A DNA stretch of 24,000 nucleotides from Candidatus Saccharimonadota bacterium. Its GTDB lineage: Bacteria > Patescibacteriota > Saccharimonadia > Saccharimonadales > JAGQNJ01. A program made the translations under genes and the position numbers. Where the stretch lies: positions 1-24,000 of the forward strand of contig JAGQMZ010000003.1 of assembly GCA_020428405.1 (NCBI GenBank), given 5' to 3'. Shown piece after piece: positions 1 to 24,000 of the stretch. The first letter of the stretch is position 1. Each line of letters opens with the position of its first letter. The notes beneath the pieces are model-generated. The model saw only the letters and a program-made list of their open reading frames with translations, was not told the origin of the DNA and did not search any database.

Positions 1-1469
1 TATAACGAATTCTTTTCACTCTCTTTCGGCCAGGCATTAAAGCTGCAGCCTTGCAGATTTATTGATTGTTGTTGCATAACAGGCGCAAGTTGGCCGGCAC
101 CTTCGCAATAGCGGTGCCTAAAGCCTAGCCAATGCCCAGTTTCATGGTTGATTACCATAGAGCGATATTCATCAAGTCCGCCTCCGGCATTATTCCAGGC
201 GGGGCTTGCATTACTCCAGCGGTCAAAATTTATTATTACGTTATTGCCAACGCGGCAACTCCAGGTGGAGTCACAGATTGTAGAACTGAAACTTGGCACA
301 AGATCTGCTCTGGTTAGCCAAGCAGTATAGTTACAATTAGAACTTACTTCAGAAAAAGCTATTGCACCACCAAGACTCCAGCCGCGAGCATCGGCGTAGA
401 CTGCTTGTAGCTTGCTTCTAAATGCTCCAAGATATGATGCATCAACACCTTTGGCAGCCACACAATATGTGTAACTACGGCGTGCAATTTGTTGCTCGGT
501 TAACTCTAAGGTAATTGCTGATTTATCCTGGATAGCTTTTACTAGAGCTTTAGTGACTTCTGTTTTATTGCCAACGGTAATGTTATATAAATTGCCCAGT
601 GATTCAACTAAACTTTTTGCAGAAGCTTCACTTAATGCGTAAGAACCACCCTGTTCAATAAATAAATTTGCTAGCTGTTGTTTAGTAACCGCTTGCTTAT
701 TATTTGCAAAAACAATGACAATGTCTACAGCTAACATCTCGTTTAGATTATCTAAGTTTTTTTGCAAGCTTTCGGCCGTAATCTCTGGCTGTTGTTCTTT
801 TACGGGTAAATCAATAGTTGGATTACTATTTTTAATAGAACTTAAGATTGATTCTAAGGCTGAATCTTGGTCGATATTTTGGCCAATCTTCTCTATAGAA
901 GTAGCAAATGTAGCATCAACTAGTTCAATTCGGGCGTTTTCTGGCGGTGTATTAAGATTTTCTGAGGCTAAATTTATTGTTCTACTAAATAAATCGTTAT
1001 CAGTAGTGTAGCCCAGCTCTATGTTATTCTCTGTAAATAGATTAACAACAGGTAGCCAGTGCCGAGATTTTGCAGAATTTATAAGCTGAGATGTATCAAT
1101 TTGTATTCCAAGGTCATTCAGGGTTGTTTTATGCTCCTTAGAGGCAGCTTTTAGGGTAATTCCCTGAATATTTTCAATAACAGACATAGCTGAATCTTCT
1201 ATAGAACTATATGATTTTGCGCCAATTGGTTGATTGTTAATAAGTGTTTTGGGATAGGTTTTTTGCCTATAAACTATAAATAAACTTACATTAAGCAAGA
1301 TAAATATAATTATAAAACTAACTACTGCGATAATTATTTTTTGTTTTGAAGCATTATTTCTAAAAAAGTTGTACAAATTAGAATTTAGCTTTTTGCTAAA
1401 TTTGGATTTTTTCTCTGAGACTTTCACTGATTTGTGGTTTGAGGAAGCCGATTCTTTAGCTTTATTCAT
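1..1469 (-). CDS. Membrane-anchored DUF3152-like putative zinc metalloprotease (partial; 3' end runs off the window start)
   Basis: Not in the ORF track because no stop lies in the window. My manual translation of the minus strand from ATG (complement of 1467-1469) is open for 489 codons down to base 3. The N-terminus is basic and followed by one TM helix (IIIAVVSFIIIFILLNVSLFIV). The C-terminus reads YRSMVINHETGHWLGFRHRYCEGAGQLAPVMQQQS..GCSFNAWP, an HExxH motif in the context I recall for DUF3152 proteins (YR.YVINHEVGHALG...APVM.QQ...C..N.WP). The plus-strand ORFs at 132-330 and 715-1011 are antisense to it. Confidence 0.7.
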   Translation of the reverse strand, partial: MNKAKESASSNHKSVKVSEKKSKFSKKLNSNLYNFFRNNASKQKIIIAVVSFIIIFILLNVSLFIVYRQKTYPKTLINNQPIGAKSYSSIEDSAMSVIENIQGITLKAASKEHKTTLNDLGIQIDTSQLINSAKSRHWLPVVNLFTENNIELGYTTDNDLFSRTINLASENLNTPPENARIELVDATFATSIEKIGQNIDQDSALESILSSIKNSNPTIDLPVKEQQPEITAESLQKNLDNLNEMLAVDIVIVFANNKQAVTKQQLANLFIEQGGSYALSEASAKSLVESLGNLYNITVGNKTEVTKALVKAIQDKSAITLELTEQQIARRSYTYCVAAKGVDASYLGAFRSKLQAVYADARGWSLGGAIAFSEVSSNCNYTAWLTRADLVPSFSSTICDSTWSCRVGNNVIINFDRWSNASPAWNNAGGGLDEYRSMVINHETGHWLGFRHRYCEGAGQLAPVMQQQSINLQGCSFNAWPKESEKNSL

Positions 1470-1512
1470 GATTTATAGAATATCATTACAGAGGTAGAGT
1501 AGCAACATAGTA

Positions 1513-1540
1513 TTGACATAATGATATTTAAGTGTATAAT
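1513..1540 (+). promoter_or_regulatory. Sigma70-type promoter TTGACA-N16-TATAAT upstream of the lipoprotein gene
   Basis: TTGACA at 1513-1518 and TATAAT at 1535-1540. The GTG start at 1550 lies only 9 nt after the -10 box and has no Shine-Dalgarno. Confidence 0.5.
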
Positions 1541-1549
1541 CAATAACTT

Positions 1550-2239
1550 GTGAGTAAAGAAATTATAAGACCAGAAACTTGTCCTCAAGAATCAATAATT
1601 AAGAGAGCTGCGGCTGCTGGTATGCTAGTTTTGTCACTAGCTGGTTGTACTTTTCAGCAAGAGCAACCTAACCCTGCTGCTGGCGAGCCAGTGCCAACAA
1701 TCATTCCTGAAGTTGAGTCGACTTATCCTCCTACCACGGAAACTGATGCAACTGATTACGAGAGAAGTCCAGAAGCAAAGCAAACTAATATAAATCAGCA
1801 ATTAAGCGAACTTTTCGATAAGGTTTATTCGGGTGATGTACCAGGCGAATTTAGTTTAAATATTTCAGCTGGCGAAAGCTACGGCGACACTAGATATTAT
1901 GAAGCATCTACCGGAATTGGCGACAAACAACTAACAGTTGCTTTAGAAGCCCCAGGATCCTCTGATAAATCAAATATAGAAAAGGCAACATTTGTTATGG
2001 CCAGACTTTCTAATCATAGTAAGGGTGGAGAGCCCTCATTAGATAACCCAGACGGCAGTGTTACTATTGCAGAAGTAAGTGTAATTGCCCAAAACGGTTT
2101 TAGGACAGAAACAGTTGGTCAAGGTGATGTAGGTCAATTTTCTACAAGAGATTTACAGGGTAATGAGTTAGGGCAACAACTCGACTCTGCTCAATCTGCC
2201 CTAAACCAAATTGAGCAGTTCTTTGGTGAACAGGCTTAA
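1550..2239 (+). CDS. Putative secreted lipoprotein, function unknown
   Basis: 229 aa ORF with a GTG start. It has a signal peptide with lipobox L-A-G-C (MLVLSLAGC). The mature part is acidic and Thr/Pro-rich. Confidence 0.6.
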   Translation: MSKEIIRPETCPQESIIKRAAAAGMLVLSLAGCTFQQEQPNPAAGEPVPTIIPEVESTYPPTTETDATDYERSPEAKQTNINQQLSELFDKVYSGDVPGEFSLNISAGESYGDTRYYEASTGIGDKQLTVALEAPGSSDKSNIEKATFVMARLSNHSKGGEPSLDNPDGSVTIAEVSVIAQNGFRTETVGQGDVGQFSTRDLQGNELGQQLDSAQSALNQIEQFFGEQA

Positions 2240-2243
2240 GTTA

Positions 2244-2272
2244 TTGACTACCACCCCTGTTTAAAGTATAAT
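2244..2272 (+). promoter_or_regulatory. Sigma70-type promoter TTGACT-N17-TATAAT for the rpsF operon
   Basis: TTGACT at 2244-2249 and TATAAT at 2267-2272 with a 17 nt spacer. A roughly 65 nt leader ends in the strong RBS AAGGGAGG (2333-2340). Confidence 0.6.
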
Positions 2273-2344
2273 TTATACCAAGCCAAATAGGCTTCAGCCT
2301 GTATCAACTTTAGGAGTACGGGTTTTAACCAAAAGGGAGGTCTC

Positions 2345-2707
2345 ATGAATAAATATGAGTTAGCGGTGTTGTATCACCCAGATCTAGAAGTTGATCTAGA
2401 AAAGGGCGAACAACGCGTTAAAAAAATTGTTGCTGACAACAAGGGTAAAATTGTTGGTAGCGACAGCTGGGGCAAGCGCAAACTTGCTTACCCAATTGCC
2501 AAAAATGAGTCTGCGGTTTACGTGTTTTACACTGCAGAATTGCCGCGTGAGAGCATTGGCAAGGTAGAATCAACACTTAATATTACAGATGAGGTAATAC
2601 GTTACCTAATCGTAAAAATTGACCCTAAAGCCGAGGCAAAAATTGCCGAAGCAAAGGCAGAAAAAGAAAAAAGTAAAAAAGACGACGAGGGTGATAAAGA
2701 GGAATAA
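2345..2707 (+). CDS. rpsF: 30S ribosomal protein S6
   Basis: The N-terminus MNKYELAVLYHPDLE...GKRKLAYPI is the canonical S6 pattern. It has a K/E-rich C-terminal tail and the conserved rpsF-ssb-rpsR context. Confidence 0.95.
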   Translation: MNKYELAVLYHPDLEVDLEKGEQRVKKIVADNKGKIVGSDSWGKRKLAYPIAKNESAVYVFYTAELPRESIGKVESTLNITDEVIRYLIVKIDPKAEAKIAEAKAEKEKSKKDDEGDKEE

Positions 2708-2738
2708 GGTACACTAGAGTTAGTAAGGGAGTATTGAT

Positions 2739-3206
2739 ATGGCAAAAGGTTTTAACAAAGTTATATTAATGGGTAACCTAACAAGAGACCCAGAAGTCCG
2801 CACAACACCAAACGGGCAAAGTGTGGCAAATTTTTCACTAGCAGTGAACAGAACCTGGAAAGGTTCTGACGGCAATCAGCAAGAATCAGTCAGCTACATC
2901 GACTGTGTTGCTTGGGGCCGCGTTGGTGAAGTAATTGCGCAGTATATGCAAAAAGGTAGGCCACTGCTTGTGTCTGGCCGCTTAGACCAGCGTAGCTGGG
3001 AACAAGACGGCAACAAGCGTAGCAAAGTAGAGGTGGTTGTAGAGGACTTTAATTTTGTTGGCGGTGGCGGTGGAGACTTCCAGGGCGGAAGTAGCTCATC
3101 ACGCAGTAACCAAAGTTCATCTTCAAAAGGTAAAAAAGACGAAGACGTCAAGATTGAAGAAATCAAGGATGATGAAGGGATTAACCTCGACGACATCCCA
3201 TTTTAG
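2739..3206 (+). CDS. ssb: Single-stranded DNA-binding protein
   Basis: An OB-fold N-terminus (FNKVILMGNLTRDPEVRTTPNG..VANFSLAVNR), a Gly/Ser-rich linker and the acidic C-terminal tip DDIPF. Confidence 0.95.
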   Translation: MAKGFNKVILMGNLTRDPEVRTTPNGQSVANFSLAVNRTWKGSDGNQQESVSYIDCVAWGRVGEVIAQYMQKGRPLLVSGRLDQRSWEQDGNKRSKVEVVVEDFNFVGGGGGDFQGGSSSSRSNQSSSSKGKKDEDVKIEEIKDDEGINLDDIPF

Positions 3207-3293
3207 GCCACGCTACGCTGGCCCATGAGAAAACCCAGGTTTTCTCATCGCACCTTCTGGAATAAATCCAGATTTGCCAGAGGCAAAACGGTG
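3206..3293 (+). other. Three consecutive RNA stem-loops immediately after the ssb stop (possible terminator or attenuator, or a leader of the following ORF)
   Basis: (a) GGCCA 3206-3210 pairs with TGGCC 3219-3223. (b) ATGAGAAAACC 3225-3235 pairs with GGTTTTCTCAT 3238-3248, an 11 bp stem. (c) A three-way junction is closed by CACC 3251-3254 and GGTG 3290-3293. It contains TCTGGA/TCCAGA (3256-3272) and TTTGCC/GGCAAA (3273-3287). No U-tract follows any of them. Confidence 0.4.
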
Positions 3294-3339
3294 CTGCTCT
3301 TTCCTGAGCTAGGCAAAAATAGCAAGGAGTAAATAAACT

Positions 3340-3594
3340 ATGAGCTTTGAAGTACAGTGCGGAACAAATGAAATGTGTAATGATTGCCCGATGAAGGATT
3401 ATGAGTCTGATAGGGCACAAGAACTCGGCACAATAGCCGCATGCTACGCCGAAGACGATAACATTTCGAGCGATATAGTTCTAAACAGGCTAGCAGATGT
3501 TGTTGGAACAGAAGTCACGAAAGTAGATAGAGCTCGAGTTAGAATGGCTGTAGTAAATATGTCACTAGGCAAATGTGAAATAAAGGAGATTTAA
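3340..3594 (+). CDS. Hypothetical small acidic Cys-containing protein (84 aa) between ssb and rpsR
   Basis: The ORF has an AAGGAG RBS (3323-3328), and its stop lies 3 nt before the rpsR ATG. It contains C-x5-C-x2-C near the N-terminus plus two more Cys. I recognise no family. Confidence 0.45.
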   Translation: MSFEVQCGTNEMCNDCPMKDYESDRAQELGTIAACYAEDDNISSDIVLNRLADVVGTEVTKVDRARVRMAVVNMSLGKCEIKEI

Positions 3595-3597
3595 ATA

Positions 3598-3801
3598 ATG
3601 GCAAAGATTTTTAGAAAAAGAGATGAAGTAGCGTTTTTTGACTACAAGGATTTTAAGACCTTGCAGCGCTACGTTAACGTTTTTGGTCAAATTGAACCAC
3701 GCAAAAAGACTGGTTTAACAGAGAGCCAACAACGTCACCTTAGCCGTGCAATTAAGCGTGCGCGTCACCTAGCATTACTACCATTCGTAGCAAACAACTA
3801 A
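3598..3801 (+). CDS. rpsR: 30S ribosomal protein S18
   Basis: FFDYKDFKTLQRYVNVFGQIEPRKKTGL...QRHLSRAIKRARHLALLPF is the canonical S18 sequence. AAGGAG RBS at 3583-3588. Confidence 0.95.
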   Translation: MAKIFRKRDEVAFFDYKDFKTLQRYVNVFGQIEPRKKTGLTESQQRHLSRAIKRARHLALLPFVANN

Positions 3802-3802
3802 A

Positions 3803-3971
3803 TAGTACATTCACATCGTAATTTTCTGCCAACCAGCCAAGCTGGTTGCACCAAAATTACTTCTGGCGCACTACTTTGTCAGTAGTTACAGTGCTCGGTC
3901 AACGTACCAAACGTACGCTTCCCTCCGCGCTTCACTACTTCCTAGTATTGCACTCAGATGTGAAAGTACTA
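3803..3971. ncRNA. Candidate structured RNA or element (about 169 nt): four hairpins enclosed by a 15 bp closing helix
   Basis: The closing helix pairs TAGTACATTCACATC (3803-3817) with GATGTGAAAGTACTA (3957-3971), 14 of 15 positions paired. Inside it are a long hairpin at 3818-3860 (GTAATTTT/AAAATTAC, TGC/GCA, AACCAGC/GCTGGTT) and hairpins at 3868-3894, 3903-3917 and 3933-3950. I recognise no family, and the strand is undetermined. Confidence 0.35.
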
Positions 3972-4034
3972 AATATATACCCCAGCAAAGTGTGAGCACT
4001 ATAATGTGTAGTTGGTTATAATATAAGGAGATTT

Positions 4035-4598
4035 ATGGCGTTTGGAATTACAGATTTAAAGAAAGGAACGTTGTTTCAATGGAACGGCGAACCTTACAAA
4101 GTTGTTGAATACGCACAAAAAGTAATGGGTCGTGGTGGCTCAATCGTTAACGTGCGAATTAAAAGTTTGATAGATGGCAAAGTGCTAGAAAAGACGTTTA
4201 AGGGCAATGAACAACTAGAGCCAGCAGAGGTCACAAACAAGAATGTGCAGTATTTGTATTCAGATGGCACTAACTTTAACTTTATGGAAGGCGATTCTTA
4301 CGAACAATTTGAGGTTGCTGCTAGTATAATTGGCGACCAGGCTGGCTATCTAAAAGAAGGCGACAAAGTTGTACTGCAACTTTACGAAGGCAACGTTATA
4401 AACGTAGAAATGCCAAAGAACGTATTTTTGAAGGTTACTTACACAGAAAATGTAGTAAAGGGCGACACAACAAGTAACGTTCTAAAAGATGCCGAGCTAG
4501 AGACCGGCATTACAGTAAAAGTTCCGGCCTTTATTAAACAAGGCGATGAAATTAGCGTAGACACTTCTACAGGGGCCTACCGTGAGCGCAAAAAATAA
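4035..4598 (+). CDS. efp: Elongation factor P
   Basis: 187 aa. DLKKGTLFQWNGEPYKVVEYAQKVMGRGGSIVNVRIKSL matches the EF-P domain I pattern, including the KxxGRGG loop. RBS AAGGAG at 4025-4030. Confidence 0.93.
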   Translation: MAFGITDLKKGTLFQWNGEPYKVVEYAQKVMGRGGSIVNVRIKSLIDGKVLEKTFKGNEQLEPAEVTNKNVQYLYSDGTNFNFMEGDSYEQFEVAASIIGDQAGYLKEGDKVVLQLYEGNVINVEMPKNVFLKVTYTENVVKGDTTSNVLKDAELETGITVKVPAFIKQGDEISVDTSTGAYRERKK

Positions 4599-4620
4599 TA
4601 GGTTATAATTATATTGCATT

Positions 4621-4881
4621 ATGATGCAAAATATTGCTTTTATTGGCACTGGGACTTGTGATGAAGCAAAAATTCAGCTAGCCCACAATGTACGCATAGG
4701 TCTGTTTATTGGGTTCATTTTGATAGCGTTTATTCTAACTAGGCTAGTTTTTTTGAAAAATAACGTTCGCACTCTATTCAAAATTTTGACATTTATTGGA
4801 CTCATAATTATTTTTGTAGTTTTTTTGTTTATAGCGTTAATTTTTGAATTGGATGCAGCTTGTGGTAACTGGGGTAGCTAG
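4621..4881 (+). CDS. Hypothetical small integral membrane protein (2 predicted TM helices)
   Basis: 86 aa ORF with two long hydrophobic segments. TATAAT at 4604-4609 lies 11 nt upstream of the ATG, with no SD. Confidence 0.45.
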   Translation: MMQNIAFIGTGTCDEAKIQLAHNVRIGLFIGFILIAFILTRLVFLKNNVRTLFKILTFIGLIIIFVVFLFIALIFELDAACGNWGS

Positions 4882-4898
4882 GATTAATTGGACAAATT

Positions 4899-5366
4899 GT
4901 GAAAGAAAGAAATAACCAAAATGTTAATAAAGCTGTTCAGGTATTAATTGACAACGGCAAGGGTTGGGTTTTAGAACATCGCCAAGATAAGGACGGCATT
5001 TTTTGGCCAAACAGGTACGGTCTGTGGGGTGGTTCTTTTGAAGATGCAGATGAAAACAAGCCAATAAATGCCGCACTAAGAGAAATTTTTGAGGAATCAA
5101 GGCTTACAGAAGACGATCTTGAGTATAAAAAAATGAACGTAGTTGAATATAAAATGAAAGAATTTATTCATGGACCTTCTGCGCCTACAGAGGTTCATTA
5201 TTATTACGCAAAGTTAAAAAAAGATGTAGCAATACATGCCTACGAGGGCGACGTAATAAAAGTATTCGCATATGATGTTCAGTTTGAAAATAACCATGAG
5301 TTTACCCCTTATGTTGCAGATGCGGTGCATATGGCAGAGAAGATAAAAAATGAAGCACAGGCTTGA
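4899..5366 (+). CDS. NUDIX-family hydrolase (divergent Nudix box)
   Basis: 155 aa with a GTG start. GGSFEDADENKPINAALREIFEESRL resembles the Nudix box GX5EX7REUXEEXGU, but with a 2-residue insertion and G replaced by R. Confidence 0.55.
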   Translation: MKERNNQNVNKAVQVLIDNGKGWVLEHRQDKDGIFWPNRYGLWGGSFEDADENKPINAALREIFEESRLTEDDLEYKKMNVVEYKMKEFIHGPSAPTEVHYYYAKLKKDVAIHAYEGDVIKVFAYDVQFENNHEFTPYVADAVHMAEKIKNEAQA

Positions 5367-6069
5367 TCAACATATATTCAAGATTGGTTTGGCAGAATCT
5401 AGAAGCCAGGCAGAGAATTTTATTAAACTTGGCGAAGTGAAAGTTAACGGCAGAGTTATTAAAAAAACTGGCTACTTTGTTGATGAAGGCGATGACATAA
5501 AGGTGACGGCAGGCGAAAGGTATGTTTCAAGAGCAGGCTTAAAGTTGGCATCTGTAGCCCAAGAATTTGGGTTAGATTTTAAAGACAAAATTGTATTAGA
5601 CGTTGGCTCTTCAACAGGGGGTTTTACAGATTATGCCTTGCAGCACGGTGCAAAAAAGGTTACTGCAGTTGATGTTGGCACAAACCAATTACACCCAAAG
5701 CTAAGGGGAGAAGAGCGCATAGATTTAAGAGAGCAGACAGATATAAGAGAAATTGCAAATTTGTCGCAATTTCCAGATATAGTTGTGATTGATGTTTCCT
5801 TTATTTCGTTAAAAGAAGTGTTGCCTTCAGTTGCAAAATTATCTAGTAAAAACACTAAAATTGCAGCCATGCTAAAGCCACAGTTTGAGGCAGGCGATAA
5901 CTCAAAACACAAAGGTGTAATCAAAAATGAACGAATGCGACGAGATATTTTAAAGAACTTTGAAGAATGGGCAAAAGAGAGGTTTGTGATTTTAGATAAA
6001 TCAGATAGCAAGGTCCACGGTGCAAAAGGTAACCAAGAACGTTTTTATGTCTTAAAAAAGCAAAGATAG
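5350..6069 (+). CDS. tlyA: TlyA-family rRNA 2'-O-methyltransferase (S4 domain plus FtsJ-like methyltransferase)
   Basis: An S4-like N-terminus (RLDQHIFKIGLAESRSQAENFIKLGEVKVNG), then YVSRAGLKL and the SAM-binding motif VLDVGSSTGGFTD. It overlaps the upstream ORF by 17 nt. Confidence 0.85.
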   Translation: MKHRLDQHIFKIGLAESRSQAENFIKLGEVKVNGRVIKKTGYFVDEGDDIKVTAGERYVSRAGLKLASVAQEFGLDFKDKIVLDVGSSTGGFTDYALQHGAKKVTAVDVGTNQLHPKLRGEERIDLREQTDIREIANLSQFPDIVVIDVSFISLKEVLPSVAKLSSKNTKIAAMLKPQFEAGDNSKHKGVIKNERMRRDILKNFEEWAKERFVILDKSDSKVHGAKGNQERFYVLKKQR

Positions 6070-6083
6070 CATAAAATAGTAAC

Positions 6084-6956
6084 ATGAGCTACGTTGTTAG
6101 TCCGCAAAAAAAGAATAAATCTAACAAAAAAGTCTACATTATTTTGGCAATTTTATTAATGTTCACAGCATTATTTATGGCCTGGTGGCTGTTTATCCTA
6201 AGTTCTGAGCCAGAACAACAGGCAATAGAACAAACTCAAGTGGTACAAGAGGAGCCGGCTGTAGAAGAGCAAACAGAGACTTTCCCAGACTTGCAGCCAG
6301 TTGTAGATAACTGGGTAGACTCTCACCCCGGTACATACTCAGTGATAATTACAGACAGAACCGGCGAAATTCTTGCTCAGAGTAATCCAAATCAGGTGTT
6401 TTTTGCGGCAAGCCTTTACAAGCTTTTTGTGGCATACGAAGGCTACAGAAAGATTGATGACGGCACTTACAGTTCTGGCGAAGTACTTCAGGGTGGCAGA
6501 ACAGTAGGACAATGTTTGGATGTTATGATTAGAGACTCTGACAGCCCTTGTGGCGAGGCAATGATGGCTGATCTAGGGCAACAATATCTTACAGAAAAAA
6601 TGGAAGAATATGGGCTAAAAAACACATCTCTTAATGGTATTCAAACAACCGCACTTGATTCTGCACTTATATTACAAAAAATTTATGGAGGTGTTGGTCT
6701 TACTGCGGCTTCAAGAGAGGCCTACTTAGATTCAATGAAAACGCAAGACAGTGAATTTAGGAGAGGTTTGCCATCTGGTTTTGTTGAATCAGCTGTGTAT
6801 AACAAGGTTGGCTGGAATCTAGATAAGGAGTGGCATGATAGTGCAATTGTCGAGCTAAAAGACGGCAGGGTAATAATAGTATCGGTGCTTACAACGAGTG
6901 CCGGTTACAGAAGTATAGCTGGTTTTGGCCAAGCGCTAGAGCAGGCCCTACAGTAG
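6084..6956 (+). CDS. Membrane-anchored serine hydrolase, class A beta-lactamase / penicillin-binding fold
   Basis: An N-terminal TM helix, then an SxxK motif (ASLYK), an SDN-like motif (SDS in IRDSDSPCG) and a KTG-like motif (KVG in YNKVGW), in the expected order. Confidence 0.6.
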   Translation: MSYVVSPQKKNKSNKKVYIILAILLMFTALFMAWWLFILSSEPEQQAIEQTQVVQEEPAVEEQTETFPDLQPVVDNWVDSHPGTYSVIITDRTGEILAQSNPNQVFFAASLYKLFVAYEGYRKIDDGTYSSGEVLQGGRTVGQCLDVMIRDSDSPCGEAMMADLGQQYLTEKMEEYGLKNTSLNGIQTTALDSALILQKIYGGVGLTAASREAYLDSMKTQDSEFRRGLPSGFVESAVYNKVGWNLDKEWHDSAIVELKDGRVIIVSVLTTSAGYRSIAGFGQALEQALQ

Positions 6957-7610
6957 TTTTTTCATAGCCTCACAATCTTTTATGGTAATAAAAGATTGTT
7001 TGTTTTTAACAAGACCTTTGCGCTCTAAGGCACTTAGTTCGCGGCTAGTTGTTTCGCGAGAGGAGTTAATAGAGCTGGCAATATCTTGGTGCCGAAGCGG
7101 TACATCAATTTTTGTGCCGTCTTTTGTTTCTTGGCCAAAACGCTTTGCCATAGTTAGCAAAAAAGACACCAGACGTTCTCTAACAGTTCTGTATTCCAGA
7201 TTTAAAATGCGTTCTGAGTGCATATGGTACTGGTCTGTTATTAGGTCAATCAACGGATATAGTGCATCAGTGTTTGTTAGGATAAATTCTCTAAATTTAT
7301 CTTTACTTATCCTATAGACTGTAGTTGTATCTAGTGCTTGGTAAATAATATCTCTTTCTTCGCCGGTAAGTGCAGATATAAGCGGGAAGAGCTCACGAGG
7401 CTTTCTAATAATTAGCAGGTTATCCTCACCATATTTGCTAATATTGAAGGCTTTTACCAAGCCTTTTTTAATATAAAAGATGTGATCAACAGTTTCGCCA
7501 GGGCGTATAATAAATTCGCCTTTTTGGTAAGTTAGCTGACTACCACTCTTGAAAAGGCTTAAGAAAATTTCAAGTTGTGTATCATTACCCAACATATATC
7601 TATTATACAC
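6948..7610 (-). CDS. Crp/Fnr-family transcriptional regulator
   Basis: 220 aa. It has an N-terminal cNMP-binding-like beta-barrel (FIIRPGETVDHIFYIKKGLVKAF) and a C-terminal HTH (RHQDIASSINSSRETTSRELSALERKGLV). Its 3' end overlaps the convergent ORF by 9 nt. Confidence 0.85.
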   Translation of the reverse strand: MYNRYMLGNDTQLEIFLSLFKSGSQLTYQKGEFIIRPGETVDHIFYIKKGLVKAFNISKYGEDNLLIIRKPRELFPLISALTGEERDIIYQALDTTTVYRISKDKFREFILTNTDALYPLIDLITDQYHMHSERILNLEYRTVRERLVSFLLTMAKRFGQETKDGTKIDVPLRHQDIASSINSSRETTSRELSALERKGLVKNKQSFITIKDCEAMKKLL

Positions 7611-7633
7611 AAGTTCTACATATATATAGTGTT

Positions 7634-7649
7634 TTGTGATAAAAATCTC
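7634..7649. promoter_or_regulatory. CRP-like palindromic operator candidate TGTGA-N6-TCTCA in the divergent intergenic region
   Basis: TGTGA at 7634-7638, a 6 nt spacer, then TCTCA at 7645-7649 (consensus TGTGA-N6-TCACA, 9 of 10 positions). It is centred about 31 nt upstream of the Crp/Fnr start and about 84 nt upstream of the 7725 ATG. Confidence 0.35.
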
Positions 7650-7724
7650 ACGCTATATGTGTTTGAAATAACAGACTGATTAATTTTGTAGTGGGATGAT
7701 GTAAATGTTAAGGAGGTGTAGTAT

Positions 7725-8372
7725 ATGGTATCACTAAGACATGTAGATGCACAGCTAGCTAAAGTTGGCATGAGAAATAGGTTTTTCGCAAGGCCCGAGG
7801 TTAAAGAACTGTGTCATATTCTTGCACCTAATGAAGTAATAAAGCATGCTGTTAATGGTCATTATGATGGAGGTTTCGCGCTATTTATAGCTACAGATAG
7901 ACGTTTACTTTTAATTGATAAAAAACCTTGGTTTTTAACAATGGAAGACATTAGATACGACATGGTTTCTGAGGTGGATTTTTTTGCACGACTAATTGAC
8001 TCATCAGTCAGCCTGAATATGATAAACAAGAAACTTCATTTTACAACTTGGCGGCAGGAAAAAATGCGTAAAATGGTTAGTTATATCCAGCACAAAGTTA
8101 TGGCTTTACAGGGCCACAACCAGCAACCATATGTTGAAGAAGGTTTTTCTCAGGCTGTACCGGCAATGATACAAGACTCAGGTCAGTCTGACCCAGACTT
8201 TGCTTCCAGTTTTCAACAAAAGATTAAGCAGCATTCTTTGGCTCACGTTGCTGGTCAGGTGGCAGTAGACACAGCTAGGAGGAAACCGATAATTAAACCT
8301 CTATACCCACGCCCGTCTTTAGTGGCAAAGTACGGTAGGTCAAAAATTGCCGTAGGGTCTGCCAAAGACTAA
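7725..8372 (+). CDS. Bacterial PH-domain (YokE/bPH-like) protein, function unknown
   Basis: 215 aa with RBS AAGGAGG (7710-7716). LAPNEVIKHAVNGHYDGGFALFIATDRRLLLIDKK resembles the bacterial PH-domain pattern. The C-terminal half is low complexity. Confidence 0.5.
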   Translation: MVSLRHVDAQLAKVGMRNRFFARPEVKELCHILAPNEVIKHAVNGHYDGGFALFIATDRRLLLIDKKPWFLTMEDIRYDMVSEVDFFARLIDSSVSLNMINKKLHFTTWRQEKMRKMVSYIQHKVMALQGHNQQPYVEEGFSQAVPAMIQDSGQSDPDFASSFQQKIKQHSLAHVAGQVAVDTARRKPIIKPLYPRPSLVAKYGRSKIAVGSAKD

Positions 8373-8420
8373 ACGTTAAACCTGAATTTAAAATGTCAAA
8401 AGGCTGTTCTTCAAAAACAT

Positions 8421-9506
8421 CTACACATTAAATCGGAACTCAACAACGTCATCAGGTTGCATTATATAGGTTTTGCCTTCGGTTCTAACTTTGCCAGCAG
8501 ATTTTGCCACTGCTTCTGAGCCATGTTCAACCAGGTCTTTATAGTCTATTACCTGTGCTGCAATAAAGCCACGCTCAAAGTCGCCATGAATCACTCCAGC
8601 GGCTTGCGGGGCAGTGTAACCTTGTTTGATTGTCCAGGCTCGTACTTCTTTTTCGCCGGCAGTTAAGTAGCTTTGTAGGCCTAGTGTTTCATACGCAGCA
8701 TGAATAAGTTGTTCTAGGCCAGATGATCTCACCCCATAGCTTTCTAACAGTTCTGCTCGGTCGCCTTCGTCTAAGTTTTGGAGTTCTTGCTCTAGTTTGG
8801 CGCAGATAAAAATAGCCTGAGACGGCAGGGCAAGTTTGGCTAGAGAGTCTTTTTTATCTTGGTTAGCAAGAGTTTCTTCATCTACGTTAAATACATAAAT
8901 GACTTGCTTCATGGTAATGAGCTGGAGGTCTTTTACTTCTTCTAGTTGTTCTTCGTCAAGTGAATTTGCAGGTTTGCCACTTTCAAGGGCTTGCTTTAAC
9001 TTCTCTGTAATTTCTACTTGTTTTTTTAGTTTTGGGTTTGCTTTGGCTTCTTTGGCAAGCTTGGGTAGGCGGTTTTCTACAGTTTGTAGGTCAGCCAAAA
9101 TAAGTTCAGTGTTAATAGTCTCAATATCTTTCTGGGGGTTATGTTCTTTATCCACATGAACAACGTTGCCGTCGTCAAAAGCTCGCACAACGTGGGCTAT
9201 TGCATTACAGGTTCTGATATTTGCCAAAAATTGATTACCCAAACCTTCGCCTTTACTAGCGCCGGCGACTAGTCCTGCAATATCAACAAAGTTTACAGTT
9301 GCAGGTTTTACAGGAGCATCATTGTATATTTTTGATAGTACATTTAAACGAGGGTCTGGTACAGGAACAATTCCGGTATTGGGTTCAATTGTGGCAAAAG
9401 GGTAGTTAGCCGCTAAAATATTGTTGTTAGTAAGGGCATTAAAAAGTGTGGATTTGCCAACATTTGGTAACCCAACAATACCAATAGATAAACTCATTAC
9501 GTACAT
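8421..9506 (-). CDS. ychF: Ribosome-binding ATPase YchF (Obg-family GTPase)
   Basis: GIVGLPNVGKSTLFNALT P-loop, a coiled-coil insertion and a C-terminal TGS-like domain ending FRFNV. The true start may be the ATG at 9497 (MSLSIGIVG...), 7 nt downstream of a TATAAT that overlaps the 9506 ATG. Confidence 0.93.
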   Translation of the reverse strand: MYVMSLSIGIVGLPNVGKSTLFNALTNNNILAANYPFATIEPNTGIVPVPDPRLNVLSKIYNDAPVKPATVNFVDIAGLVAGASKGEGLGNQFLANIRTCNAIAHVVRAFDDGNVVHVDKEHNPQKDIETINTELILADLQTVENRLPKLAKEAKANPKLKKQVEITEKLKQALESGKPANSLDEEQLEEVKDLQLITMKQVIYVFNVDEETLANQDKKDSLAKLALPSQAIFICAKLEQELQNLDEGDRAELLESYGVRSSGLEQLIHAAYETLGLQSYLTAGEKEVRAWTIKQGYTAPQAAGVIHGDFERGFIAAQVIDYKDLVEHGSEAVAKSAGKVRTEGKTYIMQPDDVVEFRFNV

Positions 9507-9536
9507 TATAACAGGGGTAGAGGATATTTAAAATAG

Positions 9537-9545
9537 TGATATAAT
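9537..9545 (+). promoter_or_regulatory. Extended -10 promoter TGaTATAAT abutting the DUF1801 start codon (leaderless architecture)
   Basis: TG at 9537-9538 and TATAAT at 9540-9545. The ATG at 9552 lies 6 nt after the -10 box, with no SD. Confidence 0.5.
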
Positions 9546-9551
9546 TTTGTT

Positions 9552-9989
9552 ATGAATATGTTTAAAGGTGTTAAGGCAACAAATGTTGAAGAATATTTAG
9601 ATAATGTTCCGGCTGAGCGCAAAGACACTATTAATTTTTTACATCAGTTTATTCAAAAAGCTGCACCTGGCTTAAAGCCACATTTTGCTTACAATATGCT
9701 TGGCTACGGTAGTTTTAAGTACAAAAATTATAAAAAAGAGGATATGGATTGGCCGATTGTAGCACTGGCAAATCAAAAGAACTACGTGAGCGTGTATGTT
9801 TGTGCGGTTGACGGTGGTGAGTATATCGCAGAAAAGAATAAGAATAAACTAGGCAAGGTAAGCGTTGGTAAAAGCTGTATTAGGTTAAAAAAGTTAGAAG
9901 ACGTTAACTTAAATGAGCTAGAAAAAGTAATAAAATTAGCGGCTAAAAACCCGGGCCTGGTTGGCGCTGGAGAGCATAAAAACAAATAA
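9552..9989 (+). CDS. DUF1801 (YdhG-like) domain protein
   Basis: 145 aa. The pattern VEEYLDNVPAERKDTINFLHQFI...YGSFKYKN....WPIVALANQKNYVSVYV matches my recollection of the DUF1801 family. Confidence 0.65.
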   Translation: MNMFKGVKATNVEEYLDNVPAERKDTINFLHQFIQKAAPGLKPHFAYNMLGYGSFKYKNYKKEDMDWPIVALANQKNYVSVYVCAVDGGEYIAEKNKNKLGKVSVGKSCIRLKKLEDVNLNELEKVIKLAAKNPGLVGAGEHKNK

Positions 9990-10036
9990 CCGAAGTTTAA
10001 AAACCATAAGCACTGTAGTACAATTAGTAGCTAGTT

Positions 10037-10411
10037 ATGGCCGATAATAAAACAAAGCTTTCTAGTGGTGGAGAAACGCATGAGGTAACTAGGGATAGTT
10101 CATGGAGGAGTAGGTTTAAATCAAAACTCAATTCTTTTAGTTACCACCAAAAAGTATTAGTAGCTTTCATTGTAATTGGGGTTGTGGCCACACTAGGCTT
10201 TGCGATACTTATAGCCTTTGATACTTCAGATCAGGATAATGGACTTATACAGGTGGATAATCAGGAAATAGATCAAGCAACACTTGATCAAGCACTTGAG
10301 CAAGCTGAAAAAGACCCTTCATCAATCCCTTCTGGTGCATTCATGCCAGAATTAGGGGAAGATTACTTTACAGCCGATAGTAACGCAAGTGATACGGAGT
10401 CATTTCAGTAA
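10037..10411 (+). CDS. Module A small single-pass membrane protein (124 aa, acidic C-terminal ectodomain)
   Basis: ORF with one TM helix (VLVAFIVIGVVATLGFAILIAF). Its stop overlaps the next start as TAATG, indicating translational coupling. I recognise no family. Confidence 0.55.
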   Translation: MADNKTKLSSGGETHEVTRDSSWRSRFKSKLNSFSYHQKVLVAFIVIGVVATLGFAILIAFDTSDQDNGLIQVDNQEIDQATLDQALEQAEKDPSSIPSGAFMPELGEDYFTADSNASDTESFQ

Positions 10412-12549
10412 TGAATTATCAACACGGAGCTAAAAACATACTAGTTTCTAAAAGAAACATTATTTTAATTAGCTTAATTATTACATTAGCGATTCTGGCT
10501 GTAAGTGTTGTATTATCTGGGACTGCTTTTGCCAACGGAGCCGTTGGTACTGGCGGTAGTGGTAGTGGTGGTGGTACAGGTGGTGGTGGATACAATTCTA
10601 GGAATGGCTTTACGTGGGCTGCATATGATATTAATGGCCCAGGCCCAAGCGGGGGCTTTAGGAATGGTGCTTCTTGGGGATCTATTAGGTCTGTATGTCA
10701 AGGGGTAAACGCAGGTAGTATTAGTATTTATGTAATACGCAGTGCAAATACAAACCAATTTAGAGGATATAACTATAATCAAGATTGGAGTATAGGTAAA
10801 ATTGCTGATGGTTCTGTTATAGATGGTGGGAGAGCTACGGCAATTCCAAGCTACTGGGCTAGGGCTGCGTTTGATGCTTTGCCAGCAGCTGCGAAAGCAG
10901 GCTATACTTTTGGTGGATCAAATGGAAATGTATCTTGGCTTTGCACCGGCTTAGGTAATAATCCAAATCCTCAAGGCAGATCGCTATTTAGTTGTTCTCG
11001 TGGGTTTCAGGGATGGGCATTAGATGCAGATAACTTAAGTGCACGTCTTGGTGTTGCGGTATTAGTTAGGAGGAGTGGCACTACTGCGTGGAGTACATTA
11101 AGCCTTACTACTGCAAACCAGCCAATACCTGAACCGCCATTCAATAGATCAAATCTGGCCGCATTTGGTGTAAGTGGTAACCGTGGCTTTACGGTCTCAT
11201 TGCCAAGCTCGTATAGGGACAATCTATCTTATGATTGGATGATTATTGCGGCTAATGCAACTGGCACACCAGGTGCTCCAATTGCAAATATAACCCTTCT
11301 AGATGGAGCACCATTCAGTAGTTTTAGGTGTCCGACACCATGGGACGTAGGCGTAAATGTAAGCTGTGATGTAGATGCCGGTACAATAACCTTTTCGGTT
11401 TCAAAAACCGGAACCGTTCCAGGTAATGTGACTGTTACCAGAAGTGCAAGACTGACAAATCCTGTTCGTGCTTTAGCTCCTTCTTCTCCAGTAACTTTGA
11501 ACAACAGTCAAATACCATGGTCACAGACATATGACATAAATCCCCAGCCCGACCTTGGTCAGCATGTAGAGTCTAGTATATCTATTTCGCCCGGTGGCGC
11601 AGGAACTTCAAATAACACAAGTAACGATAGTGATAGTTGTAGTGATGGCCCCCGCACCGCCAAACCCTACCTCCGTGTATACGGCGGGGACGTAGTAACT
11701 GGTCTTGATTTCCAAGCATCTGATGGAACCTGCTCTGGTATAAAAGATACTACAGCAGGCATTAACGCCCATTCCAGAAATGCAGGGGGTAATCTAGTAG
11801 GTGCTGGCTCACAGTTTGCCACTAGTGCCGCCGGCCAAATCGTATCATTTATTTCTGCCGCTAACCACAACGGAGCAGCCTCAACTAATACAAGACCGTT
11901 TAAAGACTTAATGTTTAGTAATACTACATCTGGCAACTATGGTAATGACATAGGTGCCTACAGCGGCTGCCTGCCTGACTACTCTAAATTAATGGATACT
12001 ACTGGGGGTGCTAGTAGTTATACCCCGGGATCTACTATTGCAGCCAATAGCTCTGGCGGTATTCGTCGTTACCATGAAGGTAATCTTGACATAACAGGAG
12101 ACATTACATTACTACCATCACAAACCATTGATGCTGATAACGGCTTTGTTAACATCATTATTGTTAAAGGTGGCGACATACGTATAGCTCCAGTAGTAAC
12201 ACAAATAGATGCTTTGCTAGTGGCTATACCAGATGATTCTGGCAATGGCGGTACTATAGACACTTGTTACTTAAGTACAGTAGCAACCGGAGGCCCTTGT
12301 GTTAACAAACTAACCATAAATGGATCATTGGTTGCTAATAAGATAGAATTTGACCGTCTAGGTGGTGATTTACGAGATGCAGGTAGTGATGAAACGCCAG
12401 GCAGTGGCAGCATAGCCGAAGTCATCAACTACCCAGCTTACCTAAACTTTGTCTTTACAGGCCTAGTAGAAAATTCAGTACCAGCAGCCTCATCCCCACT
12501 TAACATAGGGGATTATGATAGTATTGCTGAATTACCGCCAGTTTTGTAG
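10411..12549 (+). CDS. Module A large secreted protein (712 aa): unique N-terminal region plus shared C-terminal domain
   Basis: Signal or anchor sequence with an AFA-NG cleavage-like site, then a Gly-rich linker (GTGGSGSGGGTGGGG). The C-terminal 289 aa, from AKPYLRVYGGDVVTG, are identical to those of the 13165-15177 product. I recognise no family. Confidence 0.75.
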   Translation: MNYQHGAKNILVSKRNIILISLIITLAILAVSVVLSGTAFANGAVGTGGSGSGGGTGGGGYNSRNGFTWAAYDINGPGPSGGFRNGASWGSIRSVCQGVNAGSISIYVIRSANTNQFRGYNYNQDWSIGKIADGSVIDGGRATAIPSYWARAAFDALPAAAKAGYTFGGSNGNVSWLCTGLGNNPNPQGRSLFSCSRGFQGWALDADNLSARLGVAVLVRRSGTTAWSTLSLTTANQPIPEPPFNRSNLAAFGVSGNRGFTVSLPSSYRDNLSYDWMIIAANATGTPGAPIANITLLDGAPFSSFRCPTPWDVGVNVSCDVDAGTITFSVSKTGTVPGNVTVTRSARLTNPVRALAPSSPVTLNNSQIPWSQTYDINPQPDLGQHVESSISISPGGAGTSNNTSNDSDSCSDGPRTAKPYLRVYGGDVVTGLDFQASDGTCSGIKDTTAGINAHSRNAGGNLVGAGSQFATSAAGQIVSFISAANHNGAASTNTRPFKDLMFSNTTSGNYGNDIGAYSGCLPDYSKLMDTTGGASSYTPGSTIAANSSGGIRRYHEGNLDITGDITLLPSQTIDADNGFVNIIIVKGGDIRIAPVVTQIDALLVAIPDDSGNGGTIDTCYLSTVATGGPCVNKLTINGSLVANKIEFDRLGGDLRDAGSDETPGSGSIAEVINYPAYLNFVFTGLVENSVPAASSPLNIGDYDSIAELPPVL
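11659..12525 (+). repeat. 867 bp perfect direct repeat, copy 1 (inside the 712 aa ORF)
   Basis: I compared it by eye, line by line, with 14287-15153 at an offset of 2628 bp and found no mismatch. The antisense ORFs in the track (11667-11936 vs 14295-14564, and 12069-12263 vs 14697-14891) are also identical. Confidence 0.95.
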
Positions 12550-12587
12550 GTAAATCATAAGCAGTATAGTACAATTTAAATAATTGT

Positions 12588-13178
12588 ATGAGTGAGTCAT
12601 CAACTGAACAACAAGGTAAAACTTTTATTGAGAAAAAGCCACCAAGCAAGTGGAAAAAAATTGCAAACTTTAAAGCTTATAGTAAAAAAAATAAAATATT
12701 AGCTGTGATAGCAGTTTTAATAATATTTTCTAGCGTAGTAAGTTTGATTGGTTATAAATATTGGCAATCAAGATATTACATTTCCCCAGAAGAAGAAGCA
12801 CTAGTTTTACAAGAAGCAAAAGATTTAATGATACAAGGTGACTTTGAAGCTGCCGATGCAAAATACCAATATTTAATTAGTAAAAAGTTATACAGCCAAG
12901 ACAAAGCAAATATATATCAAACTCAGTCAAAGCTTTGTGGTGATCTTAATAAGTATGACTGTAGCTTAACGGCATGGAAAAATTCTGGCCAACTTATTAA
13001 GCCTGACTATCAGTACTACTTAACGTTGGCAAATCTATTAAGTATAAACGGTGATGAATCAGGTAGCATTATTGCTTATCGACAAGCATATCAAAATATG
13101 GAAAATAACCTTGATTTAAGTGACGAGGATAAAGAATTAAAATCTGAATTAAAGGAGTACCTAAATGCTAACCAATAA
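12588..13178 (+). CDS. Module B small single-pass membrane protein with a TPR-like helical ectodomain (196 aa)
   Basis: One TM helix (ILAVIAVLIIFSSVVSLIGY), then helical-repeat-like sequence (AKDLMIQGDFEAADAKYQYLI..., YYLTLANLLSINGDESGSIIAYRQAYQ). It overlaps the next ORF by 14 nt and contains that ORF's RBS, AAGGAG (13153-13158). Confidence 0.6.
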   Translation: MSESSTEQQGKTFIEKKPPSKWKKIANFKAYSKKNKILAVIAVLIIFSSVVSLIGYKYWQSRYYISPEEEALVLQEAKDLMIQGDFEAADAKYQYLISKKLYSQDKANIYQTQSKLCGDLNKYDCSLTAWKNSGQLIKPDYQYYLTLANLLSINGDESGSIIAYRQAYQNMENNLDLSDEDKELKSELKEYLNANQ

Positions 13179-15177
13179 GATAAAGAAGTATCTTTTAATT
13201 TCATCGATTATGCTTGGTAGTTTTTTGGGAGTGATTATTGTAAATACATCTAATGCTGAAGCAGCCACCGTTTACATCCCTATGAGCTATAATAGTCCGT
13301 CGCCCGGGCTTTTAAATGCTTACAAGGATCGGCCGGGAACACCACAATATGCAATAGTTGGGCCAGCCACTACCTCTCGTGGTATATTGAATGAAAGGTA
13401 TAGTGAATCTTTATCTCCAGGTGCAAGGAATTTTATAAGACGAGTTTTTTCGGCTGAAGCTAGATTTAACATACCTCCTTGCGCATCAGGTTTATCTATA
13501 TCTATGACAGGTCTCGGGGGGAGTGGTGGGCAAAGCGTCTCTTTTAGAGGTTATTCTGGGCCAAGAGGTTCCGAGGGAGCATTTTACCCTCCCACATATG
13601 ACTGGCCTGAAGCTCGAGCTGATATCTGGAGTAATTCAAATGGTACTGGTCTATTGGCAACTTCCTTTGCCCCCGCTTTAGCAGATATTGGCCCAGGTGA
13701 TACTGTAACATTTTCGTCATCTTCTTTTAGCCCAAGTAATGTATACATAACTCCTGCTGATTTAAGTAACGGTATTACCTTTTCTTTTTGGGTAGAGACG
13801 TTTGACCAGCTTAGTAATCAAGGTTTATTTGGTATTGGCAGGCAATGGAGCTTTAATTTGACTGGAAGTCCGTTTCTAAGAGTAACCTATAATACTGACA
13901 GCTGCCCATCATTCAATTTAAATGCCAATATAGATATTGATCGTAACACTGGTGACGTTGACTTTTCGTCATACAACAGTGGGAATGGAGCCTCACGTTT
14001 TAGCGATGGTGCCGGCGCACGCGTAATTCGACAAGTCTGGGTGAATGGTGCTCCTCAACTTTCTGGTTCTAATAACACCTCTAGAGAGATAATTAATCCT
14101 AGTGCAAACTGGCAAGATAACTGGTCTGGAGCTTCTGTCCTTCCTGGTGATGTAATATGTGCTGAACTTACAGTTGGTCCAAGGTCTGGGTTAACTGACT
14201 TTGCAGTTTTTAGCGAGCCCCCATCTCCGCTTACAAATCAATACGCTCACCAAGGAGGCTTAAATGTAAACTGTGTTACTAATGTTGCCAAACCCTACCT
14301 CCGTGTATACGGCGGGGACGTAGTAACTGGTCTTGATTTCCAAGCATCTGATGGAACCTGCTCTGGTATAAAAGATACTACAGCAGGCATTAACGCCCAT
14401 TCCAGAAATGCAGGGGGTAATCTAGTAGGTGCTGGCTCACAGTTTGCCACTAGTGCCGCCGGCCAAATCGTATCATTTATTTCTGCCGCTAACCACAACG
14501 GAGCAGCCTCAACTAATACAAGACCGTTTAAAGACTTAATGTTTAGTAATACTACATCTGGCAACTATGGTAATGACATAGGTGCCTACAGCGGCTGCCT
14601 GCCTGACTACTCTAAATTAATGGATACTACTGGGGGTGCTAGTAGTTATACCCCGGGATCTACTATTGCAGCCAATAGCTCTGGCGGTATTCGTCGTTAC
14701 CATGAAGGTAATCTTGACATAACAGGAGACATTACATTACTACCATCACAAACCATTGATGCTGATAACGGCTTTGTTAACATCATTATTGTTAAAGGTG
14801 GCGACATACGTATAGCTCCAGTAGTAACACAAATAGATGCTTTGCTAGTGGCTATACCAGATGATTCTGGCAATGGCGGTACTATAGACACTTGTTACTT
14901 AAGTACAGTAGCAACCGGAGGCCCTTGTGTTAACAAACTAACCATAAATGGATCATTGGTTGCTAATAAGATAGAATTTGACCGTCTAGGTGGTGATTTA
15001 CGAGATGCAGGTAGTGATGAAACGCCAGGCAGTGGCAGCATAGCCGAAGTCATCAACTACCCAGCTTACCTAAACTTTGTCTTTACAGGCCTAGTAGAAA
15101 ATTCAGTACCAGCAGCCTCATCCCCACTTAACATAGGGGATTATGATAGTATTAGCGAGCAGCCACCTATTTTGTAA
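13165..15177 (+). CDS. Module B large secreted protein (670 aa): unique N-terminal region plus shared C-terminal domain
   Basis: Signal peptide (LLISSIMLGSFLGVIIVNTSNAEA-AT). The N-terminal 375 aa or so show at most faint similarity to module A. The C-terminal 289 aa are identical to module A, and the last 7 aa diverge again (SEQPPIL vs AELPPVL). Confidence 0.75.
   Translation: MLTNKIKKYLLISSIMLGSFLGVIIVNTSNAEAATVYIPMSYNSPSPGLLNAYKDRPGTPQYAIVGPATTSRGILNERYSESLSPGARNFIRRVFSAEARFNIPPCASGLSISMTGLGGSGGQSVSFRGYSGPRGSEGAFYPPTYDWPEARADIWSNSNGTGLLATSFAPALADIGPGDTVTFSSSSFSPSNVYITPADLSNGITFSFWVETFDQLSNQGLFGIGRQWSFNLTGSPFLRVTYNTDSCPSFNLNANIDIDRNTGDVDFSSYNSGNGASRFSDGAGARVIRQVWVNGAPQLSGSNNTSREIINPSANWQDNWSGASVLPGDVICAELTVGPRSGLTDFAVFSEPPSPLTNQYAHQGGLNVNCVTNVAKPYLRVYGGDVVTGLDFQASDGTCSGIKDTTAGINAHSRNAGGNLVGAGSQFATSAAGQIVSFISAANHNGAASTNTRPFKDLMFSNTTSGNYGNDIGAYSGCLPDYSKLMDTTGGASSYTPGSTIAANSSGGIRRYHEGNLDITGDITLLPSQTIDADNGFVNIIIVKGGDIRIAPVVTQIDALLVAIPDDSGNGGTIDTCYLSTVATGGPCVNKLTINGSLVANKIEFDRLGGDLRDAGSDETPGSGSIAEVINYPAYLNFVFTGLVENSVPAASSPLNIGDYDSISEQPPIL
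14287..15153 (+). repeat. 867 bp perfect direct repeat, copy 2 (inside the 670 aa ORF)
   Basis: Identical to 11659-12525. Identity begins at GCCAAACCCTACC and ends at ...GATAGTATT in both copies. Confidence 0.95.
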
Positions 15178-15193
15178 AAAGAAAAAAGCAGTA

Positions 15194-15220
15194 TTGCATA
15201 CAAAATGCTTATGCTATAAT
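15194..15220 (+). promoter_or_regulatory. Promoter of the pilM operon: TTGCAT-N15-(TGc)TATAAT
   Basis: TTGCAT at 15194-15199, an extended -10 TG at 15212-15213 and TATAAT at 15215-15220. The pilM ATG lies 10 nt after the -10 box, with no SD. Confidence 0.5.
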
Positions 15221-15230
15221 CAGACATAAC

Positions 15231-16268
15231 ATGAGCTTATTAACTGGTGTTTCTGACTTTTTTGGCCTAGACATCGGTACCACAGCAGTAAGACTAGTAG
15301 AATTACGAGGGGGTGGGCCGGTAAAACCATTGGTGCGTTACGGATATGTGCCAATTGATATTCGTTTGGCAGTAAGTGACTCTAAGCCTGATCAGCAAAA
15401 AACGGCTCAGGTGTTAAAAGATTTATTAGTACAATCTAAGGTTACAAGCAGAAATGTAGTTGTTGGTATTCCGTCACAAAGAGTTTTTACTACGCTTGTT
15501 GATATAGACAAACTAGAAGGTGACGAGCTTGATAAATCTATTAAGCTTCAGGTTGATTCAATAATACCTACGCAAGCTTCTGAATCTAAGATTGATTGGG
15601 TTGTGCTTGGTGATTCACCGAAAGATCAAAATAAAGTAGAAATTTTACTAACAAGCGTTCCTAATGAGTACGTTGAGGGAAGGTTAGATATGTTGGAGTC
15701 AATAGGCCTTAATGTTATTGCTTTTGAGCCGGATAACATTGCTCTAACCAGATCTTTAGTTGCGCCAGACGCCACGTTGCCGCAAATGGTGGTCGATGTT
15801 GGTCAGAATAGTACGGATATAGTTATAACTATGAATGGCGCACCAAGACTAACTAGATCAATTCCCACAGGAGCGGGGGCAGTTGTGAAGGCTGCCATGC
15901 AAAACTTAAATATTGATGAACAACAAGCTCACCAATTTGTGTATAAGTTTGGTCTTAGCCAGGATAGGCTTGAGGGCCAGATATACAACGCGGTAATTAG
16001 TACGGTTGATATTATGGAGGCTGAGCTAGAAAAATCTATAAAATTCTTTGCAAATAGGTATCAAACACAAATTGAAAGAATTATTGTATCTGGTGCAGCA
16101 TCAGTAATGCCAGATTTGCCAGCCTATATTGCAAATAAGACAGGACTAAGTGTAGAAATAGGTAATGCTTGGCGAAATGTTAGCGTAGGCTCAGCCCAGC
16201 AAAATGATTTAATGGCGCTATCACCATATTTTGGGGTAGCAGCAGGTTTAGCGGAGAGAAATGAATAA
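15231..16268 (+). CDS. pilM: Type IV pilus assembly protein PilM (actin-like ATPase fold)
   Basis: 345 aa. FGLDIGTTAVRLVEL is the N-terminal actin-fold phosphate motif. The gene sits first in a pilMNO-pilBTC cluster. Confidence 0.85.
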   Translation: MSLLTGVSDFFGLDIGTTAVRLVELRGGGPVKPLVRYGYVPIDIRLAVSDSKPDQQKTAQVLKDLLVQSKVTSRNVVVGIPSQRVFTTLVDIDKLEGDELDKSIKLQVDSIIPTQASESKIDWVVLGDSPKDQNKVEILLTSVPNEYVEGRLDMLESIGLNVIAFEPDNIALTRSLVAPDATLPQMVVDVGQNSTDIVITMNGAPRLTRSIPTGAGAVVKAAMQNLNIDEQQAHQFVYKFGLSQDRLEGQIYNAVISTVDIMEAELEKSIKFFANRYQTQIERIIVSGAASVMPDLPAYIANKTGLSVEIGNAWRNVSVGSAQQNDLMALSPYFGVAAGLAERNE

Positions 16269-16978
16269 TGGTTCAATTCAATTTATTACCAGATGTAAAA
16301 CTAGAGTATGTTAAAACACAAAGGACTAAGCGGCTAGTTATATTTGGTGCACTTGGTGTTACAGGTATTTGTGTATTTATACTTGTTTTGCTATTTATGC
16401 TAGTAAATGTATTTCAAAGACAACATATAGGTAATTTGAATGACGACATCAAACAATATACAGCTGATTTAGAAAAAGTACCCGAGTTAGACGAAGTTCT
16501 TACTATACAGAACCAACTAAACGTATTGAATGGATTACACGAACAAAAACCTGCAGCACAGCGAATATACGATTACCTTGTACAGTTAACACCTTCAGAT
16601 GCCAAACTATCTGAAGTCTCTATAAATTATGAGGAAAACACCATTTCACTTAGTGGGTCAGCAACTAGCCTACAAGTTATAAATAAATTTGTTGATACCG
16701 TAAAATTTACTGAATATCAGTATGATGATGCAAAAGACCGTGCGTTTTCAAATGTAGTACTATCTAGTTACGGAATTAGCGAGAGTGACTCTGCTCAAGA
16801 AAGAACATCTTACACCATTGATCTTATATACGATCCAGTGATATTTGATAACACAAAAGCTGTTACACTTGTTGTTCCACCAATTATATCTACTAGATCC
16901 ATAACCGAAAAGCCACAAGACTTATTTGAGCCAAAGCCTATAGAAAATCCTATAGATGGAAACGGAGGAACTCAATAA
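16268..16978 (+). CDS. pilN: Type IV pilus assembly protein PilN-like
   Basis: The N-terminal FNLLPD motif (the PilM-binding INLLP-type peptide) is followed by a single TM helix. It has TAATG coupling with pilM. Confidence 0.75.
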   Translation: MVQFNLLPDVKLEYVKTQRTKRLVIFGALGVTGICVFILVLLFMLVNVFQRQHIGNLNDDIKQYTADLEKVPELDEVLTIQNQLNVLNGLHEQKPAAQRIYDYLVQLTPSDAKLSEVSINYEENTISLSGSATSLQVINKFVDTVKFTEYQYDDAKDRAFSNVVLSSYGISESDSAQERTSYTIDLIYDPVIFDNTKAVTLVVPPIISTRSITEKPQDLFEPKPIENPIDGNGGTQ

Positions 16979-17649
16979 TGGCAAAAAGTGCAGGCACAGG
17001 AAAAAGAGACCTAATAGGCAAGACAAACTCAAAAATGGTTGCTACTGTTGCCATAGCAGCTTTCTTGAGCGTATTTTCTTTAATTGCAGCTAGAGCTTTA
17101 TGGAGTCAAAGAGGCTATCAGTCTAGAGTGATAGGAGAAAAAGAAAAAGCCGTAAGTCAGCTTGAAGAAAATATAAAAGCAGTTGAAGAGCTTGAGGTAT
17201 CTTATAGAGCATTTGTAGAAACGCAAGATAATGTTATTGGTGGTAACTCTCAAGCTCTTGGCGATCGTGATGGTGATAATGCAAAAATTGTGCTAGATGC
17301 ATTGCCGAGCAAGTATGATTACCCGGCTCTTATAACCAGTATGGAGAAGTTGCTTGCAGAAAATAACTTTACTCTAAAGTCAATTGGTGGCCAAGATGAT
17401 GAAATCGCTCAAGCAGAATCAAGTTCAGCAGAGCCAGTCATGGTTCCGTTTAGCTTAACTAGCGAGGTCGGTAATTACGTCCGTGTAAATGAACTATTAC
17501 AAACTCTTTACCGTTCAATCAGGCCAATACACTACAAGAATTTAAATATTAGTGGTAGTGGAGAGTCTGCCTTGGAGGTTAGTGTAGACGGGTTTACGTA
17601 CTATCAGCCTTCAAAAGAGTTCAAGGTAGATACAAAGGTGGTTAAGTAA
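16978..17649 (+). CDS. pilO: Type IV pilus assembly protein PilO-like
   Basis: 223 aa with one TM helix, a coiled-coil segment (EKEKAVSQLEENIKAVEELE) and a position after pilN. It has TAATG coupling with pilN. Confidence 0.65.
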   Translation: MAKSAGTGKRDLIGKTNSKMVATVAIAAFLSVFSLIAARALWSQRGYQSRVIGEKEKAVSQLEENIKAVEELEVSYRAFVETQDNVIGGNSQALGDRDGDNAKIVLDALPSKYDYPALITSMEKLLAENNFTLKSIGGQDDEIAQAESSSAEPVMVPFSLTSEVGNYVRVNELLQTLYRSIRPIHYKNLNISGSGESALEVSVDGFTYYQPSKEFKVDTKVVK

Positions 17650-17886
17650 ATGAAACAAAAAGACATAGCACTTATAATAGTAATCTCATTTATATCTGGC
17701 ATACTTTCTTTCTTTCTAACTAATTTGCTCATTACAAACCCAGAGAACAGGCAAGAAGAAGTAGAAGTTGTAGAACCTATATCAAGCACATTTACAGAAC
17801 CAGATACCAGATATTTTAACGCTGAAGCTATTAACCCAACTCAACTTATACAAATTGGTAATCAAGATAATCAACAGCCTCTTTAG
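17650..17886 (+). CDS. Small single-pass membrane protein in the pilus operon (78 aa)
   Basis: Its ATG follows directly after the pilO stop. It has one TM helix (IALIIVISFISGILSFFLTNLLI) and a Gln/Asn-rich tail. I recognise no family. Confidence 0.5.
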   Translation: MKQKDIALIIVISFISGILSFFLTNLLITNPENRQEEVEVVEPISSTFTEPDTRYFNAEAINPTQLIQIGNQDNQQPL

Positions 17887-17904
17887 TGGTGGGAGCGTGA
17901 GCTC

Positions 17905-19722
17905 ATGAGCGTGTTATCTACCGAAGTACAAAAAAAGGTTGAGAAAGCCATAGTTGATCAAGGCTTGTTGACAGCACAAAAAATTGCCCAACTAAAAGAT
18001 AAGGCTGACAATGACAATACTCCTTTCTTTTCACTTTTAATTAAAGAAGATAACATTTCTGACGAATTGCTGACAAAGATGACTGCTAGCGCCTCGGGCG
18101 TGCCCTATGTTAATCTTTCTAATGCTAAAATTAAAGCACAAGTATTACAGTTGCTCCCATATGAAATGGCTGAACGGTATATGGCTGTGCCTTTGGGGGA
18201 GATGGAGCACAGATTGGTTGTTGCAATGCTTGATTCTGATAACGTTCAAGCTATAGATTTTTTGTCTAATAAAATCGGTAGACCCATACGTGTATTTGCC
18301 GCAAGTGAATCAGGTATCAGGCACGTTCTTATGCAATACAAGACTGCTTCAAAGCCAGGAATGACCAACGCCTATGAAGAAGCAAGTACTGGAATTGAAA
18401 TACCAGAAGAATTTAAACGTGCGGCAAGAGCCGAACAAGCTGAACAAGACCAATCTAATCAGGCTATAAAAACCCTGTCTCAAGATTCACCAATAAGCAA
18501 AGTTTTATCAGCCATTTTAGAATATGCAGCCAATAATGGAGCTAGTGATATTCATATAGAGCCTACAGAAAAAGACTTAAGAATTAGGTGTAGAATTGAC
18601 GGTGTATTGCGTGAAATCATGAGGTTGCCCAAATCAACAGAACCACCGCTAGTTTCTCGCGTAAAGATACTAGCTAGTCTTAAGATTGATGAGCATAGGT
18701 TGCCACAAGATGGTCAATTTACCGTAAGTGTGGCTGATAAAAGTATTGATTTGCGTATAGCTATATCTCCTGTTGTTTGGGGCGAGCAGGTTGTTATTCG
18801 ATTACTTGATAAGTCTGGCACAAGCTTAAAATTAGAGGATATGGGCTATAAAGGGAGGGCGCTAAGATCAATCAGAGGAGCTCTTCAAAGTCCTAATGGA
18901 ATGGTATTAACATCTGGCCCAACTGGCTCTGGTAAGTCAACCTCTATGTACGCTTTACTGCAAGAAATTAAAAACGACACAATAAATATTGTAACTCTTG
19001 AAGACCCTGTTGAGTACAAAATGAACGGCATTAACCAAATACAAGTTAATACAGATATTGGCTTAACTTTTGCATCAGGCCTTCGTTCTGTACTTAGGCA
19101 GGACCCTAATGTTGTTATGGTAGGTGAGATTCGTGACAAAGAAACCGCTACACTAGCTGTACAGGCTGCATTAACTGGCCACTTAGTGTTTTCTACACTT
19201 CATACAAACTCAGCTGCTGGTATTTTGCCAAGACTGCTAGATATGGGCATAGAGCCTTTTTTGATAGCTTCAACTGTACGTACAGTTATTGGCCAGCGTC
19301 TTGTTAGAAGATTAGCTGATGGGGCAGAACAGTATCAATCTAATAGTGCAGAAGTACAAGCAATTAACAAGGTTCTAGGTAGTATGCTGCCTAAAACTAA
19401 GCAAGACGTTCCAAAAATTGCCGAGGATCTTGGGTATAAAACCTTGCCTATGCAGGGTCAAAACGCTTATACTTTATTTAAGGGCAAAGAAACTGCCTCT
19501 GCACCTGGTGGCTATAAAGGAAGAATGGGCTTGTACGAGGTCTTTGATGTAACGCCAGAGATCCAGCAACTTATTCTAAAGCGCGCTACTAGTAGTGAAA
19601 TTCAAAAACTAGCCATTCAACAGGGGATGGTAAGTATGCGCCAAGACGGATACTTAAAAGCGCTAGCTGGCCACACTACATTATCAGAAGTTGATAGAGT
19701 AGCTGCAGAGGATAGTGCCTAA
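17905..19722 (+). CDS. pilB: Type IV pilus assembly (extension) ATPase PilB / GspE family
   Basis: 605 aa. It has a T2SSE_N-like N-terminal domain, Walker A GPTGSGKST, an Asp box (TLEDPVEY), Walker B (VVMVGEIRD) and a His box (TGHLVFSTLHTN). Confidence 0.92.
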   Translation: MSVLSTEVQKKVEKAIVDQGLLTAQKIAQLKDKADNDNTPFFSLLIKEDNISDELLTKMTASASGVPYVNLSNAKIKAQVLQLLPYEMAERYMAVPLGEMEHRLVVAMLDSDNVQAIDFLSNKIGRPIRVFAASESGIRHVLMQYKTASKPGMTNAYEEASTGIEIPEEFKRAARAEQAEQDQSNQAIKTLSQDSPISKVLSAILEYAANNGASDIHIEPTEKDLRIRCRIDGVLREIMRLPKSTEPPLVSRVKILASLKIDEHRLPQDGQFTVSVADKSIDLRIAISPVVWGEQVVIRLLDKSGTSLKLEDMGYKGRALRSIRGALQSPNGMVLTSGPTGSGKSTSMYALLQEIKNDTINIVTLEDPVEYKMNGINQIQVNTDIGLTFASGLRSVLRQDPNVVMVGEIRDKETATLAVQAALTGHLVFSTLHTNSAAGILPRLLDMGIEPFLIASTVRTVIGQRLVRRLADGAEQYQSNSAEVQAINKVLGSMLPKTKQDVPKIAEDLGYKTLPMQGQNAYTLFKGKETASAPGGYKGRMGLYEVFDVTPEIQQLILKRATSSEIQKLAIQQGMVSMRQDGYLKALAGHTTLSEVDRVAAEDSA

Positions 19723-19734
19723 AATAAGAAAGCG

Positions 19735-20814
19735 GTGGGAAGAAATATGGAATCACAACCAAGAATAGAATTACTACTAGAAGAAGTTGTAAAGCGTAAA
19801 GCATCAGATCTTCACCTTCAAGTAGGCTTGACGCCAATGCTAAGAATTGACGGTAAGCTTACACCAACACCTGGCACTCAGGTATTGAACGAAGAAGCTG
19901 TAGAGGCTTTGGTTTTTTCTATCCTGGATGAAGACCAAAAACAAATTTTGCTTAAAGATAAAGAGTTTGATTTCAGTTTTGCCTTTGGTGATCTTGGCCG
20001 GTTTCGTGTAAATGCTTTCCATGAGCGTGGTAATCTTGCGGCAGCCTTGCGTTTAATTCCTAACGAGCTATTAAGTGTAGAGCAGCTAGGCTTGCCAACC
20101 GTTGTAAATAAATTTGCCCAGCATCCTAGGGGTCTTGTGCTTGTAACTGGGCCAACTGGTTCTGGTAAGTCCACTACTTTGGCGGCTCTTGTAGATAAAA
20201 TCAATAGCGAGCGAGCGGAACACATTATTACTATTGAAGATCCAATTGAATTTACTCATAAATCTAAGAAGTCTGTTGTTGTACAAAGAGAAGTCCACTA
20301 CGATACTTATTCGTTCTCGGCAGCTCTGCGTAGTACCTTGCGTGAAGACCCAGATGTAGTGCTTATTGGCGAGATGCGAGACCTAGAGACTATAGCCTCG
20401 GCAATTACTATTGCCGAAACGGGCCATTTAGTTTTTGCAACGCTTCATACCAACTCGGCAGCGCAGAGTATCGACCGTATGATTGACGTATTTCCACCGC
20501 ATCAACAACCGCAAATCAGGGCTCAGCTTTCTAACATATTAATGGCAATTTGTTCACAGAGGTTGATTCCTTCAATCGGTGGCGGGCGTGTAGCGGCAGC
20601 AGAAATTTTAATAGCAACACCTGCCGTAAGAAACATTATCCGTGAGGGCAAGAGCCACCAGCTAGAGGCTGTTATTCAAACAGGTGCAGAGTTTGGCATG
20701 CAATCTATGGATAAAACACTGGTAGAACTTATTCATTCAGGAACAATTACGTACGACGAAGCTCGCAATTATGCCGTTGATCTAGGGGAATTAGACAGGT
20801 TAATGAGGGGTTAA
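19735..20814 (+). CDS. pilT: Twitching-motility (retraction) ATPase PilT
   Basis: It has Walker A GPTGSGKST, TIEDPIEF, LIGEMRD, TGHLVFATLHTN and a PilT-type AxRNxIRE motif (PAVRNIIREGK). The start could instead be the ATG at 19747 (MESQPRIELL...). Confidence 0.92.
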   Translation: MGRNMESQPRIELLLEEVVKRKASDLHLQVGLTPMLRIDGKLTPTPGTQVLNEEAVEALVFSILDEDQKQILLKDKEFDFSFAFGDLGRFRVNAFHERGNLAAALRLIPNELLSVEQLGLPTVVNKFAQHPRGLVLVTGPTGSGKSTTLAALVDKINSERAEHIITIEDPIEFTHKSKKSVVVQREVHYDTYSFSAALRSTLREDPDVVLIGEMRDLETIASAITIAETGHLVFATLHTNSAAQSIDRMIDVFPPHQQPQIRAQLSNILMAICSQRLIPSIGGGRVAAAEILIATPAVRNIIREGKSHQLEAVIQTGAEFGMQSMDKTLVELIHSGTITYDEARNYAVDLGELDRLMRG

Positions 20815-20818
20815 ATGA

Positions 20819-22033
20819 ATGTTAACGTTTAAGTATACGGCACGAGACCCGGCAACTAAGAAGAAAATTATAGCAGAAGTAGATGCAGATAACGAAAAAT
20901 CCGCAGCAAAAATTATTCGCGATCAAGGCCTTATTCCGGTTTCGGTAACGGCAAATAAAGAGGGTGGACTGTTTTCTAAGTTTAAGAATCGCATTAGCAC
21001 AAAAGATAAAGTATTGTTTTCTCGCCAACTTTCAACACTTATAAATGCGGGATTGCCATTAGTGCAATCTTTGCGCAATGTATCTGGGCAAACTCAAAAT
21101 AAAGCTTTTCAGGCAGTTATTGCTAAAATTATTACTGATATTGAGGCAGGCAGTAGCTTTCATGAAGCGCTAGCTAAGCACCCCAAAGTATTTAATGACG
21201 TCTTTGTAAACTTAGTTGCAGCAGGTGAGGCCTCGGGTACCCTAGATAAAGCGCTTGCCCGTTTAGCAGACCAGCAAGAAAAAGACGCCGAGATTGTTCG
21301 CAAAATTCGCGGTGCTATGGTTTATCCAGTTATTGTTCTTGTAGTAATGGTTGCTGTGGTTGGTTTTATGATATTAACCGTAATGCCACAGGTAGAAAAA
21401 ATATACGCAGACTTACCGGGGGCCAGCTTACCGTTAATAACGCGTGTTCTTATTGCTATAGCAAACTTTACAACCAAATATTGGTGGATTGTCTTAATAG
21501 CATTAGCACTTACGGCATTTTTTACTACCAGATGGGCAAGAAGCTTAGGTGGTAAAGAAGCAATAGACAAAGCAAAGATGAGAATGCCCGTTTTTGGCCC
21601 ACTATTTATGAAGGTTTACATGGCTCGTTTTACCAGAACGGGTGCAACATTAGTAGCAAGCGGCGTTCCACTTATACAAATGCTAGAGATTGTAGGTAGA
21701 GCTATAAATAATATTCACCTTGAACGTTCAATAAATAAAATCATAGAAAAGGTAAAAGGTGGTAAGGCCCTATCAGAGTCTATAAAGGGTGACGATAACT
21801 TTTTAACCTTAGTTCCAGACATGATTAGAATAGGTGAACAATCGGGCTCTTTAGAGGATATGTTAGAGCGTACAGCGGAGTATTATGAAAAGGAAGTAGA
21901 CCAACAAATAAAGACCATCTCGACAATTATAGAGCCTATATTAATGGTTTTGCTTGGTGTTGTTGCATTCGGTATTGTTGCCGCCGTGTTATTGCCAGTT
22001 TACGGATTAGTAAATCAGACTAATATTGTTTGA
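20819..22033 (+). CDS. pilC: Type IV pilus platform protein PilC (GspF family)
   Basis: 404 aa with two GspF-type repeats (FSRQLSTLINAGLPLVQSL and FTRTGATLVASGVPLIQML) and three TM segments. Confidence 0.92.
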   Translation: MLTFKYTARDPATKKKIIAEVDADNEKSAAKIIRDQGLIPVSVTANKEGGLFSKFKNRISTKDKVLFSRQLSTLINAGLPLVQSLRNVSGQTQNKAFQAVIAKIITDIEAGSSFHEALAKHPKVFNDVFVNLVAAGEASGTLDKALARLADQQEKDAEIVRKIRGAMVYPVIVLVVMVAVVGFMILTVMPQVEKIYADLPGASLPLITRVLIAIANFTTKYWWIVLIALALTAFFTTRWARSLGGKEAIDKAKMRMPVFGPLFMKVYMARFTRTGATLVASGVPLIQMLEIVGRAINNIHLERSINKIIEKVKGGKALSESIKGDDNFLTLVPDMIRIGEQSGSLEDMLERTAEYYEKEVDQQIKTISTIIEPILMVLLGVVAFGIVAAVLLPVYGLVNQTNIV

Positions 22034-22062
22034 GGGTTTAGGGCCTGTCTGTGTAAAAATAC

Positions 22063-22091
22063 TTGCATTTATACCAAAATACTAATAATAT
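22063..22091 (+). promoter_or_regulatory. Sigma70-type promoter TTGCAT-N17-TAATAT for pilin gene 1
   Basis: TTGCAT at 22063-22068 and TAATAT at 22086-22091. The leader contains an AAGCAT/ATGCTT hairpin (22095-22113) and the RBS AAGGGGG. Confidence 0.55.
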
Positions 22092-22138
22092 TCTAAGCAT
22101 AAGCAACATGCTTTAAAAAACACCATAAGGGGGAATAA

Positions 22139-22612
22139 ATGTTACAAAAATATAAAGATAAGAAAGACCAGGGATTCACCATCATCGAGGTGTTGATTGT
22201 GCTTGCCATAGCTGGCCTAATCATCTTGATTGTGTTCTTGGCCGTACCTGCGCTTCAGCGTAACTCACGTAATACGCAGCGCCGAAACGACGTCAGCGCA
22301 ATATTGGGCTCAATTCAAGAGTTTTCCAACAATAATGGAGGCGATTTACCGACCGCTACTGATAAGTCAACAGTTCTAGCGAATGCCGAACGAGGCATAT
22401 ATGAAGATGATGCTGCGATATCAATTAGTGGCTCAGTGCCAACAGCTCCAGCTGATGCATCAACACAACTTGAAACAGTTGATATCATCACTGGCGGTAC
22501 TTGCAGTAGCCCAACGACCGCCACTACAACGGGTGCGAGCAGCAGAGAGGTTGCCATCCGCTTCTGGGTAGAAACTTCAGGCGCACCTCAGGAACAATGT
22601 CAAGCTAGCTAA
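22139..22612 (+). CDS. pilA: Type IV pilin (probable major pilin)
   Basis: It has a class III signal peptide, a 12 aa leader ending in G and then FTIIEV (Glu at +5), followed by the hydrophobic helix LIVLAIAGLIILIVFLAV. A C-terminal Cys pair (C121, C154) brackets a Thr/Ser-rich patch. It has its own promoter, a strong RBS and a strong terminator. Confidence 0.9.
   Translation: MLQKYKDKKDQGFTIIEVLIVLAIAGLIILIVFLAVPALQRNSRNTQRRNDVSAILGSIQEFSNNNGGDLPTATDKSTVLANAERGIYEDDAAISISGSVPTAPADASTQLETVDIITGGTCSSPTTATTTGASSREVAIRFWVETSGAPQEQCQAS
22194..22278 (+). repeat. 85 bp perfect direct repeat, copy 1 (pilin N-terminal helix coding region)
   Basis: Identical to 22764-22848 at an offset of 570 bp. 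The flanks on both sides are mismatched. Confidence 0.9.
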
Positions 22613-22635
22613 AAAAGCGAAACTAGCAAATGACA

Positions 22636-22670
22636 AAATGAGCGGGGAGCCCCCCCGCTCATTTGTTTTT
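22636..22670 (+). terminator. Rho-independent terminator after pilin gene 1
   Basis: The 12 bp stem pairs AAATGAGCGGGG (22636-22647) with CCCCGCTCATTT (22653-22664) around a 5 nt loop. GTTTTT follows. Confidence 0.85.
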
Positions 22671-22673
22671 GAA

Positions 22674-22682
22674 TGCTATAAT
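22674..22682 (+). promoter_or_regulatory. Extended -10 promoter TGcTATAAT for pilin gene 2
   Basis: TG at 22674-22675 and TATAAT at 22677-22682, immediately after the terminator. Confidence 0.5.
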
Positions 22683-22708
22683 ATAAAACATAAGCAACGA
22701 GCAACAGC

Positions 22709-23104
22709 GTGCAAATTAATAACAACAAACGGGGCAATAATGCGTTTACTATCATAGAAGTTATGATTGTGCTTGCCATAGCTGGCCTAATCATCTTGAT
22801 TGTGTTCTTGGCCGTACCTGCGCTTCAGCGTAACTCACGTAATACGCAAAGAAAAGAAGGAATGTCTCTTGTTGTTTCTGCTTTTAAAGAGTGCTTGCGA
22901 AACCACCATAATAAGATTAGCAGCAATTGTGATTCTGAAACGCTCATGACGTCGTATATTACTTTTGATGAGCTAAAGATGTTTACTGGATATACATTTC
23001 CAAATCCAACATTAGATGAGTTTAACTCTGTAGATGGCGTATGTAGTGACACTAAGACTGACGTTGTGCCGGTGGCAGTAGGTCATTTTCGTACCTATAT
23101 TTAA
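22709..23104 (+). CDS. Type IV pilin paralogue (second, atypical pilin)
   Basis: GTG start. A 12 aa leader ends in Ala (KRGNNA) and is followed by FTIIEV and the same hydrophobic helix as pilin 1. The C-terminal domain is unrelated and has three Cys. Confidence 0.75.
   Translation: MQINNNKRGNNAFTIIEVMIVLAIAGLIILIVFLAVPALQRNSRNTQRKEGMSLVVSAFKECLRNHHNKISSNCDSETLMTSYITFDELKMFTGYTFPNPTLDEFNSVDGVCSDTKTDVVPVAVGHFRTYI
22764..22848 (+). repeat. 85 bp perfect direct repeat, copy 2
   Basis: Identical to 22194-22278. Confidence 0.9.
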
Positions 23105-23278
23105 TTGAGACAAGTGGCGTGCCTCAAAAGTAATGCTTAGGGGTACTTTATCTGAATAATTATATGAATAATACTATAATTGATTACAGTATTATTGTTA
23201 TTATCATCTGTTAATAATTGCTAACTTACCTTGCAACATAGGTACGCGTAGGGTTTTTTAAACAGTAACGTTTTATAT

Positions 23279-23284
23279 TATAAT
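23279..23284 (+). promoter_or_regulatory. -10 box TATAAT 7 nt upstream of the pilD ATG (leaderless architecture)
   Basis: TATAAT at 23279-23284, then AAAAAGA, then the ATG at 23292. There is no SD. Confidence 0.4.
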
Positions 23285-23291
23285 AAAAAGA

Positions 23292-24000
23292 ATGATTATA
23301 GCGGGGCTATTTATACTTGGTCTTATCTTTGGTAGCTTTATTAATGCTTTGGTGTGGCGTATAAAAAACAAAAAAGACTGGGTTAAAGACCGATCAATTT
23401 GCATAAACTGTAAGCATGAACTCCAGGCCAGATATCTTGTGCCAGTTTTTAGTTGGTTATGGCTAAAAGGTAAGTGCGCCTACTGTAAAAAGCCAATTTC
23501 ATGGCACTACCCAGCAATAGAGGTGTTTACTGGCATTGTATTTGCCGTTAGTTATGCGGCTTGGCAAGATGGCTTTTCTTTTCTGGGCATTGTGCTGTTT
23601 ATTTTATGGCTAAAAATAACTATCCTGCTGGTGGCGCTATTTTTATACGATATAAAGTGGATGTTGTTGCCTAATAAACTTGTTGGGCCATTAACGCTTG
23701 TAAGCGTCATTTATGTAAGCTTAAAAGCTTACGCCGTAGCTGATTGGCTAGTTGTGGTTAGTGCTATTGGCGGTGCCGTAGTCTTGGCGGGAATATTTTG
23801 GGCACTTTTTGAAGTATCTAGGGGTAAATGGATAGGCGGCGGTGATGTTAAAATTGCAGTGTCTCTTGGGCTACTTGCTGGGTCGATGCTCAATGCGTTT
23901 TTAGTTGTGTTTATTGCGTCTATAATGGGCACACTTATTGCTTTGCCTATGTTGCTTTCTAAGAAGGCTAAGGCTAATACTAAACTTCCTTTTGGTCCTT
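23292..24000 (+). CDS. pilD: Prepilin peptidase PilD (A24 aspartic peptidase), partial; continues past the window end
   Basis: Not in the ORF track because no stop lies in the window. My manual translation gives MIIAGLFILGLIFGSFINALVWRI...CINCKHEL...GKCAYCKKPISWHYPAIEVFTG, the Cys-rich N-terminal domain. It continues ...LFLYDIKWMLLPN (first catalytic Asp) and ...GGGDVKIAVSLG (second catalytic Asp). Confidence 0.88.
   Translation, partial: MIIAGLFILGLIFGSFINALVWRIKNKKDWVKDRSICINCKHELQARYLVPVFSWLWLKGKCAYCKKPISWHYPAIEVFTGIVFAVSYAAWQDGFSFLGIVLFILWLKITILLVALFLYDIKWMLLPNKLVGPLTLVSVIYVSLKAYAVADWLVVVSAIGGAVVLAGIFWALFEVSRGKWIGGGDVKIAVSLGLLAGSMLNAFLVVFIASIMGTLIALPMLLSKKAKANTKLPFGP

Follow-up and report, generated by a model that had tools for sequence, protein, structure and literature searches.

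Tandem gene pairs heading a Saccharibacteria type IV pilus operon are candidate modules for host grip

How ultrasmall epibiotic bacteria find and hold on to their hosts is an open question. The experimental record so far comes from a small number of oral strains, of which at least S. epibionticum lacks, at the equivalent slot, the genes considered here. We analysed a 24,000-nucleotide stretch of DNA from a Candidatus Saccharimonadota bacterium (contig JAGQMZ010000003.1; hereafter the window), in which two tandem gene pairs lie directly upstream of a type IV pilus operon. The original prediction was that these pairs encode alternative pilus-associated adhesins. Are they part of the pilus system at all, and if so, what could they contribute to it?

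All four open reading frames were found on the forward strand where they had been placed. Module A consists of a small partner, sA (10037-10411; 124 aa), and a large protein, LA (10411-12549; 712 aa), while module B consists of sB (12588-13178; 196 aa) and LB (13165-15177; 670 aa). Both have the pair architecture that had been described, a small single-pass membrane protein followed by a signal-peptide-bearing protein of about 700 aa, and both are translationally coupled as proposed, through a TAATG at the sA stop and LA start and a 14-nt overlap of sB and LB. The modules do abut pilM, which starts at 15231 after a gap of 53 nt from the LB stop codon. In both small proteins a single hydrophobic helix is seen, around residue 41 of sA and residue 37 of sB. 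LA and LB both begin with a hydrophobic segment followed by an AxA site (AFA at residues 39-41 of LA and AEA at residues 31-33 of LB, as read from the sequence), and the predicted signal peptides are a Sec-type one of residues 1-41 in LA, cleaved at AFA↓N, and one of residues 1-33 in LB, cleaved at AEA↓A. Residues F40 and A41 of the AFA site are invariant among LA orthologues. The prepilin motif G↓FTxxE was not found in LA or LB, in contrast to the pilins of the same locus.

Beyond its signal peptide (1-41), LA comprises a Gly-rich linker, an A-type N-terminal region, an Ig-like domain (~308-412) and a conserved C-terminal domain (417-712); in LB, after the signal peptide (1-33), a B-type N-terminal region leads into a second copy of this C-terminal domain (375-670). 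The combined Gly, Ala, Ser and Thr content of the large proteins is 39-42% (41.7% in LA), compared with 27-29% for PilB and PilM; together with the PA14, PKD or CARDB domains that a few relatives carry at their N-termini, this argues for a location outside the cell. On sequence comparison, A and B are separate orthologue types, each of which is kept in other genomes. Full-length LA orthologues occur at 36-52% identity, and LB has a full-length orthologue in locus L003 (32% identity over 725 columns) and a further one, P0015, in L006.

The modules also share a 20-nt element on the forward strand ahead of the small genes, with one copy, CATAAGCACTGTAGTACAAT, at 10005-10024 and the other, CATAAGCAGTATAGTACAAT, at 12556-12575. 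Each copy ends 13 nt before the start of its small gene, sA or sB, so the distance to the ATG is equal in both, and these are two matches in the window where none would be expected by chance. The core of the element also stands 12 nt ahead of the B-type small gene in L006, and a promoter-like site is predicted at 9996-10024. It may be a promoter, with TACAAT as the -10 box, or else a regulatory site, in either case common to both modules.

The large proteins belong to an unnamed family whose size, as determined by a full HMMER search, is 5,404 clusters at 50% identity; word-indexed homologue searches returned 14, 4 and 2 matches and missed most members. Cluster representatives range from 340 to 1,383 aa, and nearly all match the C-terminal part of the profile only. 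The variable N-terminal and conserved C-terminal organisation originally noted in the window thus holds as a family pattern, with hypervariable N-termini and a C-terminal domain of ~300 aa conserved across the family. This domain has conserved cysteines (LA residues 441, 520, 619 and 630) and three invariant residues (Asp427, Arg649 and Glu670), and AlphaFold2 modelled LA residues 300-712 with a pLDDT of 85.6. The full-length LA model, built from an 11-sequence alignment, was poor (pLDDT 53) and was used only to note the Ig-like domain. In keeping with the original statement that no family could be recognised, none of LA, LB, sA and sB exceeded a Pfam or NCBIfam threshold, and a PDB sequence profile search with the large-protein family returned no match. 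Foldseek matched only the Ig-like part to PDB folds and found nothing for the C-terminal domain. Homology to a family unrelated to pili, which would have spoken against the prediction, was therefore not found in the Pfam, NCBIfam, PDB sequence or fold searches.

These searches also bear on the idea that the large proteins are secreted enzymes or toxins, for example degraders of host cell walls or polysaccharides, tied to the pilus genes by co-regulation only. A beta-rich secreted protein with conserved acidic residues would suit such a role, and PA14, present on one relative, is a domain also seen in glycosidases. However, Pfam, NCBIfam, PDB sequence and Foldseek searches brought up no catalytic family, and the combination of a conserved C-terminal domain and tail with a freely varying N-terminus suggests a docking module rather than a catalytic core. 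Since an enzyme or toxin would also leave the obligatory membrane partner unexplained, we regard this reading as very improbable.

Within the window, the C-terminal domains are nearly the same sequence. An 868-nt direct repeat on the forward strand (11659-12526 and 14287-15154; 100% identity, offset 2,628 nt) begins at the first conserved family motif, AKPYLRVYG, and its identity is far beyond chance. The repeat covers the conserved C-terminal domain: LA and LB agree at 99% of residues over their C-terminal 296 aa, while comparison of their N-terminal halves revealed no similarity. The similarity ends abruptly at both edges of the repeat, and the final 8 codons of LA and LB differ. Because A-type and B-type C-termini are only about 49-62% identical in L003, where both types are present, the identity of LA and LB is the result of recent gene conversion. 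The conserved C-terminus seen in this particular pair is, in other words, the product of conversion between two distinct paralogue types, a qualification that the original prediction did not contain. Which 8-codon tail belongs to which copy is ambiguous from the assemblies, since in further public assemblies of this organism (L086 and L087) the sequence runs out of the repeat into the other flank.

The same process is seen at other loci. Between paralogues, identity over the C-terminal domain is 99% in the window, 100% in L005, 80% in L057 and 70.5% in L077, and in each case the paralogues are closer to one another than to the best match in any other locus. L005, from a distant lineage, has an independent exact repeat of 1,325 nt in the same arrangement. 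These comparisons indicate that tandem copies repeatedly homogenise their C-termini by gene conversion. An assembly artefact as the sole cause of the 868-nt identity was considered and is unlikely, given the L005 repeat and the graded homogenisation elsewhere.

The extreme C-terminus of the family is strongly conserved. The last 11 residues follow a nearly invariant consensus, Y-D-x-I-x-x-L-P-P-V/I-L-COOH, with 2-4 bits at each position compared with at most 1.1 bits just upstream (240 family members). LA ends in YDSIAELPPVL-COOH (12514-12546, forward strand), the proposed docking peptide, and LB in YDSISEQPPIL-COOH (15142-15174, forward strand), with an unusual Gln at position -5; the QPPIL ending occurs in only 2 of the 240 sequences. 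A variable linker rich in Ser, Thr, Gly and Pro precedes the tail, which always stands at the very end of the protein. In the otherwise confident AlphaFold2 model, the last 19 LA residues have pLDDT values below 50, and a disordered tail beside a confident domain would suit a peptide that takes up its fold on binding a partner. With its two prolines, LPP(V/I)L is not an obvious beta-strand. A sortase, PEP-CTERM or similar sorting signal was rejected, since nothing follows the motif, neither a transmembrane segment nor a charged tail.

What, then, is the partner? The gene neighbourhood points to the pilus. On the forward strand downstream of the modules, the window contains pilM, pilN and pilO of the pilus alignment complex (15231-17649; PilM_2, PF11104, E=6.5e-34, with weak PilN and PilO matches), a conserved 78-aa membrane ORF followed by pilB, pilT and pilC (17650-22033; Pfam annotations of orthologues), a pair of prepilin genes (22139-22612; 22709-23104) and, from 23292 to the window end, the first part of pilD, which encodes the prepilin peptidase. 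In related loci the minor-pilin set comes next, past the window end. No terminator-like site was found on the forward strand in the interval from the modules to pilM.

Co-occurrence with pilMNO-pilBTC in other genomes had been suggested as a check on the prediction, and the linkage proved to be very strong. Among the 72 Saccharibacteria loci with at least 1.5 kb of downstream DNA (in a scan that used a trimmed alignment), pilM lies no more than 900 nt downstream on the same strand in 68, with a median gap of 84 nt. The gene order pilM-pilN-pilO-78aa-pilB-pilT-pilC follows the module in essentially all related loci, and these ychF-pilM slots hold one to three family copies each. Two of the three family copies that do not adjoin pilM lie beside a gene for a PilX_N minor pilin: the extra copy in L049 comes after a minor-pilin set that ends in such a gene, and the isolated copy in L070 adjoins one whose product is 39% identical to the PilX_N protein of L049. 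On the other hand, the module is not at the ychF-pilM slot of cultivated oral S. epibionticum, even though the T4P1 genes of this species are essential, indicating that the module is an accessory rather than a core part of the pilus. The 13-gene T4P-1 locus of TM7x (TM7x_00415-00475), as described, likewise has no such module (PMC11623550).

The second recurrent neighbour is the small membrane protein, present upstream of 88 of the 90 family genes as an ORF of ~120-210 aa, mostly with a 4-nt overlap; 86 of these upstream partner ORFs have one transmembrane helix. TPR families were matched by 26 of 40 partner proteins from other loci (best E about 1e-12), and the proline-peptide-binding TPR_P4H model by two partners. 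The partners are very divergent, with a mean column identity of 20% and no invariant column. In sB, a Lys-rich N-tail and a transmembrane helix (near 37-56) are followed by a helical outside domain of ~140 aa, which is probably a divergent TPR (TPR_2 match at E=0.059, below threshold); its orthologue in L003 is 32% identical. In sA, a basic N-tail and a transmembrane helix (near 39-61) are followed by a short acidic outside tail. No TPR domain was found in sA or its orthologues (in L001 and L003, at 39-40% identity), and its SurA_N_3 match falls below threshold (E=4.5e-5, 23.8 bits versus a cut-off of 27.2); sA can be taken as a shortened partner-family protein that lacks the TPR repeats. The program jackhmmer places sA and sB in one family, though such matches are inflated by transmembrane helices and a small database. 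Two long members of the large-protein family, P0123 and P0143, have a transmembrane helix and a SurA_N-like chaperone region fused at the N-terminus (SurA_N scores of 23.7 and 19.5 bits, respectively, below threshold but with a convincing local pattern).

A TPR protein as partner is reminiscent of the PilF, PilW and Tgl pilotins. This likeness, and the position of the module at the head of pilMNO, where machine genes sit, would be consistent with a structural or assembly part of the single-membrane pilus machine, such as a wall-spanning collar, an exit structure or an envelope-remodelling factor, that takes the place of PilP/PilQ and the TPR pilotin of double-membrane bacteria; the invariant Asp427, Arg649 and Glu670 could be functional in such a part. 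Most of the small partners match TPR families, and like these pilotins they would be small non-cytoplasmic helpers of a pilus component. However, PilF, PilW and Tgl are outer-membrane lipoproteins that serve the secretin, whereas the partners here are bitopic, with a basic N-tail and no lipobox, and no secretin was found in the window or in related loci. A secretin and pilotin reading was rejected on these grounds. TfcP, the helper of Myxococcus PilY1.1, is another small non-cytoplasmic helper, but is a cytochrome-c-like protein. A machine part is also hard to reconcile with an S. epibionticum pilus that is essential and functional while its slot lacks the module, with one to three copies and hypervariable N-termini, which are unlike a core component, or with the lack of a match to any machine family. 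We consider a role of this kind improbable.

A different possibility is that the large proteins form an adhesin complex on the cell surface, separate from the pilus, in which the small membrane protein anchors the large one and the cell body displays the variable N-terminus. Extended C-terminal or proline-rich peptides are common ligands of TPR domains, and the tail could bind the TPR partner instead of a pilin. The TPR domain would then, for example, grip LPP(V/I)L-COOH. Co-expression with the pilus would follow from a division of labour in which pilus retraction brings the cells into contact and this adhesin then makes the close bond. The nearly universal pairing with a bitopic TPR protein and the two TPR_P4H matches fit this picture, as does an S. 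epibionticum pilus that works without the module. The P0123 and P0143 fusions, being membrane-anchored, would tether the large protein unless cleaved, so for them a cell-surface location fits better than a pilus tip. The TM7x study itself proposes separate close-range surface adhesins that act after pilus retraction (PMC11623550), with which this reading agrees. Against it, the partners are very divergent while the tail is nearly invariant, and sA and its orthologues have no TPR domain with which to grip the tail. It would also leave unexplained both the PilX_N neighbours of the extra copies and the ~84 nt spacing to pilM across the phylum. On balance, we think it rather unlikely.

We favour the reading in which each module supplies an accessory surface protein of the retractile T4P-1 pilus together with its own membrane-anchored helper, as an analogue rather than a homologue of PilY1/PilC, although we rate its chances as slightly short of even. 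From genomic context and architecture, we infer that the large proteins may be on the pilus, at its tip, and adhesive. In this model, the large protein would be exported by Sec and cleaved by signal peptidase I. The co-translated small partner, with its N-terminus inside and its TPR domain (SurA_N-like in some relatives) outside, would hold or chaperone it at the membrane. The C-terminal domain of ~300 aa, and above all the terminal peptide, would then dock onto a conserved pilus component, the likeliest target being, by analogy with PilC/PilY1 (PMC12918778), the PilX_N (PilK/GspK-like) minor pilin of the priming or tip complex. The hypervariable N-terminal half would point outwards and serve in adhesion or host recognition. 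Paralogues in tandem, like A and B, would supply alternative N-terminal domains, while gene conversion keeps the docking domains identical, presumably so that both fit one machine. Against this model, the gene sits upstream of pilM, outside the minor-pilin operon, the two-proline tail is hard to see as a beta-strand, and the S. epibionticum pilus can work with no module at the slot.

The original prediction is thus partly supported. The parallel that it drew with PilC/PilY1 gained strength from the family-wide architecture, the cysteines, the near-invariant tail and the PilX_N neighbours of two copies. Homology, which had not been claimed, was tested and not found: the PilY1 beta-propeller domain (PF05567) had no match in LA or LB at E up to 1, nor in 45 family members. 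PDB sequence and fold searches gave no match to it either, and we do not place the large proteins in the PilY1 family. Judged from their sequences, the modules are built like PilY1/PilC tip adhesins yet unrelated to them. PilC/PilY1 and MshQ are exported by Sec and signal peptidase I, contain disulfides, and combine a conserved C-terminus with N-termini that are diverse. In PilC/PilY1 the last ~10 residues complement the PilK-family pilin and so hold the protein on the PilK/PilX minor pilin (PMC12918778); for systems without PilY1, the same paper reports an extra C-terminal strand on the pilin itself. Like PilY1 and PilC1/PilC2, the tip adhesins of type IVa pili in Pseudomonas, Neisseria and Myxococcus, the large proteins are non-pilins with Sec/signal peptidase I export (here read from sequence), a diverse N-terminal region, a conserved C-terminal domain with conserved cysteines, and a conserved extreme C-terminal peptide; both are encoded in a pilus gene cluster and have paralogous copies with homogenised C-termini. 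The modules differ in lying upstream of pilM, ~7 kb before the pilins, whereas pilY1 follows pilX in the minor-pilin operon, in providing a membrane TPR partner for each copy, in serving an organism without an outer membrane or secretin, and in being dispensable in some lineages.

Other systems provide precedents for parts of the favoured model. MshQ (MSHA) and CpaL/TadG (Tad) are also large tip-complex proteins for which an extreme C-terminal strand is proposed or shown to act in assembly, and they are not PilY1 homologues (PMC12918778); they are thus a precedent for unrelated proteins that use the same docking principle. MshQ differs in being encoded directly after pilIJK homologues, and CpaL in having its own pilin-like N-terminal domain, whereas the large proteins studied here begin with a cleavable signal peptide instead of a pilin-like segment. 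Candidate host- or glycan-binding pilus parts in single-membrane bacteria include PilX1/PilX2 of the Saccharibacteria strain TM7x (Nanosynbacter lyticus; PMC11623550) and the modular minor pilins PilB/PilC of Streptococcus sanguinis. All of these have the hydrophobic N-terminal helix and the fold of a pilin, to which a lectin or propeller domain is added at the C-terminus, while the large proteins of the modules are non-pilins that vary at the N-terminal end.

Taken together, the module pairs are good candidates for the means by which Saccharibacteria epibionts grip their hosts. In its fullest form, our proposal is of an undescribed class of new-fold pilus-tip adhesins outside the well-studied oral clade, docking through YDxIxxLPPV/IL-COOH, each with its own membrane TPR chaperone, and with host-recognition N-terminal halves that recombination in the ychF-pilM slot exchanges or multiplies on a constant docking domain; we put this forward as possible but less likely than not. 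A family of thousands that heads a retractile-pilus operon provides a testable host-range candidate in environmental Saccharibacteria, and metagenomes can be mined with two simple markers, the 11-residue tail and the ychF-pilM slot. If the proposal is true, the slot would be a host-range locus of episymbiotic CPR bacteria, and the tail would be a further independent case of the terminal-peptide docking recently shown for PilC/PilY1, in favour of the view that the principle is a general one. It would also show how non-pilin adhesins are mounted by single-membrane bacteria.

The window is a segment of a Saccharibacteria (TM7) chromosome carrying S6-SSB-S18, EF-P, a TlyA/FtsJ methyltransferase, a beta-lactamase-like gene and a bPH gene on its plus strand, a Crp-type regulator and ychF on its minus strand, and a complete retractile type IV pilus cluster (pilM, pilN, pilO, a 78-aa ORF, pilB, pilT, pilC, two prepilins and the start of pilD). 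This gene order recurs in genomes labelled Candidatus Saccharibacteria or Saccharimonadales, both MAGs and complete ones. Two tandem modules, each a small membrane partner followed by a large protein, lie between ychF and pilM: sA (10037-10411, 124 aa) with LA (10411-12549, 712 aa), and sB (12588-13178, 196 aa) with LB (13165-15177, 670 aa). On rechecking, the ORF boundaries in the original prediction, the TAATG overlap in module A and the 14-nt overlap in module B were all correct, as were the single hydrophobic helix of sA and of sB, the hydrophobic N-terminal segment and AxA site of LA and of LB, and the abutment on pilM (a gap of 53 nt). None of the four proteins, for which no family had been recognised, reached a Pfam/NCBIfam threshold.

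Other features of the window also deserve mention. On the minus strand, an ORF (3-1469) extends beyond the start of the window, and related loci have ftsK at this place; its product, of at least 489 aa, is a cell-wall-associated protein, given its transmembrane anchor, PG_binding_4 and DUF3152. The 78-aa ORF between pilO and pilB (17650-17886) encodes one N-terminal hydrophobic helix, has no family assignment and keeps its position in essentially every related locus; its Southlakia epibionticum counterpart, SEML1_0107, has an essential score in Tn-seq. The tandem prepilin genes (22139-22612 and 22709-23104) have near-identical N-terminal helices (FTIIEV[L/M]IVLAIAGLIILIVFLAVPALQRNSRNTQR) and different globular parts, the second having a GTG start and, ahead of the predicted cleavage site, Ala in place of Gly; a single major pilin stands in related loci where the window has these two.

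LA and LB belong to a large family. While word-indexed searches returned only about 15 relatives, a full HMMER search against 1.84 billion cluster representatives returned 5,404 with E<=1e-3, of which 2,711 had E<=1e-30. Lengths range from 342 to 1,383 aa among the best 150 of the 5,404, and almost all of these align only to the last 300-420 profile positions, which comprise an Ig-like domain and the C-terminal domain. Four cysteines of the C-terminal domain are invariant or nearly so, and the most conserved part of the protein is its extreme C-terminus: across 240 sequences, the terminal 11 residues read Y-D-[S/Y/A]-I-[T/V]-[S/G]-L-P-P-[V/I]-L-COOH at 2-4 bits per position, as against at most 1.1 bits per position in the S/T/G/P-rich stretch just upstream. 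N-terminal regions mostly lack a recognisable domain (among 45 members, PA14 was found in 1, PKD in 2, CARDB in 1 and a PBP-C Ig-like domain in 1). The GAST content is 39-42%, versus 27-29% in PilB and PilM, and falls in the range of the highest-scoring pilins in a study of TM7x (PMC11623550). A modular minor pilin, of the type of TM7x PilX1 and PilX2 or that of S. sanguinis, is ruled out by the absence of a pilin N-terminus. A secreted enzyme or toxin is very improbable; the beta-rich fold and conserved acidic residues would suit one, and positive support ends there. The papers on Saccharibacteria pili that were consulted, and a literature search, yielded no description of the family; the family and its fold are judged to be new, and the principle that they use is probably a known one.

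The predicted organisation, with a variable N-terminus and a conserved C-terminus, is borne out by LA and LB, whose N-terminal halves have no detectable similarity and whose last 296 residues are 99% identical. At the DNA level, 11659-12526 equals 14287-15154 exactly over 868 nt, and the similarity ends abruptly, at the AKPYLRVYG codons on the upstream side and 8 codons short of the stop on the downstream side. The two modules represent separate orthologue groups, A-type and B-type, with full-length orthologues of each of LA, sA, LB and sB in other genomes; in one of these (locus L003), the C-terminal parts of the A and B large proteins share about 49-62% identity. The 100% identity in the window is therefore a recent conversion tract, which starts where homology starts. 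In locus L005, which belongs to a distant Saccharibacteria lineage, an exact direct repeat of 1,325 nt (11074-12398 and 15254-16578) spans the C-terminal 441 aa of both tandem family genes, an independent instance of paralogue homogenisation. In three further loci the paralogous C-termini (80%, 70.5% and 60% identical in L057, L077 and L063, respectively) are in each case closer to one another than to any sequence of another locus. Two sequences from other public assemblies of the window's organism, a 3,223-nt ENA scaffold and a 2,649-nt Logan contig (99.9-100% identity to window 10243-16093), exit the 868-nt repeat oppositely to the window assembly: the scaffold reads LA N-terminus, repeat, LB tail, pilM, and the contig LB N-terminus, repeat, LA tail, sB. 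The two arrangements reflect either true recombinants, formed by deletion or expansion via the direct repeat, or assembler ambiguity across it.

A 20-nt element, CATAAGCA[C/G]T[G/A]TAGTACAAT, for which no occurrence is expected by chance, is present in the window at 10005-10024 and 12556-12575, in both cases ending exactly 13 nt 5' of the ATG of the small gene. Its core is also found in locus L006 (9418-9433), 12 nt before a B-type small gene, so that the duplicated unit consists of element, small gene and large gene. The element may be a module promoter or operator.

To place the family in its genomic context, a locus scan at one genome per species gave 112 relatives, from which 79 distinct loci were kept; nearly all are Saccharibacteria, and the few otherwise labelled share the same synteny. 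The Pil proteins of the window served as queries against the ORFs called in every locus. Downstream DNA of 1.5 kb or more is available for 72 non-redundant loci; in 68 of them, the last family gene is followed by pilM at a distance of no more than 900 nt (median gap 84 nt), in agreement with the proposed co-occurrence with pil genes; as the loci were collected from the family side and not from pilM, these data tie the family to the pilus cluster and not the reverse. The slot between ychF and pilM holds one copy in 38 loci, two in 7 and three in 1. Downstream of pilM follow pilN-pilO-78aa-pilB-pilT-pilC and then the major pilin, PilD and a minor-pilin set, which in L049, where the DNA reaches its end, comprises four genes with PilX_N (PF14341) last. 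Of the four exceptions, L042 has a short family-like gene ending INLPPVL that adjoins pilM after all; L049 has a second copy at the opposite end of its pilus cluster, right behind the minor-pilin set; the copy in L070 is isolated and lies next to a PilX_N gene that shares 39% identity with that of L049; and L071 shows no pilus neighbour.

The slot also accepts unrelated insertions, since a DUF1801 gene lies between ychF and module A in the window (9552-9989) and is absent there in L001, L003 and L006. L005 has transposase and recombinase genes in the slot, and a further gene pair stands upstream of the family modules in L003 (5598-9240, 473+738 aa) and L006 (6176-9358, 286+772 aa). BLASTP shows no similarity between the L003 pair and the modules, and the large genes of both pairs give no score with the C-terminal-domain HMM; such a pair may be another kind of surface module.

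In strain ML1 of the cultivated oral species S. epibionticum, pilM (SEML1_0104) begins 12 nt after ychF (SEML1_0103), and the 13-gene T4P1 locus has no room for a module (PMC10633639); the T4P-1 locus of TM7x likewise has 13 genes (PMC11623550). As most T4P genes of S. epibionticum, T4P1 included, score essential (PMC10633639, main text and Table S1), the module is accessory and not a core part of the machine.

An upstream same-strand ORF of about 120-210 aa precedes 88 of 90 family genes, overlapping the large gene by 4 nt in most cases, and 86 of the 88 encode a single N-proximal transmembrane helix. TPR families are matched by 26 of 40 partners (best E about 1e-12), and their basic N-tails point to an outward-facing TPR domain. 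sB is a divergent member of this TPR group, while sA and its orthologues are truncated, lack the TPR domain and, in sA, show a SurA_N_3 match just below threshold. Two long family members, P0123 (1,383 aa) and P0143 (1,352 aa), start with a transmembrane helix and a SurA_N/PpiD-like chaperone region, and look like fusions of partner and large protein; together with the sA match, they suggest that the partner acts as a chaperone or holder. A pilotin is ruled out, since a secretin is absent and the partner is no lipoprotein. That the pairing is universal, that the fusions are membrane-anchored and that the pilus can dispense with the module would all be expected if the large protein were a cell-body adhesin tethered by the small partner, whose TPR domain would bind the proline-containing tail. 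This main rival is rather unlikely, given that partners are very divergent, the sA type has no TPR and PilX_N genes occur as neighbours. Less likely still is a component of the machine or of wall passage, which gene position and the TPR analogy would fit, but against which stand the varying copy number, the hypervariable N-termini and the absence from S. epibionticum.

The original prediction likened the modules to the tip adhesins PilC and PilY1, which are Sec/SPase I proteins that contain several disulfides and combine a conserved C-terminal domain with N-terminal adhesin regions of diverse kinds, and whose roughly 10 extreme C-terminal residues complete a PilK/PilX minor-pilin beta-sheet, locking them onto the tip/priming complex; the large, unrelated MshQ and CpaL appear to dock likewise (PMC12918778). 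This parallel holds for the logic, of which every sequence-level element is reproduced by the family, and for the link to a pilus cluster; it fails as homology, since neither sequence nor fold comparison found the domain that defines PilY1/PilC. The family is also tied, through its stray copies, to PilX_N genes. Quite possibly, and more likely than on any rival reading, the module is a functional analogue of PilY1/PilC. In such an analogue the large protein would be exported via Sec and held by its membrane TPR or SurA_N-like partner; its constant C-terminal domain and tail would dock onto the minor-pilin complex, the presumed target, displaying the variable N-terminal binding region, putatively at the tip and for adhesion. 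Conversion would keep the docking domains of paralogues compatible with one machine. For environmental Saccharibacteria the family offers a concrete candidate for what determines host range, and with it an extension of the terminal-peptide docking principle to single-membrane bacteria can be tested.

Follow-up and report, generated by a model that had tools for sequence, protein, structure and literature searches.

Near-identical C-terminal tails of two tandem secreted-protein genes next to type IV pilus genes in a Saccharibacteria genome: probable recurrent gene conversion between old paralogues

In Helicobacter pylori, the adhesin paralogues babA and babB (and likewise sabA and sabB) carry segments that intragenomic gene conversion keeps near-identical, while their ligand-binding parts differ, and recombination at these genes produces chimeras and changes in copy number. 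A second set of relevant proteins consists of the large Sec-secreted non-pilins encoded together with type IV pilus genes, namely PilC1/PilC2 of Neisseria and PilY1 of Pseudomonas, which combine a conserved C-terminal domain with a variable N-terminal adhesive part and of which Neisseria has two paralogues. Antigenic-variation systems of the pilE/pilS, vlsE and msp2 type, for their part, are built from one expression site and promoterless, truncated silent cassettes. The locus described here resembles the bab arrangement in that two paralogous genes for putative surface proteins have one homogenised segment in common and differ in the other part.

The analysed window comprises 24,000 nt of chromosomal DNA from a Saccharibacteria (TM7) metagenome-assembled genome. 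Between ychF and pilM it holds two tandem modules, each formed by a gene for a small membrane protein translationally coupled to a gene for a large Sec-secreted protein (all features given here lie on the forward strand). The first module begins with the open reading frame sA (10037..10411), a 124-aa single-pass membrane protein and the partner of A-type heads, whose stop codon overlaps the start of gene A in an ATGA motif. Gene A (10411..12549; KC950_00950, MCA9342568.1) encodes 712 aa with four parts: a putative 41-aa Sec signal peptide (10411..10533), read by eye from its basic n-region, hydrophobic core and AxA site, and ending in GTAFA before NG; head A, of about 375 aa with a Gly-rich N-terminus (10534..11658), an old orthologous module; the first copy of an 867-nt tract, R, which encodes 289 residues of the tail domain at the C-terminus (11659..12525); and an apparently unconverted 3' end, AELPPVL plus the stop codon (12526..12549).

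The second module repeats this plan. The open reading frame sB (12588..13178) encodes a membrane protein of 196 aa that crosses the membrane once and has a TPR-like ectodomain; the frame overlaps by 14 nt the start of gene B (13165..15177; KC950_00960, MCA9342570.1). The 670 aa of gene B comprise a putative 33-aa Sec signal peptide (13165..13263; SNAEA before AT, also read by eye from the sequence), a B-type head of about 341 aa (head B; 13264..14286), the second copy of R (14287..15153) and its own apparently unconverted 3' end, SEQPPIL plus stop (15154..15177).

Both genes lie directly upstream of the series pilMNO-pilB-pilT-pilC and of pilin genes. The group pilM (15231-16268), pilN (16268-16978) and pilO (16978-17649) was assigned through Pfam and TIGR01175 matches; it is followed by a conserved 78-aa membrane ORF (17650-17886) and by three genes that, from recognition of their translations, we take to be pilB (17905-19722), pilT (19735-20814) and pilC (20819-22033). 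T2SSE and T2SSF domains are present in their syntenic counterparts in three related loci (L007, L009 and L011). Two pilin genes with N_methyl matches complete the series (22139-22612 and 22709-23104); these two have in common an N-terminal block of 104 nt with 94% identity. Searches for tRNA and Rfam elements found none in the window, and a scan for promoters and terminators performed no better on it than on shuffled sequence.

A metagenome scan with an 8-sequence tail alignment as the query showed that this setting is usual: pilM is the next gene downstream of the family gene in 14 of 16 loci with room downstream, and one of the two exceptions adjoins pilD and a pilin-like gene. No such module separates ychF from pilM in the cultured Southlakia epibionticum, where the two genes are directly adjacent, so the family is not a core part of the pilus.

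A preliminary description of this DNA had reported a mismatch-free, in-frame tract of 867 bp common to the two genes, unrelated sequence upstream of it and about 50% identity over the last 24 nt. The computed alignment bears out each of these points. Positions 11659-12525 and 14287-15153 are identical at 867 of 867 nt, at an offset of 2628 nt, with abrupt edges. The tract starts in frame in both genes, 416 codons into gene A ((11659-10411)/3) and 374 codons into gene B ((14287-13165)/3), and encodes the same 289 residues in each. On its 5' side, the nucleotide identity between the genes at the same offset falls to the random level of about 25%, and the heads have no protein similarity (best BLASTP E = 0.075). 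On its 3' side, only 13 of the last 24 nt match (AELPPVL and stop vs SEQPPIL and stop). Within these eight codons a silent difference is possible at five positions (four codons with equal residues in A and B, and the stop codon), and four of the five do differ; judging from this synonymous saturation, the 3' ends of both genes are old. An exact match of 867 nt cannot be a product of chance, and the sharp boundaries of the tract are real. The figure of 100% is an upper bound, as assembly from short reads collapses repeats that are nearly identical and pops bubbles, and we estimate, from judgement rather than measurement, that the true identity is at least about 98%. Strain-level differences (0–2 SNPs per 3–5 kb, none of them in R) carry no rate information.

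The regions outside the tract have a much longer history. Head A is 44–52% identical over 230–414 aa to the heads of L011_1, L007_2 and L010, and head B shares 29–30% identity with the head of L011_2/P0003 across about 380 aa (29% over 383 aa for L011_2), while the final ~120 aa of head B resemble the tail-proximal domain of several other heads. A PDB sequence search found no relatives of either head. Four lineages contain orthologues of the A-type head with its small partner gene, and one lineage contains an orthologue of the B-type head. For sA, the orthologues L011_157 and L007_123 are 40% identical to it and each precedes a gene with an A-type head; sA itself has a weak SurA_N_3 (PpiD-like) match, below the cut-off (E = 4.5e-5). 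The orthologue of sB, L011_196, is 32% identical and has a TPR_21/YfgM-like match of 26.1 bits vs a cut-off of 25.5. In L011, whose PilM is only 79% identical, sA with an A-type head and sB with a B-type head follow each other in the same order as in the window. Comparison thus shows that the two modules are old, with a duplication that predates the species split (both modules in L011; A-type heads in L007 and L010).

Taken across genomes, the tails tell a different story from the heads. In each of the seven genomes that carry a tandem pair, the nearest relative of a tail is its co-resident paralogue (62–100% aa identity vs at most 53% elsewhere): tails group by genome, heads and partners by type. 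Beyond the window, four further pairs are homogenised to 99–100% identity, namely L007 (924 bp with 1 mismatch), L009 (918 bp, 99.8%), L021 (939 bp, 99.5%) and P0010/P0021 (99% at the amino acid level), so that near-identical tracts with abrupt edges in otherwise diverged paralogues are found in L007, L009 and L021 as well as here. Even pairs with diverged tails carry traces of exchange. The tails of L011 are mosaic, with one 60-nt block at 100%, a 3' end at 87–95% and 37–67% elsewhere, and in L011, L025 and L028 the identical third positions are clustered (maximal runs of 24, 16 and 21; permutation P <= 3e-4). Collapse during assembly is no explanation for these diverged pairs.

These patterns argue for recurrent, domain-restricted gene conversion between old paralogues, to which we assign a probability of roughly three in four. 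The preliminary description had proposed recent gene conversion rather than duplication of a whole gene, and the related loci favour such homogenisation, with tails that group by genome beside heads and partners that are orthologous in L011. Mechanistically, RecA-type non-reciprocal homologous recombination between the tails would repeatedly overwrite one with the other. The 5' end of the tract would be set where homology ends, at the boundary between head and tail domains, and its 3' end in the window genome would fall 24 nt before the stop codon; with zero substitutions accumulated in 867 nt, the last event would be recent. One conceivable reason why the last eight codons escaped conversion, a C-terminal peptide specific to the partner, was dropped: conversion extends through the stop codon in L007, L009 and L021, so the codons left unconverted here need no functional explanation.

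Among the alternatives, a recent duplication of the whole module would make the tails young, one head and its small partner having then been replaced by a relative's DNA through natural transformation. Saccharibacteria are naturally competent (PMC10633639), heads are modular throughout the family, and the module order in L007 is swapped relative to both the window and L011, all of which suits this scheme. Nevertheless, at least five lineages would need to have gone through it independently, and each would have had to restore an sA+A-type or sB+B-type pairing in the same place; the short mosaic tracts in diverged tails point instead to ongoing exchange from tail to tail, and the saturated final codons to old 3' ends. 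We consider this history quite unlikely.

Programmed switching of heads appears similarly improbable. Here, recombination between tails would often delete, excise or amplify sB plus head B, so that the head adjacent to pilM varies and the host range or antigenic type switches with it. Contigs corresponding to the predicted products exist in two lineages, including L005 (head A-R-pilM), L004 (a circle or amplification of R with the segment formed by sB and head B, hereafter X) and L006 compared with L009, and P0010 and P0021 each adjoin pilM, in different samples. However, the same contigs are expected if short-read assembly at low coverage mis-threads the repeat, and such a deletion would be irreversible. 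Both genes are moreover complete, each having a signal peptide and a coupled partner of its own, so that silent cassettes are absent, and the locus contains no recombinase gene. The preliminary description's suggestion that the direct repeats allow deletion or amplification is plausible; L005, L004 and L006 have exactly such junctions, indistinguishable as these are from assembler mis-threading.

The contigs just mentioned bring up the question of whether the tandem itself is an artefact, either because one tail was duplicated or because two strain variants were stitched into a false tandem with one consensus threaded through both copies. With HA for head A, all four possible paths through R occur in different assemblies (HA-R-X in L003, X-R-pilM in L002, HA-R-pilM in L005 and X-R-X in L004), and since all four threadings are present, short reads leave R unresolved. 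The first base of L002 lies exactly 55 nt into R, as is typical of a k=55 break, in L005 and L006 the first head and its tail lead directly to pilM, and L004 is a closed X-R loop. The exact identity, the tandem copy number and the possible deletion variants are provisional to the extent that they rest on these short-read assemblies. All four junctions (head A to R, R to the sB gene, head B to R, and R to pilM) recur in short-read assemblies made independently from other samples (L003 and L002). Against an artefact, X lies between two stretches of R whose 3' ends differ (AELPPVL leading to sB, SEQPPIL leading to pilM), so a genome with X must hold two copies of R. Where tails have diverged, assembly also yields the two-module order without ambiguity (L011-L013, L025 and L028), the first of these being three independent MEGAHIT contigs with the order A-B-pilM, and tandem pairs occur on contigs of 50 and 170 kb. 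An artefact of this kind is thus very unlikely. Purifying selection alone, with no recombination, has next to no chance of accounting for the identity: the tail is indeed the recognisably conserved domain of the family, but tails are only 34–45% identical between genomes, and the synonymous sites already refute the idea, as selection cannot fix some 289 codons at every silent position while the eight adjacent codons differ at four of five.

There is a practical lesson in these assemblies. Public assemblies of one strain give four different gene orders at this locus, and 0.9-kb repeats of ~100% identity make short-read metagenome-assembled genomes unreliable at exactly the ychF-pilM position.

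The copying process that we favour is in itself well known and ordinary; the protein family on which it would act is undescribed and unannotated. An exhaustive HMMER search found at least 763 representative clusters (50% identity), always matched through the C-terminal ~300 aa and usually ending in LPP[VI]L. Pfam and NCBIfam gave nothing above threshold for the two proteins, for the consensus of the tail or for 20 relatives, the tail profile had no match in a PDB sequence search, and a profile search of a word-indexed protein database returned only 18 'hypothetical proteins'. The AlphaFold2 model of the tail (73-sequence alignment; pLDDT 81, pTM 0.84) is beta-rich with a disordered stretch of 18 residues at the C-terminus, and Foldseek found no significant structural neighbour for it. 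The layout of a common tail with differing heads extends to the whole family, some members elsewhere having CARDB, VWA or DUF11 domains in their heads. Thus, of the earlier suggestion of a constant C-terminal domain with interchangeable heads, the layout holds across the family and the constancy only within a genome, since between lineages the tails diverge at least as fast as the A-type head (34–45% vs 44–59% identity).

Cultivated Saccharibacteria attach to host bacteria and need type IV pili for attachment and growth (PMC9894109, PMC10633639, PMC11623550). The family may act in host adhesion. Much less certainly than gene conversion, the tail might be a common docking or anchoring module that has to fit a partner on the pilus or cell surface, one that evolves fast and differs between lineages, the heads, which in family members elsewhere include CARDB, VWA and DUF11 domains, might carry alternative binding activities, and the small partners might, by analogy with PpiD and YfgM, serve as membrane-anchored export or folding helpers. 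A bolder proposal, and a long shot, is that these are accessory host-recognition adhesins of the Saccharibacteria type IV pilus, whose identical tails feed frequent deletion, excision and amplification of head modules, the contigs with alternative junctions (L005, L004, L006 and L008/L010) being real variants. If true, subpopulations with different heads adjacent to pilM would amount to a recombinational switch of host range in an obligate episymbiont. What is new is a large, unannotated, secreted and modular family in the ychF-pilM gap of many environmental Saccharibacteria, absent from that gap in Southlakia. Its swappable heads, the fast-evolving tail homogenised in each genome and its place in the ychF-pilM gap make these proteins concrete candidates for host-binding factors.

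Several further known classes were compared with A and B. The two are not type IV pilins: they have no N_methyl match, which the true pilins at 22139 and 22709 do have, and their N-termini read as Sec/SPase I signals. Antigenic-variation cassettes of the pilE/pilS, vlsE or msp2 type are excluded because both genes are complete ORFs with starts, signal peptides and coupled upstream partners. Sortase substrates (LPXTG) were rejected, as the conserved LPP[VI]L forms the final residues, with no hydrophobic segment or basic tail after it, and TM7x PilX1 was dropped as a homologue, being described with a pilin domain and a jelly-roll domain. Pfam DUF7305 (PF23981) matches 2 of 73 family members (best E = 1.1e-6) and, weakly, the tail region of P0137 (E = 0.013, 15.8 bits vs a gathering threshold of 27 bits); it has no match to the window tail or the family consensus, and no mention of it was found in the literature searched. 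The competence pilin ComZ of Thermus thermophilus (PDB 6qvi), which is pilus-associated, came fifth among the Foldseek PDB matches of the tail model, a match that is not significant (E = 0.52, probability 0.38, TM 0.20); unlike A and B, ComZ is a genuine pilin and bears a class III signal.

Like PilC1/PilC2 and PilY1, A and B are large non-pilins, predicted to be Sec-secreted, in a pilus locus, a gene neighbourhood that suggests a possible link to the pilus. However, there is no Pfam match to the PilY1/PilC beta-propeller at E <= 10, the tail model is unlike a propeller, with PilY1 absent from the Foldseek matches, and the genes lie upstream of pilM rather than in a minor-pilin operon. With tufA/tufB and the rRNA operons, the locus has in common sharp tract edges and a closer resemblance of paralogues inside one genome than of orthologues in different genomes; it departs from them in that conversion would affect a single domain of genes that are otherwise non-homologous, a domain that evolves fast between lineages. 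The bab genes differ from A and B in protein family, fold and organism, all of them unrelated, and in architecture: bab loci are dispersed and have both ends in common, whereas A and B stand in tandem in a type IV pilus locus and share the C-terminal domain only.

The two tandem secreted-protein genes A (10411-12549, 712 aa) and B (13165-15177, 670 aa) carry, in frame, the two copies of the tract R (11659-12525 and 14287-15153), which are identical at 867 of 867 positions (repeat search and base-by-base comparison, offset 2628 nt). Directly 5' of the copies, identity at the same offset is ~25%, the random level, and no protein similarity was detectable between the N-terminal heads of A and B (best BLASTP E = 0.075). 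After R, the two genes agree at 13 of their final 24 nt (gctgaattaccgccagttttgtag vs agcgagcagccacctattttgtaa). Silent differences are possible at five positions in these last 8 codons (four same-residue codons and the stop codon), and four of the five differ. The preliminary description of an exact in-frame 867-bp tract with sharp boundaries, behind heads without recognisable similarity, is confirmed as written.

By exact-sequence look-up, A and B correspond to KC950_00950 and KC950_00960, 'hypothetical proteins' on a 51-kb contig of a Candidatus Saccharibacteria bacterium MAG. Each is preceded by the gene of a small single-pass membrane protein: sA (10037-10411, 124 aa), with an ATGA overlap with A, and sB (12588-13178, 196 aa), which overlaps B by 14 nt. 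SurA_N_3 is matched weakly by sA and its orthologue in L007 (L numbers denote related loci from other assemblies), while the L011 orthologue of sB passed the TPR_21 (YfgM-like) threshold. PpiD and YfgM, two chaperones anchored in the membrane, work with the Sec translocon, and sA and sB may act as helpers in a similar way. A poly-A run in sB (~12745-12752) has eight residues (A8) in the window and nine (A9) in Logan contig L004 (~2330), where the extra base frameshifts the gene ahead of the membrane segment; the difference, observed once, is a sequencing error or else slipped-strand phase variation.

Housekeeping genes lie upstream (S6, SSB, EF-P, NUDIX, TlyA-like, beta-lactamase-family, Crp, bPH-domain, ychF and a DUF1801 protein), and a full type IV pilus set lies downstream: pilM, pilN, pilO, a 78-aa membrane ORF, pilB, pilT, pilC and two pilins. 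The names pilB, pilT and pilC were assigned from translations and from the domains of syntenic counterparts in L007, L009 and L011. The single-pass membrane ORF between pilO and pilB (17650-17886) keeps its size (78-81 aa) and position in L001, L007, L009, L010 and L011, and is the positional equivalent of Southlakia SEML1_0107, which a Tn-seq listing gives as essential. The two adjacent pilin genes share a 104-nt direct repeat (22175-22278 and 22745-22848, 94% identity) spanning the N-terminal signal and alpha1-helix region, and the globular parts of both pilins are unrelated. This layout, a shared module with a different remainder, is like that of the A/B tails, and conversion may operate here too.

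Neither A nor B has a match in Pfam or NCBIfam. With B as the query, HMMER run exhaustively against 1.84 billion cluster representatives gave 763 clusters at E <= 1e-3; almost all of them align solely to B residues ~370-670, a region that forms the extreme C-terminus of family proteins of 300-1231 aa. The usual ending of these tails, with few exceptions, is ...YDSITSLPP[VI]L, and they contain three invariant cysteines and a fourth that is nearly invariant. B itself ends in SEQPPIL (15154-15177), with a glutamine at a position that is leucine (...LPP[VI]L) in 90% or more of the aligned family members. As read from the sequence, the N-termini look like Sec signal peptides rather than pilin signals, and the heads are diverse, with CARDB, VWA, DUF11 or DUF6923 in a few members. 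Every named database member is a 'hypothetical protein' from Saccharibacteria or Saccharimonadales. The AlphaFold2 model of the tail, built on a 73-sequence alignment, is beta-rich and confident (pLDDT 81, pTM 0.84), with its final 18 residues disordered. Foldseek found no significant neighbour for it in PDB and BFVD, the top matches being ice-binding-protein beta-helices (E ~0.1) and the Thermus pilin ComZ (probability 0.38), neither of them significant. A distant link between the tail and Pfam DUF7305 is possible.

A tail-profile search yielded 20 metagenome loci, 16 of which had room downstream and were counted for synteny. The gene next after the last family gene is pilM in 14 of these 16, and the same synteny is found in L001, the sole genome-collection locus. 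One exception, L014 (25-3941), shows the family in another kind of pilus-gene neighbourhood, with pilD (prepilin peptidase) on one side and a gene for a 323-aa pilin-like protein on the other; in the second exception, a further sB-like gene comes next. In the cultured oral strain Southlakia epibionticum ML1, ychF (SEML1_0103) and pilM (SEML1_0104) adjoin, 12 nt apart (PMC10633639, Table S1). Therefore, the modules of small gene plus large protein, which number 0 to 2 per genome, are not core pilus machinery, but an accessory island that environmental lineages carry between ychF and pilM. Headless 'tail-only' members of ~360 aa (signal peptide plus tail) occur in L017, L023, L024, L026 and L029, with pilM directly next in four of the five; the L024 contig ends too early to show its next gene. 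Upstream of the module in L006/L009, a CHAP-domain protein contains six 147-nt tandem repeats with a GW-rich motif (1146-1936, L006 coordinates).

The head of A belongs to an orthogroup (window A, L011_1/P0019, L007_2/P0006, L010/P0010, P0012 and P0024, where P numbers denote related family proteins) whose members are 44-59% identical over 230-416 aa. In the three loci whose contig extends to the upstream gene (window, L011, L007), an sA orthologue precedes the A-type head gene; those of L011 and L007 show 40% identity to the window sA. Head B has an orthologue in L011_2/P0003 (29-30% over ~380 aa), and sB in L011_196 (32% identical). L011-L013, three independent MEGAHIT contigs, have the gene order of the window, ychF(-) ... 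sA-A-sB-B-pilM, with a PilM 79% identical to that of the window; both modules are therefore older than the lineage split. Tail identity is 34-45% between genomes and 62-100% within genomes, and the nearest relative of each tail is its neighbour in 7/7 genomes with a tandem pair. Between L007 and L011, PilM is 87% identical, the tails 44-45% and the A-type heads 52-55%. The proposal of old paralogues with a homogenised tail agrees with these comparisons. That of a constant C-terminal domain with interchangeable heads stands as regards the shared tail and the different heads, but the constancy is limited to within a genome. In L007 (2569-7818, compared with 10037-15177 of the window) the module order is swapped, a 186-aa gene with a non-A head preceding sA with the A-type head before pilM, whereas in the window and L011 sA and A precede sB and B. 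Duplication plus deletion, with recombination at the shared tails, could account for the swap.

Near-identical tail pairs recur in L007 (924 bp, 1 mismatch, 50-kb contig), L009 (918 bp, 99.8%, 170-kb contig), L021 (939 bp, 99.5%) and P0010/P0021 (last 280 aa, 99% at the amino acid level). The 5' edges of these nucleotide tracts (L007, L009, L021) lie 0-8 codons from the domain-opening motif [KR]PY.R.YG, as expected if the heteroduplex is unable to enter heads that lack homology. The position of the 3' edge is not constant: it lies 24 nt ahead of the stop codon in the window and past it in those three, and thus no fixed site is involved. The diverged tail pairs, for which assembly collapse is impossible, are mosaic. 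In L011, one block of 60 nt matches at 100% and the 3' end at 87-95%, against 37-67% in the rest of the tail. Third-codon-position identity is significantly clustered in L011, L025 and L028 (permutation P <= 3e-4), where the longest runs reach 24, 16 and 21 codons. The combined pattern is the classic mark of concerted evolution through episodic gene conversion, confined to the tail. Recent duplication of a whole module followed by replacement of its head is less parsimonious; the age of the modules, the within-genome grouping of the tails, the recurrent near-identical pairs and the mosaic tracts indicate that the preliminary description was essentially right in preferring recent gene conversion. 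Selection alone keeping the tails alike is ruled out by this combined pattern. The tail may be a docking module following a fast-evolving, lineage-specific partner, so that both paralogues would gain from joint updating, which fits fast divergence between genomes together with likeness within them.

Four public short-read assemblies of essentially one strain (0-2 SNPs) thread R in all four possible ways: head A-R-sB-head B (L003), sB-head B-R-pilM (L002, which begins exactly 55 nt inside copy 1, a k-mer break), head A-R-pilM (L005) and a 2649-bp closed loop, sB-head B-R-sB (L004). The 'short-cut' threading is also seen in a second lineage (L006 vs L009), and L008 and L010 each have a different head adjoining pilM. 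The alternative contigs include the exact deletion and circle or amplification junctions expected from tail-tail recombination. They may represent genuine products of such recombination between the direct repeats (deletion, excision or amplification), or the assemblers may have mis-threaded the repeat where graphs had low coverage. The segment of sB plus head B has a copy of R on either flank, and the two copies lead into different 3' ends, so the presence of two R copies wherever this segment occurs is secure. The literal 100% identity of R is not secure, as assemblers may have popped bubbles, and neither is the tandem copy number from these assemblies.

Among known systems, A and B were rejected as pilins, their N-termini looking like Sec signals, as LPXTG substrates and as a silent-cassette antigenic-variation system. 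PilY1/PilC proteins are alike in architecture, being Sec-secreted and encoded at a pilus locus, with a C-terminal domain in common and an N-terminal part that varies; membership of A/B in that family fails on domain and fold (Pfam, AlphaFold2 tail model, Foldseek). The mechanism at the A/B tails is a familiar one, similar in process to conversion between the paralogues babA/babB of H. pylori and pilC1/pilC2 of Neisseria, and between the duplicates tufA/tufB. What is newer is that public assemblies conflict at this locus, that tail homogenisation is recurrent in at least five lineages, and that the tract common to A and B marks out a large Saccharibacteria family, so far undescribed and linked with the type IV pilus locus.
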